Shown here piece by piece: positions 1-59,689 of a stretch of 59,689 nt of DNA. The notes under the pieces were generated by a model. That model had not been told where the DNA came from. It saw only the letters and a list, made by a program, of their open reading frames with translations, and did no database searches. Numbering within the stretch: the stretch's first letter is position 1; every line of letters starts with the position of its first letter. A program made the position numbers and the translations under genes. This DNA is from Candidatus Kaiserbacteria bacterium (lineage in GTDB: Bacteria; Patescibacteriota; Minisyncoccia; Phycocordibacterales; JABAAK01): assembly GCA_028820405.1 (NCBI GenBank), contig JAPPJI010000004.1, positions 1 to 59,689 of the forward strand, in the 5' to 3' direction.

Positions 1-76
1 AGGCACCCGTGCCGACCATCTTCCAGAGGAGAGTGATACCGGGAGGATCCGGGGCGCCGCAGTTGTTTTAGGGGGT

Positions 77-727
77 ATGTATCGAGTGGACAGAAATAAT
101 TTCTACACCGTACAAAAGAAGGCAACTATCTATACACCAAAGGAAGTGAGTGAATTTCTATTTGATGTTTTGCGGTCGAGTATTCATCAAGATGACGGTG
201 TTATTTTTGACCCTTGTGTTGGAAATGGATCATTGCTTTTGCCATGGAAAAAGAGAGGGTACGATGTGTTTGGGGTTGATATAGAAGATCAAGATTTTCC
301 TAACACAAAAGTGTTGAACTATTTGGAGATGACTAAAAAGGATGTTGACAAAGATGTTTCTCTTGTTGTCATGAACCCACCGTTTAACATTGATGACAAG
401 ACGAAGGAGTATATCAAAAACCAATATGGCGGTAGACCGCTGTTGCCGGAGGTGTGGTTGCAGAAGGTGATAGAGTTGTTGGGTAAAGATATTCCAATAG
501 TTATGTTCACTCCATATGGATTTAGATTAAATCAAACAGAAGTTAGTAAGAGGTGGCAGAAGTTTTCAAGCGGGGAATATCCAGAAATAACAAGTATTAT
601 CTCTCTTCCCAAAGACGTGTTTGACGGCGTGTTGTTTCACAGTGAAATACTCTGTTTTAATTTGCCAAAAATGAAGGGGCATTACTTTGTCCAAACCAAC
701 AGGAGTGAAGGTGTTTTGTTTCGATAA
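77..727 (+). CDS. Compact N6-adenine DNA methyltransferase (gamma-type motif order), cognate of downstream REase
   Basis: YTP motif X, FDPCVGNG motif I, GVDI, then NPPF motif IV; AT-rich block. Confidence 0.85.
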   Translation: MYRVDRNNFYTVQKKATIYTPKEVSEFLFDVLRSSIHQDDGVIFDPCVGNGSLLLPWKKRGYDVFGVDIEDQDFPNTKVLNYLEMTKKDVDKDVSLVVMNPPFNIDDKTKEYIKNQYGGRPLLPEVWLQKVIELLGKDIPIVMFTPYGFRLNQTEVSKRWQKFSSGEYPEITSIISLPKDVFDGVLFHSEILCFNLPKMKGHYFVQTNRSEGVLFR

Positions 728-737
728 TGTATATACT

Positions 738-1433
738 ATGGCGACTAGTGATCAACTAAGAGAGAACAAAGAACAGCACAAACCTAAGAATACAGATTCC
801 ATAATTGATGACAGGTTGGCATCGGATGCAATGGAAAGGACGATAAGGTACATCAATGAACGGTTTCCTGACCTGGAGCGGGATGGGTACTATATTGACT
901 ATCAACAGACAGTGCTGTTGGCAGACTTGGTTGCTGTTATAAAAGGGTATGAGAAAAGAGTTGAATATGCCACACTAAACAACAAAGATGCGTTTATGAG
1001 TCCTGATGGTGGGTTATTGATTTTGAAAAAGAAAAGTGACAAAACATATCAACGATTGGTGTTGGTAGTTGAAATGAAGCGTCAAGGAACAAACGACAGG
1101 CGAGAAAAAGAAGGGAAGAAAAAACAGGCACAAGGAAACGCTGTCGAGCGTTTGGGTAAGAATTTGATTGGTATACGATCAACATTGCAGTATGAAAATA
1201 TAACACCATTTGTGTGTTTTGGTTGGGGTGTCGATTTTGTTGAGGGGTCTTCAATCCTAGACAGAATCATCACTATGAATGAGTTTTATGATTTGAACAA
1301 AATTTATGTTTTTAAGAAAGACGGATATAGTCCTGTCTCAATGTTTTTTAGAAAAGAACAATGGTCTGTAGAGGAGTTGTTTGAGGTTATGAAGGAGATA
1401 GCGGAAACAAGTATCAGGAATTACATACATTGA
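738..1433 (+). CDS. EcoRI-family type II restriction endonuclease
   Basis: PDGG...VEMK catalytic pattern and QGNAVERLGKN matching the EcoRI GNAIER recognition helix; start set at ATG 738 within ORF 687..1433. Confidence 0.8.
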   Translation: MATSDQLRENKEQHKPKNTDSIIDDRLASDAMERTIRYINERFPDLERDGYYIDYQQTVLLADLVAVIKGYEKRVEYATLNNKDAFMSPDGGLLILKKKSDKTYQRLVLVVEMKRQGTNDRREKEGKKKQAQGNAVERLGKNLIGIRSTLQYENITPFVCFGWGVDFVEGSSILDRIITMNEFYDLNKIYVFKKDGYSPVSMFFRKEQWSVEELFEVMKEIAETSIRNYIH

Positions 1434-1503
1434 GGGTGTATCGCCTTCTATCTAAGCTGGTTATGAAGAGGGTATCTAAACCTCAATTTGCAGAGGAGGG
1501 TGC

Positions 1504-1998
1504 CTAGACGAAGCTTGCGATGATGTCGATGATGTTCGGTTCAATAGAAGTATTTTTCTTGATGTTGATGCGTCGAAATGCCTTTTCAATATGTTCCATA
1601 GTGACGTCGTAAATAGGGAGGATTTCATTCATAGAGATTATCTTTTCTGTTTGAACAATGAGCCGTGCACGATCACCGGGGATGTCGATAATGTTGTAAC
1701 TACTTATTTTCTCCTTCGGTATGAAGTCGTTGTTCATAAAGAGACCGATATTGGTGATGCTGAAGGTGAGATTTTTAGGTTGTTGTCGACCTATGTAGAG
1801 GAACATGCTGGTTGCCATTGCAACAAGGGCACCAAAGATGTACATGTTTAAGAGGATGGCAATAACAATAACGGTGATGCCGAGGAGACCGATCAATAGC
1901 TCCTTGTCTTTTGACGCTGTTCCTTTTTCCTCAAGGAATTCCCACGTTGCATGTGTCTGTATCGTTGTGTCATCACGGTCCTTAGTGCCGCGTTTCAT
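1504..1998 (-). CDS. Hypothetical membrane protein (2 TM plus small cytoplasmic domain), CPR-type
   Basis: WEF..K motif followed by two hydrophobic helices; ATG 1998 lies 8 nt after TATACT. Confidence 0.65.
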   Translation of the reverse strand: MKRGTKDRDDTTIQTHATWEFLEEKGTASKDKELLIGLLGITVIVIAILLNMYIFGALVAMATSMFLYIGRQQPKNLTFSITNIGLFMNNDFIPKEKISSYNIIDIPGDRARLIVQTEKIISMNEILPIYDVTMEHIEKAFRRINIKKNTSIEPNIIDIIASFV

Positions 1999-2156
1999 AT
2001 ACTGACAGTATACCGTAGCGATCATGGGTGGTATACTTTGCCTATATGCGTCGTGTACTCTCATATATCAATATTTTTCTCACCGCATTCTTTTTTTCAT
2101 ATAGTATTATCAATTTCGGTGCTCATATTTACTTCTCTTTCATTGTCGTGTAGCAC

Positions 2157-3113
2157 ATGGGGATCACACTTGCAATTATCGCCTTTGCCGTATCACTCGC
2201 TTCGCTCATTGCCTGTGTGCATTTTTTCTTACGGAGCGTTGAGCATATCGGTATCACCATCGGTGTCCGTCCGTTTGTCGTCGGGTCGCTCATTATTGCG
2301 TTCGGAACCACCTCACCGGAGCTCATGATCTCGATATTTGCTGTGCTCAACGGGTCTCCCGGTGTCCCCATTGCACAGGCAGTCGGATCAAACATTGCAA
2401 ACATTCTTTTTGTTCTCGGTATTGCGTCACTGTTTATTCGTCGTGTGTCGGCAACAATGACAAAGCAGGTGTCAAAAATAGACCTTCCGTTTATTGTCGG
2501 CAGTACGTTTCTCTACATTCTGTCGGTGTGGGACGGCGTTGTCTTTTTTTACGAAGGACTCCTCCTCCTTACCGCATTCGGTGTCTATGTCGGTCACATT
2601 TTCTTTTCTCGAGACAACCGATCGTATCCGACGACGACACAGAAGCAGTTGGGTGACATTGTTCGTGTGCCACGATCTGTCGGCATGTTCTTTTTGACAA
2701 TTGTCGGGATTGCACTCGCATCGCACCTTGTTGTTGAGTCTCTGCAGAGTATTGCACATGCGTTCTCTGTTCCTGAAGGGGTTATCGCGGTAACGGTGTT
2801 GGCAATCGGAACATCACTGCCGGAGATTGTTGTTGCGGTGCAGGCGGCACTGCGGAATGAGATAGAGTTGGTGTACGGAAGTATTGTGGGTGCGAACATT
2901 TTCAACCTGCTTGTTGTTGTCGGTATTCCCGCACTCATTACCACACTCTATGTTGATTTTGCCGGATTTTCTCTCCTCATCTTCGTTCTCGCCGGAGCAC
3001 TCCTCCTCTTCGTCATCTCAAGTCTGTCAACGAAGGTGCGTTCGTGGGAGGGAATTATCTTCATTCTTCTCTATGTTTTGCTTGTTATACAGTTGGGCGG
3101 TATACTGACATAA
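2157..3113 (+). CDS. Calcium/sodium antiporter (CaCA, YrbG-like)
   Basis: Two alpha repeats GTTSPE...GSNIAN and GTSLPE...GANIFN; ~10 TM helices. Confidence 0.92.
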   Translation: MGITLAIIAFAVSLASLIACVHFFLRSVEHIGITIGVRPFVVGSLIIAFGTTSPELMISIFAVLNGSPGVPIAQAVGSNIANILFVLGIASLFIRRVSATMTKQVSKIDLPFIVGSTFLYILSVWDGVVFFYEGLLLLTAFGVYVGHIFFSRDNRSYPTTTQKQLGDIVRVPRSVGMFFLTIVGIALASHLVVESLQSIAHAFSVPEGVIAVTVLAIGTSLPEIVVAVQAALRNEIELVYGSIVGANIFNLLVVVGIPALITTLYVDFAGFSLLIFVLAGALLLFVISSLSTKVRSWEGIIFILLYVLLVIQLGGILT

Positions 3114-4105
3114 TGATTTCCGTCGATGCAGGAGCACTCACTGATGCCGCTATCCCGCTCGGAGTTGCCGTAGGTATCGCTCTCTTTTGTGTTGTGCTGA
3201 GAACCATTCTCGTTACCCGTGTTTTTTCGGGGGAAGGAGAACGATCAACCTCTGTTATCCTCACAAGACTCCTCCTTGATCCCCGATTCTTCCCCTTTTT
3301 CGCTTTTCTTTTCGCGTTCCGATTCTTTCTTCCCGCTTCGTACGGTGCTTCGCCGTTTTTGAATAAAGCACTGTTCCTTCTCTTCACGATGCAGTTCATC
3401 GCCATCTCGTGGCGGTTTGTTGACATTGCCGTTGATCGATTTATTACCGGCACGTCAAAAACGGTACGTAGCGGCAGTGTTGTTTTGAAAGCGGTCATTG
3501 CTGCCGTTGCGTTCACGTTCTTGCTTGATAACCTCGGTGTGGCGGTTTCGACGCTTCTCGTCGCTCTCGGTATCTGCGGTGCAGTATTCGCCGTCATGTT
3601 TCGTGACAGCATCGCGAATCTTGCTTCCGCTGCAACCATAGCAATGACCCGGTTGTTTTCCGTCGGTGACGCTGTGTCTGTTCGGGGGAGGCGGGGCACA
3701 GTTCTCTCAATCGGAGGGATTGCAACGAGGATTCAGACAGAGGAGGGCGGTGTGTTGGTGGTGCCAAACCGTGATATGGTGACAAAGGTTGTTACCGTCA
3801 TTGACACCGCCGCGTCAACACTGGTGACGATAACAGTGCCGGTGCCCCGGACAACACCGACGAAACGAATAGAGGAGATACCGACCCTTTTTGAGCAGGT
3901 GGTGTCAGACACGGACAAGGCAGTATTCCGGCATGCAACCGTTGCGTCTGTTGATCCGTCAATGATTTCGTTTGAAGTGGTGTGTCAGGTTGACGGTGAC
4001 CGTGCGACCTGTGCCGCTGTTCGGCACAACCTCGCCGTACAGCTCCTCGCTGCACTGAAGCAGCGGTCATCACCGAGAAAAAAAGGTGATGTTGAGGAAG
4101 AGTAG
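3113..4105 (+). CDS. Small-conductance mechanosensitive channel (MscS family)
   Basis: TM region, then FSVGDAV..GTVLSIG..TRI...VVPN; TAATG overlap with the upstream gene. Confidence 0.85.
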   Translation: MISVDAGALTDAAIPLGVAVGIALFCVVLRTILVTRVFSGEGERSTSVILTRLLLDPRFFPFFAFLFAFRFFLPASYGASPFLNKALFLLFTMQFIAISWRFVDIAVDRFITGTSKTVRSGSVVLKAVIAAVAFTFLLDNLGVAVSTLLVALGICGAVFAVMFRDSIANLASAATIAMTRLFSVGDAVSVRGRRGTVLSIGGIATRIQTEEGGVLVVPNRDMVTKVVTVIDTAASTLVTITVPVPRTTPTKRIEEIPTLFEQVVSDTDKAVFRHATVASVDPSMISFEVVCQVDGDRATCAAVRHNLAVQLLAALKQRSSPRKKGDVEEE

Positions 4106-4130
4106 TGCTTCAGTGTAGTATGAAAAGGTG

Positions 4131-4204
4131 GGGCGATTAGCTCAGTTGGCTAGAGCGTCTGGTTTACACCCAGAAAGTCGCAGGTTCGAGTCCTGCATCG
4201 CCCA
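4131..4204 (+). tRNA. tRNA-Val(TAC)
   Basis: GGGCGAT/ATCGCCC acceptor stem, TCTGG-TT TAC AC-CCAGA anticodon arm, GGTTCGAGTCC T-arm; CCA not encoded. Confidence 0.97.
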
Positions 4205-4216
4205 CTAACACGATGT

Positions 4217-4933
4217 ATGACAGAGCCGACAATTCTATATGAAGATGACCATCTCCTTGCGGTGAACAAGCCGTCGGGTCTCGTGGTGCACCGCGGTGTC
4301 GGTGTTGATGAGTCAGAGACCTTGGCGGGCTGGATTTTGCAGCACTACCCGGATATTGCTGACGTTGGCGAGGGACCGGAAGGGGCACCCCGCCGTCCCG
4401 GCATGCCGCATCGGCTCGACAAAGGGACATCAGGGGTTATGATCATCGCAAAACGACAGGAAGTCTTCACCACACTCAAGCGACATTTTCAGAAAGGGCA
4501 GGTGCAAAAGGAGTACCATGCGTTTGTTCACGGTGCACCGAAGCAGGATCGGGGAACGGTCACCCTGCCGCTCGGTCGCAGTGTTCGTGATTTTCGGAAA
4601 CGGTCGGCAAGAAGTATACGGGGGCAAAAGCGGGATGCCTGTACGGAGTATGTTGTTGAGACTCGATGCAAAGACGCTTCTCTCGTTCGCTTCTATCCGA
4701 AAACAGGAAGGACCCACCAGATTCGTGTGCACGCACAGGCACTCCAGTCTCCCATTGTCGGGGATACGCTCTACGCACCGCGTCGACCGGTGCTGTTCGG
4801 CTTCTCCCGACTCGCACTCCATGCATACCGGTTGACACTTACAACACACCTGACCGACAATGAGCCGCTTGACCTCATTGCACCGTACCCTGACGATTTC
4901 CTCGCGGCCAAAGAACAGTGCTCACGCACATAG
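4217..4933 (+). CDS. RluA-family pseudouridine synthase
   Basis: VNKPSGLVVH, HRLDKGTSG, TGRTHQIRVH motifs. Confidence 0.95.
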   Translation: MTEPTILYEDDHLLAVNKPSGLVVHRGVGVDESETLAGWILQHYPDIADVGEGPEGAPRRPGMPHRLDKGTSGVMIIAKRQEVFTTLKRHFQKGQVQKEYHAFVHGAPKQDRGTVTLPLGRSVRDFRKRSARSIRGQKRDACTEYVVETRCKDASLVRFYPKTGRTHQIRVHAQALQSPIVGDTLYAPRRPVLFGFSRLALHAYRLTLTTHLTDNEPLDLIAPYPDDFLAAKEQCSRT

Positions 4934-5048
4934 TTTCAAAAAATAATCATCAGTTTTTGTCAAATAGTAATACCAGAAACGTTGTTCTTGTGTATACTCT
5001 CCAAGAGAGTTGCCCGTATCCATCCATAGGAGAGCAAGGAGGAGGGTT

Positions 5049-5963
5049 ATGCGTATTCGAAGGTATATCGGTGCGATCATCTGCACTGCAGTGATCGTGC
5101 CTGTTTCCGCAGGGAGTCAGGCGATGCCTGATGTTCATACAGCCGTTGACAGTCTCGTCCTCGAAGGGAAGGAACGTGCAGAGCGAGTGCAGGAGCGTAT
5201 CGCTTTGGCACATCGTCCGAATCGATGGATGCTGGACGTTTCATCGTTCCTTGAGCAGGATCGCCTCCATGATGCGGTGATCTGGTACCGATGGTCATCC
5301 GATTCGCTGGAGTACAAGCGGGATGCGGATATTGTACATCGTCTCATTCAGGACAACTACACCAAGACGCTCGTTGATACCCTGTATCAGGTGTACAGCC
5401 ACGTCGGAAAGAAGGTGCAGGCACCTGATGCGAACACCTCGTTTTCGTGGAAGCGGTTTCGCGAGTCAGTGTTGATGGCAGTCCTTAACAACCTGGACGG
5501 CTCTGATGAACGGCTCAAACAGGTGTACCTGGATGCTGACAAGCCGCTTGAGGTTCGTCGTGAAGCGTTCTTCGCCATTACGGATACGGTGTACATCAAG
5601 GAAGCAATCGCCCGCCGGTCTGATCAGCAGCGGCAGGCGAATGCGTACACCATTGAGGTGTCGTACCTTACCCGCCAGGGGCTGAAGCAGGAGGATGAGC
5701 GAATTGTCTCACAGGATCTTGCGGAACGTATTGTGTGGGATGCGTTAAACCAGGAGATGCGGGTTGCCGCTGTTTATGCAATTACGGACAAGGATCGTCT
5801 GGAATATCTCTTTCACCTGTCAGACCACCTTTGCACAACGTCAATGTATCGAAAGTATCGGTTTAACGAGCTTGCGTACGGACCGGCGTTAGTGCACTGC
5901 GGTAACCGGGATGTCAGGAGAATTGCGAGACAGCGTCTCGAACGGCTCTTTCCCGGTGAATAA
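5049..5963 (+). CDS. Secreted hypothetical protein with HEAT-like repeats
   Basis: SD AAGGAGGAGG before ATG 5049; signal peptide; repeated VRREAFFAITD / MRVAAVYAITD / VRRIARQRL. Confidence 0.6.
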   Translation: MRIRRYIGAIICTAVIVPVSAGSQAMPDVHTAVDSLVLEGKERAERVQERIALAHRPNRWMLDVSSFLEQDRLHDAVIWYRWSSDSLEYKRDADIVHRLIQDNYTKTLVDTLYQVYSHVGKKVQAPDANTSFSWKRFRESVLMAVLNNLDGSDERLKQVYLDADKPLEVRREAFFAITDTVYIKEAIARRSDQQRQANAYTIEVSYLTRQGLKQEDERIVSQDLAERIVWDALNQEMRVAAVYAITDKDRLEYLFHLSDHLCTTSMYRKYRFNELAYGPALVHCGNRDVRRIARQRLERLFPGE

Positions 5964-5966
5964 CAG

Positions 5967-5997
5967 ATCGCCCCAACCACTGTGTTGGGGCGATTTT
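5967..5997 (+). terminator. Intrinsic terminator
   Basis: ATCGCCCCAAC-loop-GTTGGGGCGAT followed by a short T run, right after the stop codon. Confidence 0.75.
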
Positions 5998-6040
5998 CCA
6001 CAGATATAACGCGGTCAATGCTACAATATAGTCGTTTTGT

Positions 6041-9000
6041 ATGCACCTTTCCGTCTCTTTTTTGCAAAAAAATTTCCTTTTTTTTATCCCCCTGCTTTGG
6101 TTTTTGCTGCTGCCGACAGTTTTTGGACAAACAAGTGTCACACAGGTCTCACTGCAGGCATATCTCCTCGCCGGTGATACTAACATACCGCTCCCGTCAA
6201 ACAACAGTACGATTCATCCGGGAGATCGTGTTCTCTTAGTTCTCAACGCAACACCTGCTCCTCAACAGCAAATTGCACCACACCTTCAGTGTGACCTCAC
6301 CAGTCTTGACGGTACGAAACGGACGATTGTTGACAGTGCACGAAAATTTCCTCAATCACGTCAGGTGACGATGAATATTGACGCCCGATCGGGGAGCGGG
6401 GAGGTTGTCTGCAGGGTTTCGGTCGGCTCTGACGCGTCAGCCGGCTATGTTATCGGAACACCGACGCACACCTTTCTCGTGGAAGCGAAGCCTGCGGTCT
6501 CCATCACGCCGTACGGAAGAGTGAAAGAAGGGAAACAGCCTGCAAGATTTTTGATAGAGGTGGTGGACATCATTAAAGGAATATCGGTTGACGTCGGTTA
6601 TGCCTGTTCCCGTAACGGTAACAGAATTATTGAGCGTTCCGGACAGGGTGCCCCCACCTTCACCGATACGAACCGCCGCCGCACGATCGAAGTTCCGGTG
6701 AACGAGTCGGATGGTGATGGTGACATTGTCTGTACAATACATGAGAGTAGTGCGTACCGAATTGTGCGGGGATCAGCAACGGTAGCGGTCGATGAGGATA
6801 TTCCCCTCGTTTCCCTCGACACAAAAGACAGGGTTGACCAGGTGAATGAACGTGATGCACGGATTGTTTTTTCTGTGCAGCTGAACAAGCCGGCACCGAG
6901 GGGCGGTCTGACCATTGACCTCTCTTGCAGAGGTTCCGGGTTCTCAGGCAATCTTCTCGACATACCGCTCGGCAATCGCGTTGTGCAGTCCGGGAGAAAG
7001 TTGCTCGCATTCCCGGTCAACTTCTCACATGTTCATGTTGCCCATAACCGCTCAAGTGCATCAATCACCTGTTCGCTCAAGAAGAGTGCCCTGTATGACG
7101 TGAACAGCCAGAAGCGGTCAAAGCGGGTGCAGGTGCAGGCGAAACCGCTCGTCTCACTTACCGCTCTGCCGGGTGTCTCGAGTGTGTACGCAGGAAGTGA
7201 GGCGGTTTTCAAGCTTTCTGGGGCGTATCTGACGAGTAGTCTGCTCGTGTCCCTGTCCTGCACTCACAACAAGGTGCCAATTAATATCGGGAGCAGCACC
7301 CTGTTATCAAAACAGCAGCCCGCACGATTCGTTACGATCCCTACCAATCAATTGGAAGAGGGACCGATCACGTGTAGCGTCAGCGATAACCCGGAGTACA
7401 ACGTGGAGAATCGTAAGGCGGAGATTCGGGTACTGAAAGCATCAGCCATTCCTGTTGTCTCCATTGATCCTGATGTCTCGCCGGTGACGATGACATTTGC
7501 AGGCAGCAAACCTTCTTCCGGTGGGTCGGCAAATATCGGGTTTGTTGTCCGTGCACAGTCGTCAGGAGCTGCTGGTGCGGATAGTGTGTTTGTTGACCTC
7601 TCATGCGGTCTCGGCACTCGCGGGTCGGCAGGAGAGTCAGCGCTGCGAAGGAGGGAAACAATCTCCGTTCCGATCAACGATCCGAGAGGACACACGGTAT
7701 CAATTTCCCTCACCAGACTTCCGTTCCGGGGAACGTTCGTCTACTGCAGATTGGAGGAGTACGGTGAAGGAAATAAAGGATCACTCTTTCAGGTAGGGAC
7801 ATCGAGATCGGCTGAGGTGGCGGTTAATCCGTTACCAGCTGTCTCACTGCAGACGAACAAAACAACAGCACTGTCAGTGAATGACATTGTCGAGGTACAA
7901 CTCCACTCTTTCTACACCGAAGGTCTCTCCGGTCCGGTACCGATTTCATGGAACTGCTCATTCCCCTCCGATGACGTTCGGGTGAGGAGAGTTGCAGTCA
8001 AAGGTCAGCAGGAGGTTGGTTCGTACGGCGGGAGAGCGGTGGTGACGAATAGTCCCGGGCTGACGGTTGTCGGACGTTTTCTTGTTGTCGGGTTGGGGAG
8101 CAGTCCGGGGCGAGGTTCTGTTGCTTGCTCACTTGAGCCGCAGACAGATTCCGATATTGTCTATCTTGATGACACCTTTGCCCTCGCAGTCACGTCGCCG
8201 CCCGCACTCTCAATCCATGCAGTTGTCAATGGTCCTGTGTATACCGACGGCATTGCACGATTTTCTGTCCGATCCAACGCTGCATCTGCTGCTGATATTT
8301 CTGCACGAGTTTCCTGTCGGTACGGTAGTGGCGGTGCGGTGCGGACCAGTCTTGCCAACAGCGGCGGATTTGCACTCATTCGGTCAGGGCTCCGGTCAAC
8401 AGATTTTACCGTTGATCTTCGGCTCGGTCACCGGCAGCAGTCACAGGTTGTCTGTTCACTGCAACCGGGCGGCGATTACGCAGTTATCGGCAGGCAGGCA
8501 TCCGTCACCCTTACCCAGCCAAGTGACCGGCCGATTATCAGCATTACTCCCCGCGACCCGGTGATCGGAAAAGAGAACGGCCGATTCCAAAACGCTGTTT
8601 TTGTCATCAACGGCACACGAATTCCTGCTGGCGGAGTAACCGTCGGTTTAAAGTGTCAGACACAAGACTTGTTCGTGCGAGATTTTCAAAAGACCGTTGA
8701 CCTCTCGCCCGGGTATTCGTCGGTAGCGCGTGTTGTGTCAATACAGAGGCTGCACGTGAGCCCCGGATACATTGCCTGTGCACTGCGTCCTTCTGAGAAT
8801 CGTCAGTATGATATCAGGGGATCACTGTCAGAGGCACTTGTGACCGTTGAGTATGAAGAAGGAATTTGTGGGCCGACCGGGTACTCTTGCGAGAGCGGGA
8901 AGCAGTATTGGGTCGAAGGTTATTACGGACCGAATACGTCCGCACTCAAGTGTCTCGGCGTCGGCGGCGGTGTCGACAGTGCAGTTTGTTTGGACGATAT

Positions 9001-11974
9001 TGTTCCGGCGACCCCCGATCCCGAACAACCTGGACCGCAGCCACCAACAGACACATGCCCGCTGCCATCAATATCTTTTGTTACCAAGACACCGGCAGTG
9101 AGGGAATCAGAGATGAATCGCACGATACGATTTGGTGTTCGGACTGACGTTTCAGGGCTAGAGACAAGATGCATCCCCACGTCAATATCCCTCTATTGTA
9201 AGGCGGTCGGCAGTGATGTGGAGATATTCCCGTCAGGGTCCCGTACGGCTGTTCCGGTTCGGACGCAGGGGAGTGGTGAAGTTGCCGTTGCGGTTGAGGT
9301 GGTGAGGGGAAATGTTCGTGATGTTGTTGTTGAATGCGGTATTGATGGCGGACCGAAACAAACGTTCATTGTTCCCGGATCCTCTCCTCAGGACCCTGCC
9401 ACCGATGCGTGTGTGATTCCAAGACTGGGCAGTATTGTTTCAGGTCAGTCTCTCTGTGCCGGTGGGTGGGCGATGTCAGGCGGTGTGAATGTGAGGATTA
9501 TCGGAGGTGATGCTACGTATGTTTGGAGTTGTACGGATGGTTCCGGGAATAGTCAAGAGTGTAAGCATGGGGTGAGAGAGGATGTTCCCGTTGAGCTGCG
9601 AGGGTATTACAAGATAGTAAATCATTCCGGTCCTGGTCGCGTTGATGTCGGACCTGAGCTGGTTCTGCAAAAAAATCAATCGACGCAGCTCTTTTTGCGT
9701 GCGTCTACGTTAGACGGAAGTCGGTTTGGGTTTGACATAAGGGACGTGAAGATAAGTTGCTACTATGAAAAGACAGAATCTGATCAGAGAGAATTCGTAT
9801 TTCCTGTAGGACCCGGAGGACCGGCTGTTTTTGTTACAATTCCTGCCGGCAGCAGTGAGAGCGCAGAGGTGCCTACTACTATTAAAGGTGCGGAACATCT
9901 GCAAGGATCTGACCTGACCTGTCGTATTGAGTTACACGGCAACAGCAATAATATCTACAATCCATCAGGCGGTGACATTGTTGTGGCAATTAATGGCGGT
10001 AAACGAGGAATTGGGGAATTTGAGCAATGCTGGATTGTGTTTTATGACAAGAGGGGGGCGGGAGGTATTCCGGACATCAATCCGGTAATCTCTGATGAGG
10101 GTGATTGCTACTACTATGTACAGAGGTGTGGCGGTCAAAGTTCAAGTGTGCCGAGAGATGGGATTGGAATCACGAGAACAATAGATAATTGTTACACCAT
10201 CGATCAGGTAAGAAAAATAGGAGCGTACATAAAGATCGGAGATCAGCCGTTGACTTGTGGGTGTCCGGGTAGAGGTTGTCAAAACTATGTTCCGCGAAAA
10301 ACAGATGGCAGTGCACAACTGTTTGATCCGGTTTCTGTTAATAATTTGATCAGGAACTACTTCTCGATACTGCATCCAGACTACCAAAACTCAATGGGCT
10401 GCACTCAGTTCAGGAGTGCGTATGCGAAAGGTAGCGGAGACTTTGACGGGAAGGACGGAGAAATAGCATATCCGTTTATCCCGGGTTCAGAACTGTACGG
10501 ATTTGTTTCGGAATCACCCACAGATTCTGGTTTCCGTCGACATTTCAGCAAACCAAGAACAGCACGAGCTATTTTTGACCGGCTGAGAACAAATGCGTTG
10601 CGGAATCCGTTTATGCATGGATTTGTCAAAGACCTTGAAGGATTTAGTGTTACCAGTACCGGTGACGATTCCTGTAACTTTAAAAAGAATGGTCAAACGG
10701 CAGCGATAGGTGCTGTTAATAGAAATCCAGATACCCAAGCAGTCTTTTCTTGCACAAATAGTATTGTGGGTCGTCAAGAAGGAGGTTATGCGTTCCCTGC
10801 ACAGATCGCATACTTTACTGAGCACAGAGGCGATACGGTTGGCGGCACAGAAGATGGAGAAGGATACGTTCTTGATGATTTGGTAATGGCAGTTTCTTTT
10901 GTTGAAAAGATTCGCGAGGGATCCGGTAGCAGCGGATTCTCGGTAGATAACCTACATATTAAGTGCTATGACAAAGAAATTGGCAGGAGTCCGGAATTAA
11001 TTTTTGATTCAAAGTATTCAGAAGGAGGGTTTGGGGTGAGTTATTTTGTTAAACATGACACAAAAAGATTAGGGTCGCCACACCTGGCATGGCTTGATTT
11101 ATATTCAGGATCATACTTTACTGAATACTGGAGAGACTTGTATTTTGGAGAAGTGAATAGGAAGAGTTTGTACTATCGGTACGCAGAGGTTATAGATGCT
11201 GTGATGTATGATTCCCTAAACAGAGCCGGGTTTATTGAACTATACTTGGGTGCTGGCACAAAAGAAGGTACGCCTAGATATGGGTATCATAAGCACAACA
11301 CGAAAGATCGTGACAGGGCCATTGTCCCAAGAATTTTTAATGCATTCATCCAGGGTTTGATTGATCCTGATGACCTTGATGAAGGTCCCGACTACTTTGA
11401 CCCGTTGGATCTGGTAACATCAACAGTGTTAACCGGAACTCCTCTTTTTGATACTTTTACCAAATTATTGCAGAATAAAAAGTCAATTAACAGTTACCCG
11501 TTGAGTAAAAACTATCTTATTTTACTCAACGGTTCGTGGAGAAATGATCGTTCATTGAAAAAACGGGATGTTATTGGCAGGAACATCTTTAACAGAACCC
11601 ACGCCGTGTTTGTTACCATACCAAGGAGTAAGTTTGGAAATAATGCGAAGTATATAGAAGGATCGTCTGCTATTCAATGTAGTTTGATACCAAATGGGTA
11701 TCATGTGTATGAAGACTATAACCACGGTATGTATGCAAATGTTCATTTCAACCTGGAACAGGTAGTATCACCACAAAATCAGAGTGCTGGCGGGACATCA
11801 GATAATCAACCCGTTTGTCCGGTACAGGTTAGTAATCACGATCTAGAAAACGAAGCAGATTGTTGCGAGATTCTTTTTGGTGGAGATACTGATCCTGATG
11901 ACAGTACGGGATGTCGACGGGTGATAGATACGTGGATAGAGTCGCAGCGAAATGGTTTGGGGGGGGGTAGGTAA
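6041..11974 (+). CDS. Giant secreted Cys-rich surface protein with tandem Calx-beta/Ig-like modules (N-terminal part)
   Basis: 1977 aa, signal peptide, repeated ~120-aa modules starting P.(V/I)S(I/L) with two Cys each; small Cys-rich repeats; ends just after a G9 tract. Confidence 0.8.
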   Translation: MHLSVSFLQKNFLFFIPLLWFLLLPTVFGQTSVTQVSLQAYLLAGDTNIPLPSNNSTIHPGDRVLLVLNATPAPQQQIAPHLQCDLTSLDGTKRTIVDSARKFPQSRQVTMNIDARSGSGEVVCRVSVGSDASAGYVIGTPTHTFLVEAKPAVSITPYGRVKEGKQPARFLIEVVDIIKGISVDVGYACSRNGNRIIERSGQGAPTFTDTNRRRTIEVPVNESDGDGDIVCTIHESSAYRIVRGSATVAVDEDIPLVSLDTKDRVDQVNERDARIVFSVQLNKPAPRGGLTIDLSCRGSGFSGNLLDIPLGNRVVQSGRKLLAFPVNFSHVHVAHNRSSASITCSLKKSALYDVNSQKRSKRVQVQAKPLVSLTALPGVSSVYAGSEAVFKLSGAYLTSSLLVSLSCTHNKVPINIGSSTLLSKQQPARFVTIPTNQLEEGPITCSVSDNPEYNVENRKAEIRVLKASAIPVVSIDPDVSPVTMTFAGSKPSSGGSANIGFVVRAQSSGAAGADSVFVDLSCGLGTRGSAGESALRRRETISVPINDPRGHTVSISLTRLPFRGTFVYCRLEEYGEGNKGSLFQVGTSRSAEVAVNPLPAVSLQTNKTTALSVNDIVEVQLHSFYTEGLSGPVPISWNCSFPSDDVRVRRVAVKGQQEVGSYGGRAVVTNSPGLTVVGRFLVVGLGSSPGRGSVACSLEPQTDSDIVYLDDTFALAVTSPPALSIHAVVNGPVYTDGIARFSVRSNAASAADISARVSCRYGSGGAVRTSLANSGGFALIRSGLRSTDFTVDLRLGHRQQSQVVCSLQPGGDYAVIGRQASVTLTQPSDRPIISITPRDPVIGKENGRFQNAVFVINGTRIPAGGVTVGLKCQTQDLFVRDFQKTVDLSPGYSSVARVVSIQRLHVSPGYIACALRPSENRQYDIRGSLSEALVTVEYEEGICGPTGYSCESGKQYWVEGYYGPNTSALKCLGVGGGVDSAVCLDDIVPATPDPEQPGPQPPTDTCPLPSISFVTKTPAVRESEMNRTIRFGVRTDVSGLETRCIPTSISLYCKAVGSDVEIFPSGSRTAVPVRTQGSGEVAVAVEVVRGNVRDVVVECGIDGGPKQTFIVPGSSPQDPATDACVIPRLGSIVSGQSLCAGGWAMSGGVNVRIIGGDATYVWSCTDGSGNSQECKHGVREDVPVELRGYYKIVNHSGPGRVDVGPELVLQKNQSTQLFLRASTLDGSRFGFDIRDVKISCYYEKTESDQREFVFPVGPGGPAVFVTIPAGSSESAEVPTTIKGAEHLQGSDLTCRIELHGNSNNIYNPSGGDIVVAINGGKRGIGEFEQCWIVFYDKRGAGGIPDINPVISDEGDCYYYVQRCGGQSSSVPRDGIGITRTIDNCYTIDQVRKIGAYIKIGDQPLTCGCPGRGCQNYVPRKTDGSAQLFDPVSVNNLIRNYFSILHPDYQNSMGCTQFRSAYAKGSGDFDGKDGEIAYPFIPGSELYGFVSESPTDSGFRRHFSKPRTARAIFDRLRTNALRNPFMHGFVKDLEGFSVTSTGDDSCNFKKNGQTAAIGAVNRNPDTQAVFSCTNSIVGRQEGGYAFPAQIAYFTEHRGDTVGGTEDGEGYVLDDLVMAVSFVEKIREGSGSSGFSVDNLHIKCYDKEIGRSPELIFDSKYSEGGFGVSYFVKHDTKRLGSPHLAWLDLYSGSYFTEYWRDLYFGEVNRKSLYYRYAEVIDAVMYDSLNRAGFIELYLGAGTKEGTPRYGYHKHNTKDRDRAIVPRIFNAFIQGLIDPDDLDEGPDYFDPLDLVTSTVLTGTPLFDTFTKLLQNKKSINSYPLSKNYLILLNGSWRNDRSLKKRDVIGRNIFNRTHAVFVTIPRSKFGNNAKYIEGSSAIQCSLIPNGYHVYEDYNHGMYANVHFNLEQVVSPQNQSAGGTSDNQPVCPVQVSNHDLENEADCCEILFGGDTDPDDSTGCRRVIDTWIESQRNGLGGGR

Positions 11975-12557
11975 TATCAGTACGGATCCTGCTATTGATC
12001 CGACAGATACCACCGCACCAACTATTACCGTCGCCCGTCCGTATGATATTTTGGCTAATCGTCCTGAAGGCAGGGTCTACCTCAGAGGTCTCTATGCGAC
12101 TGACGATGATGGTGATCCAACAACCTGGGTATATGTCAATGTGGCAAACGCTCAGTCCAAAACCAGTTGTGCGGCGAGTGATTTCAATTTGTCGATACCG
12201 TATACCGAAGCAGGCGGTCTCTCTTTCAACCCTGAGACGGACGGTAACAGCAAGGTCTGTTTTCGGTCAACAGATGCCAATGGTAACCATGGTTACGGGA
12301 TATCCGATCTCATCGGCAATACCGGTGATACGGAAATTCCTCGTAACAATTGTCCAAAATGGCTCGTTGACTACAATTCAGAAAACGGAGTTGATTGTTG
12401 CAGTGCCTATCAAGAGGCTGATCCCAGCGCTTTCTTTTATCAGGATACCGATCCTTCTACTGATGACACTGAGTGTGTCAGGATGATATGTGAGTACCTT
12501 AAAAAAGAAGAAACTTTTCTCAGTGAATTGCAGGCAGACTATTGGTGTTCAACATAA
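11952..12557 (+). CDS. Probable C-terminal part of the giant surface protein (+1 frame after G9 tract)
   Basis: DTTAPTI Ig-like module and a CP..EN..DCC..DTDP..DD..C.R.I motif that repeats the end of the upstream ORF. Confidence 0.7.
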   Translation: MVWGGVGNISTDPAIDPTDTTAPTITVARPYDILANRPEGRVYLRGLYATDDDGDPTTWVYVNVANAQSKTSCAASDFNLSIPYTEAGGLSFNPETDGNSKVCFRSTDANGNHGYGISDLIGNTGDTEIPRNNCPKWLVDYNSENGVDCCSAYQEADPSAFFYQDTDPSTDDTECVRMICEYLKKEETFLSELQADYWCST

Positions 12558-12568
12558 TTGTTTCTCAG

Positions 12569-12652
12569 TGCCCAGGAGAGGACTTGAACCTCCACAGGAT
12601 TGCTCCCATACGCTCCTGAAGCGTACGCGTCTACCAATTTCGCCACCTGGGC
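12569..12652 (-). tRNA. tRNA-Leu(CAG)
   Basis: Reverse complement GCCCAGG...TACGC-TT CAG GA-GCGTA, long variable arm, GGTTCAAGTCC, CCTGGGCA. Confidence 0.96.
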
Positions 12653-12673
12653 AATTACTTGAAGTATATCGTA

Positions 12674-13126
12674 TTACGCCGTTTCCTCCTGTGCTTCTGA
12701 CTCTTCTGTTGCTGTTGATTCTTTTTCCTCCGGCTTCTCTTCGACAGATGGTTCGGTGCCGATGCCAAGACTGAGTACCCGCCGGAGTTTCTCTCGCACC
12801 TGTCGCGGTGTCTTGTCCCTCAGGAAGTAGATCTTTGACCGCCTTGTTTTTGTTTCTCGGGACACCTCAATCTTTTCTATGGTCGGTGAGTAGAGGGGGA
12901 ATATTTTTTCGACCGCAATACCGTCTGATCCGACCCTTCGAACGGTGAACGTTGCCCCTGGTTCGGTGCCGTGTTTTCGTGCGATAACGACTCCTTCAAA
13001 TACCTGACTTCGCTTCTTGTCTCCTTCGACGATTTTTTGATGAACACGCACCGTATTACCTGCTGAAAGTCGCAGGGTTTTTCGCTCTTCCAGGTCTTTC
13101 GATATTGCGTAGTCGGCTGTTGTCAT
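12674..13126 (-). CDS. rplS: 50S ribosomal protein L19
   Basis: GNTVRVH..IVEGDKKR.QVFEG, FTVRR, VEKIFPLYSP, RRSKIYFLR; acidic C-terminal tail. Confidence 0.97.
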   Translation of the reverse strand: MTTADYAISKDLEERKTLRLSAGNTVRVHQKIVEGDKKRSQVFEGVVIARKHGTEPGATFTVRRVGSDGIAVEKIFPLYSPTIEKIEVSRETKTRRSKIYFLRDKTPRQVREKLRRVLSLGIGTEPSVEEKPEEKESTATEESEAQEETA

Positions 13127-13283
13127 AGGTATGCATACTAACGTATAGCAGAGTTTTCCGCAATTTTATTTGGTGAATTCTCATTAGAAGCACACATCAC
13201 ATTGGATAGAGAGGGTGGGGGGTTTTGCAGTGCAAGTTCTCACAAGGTAGGAACAGGCAAGCATGTCTGATAATGAGAGTTTG

Positions 13284-13406
13284 AAAAACCCGCATAAAAC
13301 AAGGATTTTATTCCCATGCACAAATTTTTGTATGCATAAGAATCTAAAAAACCCGCATAAAACAAGGATTTTATTCCCATGCACAAATTTTTATATGCAT
13401 GGGAAT
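13284..13406 (+). repeat. Two-copy 63-bp tandem direct repeat with internal palindrome
   Basis: AAAAACCCGCATAAAACAAGGATTTTATTCCCATGCACAAATTTTT at 13284 and 13347; copy 2 has the IR ATTCCCATGCA...TGCATGGGAAT. Confidence 0.9.
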
Positions 13407-13436
13407 CCGGACCACTCCTACTCTTAAGCACCTCTC

Positions 13437-14891
13437 TTATTTAGGTTTGGACATCGTTTTGCCCTTTATTTCGAAAGATGTCTTGAAATCAGGCAAAACG
13501 TAATACGTATACCGCTTGCTTTTTCCTCGGGTAATTTTTCGTAAAAGCCCTTTTTTATGCCATTCCTTCAGCATGCTTGACATTTCGTTTCTTTGTGTAA
13601 TCCCGGTAATCTCCCTCGCTGTTTCATTTTTTATATAATCTTTTTTCTCCAAATATTCCTTCACCCGCTCCCATTCGCTCGGTGCCTCTTCATTACTTAA
13701 GATTAGTTTGACAGAATTTTCTATGTCAGGGTGTGTCACAAAACTCGGCATATACAGGTTCTTCTTCTTCATTTCACTACGCATTGCCTTAACGCCTTCA
13801 TTCATATCAAGGTTTGGCGGATTCGGAAATTCACGTAATGTTTTTACCATCAGATCATTTCTGTACCTTGACGCTCGGTCAATGCCTATGTTTTTCTTCG
13901 TAATGTTAAATGGAAACAGTCCCGGACTCAAAATCTCAACCCTATCACCGAACACTTTGATTTCTATGTCTTATTTTGTGTAATAATCTCGATGTATCAC
14001 TGCATTTGTGATCCCTTCCTTCACCGCCCTTTCTGGCAATTTAAATGTTGTTCTGAAACCGGAAGATATTTCAACCCCTCCACTCAAAAGGTCTAACACA
14101 TACTCCTGTGCCTCTGCTATCATCTTATGAACAGGACCTTGTACAAGTTTGGGGACTTTGAAAAAATTTGGTGTTTCATGATATTCCTCCTCGTTGCCGT
14201 GATATGTCATGATTTTAATAGCACACTTCATGTCAGTGAGATGGGTTGGGTGTTCAGCAAATAATAACACTGCTGCTCTTGTCGGCTTCAAAACACCATC
14301 GTCTTCTCGGACCAAGCCCTTTGATCGGAGAACGTGCTCAATACCTTTATTTTCAGGATCCAGACCTCCTCTTTCTTTCCAGGTTCGGTAATGCTCTGTA
14401 TCCAATAAATCAATCTTAACATCATCAACCAACTCTTTGTCAGCCATCCTAAAACCTTTCGCATAATCAAATTGAAGAATCTCATGCGGTGTCAATTTCT
14501 TATTGCTTTTTTGTAGACGGATCCAAACTTCATCACTAACTGTGTGGAAAGAGTCAGTAGATTTCTGGATGGTTAACAGCACAACCGTTTTTTCTCCGCA
14601 ACTGATTTCAGAAAACTCTATGCTTACCGGAAGTCTTATGCTCCTCAATTGTTGGTGTATCTCATCAAAGTTTTCTTTGTTCTCTTCAATGCCAAAAACT
14701 CTTTCCACACCCTTCATCTTTGTCTTCTCAGGGTCATCAATGCCCAGGATAATAACACCACCATCAGTGTTTGCCATAGCAGCAACAGTTTGAATAACCC
14801 TTTTGACAACGCCGTCGCCGTCAATTCGCTTGAACTCAATGTCTTTTGTTTCTTCAGGGATGTTCAGTATTTTTTCCAGTATTTTTTCCAT
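13437..14891 (-). pseudogene. AlbA_2 (Schlafen-like) + HATPase-like + wHTH protein interrupted by an in-frame TAA
   Basis: EFKR..AMANTDGGVIILGIDD; EGITNAVIHRDY; YYTK*DIEIKVFGDRVEILSPG reads in one frame across the TAA at 13971-13973. Confidence 0.85.
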
Positions 14892-15021
14892 AATTTTCCA
14901 TACACAATCATAATCAGTATACCGTGTGTCGTGGCCTGGGGAGACTGCATCAGCAATCTCTTATTTTGTAAAGGGTAGGCTGCCTCGCAATCTGCCCCTG
15001 GTGTGCGGTATACTTGAGGTG

Positions 15022-16035
15022 ATGCCTACAGAAGCGACTCTTGGAAACAGTACAGGGAATACGGAGCCGCTTCTCTCCGAGAACAAAGACCGATTCGTTC
15101 TTTTTCCCATTGAACACGACGACATTTGGGATTTTTATCGGCGTGCAGTTGCAAACTTTTGGGTACCGGAGGAAGTAAACTTTTCAGATGACATTGAACA
15201 CTGGAACAATCGATTGAATGATGACGAGCGTCATTTCATCAAGCATGTCCTTGCGTTCTTTGCTGCGTCCGACGGGATTGTAAACGAAAATCTTGCTGAA
15301 GATTTTCTCTCACAAGTGCAGTACACCGAAGCAAAATTCTTTTACGGCTTCCAGGTTGCGGTTGAGAATATTCACTCGCACACGTACTCACTCTTCATTG
15401 ACACCTATGTAAATGACAAGAAGGAGCAGGATCATCTTTTGCACGCAATTGAAACGATTCCGTCGGTTAAAAAGAAGGCGGACTGGGCGCTTCGATGGGT
15501 TGAGCAGGGAAGTTTTGTCGAACGACTCATCGCATTTGCAGTTGTTGAGGGTATTTTTTTCTCCGGCAGTTTCTGTTCCATCTTCTGGCTGAAGCATCGG
15601 GGTCTCATGCCCGGTCTCTCGTTCGCCAACCAGCTTATTTCCCGGGATGAAGGACTGCATCGGGACTTTGCGTGTCTTCTGTACCGTAACCACATTGTTG
15701 AGCAGATGCCGAAGGAGACACTCTACGGCATTATCAAAGAAGCCGTCGCATTTGAAAAAGAATTCATCACTGAATCATTGCCGGTTCGACTCATTGGTAT
15801 GAATGCTGACAGTATGTCCACATACATCGAGTACGTGACCGATCACCTCCTCGTTGAGCTCGGACTGCCAAAAATGTTCAACGTAAAAAACCCGTTTGAT
15901 TTTATGGATATGATTTCTCTTGAAGGAAAAACCAACTTTTTCGAACGACGGGTGTCAGAGTATCAGAAGTCGGGTGTTGCGACCGGCGGTGTGACCGCCG
16001 ATCACAGCGACTTCACTCTCGATCAGGATTTCTAG
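15022..16035 (+). CDS. nrdB: Class Ia ribonucleotide reductase beta subunit
   Basis: [19 protein letters not shown] radical Tyr, [25 protein letters not shown]. Confidence 0.96.
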
Positions 16036-16038
16036 CAT

Positions 16039-18411
16039 ATGTACGTTATTAAGCGGGATGGAAGCAGGGAGGAAGTTCGATTTGACGCTATCGTTGAGCG
16101 TATCACCGCACTGACCAATGGATTGGATACCGCCTTTATTGATCCGACAGAAATTGCCCAGCGTGTTGTTGACGGACTCCATGACGGTATCACAACTGCC
16201 GAGCTCGACATCCTTGCGGCTCAAACCTGCGCGTCACTTGCAACGGTGCACCCTGATTTTGCAAAATTGGCAGCCCGTATTACCGTTTCAAACCTGCACA
16301 AGAATACCGATGCATCGTTCACAGAAACGGTGAAAAAGTTGCATGCATACATTGAGCCGAGAACGGGTCTTCATGCACCGTTTGTCTCAGACGAACTCTT
16401 GCATATAGTCACGATGCATGGGGACAAGATTGATGCTGAGATTGACCACGATCGCGATTACGAGTTCTTCGAATTCTTCGGTATCAAGACGCTTGAGAAG
16501 GGGTACCTCATGTCATTCGGCAGCAAGATCATCGAGCGGCCGCAACACCTATTTATGCGGGTTGCGCTCGGCATTCATGGTGACGATCTGTCGACCGCAT
16601 TTGAGACGTACCGCCACCTTTCCAAAAAGGACTTCACGCATGCAACGCCGACACTGTTTAACGCGGGGACACCGATTCCGCAGATGAGCTCCTGCTTTCT
16701 CGTCGCGATGTCGGATGACAGTATCAAAGGTATCTACAAGACACTTTCCGACGTTGCACTTGTCTCTCAAAGTGCAGGCGGTCTCGGCATCAACGTGCAC
16801 AACGTTCGGGCAAAGGGAAGCTTCATCGCAGGATCAAGAGGTGTTTCAAACGGACTGGTGCCGATGCTGAAAAATTTCAACGAAACCGCTCGGTACGTTG
16901 ATCAGGGTGGTGGGAAGAGGAAGGGGGCATTTTGCATCTACCTTGAACCGTGGCATGCTGACGTGCTTGATTTTTTGGAACTCAGGAAGAATCACGGAGC
17001 GGAAGAGCTTCGTACCCGTGACCTCTTTCTCGCACTTTGGATCCCGGATGAGTTTATGCGGCGCGTTGAAGCGAACGAGTCATGGACACTGATGTGTCCT
17101 CGTGAGTGTCCGGGACTGCACACGTCGCACGGTGAAGCATTTGAAGAACTGTACCGGCGATATGAGCGTGAAGGGAGAGGGAAGAAGACCGTTCCGGCAC
17201 GGGAGATGTGGAGCAAGATTGTTGATGCACAGATTGAGACCGGAAATCCGTTCATGCTCTACAAAGATTCAGCAAATGCGAAGTCAAACCAACAGAACAT
17301 CGGAACCATTCGGAGCAGTAATCTGTGTACGGAGATTATTGAATACTCTGATGAAAAGGAGACTGCGGTGTGCAACCTCGCATCAGTCTGCCTCAACCAG
17401 TTTGTGCAAGATGACGGAACGTATGATTTCAAGCGGTTGCATGAGGTGGTCCGTGTCATGTGTCGAAATCTCAATCGGGTTATCGATCGGAACTACTACG
17501 TTGTGCCGGAGTCAAAATACTCAAACCTTCGGCACCGACCGATCGGTATCGGGGTACAGGGGCTGGCTGACACCTTTGCACTCATGAAACTTTCATTTGA
17601 TTCGCCGGAAGCACGTGAGCTTAATAAGCATATTTTTGAAACAATCTACCATGGTGCAGTTGCAATGTCGGTTGACCTTGCGAAGCAGGACGGGGCGTAC
17701 GAGACGTTCAAAGGATCCCCCGCATCGGAGGGGAAATTCCAGTTTGATCTCTGGAACACATTACCGGATTCCGGTCTGTGGGACTGGGAGTCGCTGCGGA
17801 AAGAAATGGTTGCACACGGACTGCGAAACTCGCTCCTCATTGCACCGATGCCGACTGCAACGACGGCACAGATTTTTGGCAACAATGAGTCTATTGAGCC
17901 GTTCACCTCAAATCTCTACGTGCGACGGGTGCTCTCCGGTGAATTCATTGTCATCAATAAACACCTGTTGAGAGATTTGCAAGAAGCCGGTGTGTGGAAC
18001 GAAGACCTCCGCCATAAACTTATCGCGTCTCGGGGGTCCGTACAAAATATTGAAGAGATTCCGGAAGTGCTGCGGCATCGATACCGAACTGTGTGGGAGA
18101 TACCGCAACGACATATTATTGACATGGCAGCAGAACGGGCTCCGTATATTTGCCAGAGTATGAGTTTGAATATTCACATGCGTGACGCAACGGCGGGCAA
18201 GCTGACAGCACTTCACTTTCATGCATGGAAGAGCGGTTTGAAAACGGGTATGTACTATTTGAGAAATACGCCGGCGGTAGAAGCAGTGCAGTTTACGGTG
18301 GATAAGACGAAGGTTGGGAAACGCGGTGGTGAGAAACAGCAGGAAGAAAAAGTCCCGGTGCAAGAAGAGAACGCGGATGATCCGAACATGTGTATTTCGT
18401 GTGGCAGCTAA
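16039..18411 (+). CDS. nrdA: Class Ia ribonucleotide reductase alpha subunit with N-terminal ATP cone
   Basis: VIKRDG ATP cone, HATPTLFNAG, SSCFL, SNLCTEI, KTGMYYLR, C-terminal CISCGS. Confidence 0.97.
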   Translation: MYVIKRDGSREEVRFDAIVERITALTNGLDTAFIDPTEIAQRVVDGLHDGITTAELDILAAQTCASLATVHPDFAKLAARITVSNLHKNTDASFTETVKKLHAYIEPRTGLHAPFVSDELLHIVTMHGDKIDAEIDHDRDYEFFEFFGIKTLEKGYLMSFGSKIIERPQHLFMRVALGIHGDDLSTAFETYRHLSKKDFTHATPTLFNAGTPIPQMSSCFLVAMSDDSIKGIYKTLSDVALVSQSAGGLGINVHNVRAKGSFIAGSRGVSNGLVPMLKNFNETARYVDQGGGKRKGAFCIYLEPWHADVLDFLELRKNHGAEELRTRDLFLALWIPDEFMRRVEANESWTLMCPRECPGLHTSHGEAFEELYRRYEREGRGKKTVPAREMWSKIVDAQIETGNPFMLYKDSANAKSNQQNIGTIRSSNLCTEIIEYSDEKETAVCNLASVCLNQFVQDDGTYDFKRLHEVVRVMCRNLNRVIDRNYYVVPESKYSNLRHRPIGIGVQGLADTFALMKLSFDSPEARELNKHIFETIYHGAVAMSVDLAKQDGAYETFKGSPASEGKFQFDLWNTLPDSGLWDWESLRKEMVAHGLRNSLLIAPMPTATTAQIFGNNESIEPFTSNLYVRRVLSGEFIVINKHLLRDLQEAGVWNEDLRHKLIASRGSVQNIEEIPEVLRHRYRTVWEIPQRHIIDMAAERAPYICQSMSLNIHMRDATAGKLTALHFHAWKSGLKTGMYYLRNTPAVEAVQFTVDKTKVGKRGGEKQQEEKVPVQEENADDPNMCISCGS

Positions 18412-18413
18412 AG

Positions 18414-18446
18414 AAAAACCACCGCACATCTGTGCGGTGGTTGTTT
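18414..18446. terminator. Bidirectional intrinsic terminator
   Basis: AACCACCGCACA-TC-TGTGCGGTGGTT between convergent genes, A-rich and T-rich flanks. Confidence 0.8.
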
Positions 18447-18888
18447 AGAGGGAAATAATGCTTTCTCGAAGGACGTGAAGCGGCACCTTTACTTCCAGCC
18501 ATGTTTTCTTTGGTTCGACCAAGATGTTCATATTTCCTTGGATTGAATGAATCGGTGTGCGTACTTGAAGACGCCACGTACCTTTTGACCAGAGAAAAAA
18601 GTCGGCGGTTCCGTCACGCACCCGAAGGGGGGTGTGAAATCGAAAATGCCAATTCTTTGGTGACTGAAAAGAGAGGTTCGCGCCCCGTCCTTTTATGTTG
18701 AACCGCCATCCCTTCTTGACCGACATGTGGCGCGAAACCGTTTGTACGGTTCGTGTCACAATGTCCCTTTTTTTCAGCGACAGTGTTGTCGGTTGGGATG
18801 GGGGTTTGGGTACCGGCAGCAGCTCCTCCGCAGGCAGTGCCTGAAAGGTAATCATTGCGGTCAGTATTCCCAGAAGCAGTCGGGTCAT
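18445..18888 (-). CDS. Secreted basic hypothetical protein
   Basis: Signal peptide MTRLLLGILTAMITFQALPA; AAGGAG SD; TTGACA-17-TATTCT promoter upstream. Confidence 0.65.
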   Translation of the reverse strand: MTRLLLGILTAMITFQALPAEELLPVPKPPSQPTTLSLKKRDIVTRTVQTVSRHMSVKKGWRFNIKGRGANLSFQSPKNWHFRFHTPLRVRDGTADFFLWSKGTWRLQVRTPIHSIQGNMNILVEPKKTWLEVKVPLHVLRESIISL

Positions 18889-18972
18889 GAGGGGGCTCCT
18901 TTCTGGGATATAGAATATAATATTGTTGTAAATATGTCAAATATGTGGTTTTTGCAGAAGGGGAGGGGGTAT

Positions 18973-19007
18973 AAAAAAAGACCCTTGCGCTGGTATACGC
19001 AAGGGTC
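18973..19007 (-). terminator. Intrinsic terminator of 19015..19542
   Basis: GACCCTTGCG/CGCAAGGGTC stem with a T7 tail on the minus strand. Confidence 0.8.
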
Positions 19008-19014
19008 GTAATGG

Positions 19015-19542
19015 TTACTTTGCTTCTGTGGCGACGATGTGAATCCGTCCTGCAAGCGATGCGGTCTGCCGTTTGATCTGGTGAATAACGTCGCTGCTAC
19101 TCCTGAGTTTTCCTTTGTGGAATATCAGGGTTACAACGGTCAACGTGCCGTCATCGTCTGTCGCGGTCTGGACCTTAATCTGTCGGATCCCCTTTCCTGC
19201 ACTGCCAAGGCGTTCTCCGGCGGTGAACATGACCGCCTTGTCAGAGACAGCGTGTACCCACGGACCGGGGGGAATAATTCCGTCAAGGTCCTTAATGAGT
19301 GCCCGCATCTCAATCGGCAGAGAAGCAGCAAGGACAGAATCAGTCCTCGATGACTGCCCTGCCCGTGATGCCACCGTGCGATAGAGTATGGGGTTTTTCG
19401 TCACCATGTTATAGCGCCGAAGCACCTCTTGCAGGGCGCGGTCAGAGACTTCGTCTGCCTGACCCGGCAGAGCAAATGTCAGAAGCAAACAGGTTGTTGC
19501 GATTAAGAGCATGCATCCCCTCCTCTTTTTAGCAGGCATCAT
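19015..19542 (-). CDS. Secreted hypothetical protein
   Basis: Basic N-terminus, hydrophobic core and GQA cleavage-like site; own terminator. Confidence 0.65.
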   Translation of the reverse strand: MMPAKKRRGCMLLIATTCLLLTFALPGQADEVSDRALQEVLRRYNMVTKNPILYRTVASRAGQSSRTDSVLAASLPIEMRALIKDLDGIIPPGPWVHAVSDKAVMFTAGERLGSAGKGIRQIKVQTATDDDGTLTVVTLIFHKGKLRSSSDVIHQIKRQTASLAGRIHIVATEAK

Positions 19543-19624
19543 TACCTACCAACCTACTATCTTTATACAACAAAACGGGTGGTAAGTAAAAGACTGATGT
19601 CATATGTGGTACAGTAGCAATAGT

Positions 19625-21136
19625 ATGCGTCGATCCTTCGTTGTTATTGTCAGTACCCTTTGTTTACTCCTCCTTGCGTACTTCGCTGTCCCGATTGTTA
19701 TGCCCCGTCACAATCTTGTCCCTATTGTCGCGACAAAACAACAAGGATTTATTCTTGCTACTGGCAGTATTGAGGCACGTGATGATGTCGTGCTTGCATT
19801 TGAGGGAGGCGGCGTGGTGCGCGATGTTGAGCACGTCGTTGGCGATCTCGTGCAGGCGGGAGATGTTATCGTGTCACTCGATGCCGGTACACTTCGTGCT
19901 GACGTTGAAGCACAGCGTCTGCGGGTACAAAAAGAAGGTATTCGCTTGGGAAGCTTCAAAGGTCCTGAAGAGAAGGAGCGGGCACAAATTGATGCGAGTG
20001 TTGCGGTTGCTGAGCGGCAGGCTGAGAGCAAGACACACATCGCACTAACCTCGGCACAGCAGATTGCCGGTGAGATTGAGAACATGATTCGAACAGAGGT
20101 TGATGTGCTGTTTGAGAATCCTGATACGAATCCTCGGCTAACCAGTAAACATATCTCAGTGGACGATCGTCGCAGTGTTAGTCAGACACGAAGTGACTTT
20201 GAGCAATTATTTGCAAAGTGGCGTACGTGGTCCGGCGTCGGCAGCGTGTCACATGCCCGGGTGTCGGGTGTGTTGCGGGAATTTGAGTCAGATCTTCGGT
20301 ACATGCACGGCGGCATCGTCACCTTCTATGACACACTTTTACAATACAGAGGATTGAGCGACGAAAATAATCAGGCCTTTCTCCTCATTACAAATGTTCG
20401 ATCAGAACTTTTGAAGCACACCGTCGCCATTTCGCAGCATGCACAAAGTGTTTCAGTTGCTCATGCTGAGCGAAACCTTGCCAGAGCGCAGTCAGACAGA
20501 CAGCTCTCCGGCGGCACCGAGGCGGACCGCCTTGCCCAGTCAGCACAGGTTGATGTAGAACGCGAACAGCTGCGTCGACTTGAACTGCAGCTTGCCAAAA
20601 CGCAGATTCGTGCACCGTTCTCCGGTGTGATTGGTGACATCTTTGTGCAACAGGGTGAGTTTGTTGCTGCCGGTGCCGGTGCCGTTCGTCTCGTCTCTCA
20701 GGGAGGGTTTGACCTGTCTGTTGATGTTACCGAGGTTGATGTTCAGAATGTTGCTGTCGGTCAGGATATGGTTGCAGAGGTTGAAGCAACCGGTGAAGAG
20801 CTCACTGCGACGGTTCGAACCATCAGCGAAGCTGAGAAGCGGGTTGATGATGTTCCGGTCTATACCGTCACCTTTGACCTTGCAGAATCAGATACTGCCC
20901 TTCGCCCCGGCATGACCGTTGATGTACAGGTGCCGACGGGTGATCCGATGCAGGCGTTTATCGTGCCGAGGTCTGCCCTGGTGAGTGACGGCGGCACCCA
21001 TTCCGTATCAGTGCAACGGGGTGGTGTGGTGATATCGGTAGAGGTGATGGTCGGGTCAACCGTAACCGGTGATCACATTTTGGTAACGGGAGAGTTTCAG
21101 GACGGCGACCTTGTCATTGACGAAAAAGGACGATGA
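19625..21136 (+). CDS. Efflux periplasmic adaptor subunit (HlyD/MacA-like)
   Basis: N-terminal anchor, lipoyl halves (GGVV..V...VGD.V; IRAPFSGVI), long coiled coil, LRPGMT. Confidence 0.88.
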   Translation: MRRSFVVIVSTLCLLLLAYFAVPIVMPRHNLVPIVATKQQGFILATGSIEARDDVVLAFEGGGVVRDVEHVVGDLVQAGDVIVSLDAGTLRADVEAQRLRVQKEGIRLGSFKGPEEKERAQIDASVAVAERQAESKTHIALTSAQQIAGEIENMIRTEVDVLFENPDTNPRLTSKHISVDDRRSVSQTRSDFEQLFAKWRTWSGVGSVSHARVSGVLREFESDLRYMHGGIVTFYDTLLQYRGLSDENNQAFLLITNVRSELLKHTVAISQHAQSVSVAHAERNLARAQSDRQLSGGTEADRLAQSAQVDVEREQLRRLELQLAKTQIRAPFSGVIGDIFVQQGEFVAAGAGAVRLVSQGGFDLSVDVTEVDVQNVAVGQDMVAEVEATGEELTATVRTISEAEKRVDDVPVYTVTFDLAESDTALRPGMTVDVQVPTGDPMQAFIVPRSALVSDGGTHSVSVQRGGVVISVEVMVGSTVTGDHILVTGEFQDGDLVIDEKGR

Positions 21137-22452
21137 ACCGGTCAGATGTTACATTAGGATTTTTTCTCACCTTTCGATACCTTCGTCGATCAAATCCCTG
21201 GACGACCATCCTCATCACCTTTGTCATGGTTCTCACCTTCCTCAACCTCACCGTTATCGGCGGGCTTCTTGAGGGCATCGTTGTCGGATCGTTTGTCGGA
21301 CTTCGTGATCGGGCGATCGGTGACGTTGTCGTCTCGGTAAAGTCGGGTGAGACATACGTTGGCCGATCACAGCATATTATCCGATCATTGCGCGGTGACT
21401 CGCGGGTTGCTTCACTCTCTCCCCGGTACAGCACCACCGTTGAAGTTATCGCCGAGGGAGATGTGTATAACGTGACAAACGCGAATGATCAGCGTCGGTC
21501 GGTAAAGACGGTTGCGTTCGGTGTTGATGCTGATGCGGAGCGATCCACCATCAATCTTCCGGACAGCATTATCGAAGGATCCTATTTTAGCGGTAATAAC
21601 CGGAAAGAGTTGCTGATTGGCAGTGCACTCCTTGAGCGGTATTCACCGTTTGGGAGTGAAGTACTTCCGGATGTTCATTCCGGCGATTACGTGTATCTTC
21701 GAAAGATAAGCTCTGCTCAGGGTCTGGTGAGCGGGTCACAGTATCAGAGTGTGCAAAACAGTGCCGACGCACTCTCCTCTCCTTTGCAAAAATATATTGT
21801 GCGCGGTATCTATCGCACCAAGGCGGGGGAAATTGATATTGCACTCATGATGGACCAGAACGAAGTTCGGTCTGTTGGAGTTAATCCGGGGAATAACGTG
21901 AACAGTATTGCGGTTCGGCTGAAGAATCCGGACGACGCGGTGGCGGTTCGGGACTCACTCTATGCACAGGGGTTCGGTCGGTATGCAAAGATCGAAACCG
22001 TTAATGATGCGATCGGTCCTTTTCTTGATGACATCAGAACGGTCTTTCGTCTCCTCGGGTCCATCGTCGGTGCAATTGGTCTTGCGGTTGCCTCTATCAC
22101 CATCTTTATCATTATTTTTGTCACCGCGGTTTCCCGAAGCCGGTACATCGGTATTTTGAAGGCAATCGGTATTACCCCAAGTGCAATTCGCCTCTCATAC
22201 GTTTTTTATGCACTCTCGTTTGCCGGTATCGGCTGTGCCATCGGTCTCACCCTTCTCTTCGGTCTTTTTGTTCCGTTCTTTGAGGCGAATCCGATACCGT
22301 TTCCGTTCAGTGATGGTATCCTGTACGTGACACCGACAACGGTATTGATTCAGGTTGCACTCATTATTGTTGCGACGGCGATTGCCGGACTCATTCCGGC
22401 TCACCGGGTGGTACGACGACCGTCAATTGATTCCGTTCGCGGTCGGGAATAG
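21133..22452 (+). CDS. ABC transporter permease (FtsX/MacB/LolC family)
   Basis: TM1, large extracytoplasmic domain, IGILKAIG, PA.R terminal motif; ATGA overlap. Confidence 0.9.
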   Translation: MNRSDVTLGFFLTFRYLRRSNPWTTILITFVMVLTFLNLTVIGGLLEGIVVGSFVGLRDRAIGDVVVSVKSGETYVGRSQHIIRSLRGDSRVASLSPRYSTTVEVIAEGDVYNVTNANDQRRSVKTVAFGVDADAERSTINLPDSIIEGSYFSGNNRKELLIGSALLERYSPFGSEVLPDVHSGDYVYLRKISSAQGLVSGSQYQSVQNSADALSSPLQKYIVRGIYRTKAGEIDIALMMDQNEVRSVGVNPGNNVNSIAVRLKNPDDAVAVRDSLYAQGFGRYAKIETVNDAIGPFLDDIRTVFRLLGSIVGAIGLAVASITIFIIIFVTAVSRSRYIGILKAIGITPSAIRLSYVFYALSFAGIGCAIGLTLLFGLFVPFFEANPIPFPFSDGILYVTPTTVLIQVALIIVATAIAGLIPAHRVVRRPSIDSVRGRE

Positions 22453-22454
22453 TT

Positions 22455-23156
22455 ATGGAGTATCTTTTGCAAACGAAAGGGTTGATAAAAACATTTATTG
22501 ACGGTTCACAAGAGACGGAGGTGCTGAAAGGGATAGATCTCTCAATTGCGTCCGGTGAGTTTGTCGCGGTTACCGGTGCGTCGGGGACCGGTAAAAGTAC
22601 CCTGTTGCACCAACTCGGTTTGCTTGACGACCCGACGGGCGGGTCGGTTTTTATTGACGGCACGAATGCATCCGACCTCTCAACGGTACAGCGGTCCGAA
22701 CATCGACTGCGCCGTTTTGGGTTTGTGTTTCAGGACTACGCCCTGATACCGGAACTTACCGCGTGGGAAAACATCGCCCTCCCCGTTCTCATGCGCGGTG
22801 CCTCTCGGTCACTTGCAAAGAATCGTGCGGTTCGTGCACTGAAACAGCTTGGTATGGAGGATCGGGCAACTTACCGACCGAGCCAGCTCTCCGGCGGTGA
22901 AAGTCAGCGGGTTTCTGTCGCACGGGCTATCGTGCACAAGCCGGACATACTGTTTGCTGATGAGCCGACGGCGAACCTTGATTCCGAACGATCTCGGCAA
23001 ATTATTGACATCTTTCACGACCTGCACAAAAGCGGTCAAACCATTGTCATGGTGACGCATGAAATTGAGTACGCAAAGGAAGCGACACGGCTTATTGTAT
23101 TGCATGACGGACGTGTTCAGCAGGACAAAAAACTGCGCCGGCGTCGTTCCCGCTGA
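22455..23156 (+). CDS. ABC transporter ATP-binding protein (LolD/MacB-like)
   Basis: GASGTGKST, LSGGE.QRV, ADEPTANLD, VTHE. Confidence 0.95.
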   Translation: MEYLLQTKGLIKTFIDGSQETEVLKGIDLSIASGEFVAVTGASGTGKSTLLHQLGLLDDPTGGSVFIDGTNASDLSTVQRSEHRLRRFGFVFQDYALIPELTAWENIALPVLMRGASRSLAKNRAVRALKQLGMEDRATYRPSQLSGGESQRVSVARAIVHKPDILFADEPTANLDSERSRQIIDIFHDLHKSGQTIVMVTHEIEYAKEATRLIVLHDGRVQQDKKLRRRRSR

Positions 23157-23176
23157 CGGTATATACTGTCAGTGCT

Positions 23177-23428
23177 ATGGCTTTTTTCAAACCGATTTCA
23201 TTTCTGTTGGTGGCTGTTGCCGTCATCTTTTTCTTCATCATCTACAGCGGCGGTCTCTCAAAGGGAATTGAGACAGTTCGTGACATTGTCGGTGACAAGC
23301 ATGCCGCAGCACTCCTCATGTTTAGTGCCGTTGTCGCTGTGCTCATCATCTTCGGTGCAGGTGTTGTCCGAGACAACGTTACTATCAGAGACATCCTATT
23401 CATTCCGCAGCATGAGTCCGAAGAGTAA
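23177..23428 (+). CDS. Small membrane protein (2 TM)
   Basis: Two hydrophobic helices; TATACT 9 nt upstream. Confidence 0.6.
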   Translation: MAFFKPISFLLVAVAVIFFFIIYSGGLSKGIETVRDIVGDKHAAALLMFSAVVAVLIIFGAGVVRDNVTIRDILFIPQHESEE

Positions 23429-24080
23429 GCGGGAGCGAAAAGAACGGGTGAAAAAACTCATCACTGTTTTACGAAAACACTTTCCAAATGCAAAGCTTGC
23501 ACTGAAGTACAAGACGCACTGGCAGCTGTTGGTGGCGGTGCAGCTGTCTGCACAATCAACAGACAAGAAGGTAAATGAAATTATGCCGTCGTTTGTAAAG
23601 CGGTTTCCTACCATGCAAGACTGTGCGACGGCTGATGTTGCAGACATTCAGGATGCGGTGAGTTCTGTGCTCTACTACCGAAACAAAGGGAAAAATATTC
23701 ACGCTGCCGCGAATACTATTATTACCAACTTCAATGGTCGGCTTCCGAGGACGATGGAAGAAATGCTCACTATTCCCGGGGTTGCGAGAAAGACGGCAAA
23801 TGTTCTTCTCGGAACACTGTTCCATGGTATGGAAGGTATTGTTGTTGATACCCATATGATTCGGTTTGCAAGACGATTCGGTCTGACAGATTATAAAGAT
23901 GCCGTTCGTATTGAGCGGGATTTGATGGAGATCGTTCCGAAAAAGGAGTGGTACCAATTTTCCTACTTTGTTGTTGAGTACGGCCGTTCATACGGAAATC
24001 CGCGGGGAAAAAAAGCACTGCATGCATCAGACCCGCTTGTTGCCGTGTATCCGAAGTCGGATAACTTCTGGCCGCGGTGA
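23412..24080 (+). CDS. nth: Endonuclease III (HhH-GPD glycosylase) lacking the Fe-S cysteines
   Basis: LLVAVQLSAQSTDKKVN, IPGVARKTANV, VDTH; start MSPKSK at 23412. Confidence 0.9.
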   Translation: MSPKSKRERKERVKKLITVLRKHFPNAKLALKYKTHWQLLVAVQLSAQSTDKKVNEIMPSFVKRFPTMQDCATADVADIQDAVSSVLYYRNKGKNIHAAANTIITNFNGRLPRTMEEMLTIPGVARKTANVLLGTLFHGMEGIVVDTHMIRFARRFGLTDYKDAVRIERDLMEIVPKKEWYQFSYFVVEYGRSYGNPRGKKALHASDPLVAVYPKSDNFWPR

Positions 24081-24137
24081 TGAAGTGTTGACAGAAAACG
24101 GCAGTACGGTTTGTTGCACGATATACTGCAAAGTAGT

Positions 24138-25220
24138 ATGGAACCTCGAAAAGAGTTGCAAGACTACGTTGACTTACTCGTCGCACGGTCTGCTTCAGAT
24201 ATCCACCTCGTTGTCGGATCAAAGCCGATTATGCGCGAGAAGCGTGAACTCGTTCCTATTATTCAAAAAGAAGTCATTACCGGCGATGACACAGCAGCAC
24301 TGTTCAGAATCTTGTGCGGCACATCCGTTGAGAGAGATGAAGACGTTCTCCGGGAGAGCAAGCATCTCTTGTTCGGTTACCAGCATGAGATTGAGGGCGG
24401 TCGGAAGGTTAATTTCCGCATCACCGCCTACATGGAACGGCAACACATCGCCATTGCAATGCGTCTCGTGCAGGAAACCGAGACGACGATTGAAGAGTTA
24501 GGACTGCCGCCAATATTAAAGTCCATCATGCAAGAGCCTGACGGACTCTTTCTCATTACCGGTCCGTCGGGGAACGGAAAATCAACGACGCTGACGGCGA
24601 TGATCAGTCACTGTAACAATACGATGCGAAAACACATCGTAACAATTGAAGACCCGATAGAGTTTATCTACCAGGACAAGAAGTCGATCATTTCACAGCG
24701 CGAAGTACCGATTGACGTTGAAACATTCCGTTCGGGAATTGACACCGCCTTGCGGTCTGACGCTGACATAATCATGATCGGAGAAATGCGAGAGATTGAC
24801 ACAATGCGAGCTGCGATGACGGCGGCAGAGGTCGGGCATCTCACCCTTTCAACGGTCAGTTCGAGCGGTGCGGCAAATACCGTGCATCGAATCATCGACT
24901 CATTTCCGGCGGATCAGCAGCCGCAAATCATCAGTCAACTCGCCAGTTCACTGCTCGGTGTCTGCTCTATCCGGCTCCTCCCCCGAATTACCGGCGGTCT
25001 TATTCCCGTGTGTGAGGTGTTGATAAACACACCGGCGGTCGGGAATCTGATTCGTGAGAACCGAATCACCAGTATCAAAACAGCCATTCAAACCGGTCGG
25101 GAAGAGGGGATGATCAGCCTTGAGCAGTCACTTGCCGATCTGGTGAAGGGGGGCGAGGTAGCCCTTGAGACCGCGACAGTTCATGCGAATGATGAACAGG
25201 AGCTCATGAAGTATTTGTAA
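24138..25220 (+). CDS. pilT: Type IV pilus retraction ATPase PilT/PilU family
   Basis: ASDIHL, GPSGNGKST, TIEDPIE, GEMR, GHL, NLIRE. Confidence 0.9.
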   Translation: MEPRKELQDYVDLLVARSASDIHLVVGSKPIMREKRELVPIIQKEVITGDDTAALFRILCGTSVERDEDVLRESKHLLFGYQHEIEGGRKVNFRITAYMERQHIAIAMRLVQETETTIEELGLPPILKSIMQEPDGLFLITGPSGNGKSTTLTAMISHCNNTMRKHIVTIEDPIEFIYQDKKSIISQREVPIDVETFRSGIDTALRSDADIIMIGEMREIDTMRAAMTAAEVGHLTLSTVSSSGAANTVHRIIDSFPADQQPQIISQLASSLLGVCSIRLLPRITGGLIPVCEVLINTPAVGNLIRENRITSIKTAIQTGREEGMISLEQSLADLVKGGEVALETATVHANDEQELMKYL

Positions 25221-25227
25221 AAGACGT

Positions 25228-26424
25228 ATGCAATTTACGTACAAAGTATTAAACAAAGAAGGGAAAGAGGTGAAAGGGCGTGTTGAAGCGACAAGTCGTT
25301 CGAATGCGATCAGCCTCCTGCAGGAAAACGGCTATACCGTTCTTGAGATTAAAGAGGACTTGGGGAAGTCTTTCAATTTTAATCTGTTCCTTCGGGTGAA
25401 GACCCAGGATATCATTGTTTTTTCCCGGCAGATTGCAACGCTCTTTGAGGCGGAGATTTCCGCACTTCGTGCATTTAATCTGGCTGCGGAAAATATGCCG
25501 AATAAGTATTTTCAGGGAATCTTGCTGGACATCGCTCGGAGCGTCGAGTCAGGGGTGACTGTTGAGAAGGCGTTCTGGAAACACAAAGACGTCTTCGGTG
25601 AGTTCTTTATTGCGGTCGTCTCGGTCGGTGAGCGGTCAGGAACACTGCCGCACTCTTTTACCTACATTGCCGATCATCTGGAGCGCACCTCTGAGATCAC
25701 GTCAAAACTCAGGAAAGCACTGACCTATCCGATATTTGTCGTTGTTACCTTCATTGCGGTGATGGTGTTGGTAATGGTGACGGTTATTCCGCAAATATCA
25801 ACCATCCTGACCAGCTCGGGAGCCGAATTGCCCACAGTCACCAACGTTGTGATCGGTATCAGCAACTTCATGCAGGATAATCTTTTTACGATGGCAATCG
25901 TTATTCTTTTCTCTATAGCCTCACTTATCTTCTACGCCAGGACAGAGGACGGAAAAGAGACGATTGACAGTGTTGTTCTGACATTCCCGCTCATCGGTCC
26001 CCTCCTTCAAGAATTCTATCTCGTCAGATTCTCCGGTAACCTCGGTGTCATGCTTGCAAGCGGTGTTCCGATTGTTTCATCACTGCAGATTTTGAGTCGG
26101 GTGATGATTAACAAAGTGTATCGTGACATGGTGCAAGACATCGCCAGTCGAGTGCGGCAGGGTGCGACATTGTCAACGGCACTGAAAGGGCATGAGTATG
26201 TCAGCAGAAATGTGGTGAGCATTATTAAAATTGGTGAAGAGGCGGGTGAGTTGAAAAAAATGGTTATGGTCATTAACAATTTCTATCAAAGAAAACTGCA
26301 AGATACCATCGATGTGATGATTGACCTGATTCAGCCGACAGTGATTGTCCTCCTCGGTCTCGGCGTCGGTCTCCTTATCGGGTCTGTCATCATCCCGATC
26401 TACTCTATCTCGAGTGCACTCTAG
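25228..26424 (+). CDS. pilC: Type IV pilus platform protein PilC / T2SS F family
   Basis: FSRQIATL, GERSGTL, ALTYP, GEEAGEL duplicated domains. Confidence 0.93.
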   Translation: MQFTYKVLNKEGKEVKGRVEATSRSNAISLLQENGYTVLEIKEDLGKSFNFNLFLRVKTQDIIVFSRQIATLFEAEISALRAFNLAAENMPNKYFQGILLDIARSVESGVTVEKAFWKHKDVFGEFFIAVVSVGERSGTLPHSFTYIADHLERTSEITSKLRKALTYPIFVVVTFIAVMVLVMVTVIPQISTILTSSGAELPTVTNVVIGISNFMQDNLFTMAIVILFSIASLIFYARTEDGKETIDSVVLTFPLIGPLLQEFYLVRFSGNLGVMLASGVPIVSSLQILSRVMINKVYRDMVQDIASRVRQGATLSTALKGHEYVSRNVVSIIKIGEEAGELKKMVMVINNFYQRKLQDTIDVMIDLIQPTVIVLLGLGVGLLIGSVIIPIYSISSAL

Positions 26425-26440
26425 TATGGTGGTGCAAAAG

Positions 26441-26477
26441 AAAAACACCCGCACAGTACGTGCGGGTGTTTGTTTTT
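26441..26477. terminator. Bidirectional intrinsic terminator
   Basis: AAACACCCGCAC-AGTAC-GTGCGGGTGTTT. Confidence 0.8.
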
Positions 26478-27337
26478 CACCGCATCTTGACCTTTCCCCA
26501 GCTTGTTGATTCGACACCTGTCGGGAACGGTGTTTGTTTTTCATACAGTCCCCAATCAGAGATGAAAACAGTGTGGGGGAATCCGTCACTGCCCTCTTCT
26601 TCGAGAGAGACAAAGACTATGAGTTGGCACCTCTCATCGAACAGACCAATGGCGCCTTCCGAGAGGATGACCCATGTTCCGCCGTTTTCATAGATGACGG
26701 AACCGTCATCTCGAACAGACCACTTCCACGTCCAGGAATTGTCCTGCTGTTCGAGAGTGAGGGATCCTCCTTTGCCGCCGGAATCGTAGGTGTACTGACC
26801 AGTGAAGCGTCGGTAATCATCAGCATCAGCGGTAAAGAAGGTAAATGTGTCTGCGTCAAAATCTCCCTCGCTGCAATAGGTTGAGGGCTCACCCTGAGCG
26901 GTACCTGTCGGGGATGGTGTTTGTTTTTCATACTGCCCCCAATCATAGGCGAACATGAAATTAGGAAATGCACCGTCACCCTCTCCTTCAAGAGTGATGA
27001 AACTGATGAGATTACAGTCCTCGTCAAACAGGCCGAGGGCATCGTCCGAGAGAATAACCCACGTTCCGCCATCTTCATAGACGGTGAGACCGTCATCTTG
27101 GATGACCCACCTCCATGTCCAGGCATTATCCTGCCGCTGGAAGGTCAGCACCTTCCTTCTGTCACCGGAATCGTAGGTGTACTGACCGGTGAGGCGTCGG
27201 TAATCATCAGCGGTAAAGGAGGTGAATGGACTTACATCAAAGTTTCCCTCGCCACAGCGGTGACTGACGGGTTCATTTTGAGCAACAGAGATTGTTGCCC
27301 AAAGGACGGATGCTGCCAACAGAACGATGCGTGCCAT
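26477..27337 (-). CDS. Secreted protein with two tandem ~120-aa beta-rich domains and C-terminal SWGKVK motif
   Basis: SD AAGGAGAAGG, signal peptide MARIVLLAASVLWATISVAQ, internal duplication, ends PTGVESTSWGKVKMR. Confidence 0.85.
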   Translation of the reverse strand: MARIVLLAASVLWATISVAQNEPVSHRCGEGNFDVSPFTSFTADDYRRLTGQYTYDSGDRRKVLTFQRQDNAWTWRWVIQDDGLTVYEDGGTWVILSDDALGLFDEDCNLISFITLEGEGDGAFPNFMFAYDWGQYEKQTPSPTGTAQGEPSTYCSEGDFDADTFTFFTADADDYRRFTGQYTYDSGGKGGSLTLEQQDNSWTWKWSVRDDGSVIYENGGTWVILSEGAIGLFDERCQLIVFVSLEEEGSDGFPHTVFISDWGLYEKQTPFPTGVESTSWGKVKMR

Positions 27338-27446
27338 AGCCTTCTCCTTGTGAGTGTGTGAGTGTTCACGCCTACTTACATTATACGCAGGCACCGTTTG
27401 TTTCACAATGTTTTTGAAGGGTATCACGTGTCGGTGAGTGCAAAAG

Positions 27447-27480
27447 AAAACCCCCCGCACGGTATGTGCAGGGGGTGTTG
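27447..27480 (-). terminator. Intrinsic terminator, paralogous to 26441 hairpin
   Basis: GTGCAAAAGAAAA-CCCCCCGCAC...GTGCAGGGGG resembles the 26432-26472 block. Confidence 0.7.
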
Positions 27481-28056
27481 TTATCGGGACAGCGATTTTA
27501 TCTGTCCCCAGCTCACCGATTCGACGGCTGTTGGGACCAGGTACAGTCTTCGGTCAAGGGAATATGAAAGACCTTCACGATGGATAGACACCAACTCAGA
27601 AAAAGATCCTTCACTGAAAACAAAAGATTCCACAAGTTGACCATACTCATCCAGCAGACCAATGCCACCAAATGGGAGCACAACCCACTCTCCACGGTCG
27701 TCGGAGAGTCCGAGGTCGCCAAACCAGACAACCTTTCGCCATGACCAGGAGGTTCCTCCTTGATCTCCGTTCAGGGTAAGGGCGACGGTCCGATCGCCTT
27801 TTTCGAAGACGTAGTAGCCGACGAATAGGTGACCAATATTAGACGGGTTTCGCAGATCAATGTCAATTCCTTCGCCACGAAGTGCCGCAAGGGGACTGTG
27901 GTCCTCGAGAGAGCACTCTTCGACGGCCGCTTGACCGCATACATTGGTCCAAAACACCTCCATCCAGGTCCAGTATTTGGGAACAGTACTGTCCCTGTTT
28001 TGAGCAACAGAAACCGTCGCCAAGAGGGTCAAAGATAAGGCAATAATGCGTAGCAT
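27481..28056 (-). CDS. Secreted paralog with one beta-rich domain and C-terminal SWGQIK motif
   Basis: SD GAGGAGGAG, signal peptide ..ATVSVAQN, GEWVVL..GGIGLLDE domain motif, ends PTAVESVSWGQIKSLSR. Confidence 0.85.
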   Translation of the reverse strand: MLRIIALSLTLLATVSVAQNRDSTVPKYWTWMEVFWTNVCGQAAVEECSLEDHSPLAALRGEGIDIDLRNPSNIGHLFVGYYVFEKGDRTVALTLNGDQGGTSWSWRKVVWFGDLGLSDDRGEWVVLPFGGIGLLDEYGQLVESFVFSEGSFSELVSIHREGLSYSLDRRLYLVPTAVESVSWGQIKSLSR

Positions 28057-28413
28057 GTTCTCCTCCTCAATAAGGTAGGGGTAAATGTCCGTATGTATAT
28101 TTTATACAATAAATCTTGATATTTGGCAACTATTCACCCCTTTTTGTGTGAGGGAGATGGCAGAAGAGGGGTCATTTTCCTGAAAATAAAGGGCTTTTGG
28201 AGCGAAAAAGGGTGTTTGTGAGGGGCATGGGTAAAAACAAGTCTTCCCTACTGGATAAGTTGATAAAATCCCCTTATTTAAAGCCTTTATTTAGAGAAGT
28301 AAAGGGTTTTTCGGGGGGGGGCTAGCATTTTTCCCCATTTAATGATATTGTGTGATACAAGCCTGTGTGTGCATTTCGGCTTCGGGATGCATATGCATGG
28401 CGATTAACTGAGT

Positions 28414-29427
28414 ATGAAAATCCAAATCAAACAATCAGTCGACCAAGCTCTACAAGCGCTCAACAAACAACAGCGTGAGGTCATCTCATTGCGTTTTGGT
28501 TTGGAGGATGGAAAGAAATGGGTACTCCAGGAAATCGCTAATGAATACAATCTGACCCGTGAGCGAATACGGCAAATCCAGAACACGGCACTGAAGCAGC
28601 TGCGAAAGGACCCCTGTGTCCAGTCGCTCTCTGAGGTAGTCAGCCATGTTGAGGACACCCTTCGTCTGTGTGGCGGTGTGTCATCCGAGGAGCGTCTGTG
28701 TCTGTCATGTGAGGCATCAACAAAGGCAGAGAAAAACTATGTACACCTGCTTCTGACGATTGCTGAGCAGTTCTCTCAGGCATCTGAAACCGACCACGCT
28801 GAAAAGCATTGGTACCTCGACGAGGAGAGTCGGGATCGGGCACACGGCATACTGGAACATCTCCATACGGAGATTGAAAAGAAGAAAGATGCGGTACTTG
28901 AGTCTCAGGAAGTGGAAGGGGTGCTTGCAAACGCACCGTACCAGTGTCCGGCAGACTATACCGTTATCACCGACCTCTCAAAGAAGGTAAGCCGAAACTA
29001 TCGCGGTGAGTGGGGAATCAAAGGTCACCCGGAGATTGCACTCAACACACTTGCCGGTTACATCACCGTTGTTCTGCGGACAGAAGGGAAGCCGCTTCAC
29101 TTCACAGAAATCTCAAAGAAGATTTCAGAGGCGAAGGGTTCACCGTGTCACCAGGAGAGCTGTCACAACGAACTGGTCCGACGAAAGGAGTTTATCCTCG
29201 TTGGTCGTGGTATGTATGCCCTTGCCGGTATGGGATACCGTTCCGGTACCGTTGCTGACATCATTCTGGCAATCCTCAAGGAGAAGGGTCCGATGACTCA
29301 AGCGGTTATTATCGAGCGCGTAAAGAAAGAGCGATTGGTGAAAGATCAGTCAATTGTTTCTGTTCTGAACAACAACAAGCAGTTCGTAAAAAACGAAGAT
29401 AAAGAGTACTGTTTGGCTGAGGAATAA
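28414..29427 (+). CDS. Sigma-70 region 4 / HARE-HTH domain protein
   Basis: LRFGL....LQEIA..YNLTRERIRQIQ; KPLHFTEI, HNEL, FILVGRGMYAL. Confidence 0.85.
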   Translation: MKIQIKQSVDQALQALNKQQREVISLRFGLEDGKKWVLQEIANEYNLTRERIRQIQNTALKQLRKDPCVQSLSEVVSHVEDTLRLCGGVSSEERLCLSCEASTKAEKNYVHLLLTIAEQFSQASETDHAEKHWYLDEESRDRAHGILEHLHTEIEKKKDAVLESQEVEGVLANAPYQCPADYTVITDLSKKVSRNYRGEWGIKGHPEIALNTLAGYITVVLRTEGKPLHFTEISKKISEAKGSPCHQESCHNELVRRKEFILVGRGMYALAGMGYRSGTVADIILAILKEKGPMTQAVIIERVKKERLVKDQSIVSVLNNNKQFVKNEDKEYCLAEE

Positions 29428-29449
29428 GAAACTGGTGTATAACTAGGGT

Positions 29450-30931
29450 GTGTACCCGGTCTTCAGGAATAACATCTATACTCCTTTTGTTCGAATCGGA
29501 TTCGTCTGTATATTCCTGTCGTACGTTGCGTTCATCACCTACAACATAACCACGCCCGGCTATATCATCGAGGCATTCTTCACTAACCCGTCATTCTTTG
29601 TCGCTCTGCGATTCCTCTCCGTTTACCTCGTGCTTGCCTCTCTCGTTATCCTCACTGTTGCCGCTGTTATCTACGCATACATTGAGATCGGGAGATACAA
29701 GCAGCAGGTTGCATACCTGACCGAGGATCGTAAACTGCTTGAAGTTCGACTGCCGGAAGACACCCAAGAAACACTCTCGTCCATGGAGGCGGTGCTGGAG
29801 ATGATTGCATATACCGGCGGTGAAGGGCTGTGGTTTCCCGTGTGGTGGTTTGGAAAGAAACGGCCGATGTATTCATTTGAAATTGTGTCAAAAGGCGGTA
29901 TCGTTTCTTTCCTTATCCACACGAGGGCAAACCTTGCACCGGCGGTGATGTCTGCCATATACGCTTTTTACCCCCGTGCACAGGTCAACGAGGTTGATGA
30001 CTACACGCACGACTTTGAGTATGATAAAGAAAAGGTCTCGGTGTTCTCATTTGAGTGGAAACTGCTGCAGGACAACAATCCGTTGCCGATAAAGACGTAC
30101 GTTGAGTTTCAACTGGAGCGGTATCCGGGAACGAGTGGTTTGCCGCCGGATGTGGTCGGATCTGCCATGCAGCCGACGCGACCGCTTGTTGACCCGCTCG
30201 CCCCTCTCTATGACCTGTTCGGGTCAATTGGTGGTGATGAGCAATTGTGGGTGCAGTACGTATTCCGTGCACAAAAATATGCACGGTCCCGGGAAGATGT
30301 TGCAAGTGACCCGGTTACCGTAGACTACTGGAACAAACAGAAGCTGCCTGATGAGATTCGGGACGCACTCTTTGACCTTGAAAAGAGGGTGAAGGAGGGG
30401 CGTGCCGCTGACACGGATCCCGCAATTCTCAGTTCAGCAGAACGTCGACTGCAGGCGATCGGTCCAAGACTTATCGAAAAACAGGCAGTTGAAGTCGGTA
30501 TTCGTATGATGTACGTAACCCCTGCCGGATCGTTTAATCCTGCCCGCCTTGCACCGCTGACGGCGGTGTACAAGCTGACAAACGCAGATGAGAATGCCCT
30601 CATTCCGCACGGGACACTCCTGACTGACAAGTTTGAGGTGCCTGCCCTTGAGCCGCCGCGACAGGACAAGGAGGCGGAGAAACAACTGCTTCTCCAGTTG
30701 TACCGTGACCGTCTATTCTGGTATGCTCCTGCACTGTTTATGTATCAGATATCAGACGGAAAACGGTGGTCAAAAACGGTGGAAGGTCCGACCAGGCCGA
30801 GAATTGCGTCAGTGATGACAACAGAAACACTCGCAACCATCTGTCACTTCCCGACGGTGTATGTAAAGACGCCGACGGTGAAGCGAATTCTCTCAACGAC
30901 CGTTGAGCCGCCGGAGAACCTGCCGGTATAA
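29450..30931 (+). CDS. Conserved CPR-type membrane-anchored hypothetical protein
   Basis: N-terminal TMs, LLEVRLP, SFEIVS, LPIKTY, ELATxxHFP-like motif; resembles N-terminal regions associated with CPR VirD4-like ATPases. Confidence 0.6.
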   Translation: MYPVFRNNIYTPFVRIGFVCIFLSYVAFITYNITTPGYIIEAFFTNPSFFVALRFLSVYLVLASLVILTVAAVIYAYIEIGRYKQQVAYLTEDRKLLEVRLPEDTQETLSSMEAVLEMIAYTGGEGLWFPVWWFGKKRPMYSFEIVSKGGIVSFLIHTRANLAPAVMSAIYAFYPRAQVNEVDDYTHDFEYDKEKVSVFSFEWKLLQDNNPLPIKTYVEFQLERYPGTSGLPPDVVGSAMQPTRPLVDPLAPLYDLFGSIGGDEQLWVQYVFRAQKYARSREDVASDPVTVDYWNKQKLPDEIRDALFDLEKRVKEGRAADTDPAILSSAERRLQAIGPRLIEKQAVEVGIRMMYVTPAGSFNPARLAPLTAVYKLTNADENALIPHGTLLTDKFEVPALEPPRQDKEAEKQLLLQLYRDRLFWYAPALFMYQISDGKRWSKTVEGPTRPRIASVMTTETLATICHFPTVYVKTPTVKRILSTTVEPPENLPV

Positions 30932-30938
30932 TCGTGAT

Positions 30939-31928
30939 ATGCAAATAACAATGACATGGAAACAAAGCGTGCTGCGAGGACTACGATTTCACTGGGTATA
31001 TGTTATTGCCCCGCCGCTCTTTTTCCTCCTCTGTCTCGCCGTATTCTTCTTTGACGCACCGCAGGATAGCGAGCACTATCCGCAGGTGTTTGTCGTCTCC
31101 GAAGGGGAGACAGTTCGGGAGATCGCTACCAGGTTGCAAGAAAAACAACTCATCAATTCAAAAAGCCTTTTCATTATCGCGAACCACATAAACGGGGGAA
31201 AGATTCTCTGGGGGTCATATCACTTTTACAAACCAAAGGGGGTATTCTTCCGTGCACGGGAGATGTACCTCGGCGAGAAGAACATGCCGCTCCGCAGGAT
31301 TAAGGTGCCGGAGCGCAGTAACTTCTACCACCTCGCTGATTTGTTTGATAAAGAGTTTAACGACTTTGATCGCGACACCTTTGAAGATCTTGCGAGAGAT
31401 CGTCACGGCTACCTCTACCCTGACACGTACCTCTTTTCTGAGGAAGAGGTGACGCCTGAACAGGTTATCGATATTATGATGCGGACGTTTAATCGTCGGA
31501 CCGATGATTTATTCGAAGCATATGACGGACCGCTCTCTCAGGATGAGATTGTTGCCCTTGCCGCTATTGTTGAGCTGGAAGCAAGTCGATTGGATGATCG
31601 AAGGCTTATTGCCGGTGTTCTTTTCAATCGTCTTGAGCAGGACATGCGGCTTGAAGTTGATGTCCCCTTCATTTTTATTGACGGTAAAGATACGTTTGAC
31701 CTCAGTCTTGAAGACCTCCAATCAGATCATCCGCTAAACTTATACAAAAACTACGGGATCCCGCCGATTCCGATTGTGAATCCAAGCCGCGATTCAATTG
31801 ATGCGGTGATCAATCCGACAGAATCAAATTACCTCTACTTTGTCGGTGACGGTCGCAGGACCTATTTCAGTGAAACGTATGCAGAGCATCTTGAAAAGAA
31901 GCGAACGTATGTTGACCCGTACAAGTAG
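30939..31928 (+). CDS. mltG: Endolytic transglycosylase MltG
   Basis: GYLYPDTY, LAAIVELEA, IAGVLFNRL, LYKNYGIPP.PI.NP, YLYFV. Confidence 0.92.
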   Translation: MQITMTWKQSVLRGLRFHWVYVIAPPLFFLLCLAVFFFDAPQDSEHYPQVFVVSEGETVREIATRLQEKQLINSKSLFIIANHINGGKILWGSYHFYKPKGVFFRAREMYLGEKNMPLRRIKVPERSNFYHLADLFDKEFNDFDRDTFEDLARDRHGYLYPDTYLFSEEEVTPEQVIDIMMRTFNRRTDDLFEAYDGPLSQDEIVALAAIVELEASRLDDRRLIAGVLFNRLEQDMRLEVDVPFIFIDGKDTFDLSLEDLQSDHPLNLYKNYGIPPIPIVNPSRDSIDAVINPTESNYLYFVGDGRRTYFSETYAEHLEKKRTYVDPYK

Positions 31929-32955
31929 TCCGAAGCGTATTGCAGTAGCAGTTTCGGGCGGCGTTGATTCATCGACAACTGCGCATCTCCTGAAAGAGGC
32001 GGGTCACCGGGTCACCGGAGTCTTCATCACCATCCGAAACCCGTCACACCTCTCCTGTTCATCATCGGAAGATCGGCAGCATGCCATGCGTGCATGTGCG
32101 ACACTTACGATCCCGTTCCTTGATTTTGACGCGACGGAGGTGTATCGGGAACAGGTTATTAATCCGTTCGTTGCTGCATACAAAGCGGGTGAGACGCCGA
32201 ACCCCGATGTTTTGTGTAACAGTGCGGTGAAGTTTGATGCACTTGCATCGTTTGTGTTTGATCGGGGGTTTGATGTACTTGCGACCGGTCACTACGCAAG
32301 GACTCAAAATGCTGACGGGGACACTCGGCTGGTCCGATCGGTTGATGAAGAAAAGGATCAGACCTATTTCATTTACACTATTCCGTCAAGCGTGCTTCAG
32401 AAGACCTGGTTCCCGATTGGCGGGTATACGAAACAGCAGGTGCGATCATTGGCGAAAGATGCAGGACTGCCGGCGGCGGAGAAGAAAGATAGTGTCGGTC
32501 TCTGCTTTCTCGGTGACGTGAGCATGAAGACTTTTCTTTCCGCATACCTGTCTGAAACGGTCGGTGCGGTTGAGACGGAAGACGGCACTAGTATCGGTGA
32601 CCATGACGGTGTCAGATTCTATACCCTCGGACAGCGTCACGGATTTCGTACGTCAGTGCAAAAACCGCAGGTTGTTGTCGGCAGAGATCTGGAGAGAAAT
32701 GTTCTGGTCGTTGCCGATACCGCTGACAGTGCAAAGAAAACCAGTTTTCATTTAAAAAATAGTTTGTTCCGACAGGATCCGACGCATGCAGTTGTTGCAA
32801 GGTATCGTCACCAGGGACCGCTCTGTCCGGTGACTGTTGCGTCAAACGGTACCGAAGTTCGCTTTGCCGATCCGCAGCTCATTGCACCCGGTCAGTCAGT
32901 CGTCCTCTATACCGAAGACGGCGAGTGTTTGGGCGGCGGTGTTGTCTGTCCCTGA
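31909..32955 (+). CDS. mnmA: tRNA 2-thiouridylase MnmA
   Basis: SGGVDSS, TPNPDVLCN, ATGHYA, KDQTYF, DSVGLCF, PGQ. Confidence 0.96.
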   Translation: MLTRTSSPKRIAVAVSGGVDSSTTAHLLKEAGHRVTGVFITIRNPSHLSCSSSEDRQHAMRACATLTIPFLDFDATEVYREQVINPFVAAYKAGETPNPDVLCNSAVKFDALASFVFDRGFDVLATGHYARTQNADGDTRLVRSVDEEKDQTYFIYTIPSSVLQKTWFPIGGYTKQQVRSLAKDAGLPAAEKKDSVGLCFLGDVSMKTFLSAYLSETVGAVETEDGTSIGDHDGVRFYTLGQRHGFRTSVQKPQVVVGRDLERNVLVVADTADSAKKTSFHLKNSLFRQDPTHAVVARYRHQGPLCPVTVASNGTEVRFADPQLIAPGQSVVLYTEDGECLGGGVVCP

Positions 32956-32970
32956 TATACTGCAAATCAG

Positions 32971-33816
32971 ATGGAGAAGAAAATTGTGAAGCGGGACGGG
33001 ACGGTAGCTGTCTTTGATCGGTCAATTCTTGAACGATCTCTCATGCGAACGGGTGCATCAAAAGAAAGTGCACGGAGTGTCGCGGAAGAAGTTGAGCAGA
33101 ACATGCATGACGGAGACACAACATCACTTGTGTACAAACAGGCGTTTGACCTGCTGTCTCATCAGTCAAAGCATGCGGCAATGCGGTACTCACTGAAACG
33201 GGCATTGTTTAACTTCGGTCCGACCGGATTTCCGTTTGAGAAGTTTGTCGGTGAGCTGTTTCGCCGAAAAGGGTATATCGTTTCAACAAATGTGCACCTG
33301 CAGGGCAGGTGTGTCAGTCATGAAGTTGACGTGTTCGCTTCAAAACCTGACGGGACAGAGCGAACGGCAATGGAGATCAAGTTTCATAACGATATGCATA
33401 CCCGATCCGATGTGAAGTCAGTGCTGTATGTAAAGGCACGGTTTGATGACCTTCTGGGAGTTTCACAATCACGGTTTTCAAGAAAAAAGAGGGGTGCTGT
33501 TGACTCCTGCCTTTTTGTCACCAACACCAAATTTACTAAAAACGCCCTGCAGTATGCGACCTGTGCAGGAGTGTCTATTCTCGGATGGGGGTATCCGTAC
33601 AACAATAACCTGCAGACGTGGGTGCAAGAGGTCGATGCGCATCCCATTACCTGTCTCCCGTCAATTTCATCCTCAGTTGCACGGCAACTCTTTGATCAGG
33701 GGGTTGTCACCTGCCAAGGATTGTTGGAAAACCCTGAGATCTTTCGTTCTCTGCCGAACGCTGATACTATTGCTGATGAGGCGGCACTGCTCTGTCGACC
33801 GTCCGGGCGGCGGTAA
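32971..33816 (+). CDS. ATP-cone domain fused to Mrr-like PD-(D/E)XK nuclease
   Basis: IVKRDG ATP cone; GFPFEKFV, HEVDV...EIKFH, VTNTKFT. Confidence 0.8.
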   Translation: MEKKIVKRDGTVAVFDRSILERSLMRTGASKESARSVAEEVEQNMHDGDTTSLVYKQAFDLLSHQSKHAAMRYSLKRALFNFGPTGFPFEKFVGELFRRKGYIVSTNVHLQGRCVSHEVDVFASKPDGTERTAMEIKFHNDMHTRSDVKSVLYVKARFDDLLGVSQSRFSRKKRGAVDSCLFVTNTKFTKNALQYATCAGVSILGWGYPYNNNLQTWVQEVDAHPITCLPSISSSVARQLFDQGVVTCQGLLENPEIFRSLPNADTIADEAALLCRPSGRR

Positions 33817-33821
33817 CGGGT

Positions 33822-34586
33822 ATGAATAAACACGCAACACGAAAACGAAACATCTTTGATCCGAACAGTGATCGACCATTTGACCTTTCGCGGGGGAAAA
33901 TAGAGTTGTTCATCTCCTGTCCCCGTTGTTTCTATCTTGATCGTCGACTCGGCGTTTCCCCGCCGTCATCATTTCCGTTTAACTTGAATGATGCGGTAGA
34001 CTTGCTGCTCAAAAAGGAGTTTGACACGTATCGGGAAAAACAGGAACCACACCCGCTTTTTGTGCAGGAAAAACTGGATCTTGTTCCCTTTGCACATAAT
34101 GATCTGGACACGTGGCGTGACCCCTTTACCGGTATTCGATATCACCACAAAGAATCAAACTTTGTTGTCTTCGGCGGTATTGATGACGTATGGGTTGATC
34201 CTGAAGGTACGTTGGTAATCGCAGATTACAAAGCAACCAGCAAAGACGGTGAGGTCTCTCTCGACGCTGCATGGCAGCGGTCGTACAAAAATCAAATGGA
34301 AGTGTATCAATGGCTCTTTCGTCAGAACGGATTTTCTGTTTCCGATACCGGATACTTCGTTTACCTCAATGGTGACCGGACCAAAGATGCGTTGAATGAG
34401 ACGCTCCATTTCAAAACAACATGCATTCCGTATACCGGGAAGACAGATTGGATACCGGACACACTCATGGCAGCGAAAGAAACGCTTGTGGCAGATACTG
34501 TCCCGGAGGCCGGTCAGTGGTGCAACCTGTGTCCGTATCGAGATGCGGCAGGAAAGTCATTTCGTGACCATGTAATGAAGAAATAA
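33822..34586 (+). CDS. PD-(D/E)XK nuclease family protein (RecB/Cas4-like)
   Basis: CPRCF, GGIDD, IADYKAT, QMEVYQ, C-terminal CNLCPY. Confidence 0.85.
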   Translation: MNKHATRKRNIFDPNSDRPFDLSRGKIELFISCPRCFYLDRRLGVSPPSSFPFNLNDAVDLLLKKEFDTYREKQEPHPLFVQEKLDLVPFAHNDLDTWRDPFTGIRYHHKESNFVVFGGIDDVWVDPEGTLVIADYKATSKDGEVSLDAAWQRSYKNQMEVYQWLFRQNGFSVSDTGYFVYLNGDRTKDALNETLHFKTTCIPYTGKTDWIPDTLMAAKETLVADTVPEAGQWCNLCPYRDAAGKSFRDHVMKK

Positions 34587-34714
34587 GTATTCAGAAGTCT
34601 TGTTTTTGACAAGAACGGACGTCTATTTTCTTGCACAGCGTCTTTGCAATCCACGCAATCCACAGGTGAAAGCGGTGGTGTCTGACAGGGTAGTTCCTTT
34701 ACAATAAGATTGAT

Positions 34715-36166
34715 ATGTCCGCTCCCAATTTTAAAACCGGAACGCTTTTTACAGCAGATAATATTCATATCTTAAGAGGGATGAAAAGTGAATGTATTGA
34801 CCTGATATATCTTGATCCGCCATTTAACAGTAATCAAAACTATGTGAGACCGCTGCCGATAAAGGGTAAAGAAATTTTAGCTGCGTTTAAAGATGTTTGG
34901 AAAAAAACTGATGTTGTGGACGCACATTTTGAAAAGTTGGAACAAGAAGATCCGTGCCTTTATGAGATCATCAAAGGGGTAGAGAAAGCACACTCACCAA
35001 AAATGTTTGCATACTTGGTGTATATGACCGCCCGTCTCAAGGAGATGGAGCGCATTTTGAAGCCGGCAGGAAGTATTTATCTTCACTGTGATCAGACTGC
35101 AAGCCATTATTTGAAAGTGGTGATGGATTGTCTTTTTGGTGAGAAAAATTTTGGCAATGAGATACTCTGGGTGTATGGGGACACTGCAAGGGGCGCGAAA
35201 GCAATCGCAAGACAGTTTGCAAGAAATAATGATACCATTCTTTATTACAGAAAAGGAAAAGATTTTTTGTTTAACAAGACCTATTCTGAAAGAAAAATTA
35301 ATTTCAAAGGTTCTGGGTATAAGAGAGATAAAGATGGTAGGTGTTTCAGAACAGCACCAAGAGGAGATTATACCGATGAGAGTATAAAACAGTTAAAGAA
35401 AGAAGGTCGAATCTATATTACGAAAAGTGGAAAAACTCGTATTAAGTATTACGAAAAATGCGACGAGGACTTTGTTTATGAGCAAAGGATTGTTGGCAAC
35501 GTCTGGAACGATATTCCGGACATGATGCATGTGAGCAGGACCGAGAAAACAGATTACCCAACACAAAAACCCCTTGTTCTCCTTGAAAGAATAATAAAAG
35601 CAAGTACCAATGAAGGAGACATTGTGCTTGATCCTTTTTGTGGTTGTGCTACCGCCATAGTGGCAGCAGAGAAGTTGAATAGGAAGTGGGTGGGTATAGA
35701 TATTTCCCTGTTTGCCAAGTTCTTTGTAAAGCATCGAATGAAGAATGAATTGAAAAAGAGCCCGAAGGACATAAAACCAATTTTTCTTAAGGGGATAAGT
35801 GGAGGGGAAGATATGCCGCCGATTGAGGTCGGCGGAGGTAAAGGGGAAAGACATGATCTGTATAGAGAACAAGATGATGGACATTGTAACGGGTGCGATC
35901 ACCCGTATCACATTAAAGACTTCACCTTCGACCACATAATACCGACATCAAAGGGAGGGCAAGACACGCCAGATAATAGGCAATTGCTTTGTTTCTCTTG
36001 CAATACAACAAAAGGTACTGACACAATGGAAACGCTGTGGCACAAACTTGTTGATGCCGGATTACTTGAAAAGTATGAGGTAGATGAAATTAGAGAAAGA
36101 TTTAATGTTAGGCGAGAAAGGGCGATGGATCGTATCAGAAAAATGATCAAAAACGATAAAACATAG
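34715..36166 (+). CDS. Beta-class DNA methyltransferase fused to C-terminal HNH endonuclease
   Basis: YLDPPFN, YPTQKP, LDPFCGCAT; CNGC...DHIIP..KGG...NRQLLCFSCN. Confidence 0.88.
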   Translation: MSAPNFKTGTLFTADNIHILRGMKSECIDLIYLDPPFNSNQNYVRPLPIKGKEILAAFKDVWKKTDVVDAHFEKLEQEDPCLYEIIKGVEKAHSPKMFAYLVYMTARLKEMERILKPAGSIYLHCDQTASHYLKVVMDCLFGEKNFGNEILWVYGDTARGAKAIARQFARNNDTILYYRKGKDFLFNKTYSERKINFKGSGYKRDKDGRCFRTAPRGDYTDESIKQLKKEGRIYITKSGKTRIKYYEKCDEDFVYEQRIVGNVWNDIPDMMHVSRTEKTDYPTQKPLVLLERIIKASTNEGDIVLDPFCGCATAIVAAEKLNRKWVGIDISLFAKFFVKHRMKNELKKSPKDIKPIFLKGISGGEDMPPIEVGGGKGERHDLYREQDDGHCNGCDHPYHIKDFTFDHIIPTSKGGQDTPDNRQLLCFSCNTTKGTDTMETLWHKLVDAGLLEKYEVDEIRERFNVRRERAMDRIRKMIKNDKT

Positions 36167-36481
36167 AACGTTCCTCCAAGAAGAGAGATAGGTCAGGTAA
36201 ATCATTTGCTGGGACAAGAAGGGTGCATGCAAGGGGTCAAGAAGTCACCCTTGTCGAATCTCTTGCCATCACCAACAGAAATGTCAACGGTCCCTGTTGA
36301 GACATCAAAGGGGAAGGTGCGGTATACCGCTCGCACCGCAGGCAGAGACTGCAAGCCGATCTGTTGTTTTAGGATTGATCTTGGTCTACACAAATAAGCA
36401 CAACAATTTTTTCTACATTATGAAAGAGAAGATATACTTTTTATTGTGCGTGTAGTGAAGGTAGTGTTATACTTTACTACC

Positions 36482-36991
36482 ATGGACGGTCAGGTAAAAC
36501 AGGGGATTTGGAATTCCATTCTTGCAGCTGTAAACTTCAGTGAGACAAAGAAAAAGGTTGATAATTTGGACAACAGGATGTCTGAATTAGAGAAAGATAT
36601 CGTGGTATTTAAGGAGTTTAAAGTGCAAACACAAAAATTCATAGACAGTAAGATATTTAGTGCCAAGAGCCCGCTATCGTTGACAGATTTTGGGGTAAAG
36701 CTTGTTGAGGAGAGTGGTTTGGAAAAAATACTTAAAGATAAGACTGTTAAAAAAGATTTGCTTCAAATGCTTGAGGAAAAACAACCACAGACAAGGTATG
36801 ATGTTCAAGAAATGGCACGAGAGTTGATGAATGGTTTGACTGAATACAAGCCGTTTGCCCCAATTAAAGACTATGCCTATGATCAAGGCAAGGACTTTCA
36901 GCAGATACTTCGGGCGGGAGGAATACTACTGCGAGACACCTATATTGAAAAAAATATGAGCAGGGGTAAGAAGGTGGTCTCGAGGCGGTGA
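36482..36991 (+). CDS. Hypothetical protein (coiled coil plus SPLSLT motif)
   Basis: AT-rich ORF, ATG 8 nt after TATACT. Confidence 0.7.
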   Translation: MDGQVKQGIWNSILAAVNFSETKKKVDNLDNRMSELEKDIVVFKEFKVQTQKFIDSKIFSAKSPLSLTDFGVKLVEESGLEKILKDKTVKKDLLQMLEEKQPQTRYDVQEMARELMNGLTEYKPFAPIKDYAYDQGKDFQQILRAGGILLRDTYIEKNMSRGKKVVSRR

Positions 36992-37040
36992 AGGAGGTTT
37001 GTGTGCCGCTATTGCAGTGCGGGTGGTATACTGACCGCAC

Positions 37041-38891
37041 ATGCGTGTACAAGAAGTGCGGGAGAGGTACCTGCAGTACCTCTCTTCACTCAATCACCAT
37101 ATTCTTCCTTCAGCGTCGCTCATTCCGCAGGAAGATGCCACGACACTGTTTACCGGATCCGGTATGCAGCCGCTGGTGCCGTACCTGCTCGGCAAGGATC
37201 ATCAGGCAGGTTCCCGTCTCACCGGATCACAGAAGTGTTTTCGTGCAAATGATATTGATGAAGTCGGTGATCTGCGTCACACGACGTTTTTTGAAATGCT
37301 CGGCAATTGGTCACTTGGTGACTATTTCAAAGAAGAGCAGATTCGCCACTGTTTCCATTTCCTTACCGATCCGAAAGAAGGGATCGGGCTTGATCCTCAG
37401 CGGCTCTACGTGACGGTTTTTTCCGGTGATGCGATGTATGACATTCCGCGTGATGATGAATCGGTGTCGATTTGGCAGGAGGTATTTGCGTCAGTCGGTA
37501 TTGAGGCGAAGGTTGCTGACATCGGGTCAGAAGAGGCAGGTGACAAGCGCGGTATGCGTGACGGAGAACGAATCTTTTTCTATGACGGTAAGAAGAATTG
37601 GTGGAGTCGTGCCGGTGAGCCGGGAGAGATGCCGGTTGGCGAGGTTGGAGGTCCGGACACGGAAGTATTTTACGATGTCGGCTCTGAGCATGCGGATCCG
37701 AATTTTCCGGGAAAGGCACACCCGAACACGGAGTCAGGGCAGTTTTTTGAACTCTGCAACTCTGTCTTTATGCAGTATGTTCGTACCGAGTCCGGGTTTG
37801 CACCGCTTCCCAAAAAGAACATTGACTTCGGCGGCGGCCTTGAGCGAATGGCGGCGGCAACAGAACAAACGCCGGACATTTTTATGATTGACGTGTTCAA
37901 AAACATGATTGACCAACTCGTCAAACAATCCGACGTTTCGTATCAGGACCGGCCGCAGGCATTTCGTATCATTGCTGATCATGTGCGCAGTGCCCTCTTT
38001 CTCATTGCAGACGGTGTGCAGCCGTCAAACACTGATCGAGGTTATGTGCTCCGTCGCCTTATCCGATCCGCTCTGTACCAGCTGCGGCACCGCCTTGCGG
38101 TTTCAGATATGCATCTCTCTGATCTTGTGCACCCGCTCATTACCACCTACCGTGACCAGTACCCTGAGGTTGCAGCCTGTAATGCCGGTATGTGCATTGA
38201 AGAAGAAGAGCGGCGGTTTGAAGCAACACTTGCAAAAGGTATGAAGCACCTCAATACCGCTCTCTCGTCCGGGGCGGTGTCGGGCGACGATGCGTTCTCT
38301 TTGCAGAGCACCTACGGATTCCCCGTTGAACTTACTGAGCAGCTTGCAGGAGAAGCAGGGATATCGGTTGATCGGGAGGCGTACGAGACTGCAATGAAGC
38401 AGCATCGGGATGTGTCACGAAGTGCATCACAGAAAAAGTTTAAAGGAGGTCTTGCGGATACTGATGCGATCTCTGTCCGGTACCATACCGCGACTCACCT
38501 TCTGCACCAGGCACTGCGTGATGTGCTCGGTGATGAGGTGTTGCAGAAAGGGTCAAATATAACCCCGGATCGTCTGCGGTTTGATTTTTCCTTTGAGAGG
38601 AGGCTCACTGATGAAGAGAAACAACGGGTAGAGGCTATTGTCAATGAAAAGATAAAGGATGCACTGCCGGTCACCTATCAGGACATGTCGGCTGACGAAG
38701 CCGAGAAGGTCGGTGCAATCGGGGTCTTCTCCTACGGCGACACCGTCCGGGTCTACTCCGTCGGTGACTATAGTCGTGAATACTGCGGCGGTCCGCACGT
38801 TGAAAATACTGCTGAGTTAGGGGTCTTCCGTATCAAGAAGGAAGAGGCGGTGAGCAGCGGGATTCGGCGTATTCGGGCGGTGCTTGACTAA
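37041..38891 (+). CDS. alaS: Alanine--tRNA ligase, short form without C-Ala domain
   Basis: LFTGSGMQP, HTTFFEMLGN, DFGGGLER, TYGFP, HTATHLLH, CGGPH, GIRRIRA at the C-terminus. Confidence 0.97.
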   Translation: MRVQEVRERYLQYLSSLNHHILPSASLIPQEDATTLFTGSGMQPLVPYLLGKDHQAGSRLTGSQKCFRANDIDEVGDLRHTTFFEMLGNWSLGDYFKEEQIRHCFHFLTDPKEGIGLDPQRLYVTVFSGDAMYDIPRDDESVSIWQEVFASVGIEAKVADIGSEEAGDKRGMRDGERIFFYDGKKNWWSRAGEPGEMPVGEVGGPDTEVFYDVGSEHADPNFPGKAHPNTESGQFFELCNSVFMQYVRTESGFAPLPKKNIDFGGGLERMAAATEQTPDIFMIDVFKNMIDQLVKQSDVSYQDRPQAFRIIADHVRSALFLIADGVQPSNTDRGYVLRRLIRSALYQLRHRLAVSDMHLSDLVHPLITTYRDQYPEVAACNAGMCIEEEERRFEATLAKGMKHLNTALSSGAVSGDDAFSLQSTYGFPVELTEQLAGEAGISVDREAYETAMKQHRDVSRSASQKKFKGGLADTDAISVRYHTATHLLHQALRDVLGDEVLQKGSNITPDRLRFDFSFERRLTDEEKQRVEAIVNEKIKDALPVTYQDMSADEAEKVGAIGVFSYGDTVRVYSVGDYSREYCGGPHVENTAELGVFRIKKEEAVSSGIRRIRAVLD

Positions 38892-39096
38892 CCGTTTCTA
38901 ACTAGTATTATTGGTTTGAGGGCTGTCGTTGGGTGAGACGCACCTATTACTTACAGCCTTTGCAGTAGATTCCCATCGTTGTGGTTGGGAAAAGCCTGCT
39001 GAGGGTCGGTTCACTCTGTTGAACCGGCCCATTTTTTTGTCTAAAGAACATGTGAGGATTGCGTTGCCCGCGGTTCTCTGTGTATACTGTCCCCAT

Positions 39097-40434
39097 ATGG
39101 CAGACGAGGATGAGAATCCGTTACATTCGATTGAGCGATCAAATCTCAGTAGTGCACAATCAAGTGACTCGATGCGGAAAAAGCCAAGTTCGCGGAAGCG
39201 GTCAGGCGATGACATGCTGGGTGGGTCAAAGAAAGGAAGCCGACGTTCCGGTGGGAAAAAGCGGTCAATATTTGTTCTCATCATCCTCATCGGTGTTGCT
39301 GTATTTTTCATTTCAACAACATTTTCAAAGGCAACGGTGTCGCTGACCCTGGCAAGCAGTGAGGTGGCAATTGACGGTGTGTTCACTGCAGTGCGTGAAC
39401 CGGCACAGGTACCGGATGGTATTTCATACAGCCGACGGGGTCCGTATGAAGAAGTCCGCGAAGCGATCGTGACAAACATCACAAAAGAGCCGAGGAGTAC
39501 GCATGCGAAAGGAGTGGTGACGGTATACAACCCGCACACAGAAGAGCTCAAACTTATTAACAGGACAAGGTTTCAAACAAATGACGGTCGTATCTATCGC
39601 CTGAAAGGGCAGCAGACGGTGCCGGCAGCAAAGAAGAGCGGAGATCAGGCTGTGCCGGGTGAAAAGGAGGTAGAGGTAGAGGGAGATGTCATCGGATCAG
39701 CATATAACTTAACGGAAAAGAATGTTCGCCTCTCAATCCCGGGACTTGCGAACACCCCAAACTTCAAGCAGGCATACGGTGTTTCAAAAGACAAAATCGT
39801 CGGCGGCTTTGACGGTGAACGATTCATTCCGAATGAAGAGGAGGAAAAAGAGAAGCGTGAGCAGCTTCGTGCTGACATTAAGCGGGATCTTCGTGACACG
39901 TTGACGCAGTCGCTTGACAACAACTCACTTAAAGATCGGGTGGTGTTTGAAAACGGTGTCTTCATCGTCTATGAATCGCTTGAGAATGAGCAGCGAGATG
40001 ATAGTGTTGTGTTGCGGGAGAAAGGGACGCTCTATGCGATATCGTTCCGTGAAGCGGAACTCGCAACCCTGCTTGCACAGTACGCTCCTTCAGAAGCTAT
40101 TCCGCAACGCGTCTCTCCGACAAATATTGAAGAGTCCGGTATGACCATGGAGCTTGAGAATCAGGAAGAGTTCGACATTGTCTCTTCAACAGAGTTCCGT
40201 TTCCGACTCAGTGGCGGTGCAAAACTTTTCTGGAACATCGATCCGCTTCTGTTCCTCAGTGATGTTGCCGGAAAAGATCGCTCTGAGGTTGAAGAGGTCG
40301 TTCTCAACCAGTATCCGCAGGTAACTCGCATTAACGACATCTCTGTCTTTCCTATTTGGCGGGCGAGTCTGCCGGGTAACCGGGGGAAAATACAGGTTGA
40401 CGTGAATCACGAAACACCGGAAGAGGACCGCTAA
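39097..40434 (+). CDS. Membrane-anchored extracytoplasmic protein (baseplate J-like, CPR-type)
   Basis: Single TM, then AKGVVTVYN, TRF..DG..YRL, G.AYN, GGF pattern. Confidence 0.6.
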   Translation: MADEDENPLHSIERSNLSSAQSSDSMRKKPSSRKRSGDDMLGGSKKGSRRSGGKKRSIFVLIILIGVAVFFISTTFSKATVSLTLASSEVAIDGVFTAVREPAQVPDGISYSRRGPYEEVREAIVTNITKEPRSTHAKGVVTVYNPHTEELKLINRTRFQTNDGRIYRLKGQQTVPAAKKSGDQAVPGEKEVEVEGDVIGSAYNLTEKNVRLSIPGLANTPNFKQAYGVSKDKIVGGFDGERFIPNEEEEKEKREQLRADIKRDLRDTLTQSLDNNSLKDRVVFENGVFIVYESLENEQRDDSVVLREKGTLYAISFREAELATLLAQYAPSEAIPQRVSPTNIEESGMTMELENQEEFDIVSSTEFRFRLSGGAKLFWNIDPLLFLSDVAGKDRSEVEEVVLNQYPQVTRINDISVFPIWRASLPGNRGKIQVDVNHETPEEDR

Positions 40435-41048
40435 CGTGCAAGTGCAAGTGTGGTAACGGAACGTGCACCGGCACAAAGGAGTGATTGCCGTGCTGCCTTC
40501 AGTGTTGCACCGGTCGTCGTGACATCGTCAAAGATCACGTAGGCAGTCTGTTTCATGATCGGTTTTTCAACAGAGAAGGCATGCTTTACGTTGTGCAGTC
40601 GCTCCTGTTTGGAGAGGGTGTTCTGTCGTCGTACCGTGTGTTTCCACTGAAACAGTGTGGTGTCAATACAGAAATCACCGTCTTCTGAGAGGAGAGCGGC
40701 GAGACAGGAAAGGTGGTCGTAGCGGTACTGCTGCATGCGAATTGCCGTTGCGGGGATAATAGTAATGCAATGGTTGCGGTTGTGCAGGTTGTGATAGTTT
40801 TTGAGGTGTTCAGAAAGAAGTGCCGCTCCGAGGGAAAGGCAACGGGCATCCTGCCGGTGCTTAATACCGACAAGCAGTTGCCTGACTGCCTTATTGCGAT
40901 ACGGGAGAAGTGATTCGTGTCCGCACTGTTTCTTGAGTGCGGAAAGTGATCGTATCGTCTGTTCATCAGAGTGACGTATCATTGGCGGAAAGAGTGCATC
41001 GATGAAAGCGGAAAGGATGGATTTGCTGTGATTATAGATCGGCCACAT
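40431..41048 (-). CDS. comF: ComF-family phosphoribosyltransferase-like competence protein
   Basis: Q..LSK.ER..NV..AF, IFDDVTTTGATL, LALAR. Confidence 0.85.
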   Translation of the reverse strand: MWPIYNHSKSILSAFIDALFPPMIRHSDEQTIRSLSALKKQCGHESLLPYRNKAVRQLLVGIKHRQDARCLSLGAALLSEHLKNYHNLHNRNHCITIIPATAIRMQQYRYDHLSCLAALLSEDGDFCIDTTLFQWKHTVRRQNTLSKQERLHNVKHAFSVEKPIMKQTAYVIFDDVTTTGATLKAARQSLLCAGARSVTTLALAR

Positions 41049-41085
41049 AGTACAAGGCATAGTATACTGTGGACACACTGTCGCA

Positions 41086-42210
41086 ATGATTTTGTCAAAA
41101 CTAACATCCCTGTTCACCGGAGGAGGCGGTCGAGCCGTCGGTATTGATATCGGTTCGTCAACAATAAAAGTGGTACAAATTCGAAAGGAGCGCGGGACCA
41201 TCGTACTTGAGACCTACGGATCCCTCGCCATCGGACCGTATACGGAAGGTGCGGAGATTGGGCAGCAGGCGAACGCAAGTGAGGAGGTCATTGTTACTGT
41301 CCTTGAGACACTTATGAAGGAGTCGAAGGTTCGTGAAGGGGTGGCATGCGTTTCAATTCCCTTTCATGCCAGCCTCATCTCACTTATTGAAGTTCCTCCG
41401 CTCTCTGATGAAAAAATGGCACAAGTAATTCCGTTTGAGGCTCGTCGGTATGTGCCGGTCCCCCTTGAAGAGGTTTCAATGGATTGGTTTGTTATCCCCC
41501 AGGCACTGCTAGAGCGTGATGATGCATCAATCTTTCAGGAGGATAACGAAAAGCCGCAGACTCCCGGAGAAGAGAAGAGGAAAGTGCTCATCATTGCCAT
41601 TCACAACCATGAGCTGATGAAATATCGGAACATATTGGGCAAAACAGATTTGAAGGTGACATCATTTGAGGTTGAGATTTTTAGCACCCTGCGCTCGTCA
41701 GTGTATGAGAGCCACCTCCCCATCATTGTTATTGATATTGGGGCAAGGACAACCAAGTTTTACATCATTGAGCACGGTATCGTTCTCAGGTCATTCTTCA
41801 TTAACCAGGGCGGGCAGACAATCACCAAGGCTATCATGAGCAACGAAGGTATCTCTTTCAAAGAAGCTGAACACAAGAAGCGTGAGCACGGGTTTTCCCT
41901 GCCGAATAAAGATTCGCAGCGGGTCGTCGCGCTTGTTATTGATGAGATTTTTTCCGAGGCGAATAGTGCGATTATTGATTTTGAGCAGCGGTACCGTCAG
42001 TCAGTCTCGAAGATGATCTTGACGGGCGGCGGTGCGGTGATGGAGGGCATGTTGGAAGAGGCAAAGAAGAAAACAAACATCAGTGTTGAGATAGCAAATC
42101 CGTTTGGGAGAATGCAGTATCCTGCTTTGCTCGCTGACTCATTAAAGAAGAATGGGTCCGAATTCTCTGTTGCCGTCGGGGCGGCCATTCGGGCTCTTGA
42201 GGGGAGGTGA
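41086..42210 (+). CDS. pilM: Type IV pilus assembly protein PilM
   Basis: GIDIGSSTIK, EARRYVP, IDIGA, LTGGGA, AVGAA. Confidence 0.93.
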   Translation: MILSKLTSLFTGGGGRAVGIDIGSSTIKVVQIRKERGTIVLETYGSLAIGPYTEGAEIGQQANASEEVIVTVLETLMKESKVREGVACVSIPFHASLISLIEVPPLSDEKMAQVIPFEARRYVPVPLEEVSMDWFVIPQALLERDDASIFQEDNEKPQTPGEEKRKVLIIAIHNHELMKYRNILGKTDLKVTSFEVEIFSTLRSSVYESHLPIIVIDIGARTTKFYIIEHGIVLRSFFINQGGQTITKAIMSNEGISFKEAEHKKREHGFSLPNKDSQRVVALVIDEIFSEANSAIIDFEQRYRQSVSKMILTGGGAVMEGMLEEAKKKTNISVEIANPFGRMQYPALLADSLKKNGSEFSVAVGAAIRALEGR

Positions 42211-42264
42211 CGGTTGTTCTGCACGACGTTCCGCTGACAGCTCTCCGCCCCCTATATACTGGTA

Positions 42265-42909
42265 GTGTACCGGCTCATGTTTCCAACATTCTCAAAAGAT
42301 TTTACCAATGAAGCCCAAAAAGGCGGCAGTACTGACCCTGTTCAACAGTCATTTTCAGAAGCACCGAAGGAAGTCAGCTCACCTGTGCGGACTGATGTCC
42401 GGTATGTGATCGCAATCATAGTGTTTGTGGTCTCAATTGTTGCCAGCGGCGGATTGTATGGCGCCAACATGTACCTTGATCAACAGGTCGCATCAATCGA
42501 GAATCAGCTTGTTGAGCAGGATGCCGTCATCAAAACCAATGTCATCGCCAGCCTCGTTTCATTTAGCCAATCAATAGATATTTTCAAAGTGATTGAGTCA
42601 TCTCGGTCCGGGTATGTGCCGGTCATAGAGGAAATTGAAAAAATCGTCGTTCCGGGTGTCCGGTTTTCATCTGCGAAGATAGCACTGACGTCCGATCAGA
42701 CGTACCAGGTTGATGTCAATGGTGTTGCGGATTCGTTAGTTTCATACCTGCAGCAGGTGAACGCCATCACAACGGTAGAAGAAGATGTCCGCTTTGCTGT
42801 CGATGGGCACTCGATTCGAAGGGAGAGTGACGGGAACAGCCGTGTCGTTTTTACCATGAAGGCAACCATACCGGTTGACGCCGTTGTCACGATCGGTGAA
42901 TCAGGATAG
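42265..42909 (+). CDS. PilN-like pilus alignment protein
   Basis: Follows pilM; TM, coiled coil and ferredoxin-like domain; ATG 42277 is an alternative start. Confidence 0.65.
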   Translation: MYRLMFPTFSKDFTNEAQKGGSTDPVQQSFSEAPKEVSSPVRTDVRYVIAIIVFVVSIVASGGLYGANMYLDQQVASIENQLVEQDAVIKTNVIASLVSFSQSIDIFKVIESSRSGYVPVIEEIEKIVVPGVRFSSAKIALTSDQTYQVDVNGVADSLVSYLQQVNAITTVEEDVRFAVDGHSIRRESDGNSRVVFTMKATIPVDAVVTIGESG

Positions 42910-42913
42910 TGGT

Positions 42914-43480
42914 ATGAGTAATTACTTTGTTAAAGCACTTATTTTACTTCTGTTTTCCGCAATAGCGTATGCGGTGTTCATTGGTCCGTGGTATGCCGAA
43001 GCACGTGCAACCTATGATCACGTGCAACATCTCGAAGATGTTATTTCACAGGTACAGGAGTTGGGTGAACGTCGTGATGAACTCCAGGCTGAGTTCAACA
43101 GTATTCCGCCGAACAAGACGGCTCTCATTCAGAATGCCGTTCCGCCGCACTCGTCAGAGAATGTCATTCTCTTCTTCCTTTCTCTTGATGCCTTTATTAC
43201 GCAATCTGGTTTGCCGACTGACACGGCGTATACTATTGACCCTGAAGAGGTTAATCCTGATACCGGTATGGTTGCCATCCCGATTCAGTTTAATTTTGAG
43301 GTGATTGACTATGACCTGTTCAGAAGAATCATTGACAACTTTCAACGGTGGGAGCGGGCGGTGCAAATTACCTCAGTACACATGTGGCCGTCATCCAGTG
43401 ACCAGTTCGGCAACACTATTCGTGCGAGTATTGAGATAGAGGCTCTGTTCTCGGCAGGGCTTTCATCAGAAAACATATAA
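42914..43480 (+). CDS. PilO-like pilus alignment protein
   Basis: TM, coiled coil, Y..F...I..F....R pattern; synteny. Confidence 0.7.
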   Translation: MSNYFVKALILLLFSAIAYAVFIGPWYAEARATYDHVQHLEDVISQVQELGERRDELQAEFNSIPPNKTALIQNAVPPHSSENVILFFLSLDAFITQSGLPTDTAYTIDPEEVNPDTGMVAIPIQFNFEVIDYDLFRRIIDNFQRWERAVQITSVHMWPSSSDQFGNTIRASIEIEALFSAGLSSENI

Positions 43481-43483
43481 CCT

Positions 43484-44020
43484 ATGCAGGCACAGAAGAT
43501 AAAATCAATACTCTTTTTTGTCATTATCGGTGCCGGCATGTTCTATTTTGCAAACGTTTTGGTCCGTGTCCCGGAAATGGTCGTCGATGAAGGCGGTGAA
43601 GATCGATCACAGGTATTTCTCAGTTTGGTTGACCGTCTCGCAGTAATCGAATTTGATATCGGCTTCATTGACAGTTTCTCACAAAATCTGTTCATTTCCC
43701 GGTATCCGGATATACAGCGAACGTCACCTAATGTCGGCCGATCAAACCCGTTTGCCGAGTACGACCAATCGTCATCGTTTGATTTTCCCGGAGTGATAAG
43801 TGACGCATCCGGCGGTTCCGGTTTTGTGGAGGAAGATGCAGTGCTCGGTCAGGAAGAATTTATTTTTGAAGAAGATTTTGAGGAGGAAATCTTCTTTGAA
43901 GAAGGAACAGAAGACATCTTGTTAGAGGAAGAGGAGGTATTCTTTGAAGAGGACGTTGAGCAAGATGGTGTGTTTAGTGAAGGTATTGAGGACGGCGGTG
44001 TTTTGCAGTTTGATAATTAA
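43484..44020 (+). CDS. Membrane-anchored protein in PilP position with long acidic tail
   Basis: N-terminal TM, GRSNPF motif, Glu/Phe-rich tail. Confidence 0.6.
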   Translation: MQAQKIKSILFFVIIGAGMFYFANVLVRVPEMVVDEGGEDRSQVFLSLVDRLAVIEFDIGFIDSFSQNLFISRYPDIQRTSPNVGRSNPFAEYDQSSSFDFPGVISDASGGSGFVEEDAVLGQEEFIFEEDFEEEIFFEEGTEDILLEEEEVFFEEDVEQDGVFSEGIEDGGVLQFDN

Positions 44021-44022
44021 GT

Positions 44023-45720
44023 ATGAGTCCAACAGAAGAGAATAAAACAGACAGTGCCGGGTCAGGAAAAAAGAAAGTGTCGGAAAAGAAGACCGCACTT
44101 CATGCCCAGGGGAAAGTACGGATAACGGGAAACTATCAAATACCGAGCGATTTATTCAAATATATTCCGAATGAATCCGCAAGTTTGTATAAAATGGTGC
44201 CGCTTGCCATGCATGACGGTGTTCTCTATGTCGGGGCGACGAATCCAAAAGATCTTGACGCTCGCGACGCCCTTAACTTCATCACCACAAATCAAAAGAT
44301 TGACTACGAGATACAAAAAATAACAGAGGATCAGTTCAGCTCGCTCATTCAGCAGTACGGTCAGGCGAATATGGAGATAGCGAGTGCACTTGAAGAACTT
44401 GAAGAACAGGGAAACGTTATTCTCGGTATTGACGACGGTGACCAGGATACAGAAACCGGAGAAGATACCCCTCTTAAAGAAGCGCCGGTTATTAAGTTGG
44501 TGAGCAACGTTCTTGCACAGGCAGTGAGTAAAGAGGTGTCTGACGTTCACATTGAGCCTCTTGAGGATAGGGCTGTTGTTCGATACCGTGTCGACGGTGT
44601 CTTGCAGGAAGAACTTCGGTTTCCTCGGGAATTACACAGTCCGCTTGTTGCGAGAATAAAAATACTGTCAAGCCTGCGACTTGATGAGAGGCGTCGTCCG
44701 CAGGACGGAAGGTTCTCAAGTATAGTACAAGGGAGACGGATTGACTTCCGTGTCGCAACGTTCTCAACGGAGTTCGGTGAGAAGGTAACCCTTCGTGTGC
44801 TGGATAAACAGAAGGGGTTGCGGCAGCTTGAAGATCTTGGTTTTGGAGAAGAGATGTATGAGAAGGTACTGCAGGCAATGAATCGACCGTACGGTCTCAT
44901 TCTCGCGACCGGTCCGACCGGTGCCGGTAAAACGACAACATTGTATGCATTGCTGAATACTGTTGAGCGAACAACAAAGAACATTGTTTCATTGGAGGAT
45001 CCGGTGGAGTATCGGCTTGACGGTGTGAATCAGTCAAGTATTCGTCCGGAGATTGGCTATACCTTTGCGAACGGATTGCGGTCAGTACTTCGCGGTGACC
45101 CGGATCAGATTCTGGTTGGTGAGATCCGTGACAAAGAGACTGCTCACCTTGCGGTGCAAGCTGCACTGACCGGTCACCTCGTGTACTCAACACTCCACAC
45201 GAACACTGCCATCGGTGCGATTTCTCGTCTCATTGATTTCGGCATAGATCCGTTTCTTCTTGCACCAACAATCGCTCTTGTTATCGGCCAACGCATGGTT
45301 CGACTCCTTGACGGTGAAGGAAGAGAGAAGCCGGTCGGACCGGCACTTGCAAAACGGTTAGAAGAGAGATTTGCTGATTTGCCGCAGCGGTATAAAACGG
45401 GTATTCCGTCGTTTACCTCATTCCGGGATGCAGCACAGACGGAGGATAATCCGTCAGGTATGCGAGGGCGAATCGGTGTTTTTGAGGTGCTTATGATCGA
45501 TGACGAGATCAGCGAAATCATTCTCAAAGGACCGTCTGATGTTGAATTCTATCGGTCTGCTCGTAAAAATGGATTTATAACAATGTCAGAAGATGCGATT
45601 ATCAAAGGACTCAAAGGACAAATACCATTTTCAGAGATTATGAAAATTGGCGGGGAGGATATGGTTAGCAAACTCTCTCTTGAAGACGTTGAAACGGAAC
45701 TTCCACAGGTGACTGCGTAA
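44023..45720 (+). CDS. pilB: Type IV pilus extension ATPase PilB/GspE
   Basis: SDVHIEP, RYRVDGVL, PQDGR, GPTGAGKTTT, EDPVEY, GEIRD, TGHLVYSTLHTN. Confidence 0.93.
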   Translation: MSPTEENKTDSAGSGKKKVSEKKTALHAQGKVRITGNYQIPSDLFKYIPNESASLYKMVPLAMHDGVLYVGATNPKDLDARDALNFITTNQKIDYEIQKITEDQFSSLIQQYGQANMEIASALEELEEQGNVILGIDDGDQDTETGEDTPLKEAPVIKLVSNVLAQAVSKEVSDVHIEPLEDRAVVRYRVDGVLQEELRFPRELHSPLVARIKILSSLRLDERRRPQDGRFSSIVQGRRIDFRVATFSTEFGEKVTLRVLDKQKGLRQLEDLGFGEEMYEKVLQAMNRPYGLILATGPTGAGKTTTLYALLNTVERTTKNIVSLEDPVEYRLDGVNQSSIRPEIGYTFANGLRSVLRGDPDQILVGEIRDKETAHLAVQAALTGHLVYSTLHTNTAIGAISRLIDFGIDPFLLAPTIALVIGQRMVRLLDGEGREKPVGPALAKRLEERFADLPQRYKTGIPSFTSFRDAAQTEDNPSGMRGRIGVFEVLMIDDEISEIILKGPSDVEFYRSARKNGFITMSEDAIIKGLKGQIPFSEIMKIGGEDMVSKLSLEDVETELPQVTA

Positions 45721-46447
45721 CATCGGTGAGGCTGAGATTGCCGACAGCAGTTCGTTTGATATGAGTGGTGACGGTTGGCTGACCAATCTGATTGCCAATG
45801 GCATGCACGAGTGATCGAATGTAAGTCCCTGCCCCTACCGATGCTTGAGCGTGGATCTGGTATACCGATGTCTCCTGTAGGTTTGACCAGTCCTTCAAGA
45901 TAGCTGTTTGCCGAAAGTCTCCTCGGACTCGTCGTATCGACTGTTCCGCTGTGTTGCGAACTGTCGAGAGTGATAGTTGCTCTGCACGCAGAATCTCGAA
46001 AGAGGAAATGGTCATTGTTGTCTCCGGGATAGTCACTGATGCAAGGGTGCCGTCCCGTGCATGTTGGTGCAGCGGTTTTCCTTGAACCGCTTTCGAAGAG
46101 TAGGGAGGGTATGGCATTGTGAGTGACCCCTGCATGCTGCTCACTGCACGGCGGACACGGTGTGCAGTGTCATCCTTTACCGGTTTGTGTTCGGTGATTC
46201 GGCCAAGACAGTCATATGAATCTGTTGCCACACCGACGACAAAACTGAACTGATATGTTTTACTGAGACCGTATGCCGAAGATGCTTTTTTACACTCATC
46301 ATCAACGAGGATGATAAGGAGGCCTTCGGCAAGTGGATCGAGTCTTCCTGCATACGTGTAGGTATGCTTGCTTCTGTCGAACAGTCGGTCGATACATGCA
46401 AGTGGTGTTTCGCCACTATTTTTATACACGGCATACATATACCACAT
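45665..46447 (-). CDS. truB: TruB-like tRNA pseudouridine synthase
   Basis: YAGRLDPLAEGLL, TDSYD..G, PPYSS, GTYIRSL. Confidence 0.85.
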   Translation of the reverse strand: MWYMYAVYKNSGETPLACIDRLFDRSKHTYTYAGRLDPLAEGLLIILVDDECKKASSAYGLSKTYQFSFVVGVATDSYDCLGRITEHKPVKDDTAHRVRRAVSSMQGSLTMPYPPYSSKAVQGKPLHQHARDGTLASVTIPETTMTISSFEILRAEQLSLSTVRNTAEQSIRRVRGDFRQTAILKDWSNLQETSVYQIHAQASVGAGTYIRSLVHAIGNQIGQPTVTTHIKRTAVGNLSLTDVTQSPVEVPFQRLQERVC

Positions 46448-46540
46448 CCTAAGTAACGCAGTGTTTTTTGTCCATGTTTTGTTTATCAACAGGTATGCAC
46501 ATTACACACTTGTTATTCTTTTTCATGCTATGCTATGGGT

Positions 46541-46611
46541 AATAGGGTAATAGGAATCCATTGGACGTCAAACCCTAGGAGTAAAAACCACCGCTCGTCG
46601 GTGGTTTTTAC
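46541..46611 (+). ncRNA. Candidate small structured RNA 1
   Basis: Extended -10 TGcTATGCT (46526-46534), TAGGGT/ACCCTA stem, terminator GTAAAAACCACCG/CGGTGGTTTTTAC. Confidence 0.45.
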
Positions 46612-46641
46612 GTTGTCTGTTTGGTACAATCCACAGAGTAA

Positions 46642-46712
46642 TGCCGGGTCGTCTAATGGTAGGACGCGTGGTTCTGGCCCACGTAATCTAGGTTCGAATC
46701 CTAGCCCGGCAG
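46642..46712 (+). tRNA. tRNA-Gln(CTG)
   Basis: TGCCGGG/CCCGGCA acceptor, CGTGG-TT CTG GC-CCACG, GGTTCGAATCC. Confidence 0.96.
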
Positions 46713-46736
46713 CTAAGCAAAATAAATTATTTCAGG

Positions 46737-47294
46737 TTACCTTTTGTCTGAGAAGAAAATCGCTACTGCGATGAAGAGAAACGCGGTCAGTGCCATGAGT
46801 GGGATAGTAATGTAGCCGTATTCAAGGAAATAAAATTCTGAGCAGGAAGCACTCATGCCGATTGCATCACACCCGACGACACCGTCAAAGAACCCCGGTG
46901 CACTGCTGTGCAGTCGTTGGCTCACATAGTGGAACAGTGCCGTGATGGTACCGAGTGCGGCAAGGACGTACATGGAAACCTTGTCGATCGCCTTCCCTCG
47001 AATCTGGGCAGTGATGAGCAGTATCGCTATCGGGAACATGAAGATTCTCTGATACCAGCAGAGATTGCATGGCATGAGGTAGTAGATATTTGAGAAGATG
47101 AGTGGTGAGACGAGGGAAACGCTGGCGATAACGGTTGCAACGAGTTGACCGTATTTTTTCAAAAGATTGATGAGGTAGGTGTTGAAACGTCGAACGGGAT
47201 CAAGAGGGAGATATGAGACAGCAAGAAGAACGAAAAGCACATGACTCAGAAGTACAAGAAAACTGACAATGGCGGTAAAAGTGGTGATAGTCAT
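46737..47294 (-). CDS. dsbB: Disulfide bond formation protein DsbB/BdbC
   Basis: PCNLCWYQRIFMFP, second Cys pair, GYITIP.MAL; multiple TMs. Confidence 0.9.
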   Translation of the reverse strand: MTITTFTAIVSFLVLLSHVLFVLLAVSYLPLDPVRRFNTYLINLLKKYGQLVATVIASVSLVSPLIFSNIYYLMPCNLCWYQRIFMFPIAILLITAQIRGKAIDKVSMYVLAALGTITALFHYVSQRLHSSAPGFFDGVVGCDAIGMSASCSEFYFLEYGYITIPLMALTAFLFIAVAIFFSDKR

Positions 47295-47332
47295 TGAGGT
47301 ACAGTATATACCGCGTTATGTTTGGCTGGTAT

Positions 47333-47413
47333 AAAAAACAGGAGAACCCTCGTAAGAGGGCCTCCTGTACCCTTAGGTTTTACCCTAAGAGGCCTAGGAA
47401 CAAGTCCTAGACA
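47333..47413 (-). ncRNA. Candidate small structured RNA 2 (three hairpins)
   Basis: TTGCGA-16-TATACT promoter; GTCTAGGA/TCCTAGGC and CTCTTAGG/CCTAAGGG stems, then terminator ACAGGAG..CTCCTGT with T6. Confidence 0.55.
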
Positions 47414-47531
47414 CCACTAGTATACCCATCCTTCAAAGTATCGCAAGAGGGTCTTGAGGTAGGGTGTGGATAACTCTTTTCTGGTACTGATATCTTGTGC
47501 AATGCCCGTCTATCGGTACAATAGAAGTGTT

Positions 47532-48389
47532 ATGGATACTGGTCTTGATCAATTCTATACCAAGCCAGCCGTTGCTCGCTCTTGTATTGAGCACGTGCAA
47601 TCAGTGCTTAATCAATTAGAGGAAGAACCGGTTGTTTTCGTTGAACCGGCGGCCGGAACAGGGTCCTTTGTTGTCGAGCTTGCAAGTCTCGGACTTCCCG
47701 TTCAGGCGTATGATATTGACCCGCAGTATCCGCGTGTCATTAAACGGGACTTTCTTCAGGACCGTATTCGTCCTCGGGGCAATCGTCGTTCCCGGGTGGT
47801 TGTGGGGAATCCGCCGTTTGGCAAGCGGGGAAGTGTCGCTCTTGCGTTTTTGAATCGGTCACTGTATTGGGCTTCAGTGGTCGGACTTATCCTCCCCCGT
47901 CAATTCATGAAGTACGGTACGCAGAAACAGGTTAGTTCCGCTGCACATCTCGTTCTGCAAGAAACACTTCCTCCCCACTCATTTTCAACAGCAGTGCGAG
48001 ACTCTGTTGATATCGGCTGCGTGTTTCAAGTGTGGACTACCCTTGAGGCTGGTGTTCCTGATCTTCGTCTCGGCGAGAAGCCGGCGATATCGCACCGGGA
48101 CTTTATCTTGTATCAGTACAACAATACAGAAGAGGCACGAAAGTTTTTTGAAAACGATTTTGATATTGCTATTTTTAATCAGGGATACGGCGAGTACCCG
48201 ACGTTTCGAACGAGTGCGTCGAGTTGTGAAAAGAACAAACAATGGCTCCTCGTGAAGACGGCAAACAAAGGAGTGCTTGATCGGATAAAAAAGATGGATT
48301 ACAAAACACTGTCCGAGGGAAACACAACAGTTCCGGGATTTAGAAAAGCCGATTTTGTTCGTGAGTATGTTCGGCTGTATGAGTCGTAG
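47532..48389 (+). CDS. Orphan N6-adenine methyltransferase
   Basis: DQFYT, VEPAAGTGSF, AYDI, GNPPFG; no partner nuclease adjacent. Confidence 0.8.
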   Translation: MDTGLDQFYTKPAVARSCIEHVQSVLNQLEEEPVVFVEPAAGTGSFVVELASLGLPVQAYDIDPQYPRVIKRDFLQDRIRPRGNRRSRVVVGNPPFGKRGSVALAFLNRSLYWASVVGLILPRQFMKYGTQKQVSSAAHLVLQETLPPHSFSTAVRDSVDIGCVFQVWTTLEAGVPDLRLGEKPAISHRDFILYQYNNTEEARKFFENDFDIAIFNQGYGEYPTFRTSASSCEKNKQWLLVKTANKGVLDRIKKMDYKTLSEGNTTVPGFRKADFVREYVRLYES

Positions 48390-48395
48390 GTGTTA

Positions 48396-48482
48396 TGGTG
48401 CTCAGGAGAGGACTTGAACCTCCACAGGATTGCTCCCATACGCCCCTCAAGCGTACGCGTCTACCAGTTTCGCCACCTGAGC
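48396..48482 (-). tRNA. tRNA-Leu(GAG)
   Basis: Reverse complement GCTCAGG...TACGC-TT GAG GG-GCGTA...CCTGAGCACCA. Confidence 0.96.
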
Positions 48483-48539
48483 GTATCGTCAGTATATACC
48501 GTTTGTCTCAAATGTGCTTTTCCCAGTGTATGATGGTGA

Positions 48540-48941
48540 GTGATGGATACAGAGGAGAGAAAAGAGAATCTTTCCGAAGAAGCGTGGCGGGTGACGCAAG
48601 AGGGTGCGACAGAGGAACCGTTTACCAACAAGTACTACAAAGAGAAAGCGGACGGTCTCTACCACTGTGCTGTCTGTGATGCAAAATTGTTCGACTCATC
48701 AACTAAGTTTGATTCTTCTTCCGGGTGGCCAAGCTTCTATGACTCGGCTGACAAACAGGCAGTTACGCTCAGCACAGACACGTCAGCCGGCATGGAACGG
48801 ATAGAAGCATCATGTTCGTCATGCGGTGCCCACCTCGGTCACGTCTTTCCCGATGCACCGGACATGCCGACAGGGCAGCGGTTCTGCATCAATTCCTGCT
48901 CTCTTTCACTTAAAGAGAGAAATAATCAGGATTCGTCGTAG
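48540..48941 (+). CDS. msrB: Peptide methionine sulfoxide reductase B
   Basis: TEEPFT, CAVC, KFDSSSGWPSF, CSSCGAHLGHVF, RFCINS. Confidence 0.96.
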   Translation: MMDTEERKENLSEEAWRVTQEGATEEPFTNKYYKEKADGLYHCAVCDAKLFDSSTKFDSSSGWPSFYDSADKQAVTLSTDTSAGMERIEASCSSCGAHLGHVFPDAPDMPTGQRFCINSCSLSLKERNNQDSS

Positions 48942-49396
48942 GGCTTGACGTTCTTTCTGAGAAAAGCGGCAAGTCTCCCGATTTCCTTTTCATCGTCAAT
49001 GGTTTGTGAATCTAGTGCAGCAACCTCTTTTGTCTTGCGGTAGAGGTGGTTTGGTCTGAACGTTGTTCTGTATCCGTTGATGTTGTAGAAGCCAACCATG
49101 CAAAGTATAGAGGATCGTTTGTTCCCGTCTGACAATTTGTGACCTTTGATGACGGAGAACATGATTCGAGCTGCCGCTTCGTGCAGGTTGCTGCCAACAT
49201 AACGCACCCGTGTTTCTACGGTTCTTTGTACAGAGTCCATTCCCTCTATCCACCGATCTTTTTCGGTCGGGAGGAAGGAACCGAATATCTCGGTCAGATA
49301 TTTCTCGTTATATTCTTCTTCGTACAGCTCCAGCAATCCGTCTTGAGAGAAGAATACAACCTTACTCTCTTGAGAGCTTGGCGATGACGTCTCCAT
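48926..49396 (-). CDS. Doc-type Fic toxin
   Basis: AA......IKGHKLSDGNKR motif, then FY.ING. Confidence 0.8.
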   Translation of the reverse strand: METSSPSSQESKVVFFSQDGLLELYEEEYNEKYLTEIFGSFLPTEKDRWIEGMDSVQRTVETRVRYVGSNLHEAAARIMFSVIKGHKLSDGNKRSSILCMVGFYNINGYRTTFRPNHLYRKTKEVAALDSQTIDDEKEIGRLAAFLRKNVKPYDES

Positions 49397-49541
49397 ACTC
49401 TTTAACGGTGTGCTTTGCCGCTCTTTTAATTCTCCTACTCATTTCTTCATCACTCAACGTCCCGACCGTTCTTGTAACACGGTCGCCGGGGTTCTGTCTT
49501 CTCGTGAAGAGTGACTGAATGCGAGAGGCAAATGAGTTCAT
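49362..49541 (-). CDS. Putative 59-aa antitoxin partner of Doc (absent from ORF track)
   Basis: Hand-translated MNSFASRIQ...KRAAKHTVKEYGDVIAKLSRE*; overlaps the toxin start by 35 nt. Confidence 0.6.
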   Translation of the reverse strand: MNSFASRIQSLFTRRQNPGDRVTRTVGTLSDEEMSRRIKRAAKHTVKEYGDVIAKLSRE

Positions 49542-49661
49542 GAAATGCTATTATGCCACAGAAGACCTGACTGCCGAGAGAAAATCCACAACAATAGACA
49601 AAAAAGTAAAAATATTGTATTATATAAACAGATATCACGAATCACAGACAGGAGAAGAATA

Positions 49662-49919
49662 ATGGTAGTCATGATAGTTTTAGCAATCCTCATCGGTCTG
49701 CTTCTGCAACTTTCTGATCCAATCGGTTTTGTTGCGAACGCGGTGCTCATGGCAGTTGTCTTGGCAGGAATAGGCATTGTCACGTCCCCAATCCGGCTTT
49801 CTCTGTGGGGGTATCAAACGACGAAGACCTGGTGGAAAAAGAAGCCGGATGACAAAAAGAAGGGTGGTGACGGCAAACAACAAAAAAATAAGAACAGGAA
49901 CAGAGGGAACAAGAAGTAG
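49662..49919 (+). CDS. Small membrane protein with Lys-rich tail
   Basis: AGGAG SD, two TMs, followed by terminator AAACCCGCTT/AAGCGGGTTT at ~49921-49952. Confidence 0.6.
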   Translation: MVVMIVLAILIGLLLQLSDPIGFVANAVLMAVVLAGIGIVTSPIRLSLWGYQTTKTWWKKKPDDKKKGGDGKQQKNKNRNRGNKK

Positions 49920-50007
49920 AAAAACCCGCTTTCGTATACGGAAGCGGGTTTCTGTTTTGCACCTCCCATTGCAATCAGGAAGCGGGTTGTGTATGGTGAG
50001 TAGTAAG

Positions 50008-50052
50008 GTCCGAAGACAGTAGGTACCAGCAATGGGTAAAACCTGCCGAGGC
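50008..50052 (+). promoter_or_regulatory. Ribosomal protein L10 leader (autogenous control)
   Basis: CCGAAGACAGTAGG...TAAA.CCTGCCGAGG matches the known L10-leader core, directly upstream of rplJ. Confidence 0.8.
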
Positions 50053-50097
50053 ATCTATACAAACTGAAGGAAGCGGGCCGAACTATTATCCATAACT

Positions 50098-50580
50098 ATG
50101 GCACTATCACGGTCACAAAAAGAATCGGCTGTTGCTACGATCAAAGAAAACGTTACCAAGGCAAAGACACTGGTCTTTGTTCGTTTTGACAAGGTAACCG
50201 CTGAGGAGATGAATGCACTCCGAACATCATGTGCTAACGAAGACGTCCATTTCATTGTTGCGAAGAAAACGCTCCTTCGAAAAGCATTTGACGGTGCTGA
50301 CATTGACGGTGAGTTTCCCTCCCTTGACGGGGAAGTGGCACTCGCAAGCAGTGAAGATCTGTTGGCATCGGCACGAATCATGGGAGAGCAGAGCAAGCAG
50401 TTGGAAGACCGCCTGCACATCATCGGCGGTGTTTTTGAAGGCGCGTTTACCCCGGAAGGTCAGATGCAAGTCATTGCTGATATTCCGCCACTTAAAACAC
50501 TGTATGCACAATTCCTCATGGTCATTCGATCCCCGATTCAAGGATTTGTGTCCGTGCTTGATCAAGTTGCCAAGAAATAA
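50098..50580 (+). CDS. rplJ: 50S ribosomal protein L10
   Basis: VAKKTLLRKA, GG.FEG, IPP...LYAQ; upstream of rplL. Confidence 0.95.
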   Translation: MALSRSQKESAVATIKENVTKAKTLVFVRFDKVTAEEMNALRTSCANEDVHFIVAKKTLLRKAFDGADIDGEFPSLDGEVALASSEDLLASARIMGEQSKQLEDRLHIIGGVFEGAFTPEGQMQVIADIPPLKTLYAQFLMVIRSPIQGFVSVLDQVAKK

Positions 50581-50583
50581 CGT

Positions 50584-51048
50584 ATGAGCGAAGAAGAAAA
50601 ACAAGAAGAAACAAAGGAGGAAAAGCCACAAGAAGAGGAAGTGGCACCGGAGGACAGTGGAGACACGGCTGAGGTTGAGGTTCCGGAGAAATTTGCAACC
50701 ATTGTCAGTGAAATTGAAAAGCTGAGTGTACTTGACATGCATGAGCTCGTGAAGCTGTTCGAAAAGAAGTTCGATGTCTCAGCAGTTGTTGCGGCAGCAC
50801 CGGCAGACGGGGCATCAGAGGGAGGCGGTGACGACGGTGGATTGGTAACGGTCACACTTGATGATGCCGGAGCAAACAAGATTCAGGTGATCAAGGTTGT
50901 GAAGGAGCTTACCGGTCTTGGTCTCAAAGAGGCGAAGGACTTTGTCGAGAGTGCTCCGAAGCCGGTCAAGGAAGGGATCCAGAAGGAAGAGGCAGATGAG
51001 ATTGTCTCGAAACTTGAAGAGGCCGGTGCAAAGGCTTCTGTTGCGTAG
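50584..51048 (+). CDS. rplL: 50S ribosomal protein L7/L12 with acidic N-terminal extension
   Basis: [33 protein letters not shown]. Confidence 0.97.
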
Positions 51049-51069
51049 AGAAAACGCTTCCGCAGATGA

Positions 51070-51098
51070 AAAACGCAGGTTTTGTGCCTGCGTTTTTT
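51070..51098 (+). terminator. Intrinsic terminator of rplJL
   Basis: AAAACGCAGG/CCTGCGTTTT followed by Ts. Confidence 0.75.
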
Positions 51099-51165
51099 GT
51101 CATGTTCCTGATTCCATGTGTATATGTCATCTCTGAAAAGGGAGGGTGTGTGATACTACAAGGGT

Positions 51166-51810
51166 ATGCTGGTTCGAGAGAGTAAGAAGGATCCGCTTAT
51201 CAGTATCATGGGATGTGAGGTGCGGGCAAAACTTGTTCGTGTCTTCTCGCTTAATAAAGACACCGTTTACATCGCGAAAGATTTTGTCAAAACCTTGCGA
51301 AAACGGGATGCAGTGATCAAGACCGTGTTAAGGAATCTTGAACGGGATGGAATCGTGAAGAAAAAAAAGGTTCCTGCGGCAGAACGACGGAGTAAAGGGA
51401 TACGAGAAACCATGGGATACGGATATAACAAGCGGTACCCGCACCGTGTTTTTTTGGACACGGTTGTGGAAGAGTCAGTACCGACTGAGCAGGAGGTGCT
51501 GGCTAAAAAGATTACCCAGGTACCGGGGGTTCAGTGTGTGGTCACCACCGATGTTTATGTTGATCGACCGGATACCGTTGCCGATATCATCATTGCGTCA
51601 TCGGAAGATAATGAGGACAACCTCAAGGACCTGATCCGAGATGCTGAAAAAATCATCGGCAGGGAACTTCGCTGCGTTTTCCTGACCATCAATGAACTCC
51701 TCTACCGTGCCCAAACGAATGACCGCTTTATCCGTGACACGCTTGACAGTTCCCACCAGGTACATGTTGATAAAACAGGGGTGTTTGTCGGTGAAGGTGC
51801 ATCCGCCTAA
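51166..51810 (+). CDS. wHTH plus degenerate nucleotidyltransferase-like protein
   Basis: R.KL...F, L..LE..GIV HTH; DIII...E..IGREL...D.FI pattern. Confidence 0.6.
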   Translation: MLVRESKKDPLISIMGCEVRAKLVRVFSLNKDTVYIAKDFVKTLRKRDAVIKTVLRNLERDGIVKKKKVPAAERRSKGIRETMGYGYNKRYPHRVFLDTVVEESVPTEQEVLAKKITQVPGVQCVVTTDVYVDRPDTVADIIIASSEDNEDNLKDLIRDAEKIIGRELRCVFLTINELLYRAQTNDRFIRDTLDSSHQVHVDKTGVFVGEGASA

Positions 51811-51894
51811 GAGGGCGGTTGGTACGGTATACTGGAGACATGTGGCTGGGTCCTCATAGCGGTCCCTCCCACACCATTACAGATCTGTAAATTA

Positions 51895-52581
51895 ATGAAC
51901 ATGATTAATAATTTAGATTTACTTTCTACGAACACGCAGGAGGTACTGCAACTACCACTGATGTTTATTCCTCAGCTGGTTATTGCTCTCTTTATCCTCA
52001 TTGTTGGTTGGATTGTCGGGTGGCTTGTGGAGCGAGTGCTGATTTCAGTTTTCAGGGCGCTCCCGTTCTTTGATGAAGTGCTTCGAAATGTCGGTCTTGA
52101 AGAGGTGACGAAGCGAGCCGGGATGCGAATCAATCTCGGAAAATTCTTCGGCGTTGTCCTGAAGGTATTCATTATCTTCGCGTTTCTCGTTGCAGCAATT
52201 GATGTGCTCGGACTGCAGGCAGTGAACCAGTTCCTCATCTCTGAGGTGCTCGGCTACCTACCGAAAGTCATCTCCGCAGCATTTGTGGTTGTTATCGGTC
52301 TTGTTGTGGCTAACTTTGTCAGCAATATGGTTGCCGGTGCAAGTCGTGCAGTGAAAGTTGAAGGTGGCATTGCAACAAAGATCACGAAGTGGTCAATTGT
52401 TGTCCTCTCAGTCATCGTTGCTCTCGGTGAGCTCGGTATTGCGAATGAGATCATGCAGAGTGTGGTGGTTGGTATTATTGCCTCCATCTCCCTTGCACTT
52501 GGTTTGGCCTTCGGTCTCGGCGGTCAGCAGGCAGCGGCAGATTTCATCAATCGAGTGAAAGACGACATCGGAAGAGGTTAG
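51895..52581 (+). CDS. TM-helix repeat membrane protein (CmpX/MscS-associated)
   Basis: P..VIAL.IL.VGW, YLPKVISA, LALGLAFGLGG. Confidence 0.85.
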   Translation: MNMINNLDLLSTNTQEVLQLPLMFIPQLVIALFILIVGWIVGWLVERVLISVFRALPFFDEVLRNVGLEEVTKRAGMRINLGKFFGVVLKVFIIFAFLVAAIDVLGLQAVNQFLISEVLGYLPKVISAAFVVVIGLVVANFVSNMVAGASRAVKVEGGIATKITKWSIVVLSVIVALGELGIANEIMQSVVVGIIASISLALGLAFGLGGQQAAADFINRVKDDIGRG

Positions 52582-52604
52582 TCGGAAACGTTTCTGATAT
52601 ATGC

Positions 52605-52630
52605 AAAACACCACCATTTGGTGGTGTTTT
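52605..52630 (+). terminator. Intrinsic terminator
   Basis: AAAACACCACCA-T-TGGTGGTGTTTT type hairpin followed by a T-rich tail. Confidence 0.7.
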
Positions 52631-52721
52631 GTTTTTCTCAGCAAGTTTTTGATTTTGTGATATAGTTATAAAAGTATTCTTTCCCGGTCAAGGGTGACTC
52701 TATCCTGCAAGGAGGTTGAAA

Positions 52722-53105
52722 ATGACAAAGCCCGTATCGGTACTAATTAACGATCGTTATGAATATGCGGTGGAGGACTTTGAGATTCTCGGAGGAACTG
52801 TTACGGTGGTCACGGTTCCTCATGAAGACATCGTGGTGGAATTTGATATCCCCGAAGAAATTGCCCCTGAGGAATTTGCCGGGGCTGTTCGTGAACTCAA
52901 TCTCAATAGCAGAATGGGCATTCTGTTGTCAGGCAAGATGCCTGTGTGGGGGTGGGGGATAGTTGTGCATATCGTGCATGTCACCACCTACATCGCCATC
53001 CTAGATCCCTGCTTGGGAGGGTGTGTCGTCGTGATGGTGCGGCCCGATGAAAAACAAGTAAAAGTCGGTCAGGTTTTACGGATCCCAGGTCTTTCATTAG
53101 GCTGA
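52722..53105 (+). CDS. Csx3/Crn3 ring-nuclease-like protein, stand-alone
   Basis: GILLSGKMPVW...VH..H...IAILDPCLGGCVVV...GQV aligns by eye to the Csx3 consensus GVVISGRGPIW..H..H..VA.YDPRLG.AVVV.SH..GDV; AGGAGG SD. Confidence 0.72.
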   Translation: MTKPVSVLINDRYEYAVEDFEILGGTVTVVTVPHEDIVVEFDIPEEIAPEEFAGAVRELNLNSRMGILLSGKMPVWGWGIVVHIVHVTTYIAILDPCLGGCVVVMVRPDEKQVKVGQVLRIPGLSLG

Positions 53106-53108
53106 CTG

Positions 53109-53148
53109 AAAAACCCGCCCTACCTGACTTATGGTATGGCGGGTTTTG
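53109..53148 (+). terminator. Intrinsic terminator
   Basis: AAAACCCGCC...GGCGGGTTTT. Confidence 0.7.
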
Positions 53149-53241
53149 TCGTGTTTGTGTAAAGTATAAGGAGAGATGCCGGTCGGCAATCTATTTTCTA
53201 ACCACAGCATCGCAAGGTGCAAAGATAGGGAGACCTGAAAA

Positions 53242-54693
53242 ATGGCAGAAAAGCTGATTGTAAGGGATCGACTTTTGAACAAAATCTTTTTTAAGGAGTT
53301 TGAGCACTCGTCGGGGTTTCGGATTGCCGCAATCTGCAATCGGCAGGTTGATCCGGAGACCTATGCCGCTATTGGCGCAAGTCTCTCCCGGAATCCGTCG
53401 CCGCTGAGGGCTCGGTTGGGGGAGCTCACTGATTTACAGAAAAAGAGGATCATCGGAAGGTATTTTAGGGATTATGGTCACAACTCCGTCGGAGAAATGG
53501 GACACCTCTTTCTTTCCGTTGAAGACATCAGCATGCTCGCTGCAATGCAGTTGATCAGCTTTGCCCGTTTCCAAGGTCAAGAAGCGTCAACGCGATACAT
53601 TGATTTCAGCGAGGTGCGGTATACGCTTCCTTCTCAGATGCAGGAAGATCAGGGTGTCCACGATCTTATGCATGCGTGGTTCGATCTGTACAGCGAGGTG
53701 AACGAACGGTTAGTTGAGCACTATGTTACCAAAGAGGGGATGAAGGAGGGACAGGCACGACCGAGAGCGTTTGATATTGCCGGAGCCTTTCTTCCTTCCG
53801 CGGCAAAAACGAGTGTCGTTATCGCGTGTGACATCAGGAACTTGATTGAGCATGCACGGAAGTTGCGGTCGTACGAAGGTGAGGAGATACAGCATATCAG
53901 CCGGCATCTCCTTGCAGTGATTGACCATCTCTGCCCGAACTCGGTTCGATCGATCGATATGGAAGAAAGTGTGTCGAATGATACCGATCGTCATGCTGTA
54001 TCTTTTTTTGAAGGAGAGTTACAGCGATCCTTTGAGGGTTTCAGAAATAGTGACCCAGAGCCCCGATGGACTCTTCGTCCGTGGGAACTGCGGCCAAAAC
54101 TGTGGGGGAAGACACGGGAGGAAATCATTCGCCTGCTCCGTAGTGAAGAGGTGGGGAGGTACGGTCAGGTTACCTGTGCGGGGAGAGTTTCATTCCGCTC
54201 ACTGAGGGAATTGATGCGTCACCGCCCGAACGTAAAGATCTGGTCGTTTGCATGGAGAGAGCGAGGGACGTCCTCTACGCCTGCGTGGAGAGATGAGTCG
54301 GAGACACTCTACCCACCCCAGTTTTGTCCCTGGTATCTTTTGAGAATTCCCGACACACATCAAGAGGGTATCCGTGAAAGAGTGCAGCAGCTCATGGCGA
54401 CAACCACTGCGATCGGCATTGAGTCATATGTGCGCACAGTCGGCAGGAAGCCGGCCGGCGTTCTCCTCCCCATGGGAGCGGAAGTGCTCTTTGAATTGAC
54501 CGCAACGCTTGATAAGTGGATGTACCTGCTCCACCTTCGATCCGGTCTCAAGGTGCACCCCGAGGTTCGTAATGTGATTCGTTCTTGGGGTCGGGAGATC
54601 TGTGACGGGCTCGGATTTGAGCCGGAGGACCTTGGTCTGAAGTATCTGGAGACACCTGAAACGGATTACGGGAGACGATCAAAAGATGCGTAA
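53242..54693 (+). CDS. thyX: Tandem-domain flavin-dependent thymidylate synthase-like protein
   Basis: YGHNSVGE, QEASTRY, second half RELMRHR and LHLRS...HPE. Confidence 0.7.
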   Translation: MAEKLIVRDRLLNKIFFKEFEHSSGFRIAAICNRQVDPETYAAIGASLSRNPSPLRARLGELTDLQKKRIIGRYFRDYGHNSVGEMGHLFLSVEDISMLAAMQLISFARFQGQEASTRYIDFSEVRYTLPSQMQEDQGVHDLMHAWFDLYSEVNERLVEHYVTKEGMKEGQARPRAFDIAGAFLPSAAKTSVVIACDIRNLIEHARKLRSYEGEEIQHISRHLLAVIDHLCPNSVRSIDMEESVSNDTDRHAVSFFEGELQRSFEGFRNSDPEPRWTLRPWELRPKLWGKTREEIIRLLRSEEVGRYGQVTCAGRVSFRSLRELMRHRPNVKIWSFAWRERGTSSTPAWRDESETLYPPQFCPWYLLRIPDTHQEGIRERVQQLMATTTAIGIESYVRTVGRKPAGVLLPMGAEVLFELTATLDKWMYLLHLRSGLKVHPEVRNVIRSWGREICDGLGFEPEDLGLKYLETPETDYGRRSKDA

Positions 54694-54926
54694 GATGGTC
54701 GCTATCGGTCATCTCTACCCGGGAGCCAGCATGGTCCCGGGTATTTTGTTTGATTTACTGAAGTGCCGCGGTCATGTACGCTTTTATGTCTGACGGGGTC
54801 CATTTTATTGCAGGCAAGAAGGTAAAGTCTGCTGATGCCAAATGATATCGAACAGAATCTTCCCTTTCTGTTACTCGTTCTTGTTTTTCTGTGGATGCAG
54901 TTTTAGGTATTATGGGGATCATCAGG

Positions 54927-55202
54927 TTATTTTTTTTTCAGGTAGTTTTTCCATAGCTGTTCCATCTCTTTATCAACTTCCTGATTCAGCAGTTCGGGCG
55001 CATCGTTGTCTTGGGTCGCCGTGATGTATTCTCCTATCTGCTCGTCCAGCGTTGCCTTTGCAGTGCGGGAGTCTTTTGCACTCACCGTTATGTTAAGCTC
55101 AAGGGCCGTTGCATAGTAGAGACCTTCTTTGTCGTCAAGAATTTGATATACGAGAGACCGTATCACCAATCTTTCAAATGAGTTGACTGGACCACCTTCC
55201 AT
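54927..55202 (-). CDS. HicB-like antitoxin domain protein (possibly frameshifted at A9)
   Basis: YYATALELNITVSA.D...A..TL.E.I..Y RNase H-like HicB pattern. Confidence 0.55.
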   Translation of the reverse strand: MEGGPVNSFERLVIRSLVYQILDDKEGLYYATALELNITVSAKDSRTAKATLDEQIGEYITATQDNDAPELLNQEVDKEMEQLWKNYLKKK

Positions 55203-55539
55203 ATTTTCACAGTATACGTTACGTAAGTACCGAAGAGCAGGTGTGTATATTTTCTTTACATGGAAATTGACAAGAAAATCTACATTATTTACACTATGGG
55301 CATCTTCATCAACTGCCATGGTTCCAAAAAAGCAAAGAAGCAATAACACGCTTGGGAAGTTTATCCAACAGCAATGAACCAAGCAAAAAAAGAGAACGAG
55401 TGAGGAGGTGTGTGAAAGAGAAGGGGTAGAGGAAGGGTCTTTTTGCAAAAACACCACTGTTGTCTTTTCAACCTTCTCTTTGATTGAGTCCGTGAGTGAA
55501 TCTTTCTTTTTACACAAATCTCACAAGAGGCATCGCTTC

Positions 55540-56787
55540 TTATTTTTCTTCCAGTCCGGGAGTGAAGCCCTGATGTTCAAGTATGCCGATAATACTTCGT
55601 ATAAGATATTTATTGCTAGCAAGTGAAACGTTATATATCCGCCCATCTTTTTCAACAGGAATAAGTATATTTTTTTCTTTCAGGCGTTTTATCATTCTTG
55701 AAATTTTAACAGAGTCGTCTGTGCTGAATAGACCTTTAAGATCAGATGCTTTCAAGAATTCAATCTTTTTCTTAAAAACAAAAGACAAAACGGCGTGTTC
55801 GTCAACATCAATATAACGACGATCCTTCGCATCTTTGATTGCGGGAGTGAGTATGTGTTTTTCCAGGTATTCATAATCCAACAGCTTATCTATCTTTTCT
55901 ATCTCTGAAAGAAGTCCTGTCAAGACGTACTCACACCATGCTAGAACATCCCCCTTCTTTCCAGAATCAGCTTGTCCCAACATCTGATAATATTTTTTCC
56001 TGTCTACACAAAATATTGCGGTTGGATTTAGAATCCTCCCGGTGCGTTCAATATCCTTCTTGTCCTCCACCCCTTTATCTCTGACCTGGAATCCGTATCG
56101 TAACAGGAGTGCGTAAGTAAAGAGGCGAACAACGCGACCGTTTCCGTTCTCAAAAGGATGTATGAAGGCAAACCGGTGATGTGCTATGGCGACCCGCAAT
56201 AACTGATCTCGGGTTTCAACGGTACCATTTACGAAATCAAGCAACTCTTCAATATAATCATTTACTTGAGTAAAGTCAGGCGGATGAAGGTCTGAATGCT
56301 TTATCCATACTTTTTTCATCCTGAAGTTGCCGGGATTACTCACCCCCTCACCTCCGTCTTCAGGAACACGCAGACCGTCGGTAATAATTGTATGCATTTC
56401 AAACAAGAGTTTTTTCGTAATACGCGTGTTGACCTCTACGACATCTTCCACATGCCGCATTGCTTTCTCTATGTTAAGAATTTCCTTCAACTGTTCATCT
56501 TTCCTGTCCAAAGAATCTTTACTCATGTCTTCCGTAATCCGCTCAATTAATTCTGACAAAGTCGTTTGATTGCCCTCTATGCGACCAGAACCGAGACTTT
56601 CTAGTTTATGGAAGATACTCTTCAGTTCAAAAAAAAGATGTGGCGGCGTGCTTCCGTCTATGACTTGGATCTTCAGCTTTTCTAGTTTTATTATGGCTTC
56701 AATGAGATGGGGGTTGGATTCCCAGTCTGGTTGTATTGAATTGAGCGGATAGATTTTTTGCTCATTATTTTCACAGGCTTGATTCAT
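55540..56787 (-). CDS. Fic-domain protein with N-terminal inhibitory motif and C-terminal wHTH
   Basis: SGRIEGN inhibitory motif, HPFENGNGRVVR Fic motif; AT-rich. Confidence 0.92.
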   Translation of the reverse strand: MNQACENNEQKIYPLNSIQPDWESNPHLIEAIIKLEKLKIQVIDGSTPPHLFFELKSIFHKLESLGSGRIEGNQTTLSELIERITEDMSKDSLDRKDEQLKEILNIEKAMRHVEDVVEVNTRITKKLLFEMHTIITDGLRVPEDGGEGVSNPGNFRMKKVWIKHSDLHPPDFTQVNDYIEELLDFVNGTVETRDQLLRVAIAHHRFAFIHPFENGNGRVVRLFTYALLLRYGFQVRDKGVEDKKDIERTGRILNPTAIFCVDRKKYYQMLGQADSGKKGDVLAWCEYVLTGLLSEIEKIDKLLDYEYLEKHILTPAIKDAKDRRYIDVDEHAVLSFVFKKKIEFLKASDLKGLFSTDDSVKISRMIKRLKEKNILIPVEKDGRIYNVSLASNKYLIRSIIGILEHQGFTPGLEEK

Positions 56788-57041
56788 TATTTAACATAAT
56801 ATACTAAAATATGTTGAAAAATAAGAGTTTTACACAAATAAGAAAAGAACGTTATTTATCATCCTCCAAAATATTATTTATCACTTTTATATACAGCAAT
56901 GAATATAAATAAATATGTCAAGATCCTTTAGTGGGTGGTAATTATCAGAGTCCGAAGCCTTTTATTTTCAGGAATTTTGATCTCGAGTGCTTGTTGAGTG
57001 GTTTCTTGTTCTATGTTTTTAGAAGACGTGCACATCCCCGT

Positions 57042-57070
57042 TTGCGTATCCACCCTCGGTCAGGTACACT
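57042..57070 (+). promoter_or_regulatory. Sigma-70 promoter for stand-alone 23S rRNA
   Basis: TTGCGT-17 nt-TACACT; boxA-like TGATCTTTTTTACAA at ~57112. Confidence 0.6.
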
Positions 57071-57207
57071 AATGAATGTGTGAATATGGGGCTGTGCCCC
57101 TTACTCACTGTTGATCTTTTTTACAATTAATTCAATAGTTTATATTGCAAAGAGCATGGGCAATTCTGTTTACCAAAATGGTGAAAAGAAAAGCGGTTAG
57201 TGATTTC

Positions 57208-59689
<2,482 letters not shown>

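Follow-up and report, generated by a model that had tools for sequence, protein, structure and literature searches.

A C-terminal tag of other bacterial phyla on two paralogous exported proteins of a Candidatus Kaiserbacteria bacterium, and its possible reading by a partner cell

Introduction

The substrates of sortases (LPXTG) and exosortases (PEP-CTERM) carry a short conserved C-terminal motif that marks exported proteins for surface attachment and is followed by a hydrophobic helix and a basic tail. The type A C-terminal domain of type IX secretion (TIGR04183/PF18962 and the FlgD_ig-like PF13860) is likewise a C-terminal signal, found on many unrelated Sec-exported families of the FCB group; it is a folded domain of roughly 80–100 residues. 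Neither an outer membrane nor a type IX secretion system is known from cells of the CPR (Patescibacteria). Another use of a short terminal motif is illustrated by Legionella effectors that end in the host CAAX prenylation motif, an experimentally shown case of short-motif mimicry.

Here we analyse two genes, termed A and B, in a window of 59,689 nucleotides from Candidatus Kaiserbacteria contig JAPPJI010000004.1. The hosts of most CPR bacteria, and the ways in which CPR hold and manipulate them, are not known. A first-pass annotation of the window had drawn attention to the tails of the two encoded proteins, which resemble a tag of several other phyla. Like that tag, the tails are strictly C-terminal on proteins with a Sec signal peptide, share the core P-T-[AG]-V-E-S-x-S-W-G-x-[IV]-K and close with Arg, and B has in addition the Leu at position -3. 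Unlike the tag, which may have dozens of bearers in a genome, they occur on two proteins of one family rather than on many unrelated exported proteins (2 of 4619 ORFs); moreover, B has Ser in place of the aromatic residue at -2, and in A the end is reduced to Met-Arg. In contrast to LPXTG and PEP-CTERM signals, no hydrophobic stretch follows the motif in A or B. The type IX domain resembles the tag in marking many unrelated families in the same phyla, but differs from the A/B tail in being a folded domain rather than a peptide of 13–17 residues, and neither A nor B matches TIGR04183, PF18962 or PF13860 at E up to 1 in Pfam and NCBIfam scans. The Legionella effectors are similar to the role proposed below in that a short motif at the terminus of a few secreted proteins is read only by the partner; they act from bacterium to eukaryote, whereas the case of A and B would, as we infer it, be one of bacterium to bacterium.

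Results

Genes A and B

The features of the locus are collected in Table 1. The coordinates given for both genes by the first-pass annotation are correct. For A, the ORF list also contains an alternative 327-aa form that starts with GTG and extends to 27460. The 286-aa form is preferred because AAGGAG lies about 8 nt upstream of the ATG at 27337, while the GTG falls inside the terminator of B. The public gene call for B is a 160-aa form that lacks the signal peptide.

Table 1 Features of genes A and B and their surroundings (positions in the window)
Feature	Coordinates	Strand	Description
Gene A	26477..27337	-	286 aa; signal peptide, orphan beta-rich domain in two tandem copies, C-terminal tag
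Signal peptide of A	27281..27337	-	residues 1-19, MARIVLLAASVLWATISVA; predicted cut before QN; by eye
A domain copy 1	26900..27274	-	residues 22-146; two Cys; C-end ..EKQTPSPTG; 62% identical to copy 2
A domain copy 2	26525..26899	-	residues 147-271; two Cys; AlphaFold model all-beta, low confidence
Tag of A	26480..26524	-	PTGVESTSWGKVKMR; full core, only two residues beyond Lys
Terminator of A	26432..26471	-	intrinsic; hairpin and TTTTTCTTTTGCAC; bidirectional, also lying behind pilC (+ strand)
Promoter-like site before A	27380..27408	-	TTGTGA-17-TATAAT, 10/12; consensus match only
Gene B	27481..28056	-	191 aa; signal peptide, one domain copy, C-terminal tag
Signal peptide of B	28003..28056	-	residues 1-18, MLRIIALSLTLLATVSVA; by eye
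Tag of B	27484..27534	-	PTAVESVSWGQIKSLSR; four residues between Lys and stop
Terminator of B	27438..27476	-	intrinsic; hairpin and TTTTCTTTTGCAC

A and B are confirmed as tandem paralogs, each with a Sec-type signal peptide, a hairpin terminator of its own and an orphan all-beta domain. The paralogy, which had been proposed from a common beta-rich domain, is borne out by BLASTP (E values of 5e-13 and 6e-12); A has two copies of this domain, each 31–32% identical to that of B. The signal-peptide ends are nearly identical, as had been claimed (..ISVAQN in A and ..VSVAQN in B). The signal peptide of A comprises a basic n-region, a hydrophobic core and S-V-A at -3 to -1. It should be noted that the signal peptides of A, B and the other tag bearers were read from the sequence by eye rather than called by a predictor.

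The view of the first-pass annotation that whole expression units were duplicated agrees with the terminators. The hairpins 3' of A and B are homologous, have folding energies of -20.9 and -22.5 kcal/mol (z of about -4.7; 0/200 shuffles as good), and are both followed by TTTTCTTTTGCAC, the reverse of GTGCAAAAGAAAA. A third hairpin with an identical GCAC-N5-GTGC core and a TTTTCTTTTGCAC tail lies after an unrelated gene near position 58402 of another contig (C23); the terminator style is therefore not confined to the A/B pair. The search for promoter-like sites returned two, against 2.5 expected in shuffles.

Composition and assembly show A and B to be native to this genome. Their GC content is 0.51–0.52 and their GC3 0.52–0.55 (genome mean 0.52), their codon score lies at the 33rd–39th percentile of the genome, and their tetranucleotide distance at the 65th. 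The earlier description of the genes as foreign-looking is thus contradicted by GC, GC3, codon use and tetranucleotides, all typical of the genome, and by terminators native in style. Chimeric assembly, which the first-pass annotation had itself named as a refuting outcome, is contradicted by the native composition and by an independent contig of 35,070 bases (run X1), probably from the same sample, that spans 24000–30500 with 0 differences and no loose ends; runs X2 and X3 yielded no such contig. The neighbouring pilT/pilC and sigma-like genes are 46–61% identical to genes of the same genus. Synteny is broken at the block, pilC and the sigma-like gene being apart from each other in five genomes of the genus.

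Homology and structure of the domain

The domain common to A and B has no relative in any of the searches. Pfam and NCBIfam yielded nothing for either protein except a chance 14-bit match to ATP-synt_8. A word-index search of 5.8 billion clusters with A, B and the last 40 residues of B returned only the queries themselves, and no relatives of the two proteins were found in 60 related genomes. A profile search of 1.84 billion representatives gave the queries and nine long proteins matched in multiple stretches; the six of these nine that were scanned consist of Calx-beta, FG-GAP, SpaA or RHS-type repeats, and such matches were read as compositional and rejected as relatives of the domain. Nor is the domain found on tag bearers elsewhere: the best E value of an hmmsearch against 132 tag-bearing ORFs was 0.05, and phmmer of A and B against the ORFs of metagenome loci, 43 of them tag-bearing, gave only tail-sized matches of 4–11 bits.

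AlphaFold models are all-beta, the one-copy model having eight strands, and their pLDDT values of 47.0 and 39.9, too low for searching by fold, leave the fold not established. The lipocalin-like beta-barrels (NlpE N-domain PF04170, DUF3471, DUF6265 and Lipocalin_4), which appear as weak ESM Atlas neighbours, resemble the domain in size (about 120 residues) and in the all-beta character of the models. They differ in that the TM scores by query are 0.28–0.39, all under the bar, and in that the domain has no Pfam match. The ESM Atlas feature scores are 0.79–0.83, below the 0.9 needed to exceed lead status.

Tail sequences and the tag of other phyla

The two tail sequences quoted in the first-pass annotation, PTGVESTSWGKVKMR and PTAVESVSWGQIKSLSR, are correct, and the genome-wide search that it proposed singles them out: among 4619 stop-to-stop ORFs of at least 60 aa in the 637-kb genome, these two alone end in WG.[IVLM]K.{0,8}. 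The tag consensus is [ST][PA]VE-x-x-[ST]WG-x-IK-x-[LM]-[YF]-R-stop. On a 17-position profile built from 29 foreign tails, B scores 36.1 bits, whereas the runner-up among the ORFs of the genome has 0.4. The tails used for training have scores of 34.3 bits or more on their own profile (median 45.1), so that B falls within their range. With a profile of the core 13-mer, B and A reach 31.7 and 31.0 bits, and the next of 4584 ORFs 9.6. When scoring is confined to the 11 positions that do not belong to [ST]WGx[IV]K, B still ranks first of 4584 ORFs (13.2 bits; next, 7.1). The agreement covers 6–7 positions beyond the motif given in the first-pass annotation. As in the tag bearers of other phyla, the tails stand at the extreme C-terminus of proteins with an N-terminal Sec signal peptide; the bearers in genomes G463 and G461 have one as well wherever the locus includes the N-terminus. 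At the level of sequence, these data show the tails of A and B to be real copies of the tag.

Matching tails were found in MAGs of Latescibacterota and Eisenbacteria/Krumholzibacteria type, as had been stated for these lineages in the first-pass annotation. The pattern VExx[ST]WGxIKxxxR-stop occurs at no fewer than 128 loci in genome contigs, compared with an estimated 7 or so expected by chance. Among the matches listed, a hand count of titles gave 32 Eisenbacteria/Eiseniibacteriota, 7 Latescibacterota, 3 Krumholzibacteri-, 7 Gemmatimonadota, 2 Effluviviaceae, 5 other names and 72 without a name; none was from the CPR. At positions that the pattern leaves free, 130 tails agree with A and B: P at -17, T/S at -16, P/A at -15, S at -12, A/S at -4 and L/M at -3. 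In the 29 tails gathered without forcing VE, V stands at -14 in 20 and E at -13 in 21. Under a stricter pattern, each tag-using genome has 2–40 stop-anchored matches, and control matches number 0. In the scans made here, the tag met no Pfam or NCBIfam entry, and literature searches for the motif strings, for sorting-tag terms with the phyla and for mimicry by CPR returned nothing relevant. A scan of viral contigs gave two loci, both representing one spurious match with an in-frame stop.

The usual end, x-[LM]-[YFW]-R, is absent from both tails: B ends in SLSR and A in MR. Elsewhere, position -2 is Y/F in 123/130 tails and Y/F/W in all 29 of the training set. Among the metagenome matches, S/T occupies -2 in 14/43 (for example, ..AVEAISWGQIKALSR and ..PTAVENNSWGSVKQQTR), and the SLSR of B therefore fits a natural Ser/Thr-Arg subvariant. 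The named cluster members with such ends are proteins of Gemmatimonadota and Latescibacterota MAGs, and the nearest cores are identical to that of B at 11/13 positions. The two-residue end of A was not found in five tag-using genomes. The missing aromatic at -2 and the shortened end of A could mean decay.

Occurrence in Patescibacteria

The first-pass annotation did not associate the motif with the CPR, and outside the genus this holds in three overlapping samples (phylum, class and order) of 400 other Patescibacteria genomes each, in which nothing tag-like was matched. They were scanned with three codon-degenerate patterns, which are fixed and would miss other variants, the first two having missed the variant described below. 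In the phylum sample, 2/400 genomes matched, both internally, with 4 control matches; in the class sample, 4/400 matched against 3 controls, none of them tag-like; in the order sample, apart from a genome of the same genus (G003), 1/399 matched, with no stop at its end.

Exactly two ORFs of G003 end in tails of this kind, ..KKLTTWGAIKNRK-stop and ..SQITTWGNIKRR-stop. Its variant, TTWGxIK followed by basic residues, differs from the VE..SWGxIK..SR type of the present genome (G000). Each bearer has a signal peptide, falls in no Pfam family, lacks orthologs in the family and is a singleton of the protein collection; neither is related to A or B. The tag thus recurs in this CPR genus, another variant being carried by unrelated exported proteins, for a total of four tagged exported proteins in two species. 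The ..SWGMLKE end of a protein of G002 was set aside as chance, the protein being DNA polymerase I, which is cytoplasmic.

Conservation of the tail and search for a reader

Between A and B, the tail is identical at 9/13 positions, whereas identity across the 119 positions of the domain is 32% (binomial P 0.0065). Where residues are conserved, the tail shows no higher codon identity (5/8) than the domain (21/35), and recent gene conversion is therefore not indicated. The mean hydrophobic moment of the last 10 residues of the tag is 0.47 at 100 degrees and 0.52 at 170 (shuffles, 0.37 and 0.36), a weak signal that a helix and a strand fit equally well.

Eleven G000 ORFs have a match in G003 and none in G001, G002 or G005: an M17 aminopeptidase, an IrrE/DUF4411 pair, an NYN protein, two AAA_14 ATPases, a DUF4013 membrane protein, a P-domain/CARDB secreted protein and three tiny ORFs. 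In this comparison of five genomes, which assumes one reader for the two tag variants, none of the 11 stands out as a reader candidate or as envelope machinery; G004 was covered by the pattern scan alone. No sortase (PF04203) was detected in the genome, which is 92% complete, while 3 controls were positive. SprA/Sov (PF14349) gave no match in G000, nor in any of 14 control genomes. An S41 C-terminal processing peptidase is encoded.

Discussion

A and B are, in our opinion, best explained as native CPR genes, transcribed separately, whose products would leave the cell via Sec and fold into small beta domains with Cys, one or two per protein, from a family specific to the lineage. The mature proteins would end in a short, non-hydrophobic, basic peptide, a copy of the tag that many unrelated exported proteins bear elsewhere. 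This tag, with or without a surrounding gene, would have come from a tag-using lineage long ago, before A and B were duplicated, and would have been retained through selection. The steps up to a real and acquired tag are very probably correct; that the tag still functions is probable as well, if slightly less so. Acquisition of the genes themselves was proposed in the first-pass annotation; since the domain has no relative in the databases searched, and only a tail of 13–17 residues links A and B to other phyla, gene transfer is not demonstrable and a donor cannot be named.

A tag kept by selection should be read by something. We propose that the reader may be the envelope of a neighbouring or host cell that uses the tag, and not CPR machinery, so that this partner would dock or sort the exported A and B via the borrowed tag, as in short-motif mimicry. 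We put the probability that a partner envelope reads these tags at about 0.45. Were the tag to work once transferred to a cell that lacks an outer membrane, its reader would have to be external to the bearer, or none would be needed. If, however, the reader of the tag users, presumably diderms, faces the periplasm, a protein released by the CPR cell could not reach it.

The tag might instead fasten A and B to the surface of the CPR cell, either without a reader, for example through direct binding of Trp, Ile and the basic end to membrane or wall, or through an unrecognised CPR protein. This we consider unlikely, albeit well within reason. The conserved tail, the four tagged exported proteins in two species of one genus, the S41 peptidase and the short, basic, moderately amphipathic character of the tag would all suit it, and a peptide sufficient in itself would remain functional in whatever lineage received it. 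The absence of such a peptide from the three samples of 400 other Patescibacteria would be odd, however, and the amphipathicity signal of the tag is weak, with helix and strand equal. Moreover, each genome has only two substrates, where tag-using genomes have as many as 40, the families common only to the two tag-bearing CPR genomes are unlike envelope machinery, and no sortase was found. It is less probable still that the tails are decaying relics of an acquired tag-bearing gene in a cell without a reader, A and B acting through their beta domains alone. Loss of the near-invariant aromatic at -2 from both tails, the two-residue end of A and the want of a reader candidate among the five genomes compared would be expected of a relic. 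Not to be expected of one are the conservation of the tail, roughly double that of the domain and without a trace of recent conversion, the score of B within the range of real tails, the existence of S/T at -2 as a natural, conserved subvariant elsewhere, and a second member of the genus with intact tails of another variant on other proteins.

The motif is short, and the DNA polymerase I of G002 demonstrates that a similar end can arise by chance. Nevertheless, mere resemblance of the A and B tails to the tag is close to refuted by scores of 36 and 31 bits, against 0.4 and 9.6 for the next best among about 4600 ORFs, by the 6–7 agreeing positions outside the motif first noted, and by signal peptides on both proteins like those of tag bearers; we regard it as very improbable. 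Mis-assembly or mis-binning of the block from another organism deserves mention inasmuch as MAG assemblies can be chimeric and the block lies at a synteny break. It is, if anything, even harder to credit, given the X1 contig (probably of the same sample) without a difference across the block, the native composition, the resemblance of the flanking genes to same-genus genes, the sharing of the A terminator with pilC, and the recurrence of the terminator style on another contig.

If a partner cell does read the tags, this tag of a few presumably diderm candidate phyla, which two species of a single CPR genus bear in two variants on their orphan secreted proteins, would yield a testable host prediction from sequence alone, together with a new mechanism of interaction. 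A more speculative extension, which we consider rather doubtful, is that members of this genus mark a few fast-evolving exported proteins with the address tag of the host, so that the variant would name the host lineage: VE..SWGxIK..SR in G000, a type seen in marine MAGs labelled Latescibacterota or Gemmatimonadota, and TTWGxIK plus basic residues in G003. In that event it would be a first case of sorting-signal mimicry between bacteria. The only run that contains this DNA is labelled as a sponge metagenome, and no RNA run is listed for it. OTUs of Latescibacteria, Gemmatimonadetes and Poribacteria are reported from sponges in one study (PMC6456735), and another reports Kaiserbacteria in many sponge species (PMC7426153).

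Identity of the A and B tails

Judged by sequence, the C-terminal tails of genes A and B, two neighbouring secreted paralogs, belong to the PVE..SWGxIKxxYR tag family. A codon-degenerate pattern for VExx[ST]WGxIKxxxR-stop, scanned over a collection of species-representative genomes, matched at least 128 loci, against about 7 expected by chance (our own arithmetic). By a hand count of titles, the matches listed comprise 32 Eisenbacteria/Eiseniibacteriota, 7 Latescibacterota, 3 Krumholzibacteri-, 7 labelled Gemmatimonadota, 2 Effluviviaceae, 72 MAGs without taxon name and 5 loci of other names, one of them spurious (in-frame stop) and one a probable chance match; none of the matches listed is from CPR. 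The 130 usable tails among these matches read, from position -17 relative to the C-terminus, P, T/S, P/A, V, E, x, S/T, S/T, W, G, x, I, K, A/S, L/M, Y/F (123/130) and R. When VE was not imposed, 29 tails of two tag-rich genomes carried V in 20 cases, E in 21 and an aromatic residue at -2 in all 29; signal peptides are visible on the tag bearers of these two genomes wherever the locus includes the N-terminus. Stop-anchored matches in individual tag-using genomes number 2, 4, 5, 9 and 40, and control matches 0.

Scored with the 29-tail profile, the last 17 residues of B reach 36.1 bits (training tails from 34.3, median 45.1), while the runner-up among the 4584 ORFs of the genome reaches 0.4 bits. 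On the 13-residue core, B reaches 31.7 bits and A 31.0, compared with 9.6 for the next-best ORF. B still ranks first on the 11 positions outside the motif that the first-pass annotation had named. These scores make chance or convergence very unlikely, and they bear out the earlier assignment of the tails to a tag of Latescibacterota/Eisenbacteria/Krumholzibacteri-type MAGs. Literature searches for the motif found no paper. The tails match no model of the T9SS C-terminal domain and are far too short for it; a sortase or exosortase signal was likewise rejected, as the tails have no hydrophobic helix and no sortase was found in the genome.

In contrast to the family at large, in which a genome has many unrelated bearers and the tag ends in an aromatic residue and Arg, the genome containing the window (G000) does not have many such bearers, and neither A nor B has an aromatic residue at -2. 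In the A tail the Lys is followed by just two residues, and five tag-using genomes contain no such form. When metagenomes were scanned for tails having a WSN codon at -2, 43 loci matched; by our own count the residue is W at 24 loci, S/T at 14, C at 3 and R at 1, the remaining locus being odd. The S/T group includes ..AVEAISWGQIKALSR, ..AVEAVSWGQIKAMSR and ..AAVESASWGQIKSMSR, together with a 179-aa fasciclin protein family ending ..PTAVE..SWG.VK.Q[ST]R, whose cluster members, where named, are MAG proteins of Gemmatimonadota and Latescibacterota, some of them obtained in an ocean survey. The nearest cores are identical to that of B at 11 of 13 positions. Given these 14 loci, the B end is a natural subvariant and not necessarily a product of decay; the A end, as far as the sequences compared indicate, remains unique, without counterpart so far.

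Two metagenome loci encode exported proteins of about 315 aa that are very acidic, contain repeats of the calcium-binding-like motif D-x-N/D-x-D-G-V-I-D-E-E-E and end in the tag variant ..SWGQIKA[LM]SR. Two others (L203 and L217, from two metagenomes) share an identical 72-aa open frame, an Ig-like fragment with the tail ..AAVESASWGQIKSMSR, which resembles either a remnant or a tag bearer of very small size.

Gene layout and nativeness of the block

The first-pass annotation described A and B accurately with respect to coordinates, ..VAQN signal-peptide ends, shared domain and tails. Both carry Sec-type signal peptides, as read from sequence, that end in ..[IV]SVAQN. A contains two tandem copies of a domain of some 120 residues that has two Cys; the copies are 62% identical, and B has a single copy, 31-32% identical to those of A (BLASTP E 5e-13). 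Each gene has its own intrinsic terminator, with hairpins of -20.9 and -22.5 kcal/mol (equalled by 0/200 shuffles) followed by TTTTCTTTTGCAC; that of A is bidirectional and closes pilC too, and A has its own promoter-like site. Paralogy and homologous terminators support the proposal that whole expression units were duplicated. However, a third terminator with the same core and an identical T-tract lies behind an unrelated gene on another contig (C23), so that part of the 3' similarity is house style of the genome, not private to the pair, and duplication is not its sole source. Twelve sites in the genome have GCAC-loop-GTGC followed by a T run.

Coordinates of the features discussed
Feature	Sequence	Position	Strand	Remark
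Gene A, 286 aa	window	26477-27337	-	ORF
Gene B, 191 aa	window	27481-28056	-	ORF
pilT-pilC	window	24111-26424		families T2SSE + T2SSF; flanks A/B block
sigma-70-region-4/HARE-HTH gene	window	28414-29427		other flank of A/B block
Terminators	window	26432-26471, 27438-27476		GCAC-N5-GTGC core, exact tail TTTTCTTTTGCAC
Terminator	G000 C23	~58402-58440	-	same core and tail
Divergent intergenic region, 357 bases	window	28057-28413		between B and sigma-like gene
493-aa ORF	window	29450-30931	+	directly after sigma-like gene
1977-aa ORF	window	6041-11974	+	
Type IV pilin-like genes	G001, L004	2725-4193		downstream of pilC
Type IV pilin-like genes	G005, L005	2823-4074		downstream of pilC
Acidic exported protein	metagenome, L222	3004-3939	-	
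Acidic exported protein	metagenome, L223	3004-3951	-	
IrrE-like (Peptidase_M78) + DUF4411/PIN pair	G000 C10	17422-19094	-	
Tagged ORF, 331 aa	G003 C1, L243	91541-92536		..LTTWGAIKNRK
Tagged ORF, 388 aa	G003 C1, L244	116183-117349		..ITTWGNIKRR

In public annotation B is a 160-aa form (P0003) that starts at Met32 and lacks the signal peptide; a ribosome-binding site (GGAGGAG) precedes the upstream ATG, and the N-terminus read from there matches the signal peptide of A. The intergenic region beyond B is AT-rich (GC 0.41), with a G8 run and several A/T-rich direct words. The 493-aa ORF has predicted membrane helices near its N-terminus and no Pfam family; the 1977-aa ORF has no Pfam match at E up to 0.001.

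The composition of A and B is ordinary for the genome: GC is 0.51-0.52, GC3 is 0.52-0.55 (genome mean 0.52), the codon scores lie at the 33rd-39th percentile of 513 ORFs, and the tetranucleotide distance of the block is at the 65th percentile among 2-kb windows. The single public run that contains the stretch carries the label sponge metagenome and is possibly the source sample; an independently built 35,070-base contig from it spans 24000-30500 with no differences, joints or loose ends. Flanking genes are 46-61% identical to counterparts in five same-genus genomes. Mis-assembly or a chimera thus finds no support. Synteny breaks at the block: pilC and the sigma-like gene lie at least 17 kb apart in relatives, and in two of these pilin-like genes come after pilC. 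The N-termini of the latter read ..GFTLMELLV.. and ..GFTLIELLIV..; the convergent tagged pair occupies that place in the window.

Distribution in CPR

Among 400 other genomes of the phylum (VE pattern), two gave matches, both within long ORFs (controls, 4 matches). A stop-anchored pattern matched four of 400 genomes of the class, none tag-like: scripted inspection covered three, and the printed match of the fourth contains in-frame stops (controls, 3). In the order, TWGxIKxx-stop had one match beyond the same-genus genome G003, ending in TGG rather than a stop (controls, 4). The three samples share some two dozen genomes. All sampled relatives have genomes of 0.3-2.1 Mb, which is the one line of evidence from this analysis for a CPR affiliation. 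The tag is therefore not common in Patescibacteria as sampled, with no tag-like match in the 400-genome samples outside G003.

The loosest pattern, applied to the 11 other genomes of the family, altered this view by pointing to G003 (complete, 661,662 bases), which has exactly two ORFs with such tails, of 331 aa (..KKLTTWGAIKNRK-stop) and 388 aa (..SQITTWGNIKRR-stop). Both have signal peptides and are set among small lipoprotein-like genes; neither protein has a Pfam family or cluster mates (both are singletons), and the 331-aa protein, the one searched, has no ortholog within the family. Whole-genome scans of G001 and G005 found no such tails, and the sole match in G002 is the end of DNA polymerase I, a chance hit. 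Two of six species of the genus each have two tagged exported orphans, which are unrelated proteins with two variants, VE..SWG with an [ST]R-type end in G000 and TTWG with a basic end in G003. The presence of the tag, in two variants, within one CPR genus is new.

Possible use of the tag and its putative reader

A and B share 9 of 13 residues in the tail, whereas the 119 domain positions that align are 32% identical (binomial P 0.0065). At conserved residues the same codon is used no more often in the tail (5/8) than in the domain (21/35), which speaks against a recent gene conversion and suggests that the tail is under stronger constraint. Its recurrence in G003 likewise suggests constraint on, or use of, the tag. 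To search for machinery recognising the tag, G000 ORFs were selected that matched G003 by tblastn but not G001, G002 or G005. This test is weak, as it compares five genomes and presupposes a single reader for both variants; it retained 11 of 659 ORFs, with no obvious sorting machine among them. They encode an M17 aminopeptidase, an IrrE/DUF4411 pair, an NYN protein, two AAA_14 ATPases, a DUF4013 membrane protein, a 987-aa secreted P-domain/CARDB protein and three tiny ORFs. The IrrE/DUF4411 pair shares 63-70% identity with G003 and probably represents a mobile toxin-antitoxin-like module.

The tag probably came from a tag-using lineage, alone or together with its gene, before A and B were duplicated, and has probably been retained since by selection. 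In our preferred reading, to which we give a probability of about 0.45, the putative reader would be the cell envelope of a neighbour or host that uses the tag; A and B would dock on that cell or be sorted by it. Consistent with this are the few bearers, the failure to find a reader in CPR, the occurrence of a different variant in each of the two species, and the habitat. According to two papers, sponges have Latescibacteria, Gemmatimonadetes and Poribacteria OTUs (PMC6456735), and Kaiserbacteria OTUs occur in 45, 26 and 7 sponge species (PMC7426153). Against it, the reader may face a diderm periplasm, unreachable from outside, and the A and B tails lack the aromatic residue.

That the tag instead acts on the CPR cell's own surface is in our opinion rather unlikely, the reader search having yielded no candidate. 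The missing aromatic residue and the unmatched end of A would suit a decaying relic, yet the S/T subvariant and the constraint on the tail speak otherwise, and we hold this to be distinctly less probable. Chance resemblance is highly improbable, given the distance of B from the next-best ORF and its first rank on non-motif positions, and an artefact is more improbable still in view of the ordinary composition, the independent contig and the similarity of the flanking genes to those of the same genus.

The orphan domain

The A/B domain has no family in Pfam or NCBIfam. Word-index searches with A and B over 5.8 billion clusters returned self only. A six-frame search with B in 60 related genomes (five same-genus) gave no match beyond G000, and no relatives occur among the 132 + 43 tag-bearing ORFs of other phyla. 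A domain profile run against 1.84 billion representatives found no credible relative: the 9 non-self matches are long multi-stretch proteins, of which 6 were scanned and proved to be repeat proteins of Calx-beta, FG-GAP, SpaA or RHS type. On all these routes the domain, unlike the tail, pointed to no other lineage as a source of the genes. AlphaFold models are all-beta, that of one domain copy having eight strands, at pLDDT of just 47 and 40. Weak structural neighbours in the Atlas are lipocalin-like barrels, among them NlpE, DUF3471, DUF6265 and Lipocalin_4 (TM 0.28-0.39); a lipocalin-like barrel may be taken as a lead, rather than a finding, for the fold of the domain.
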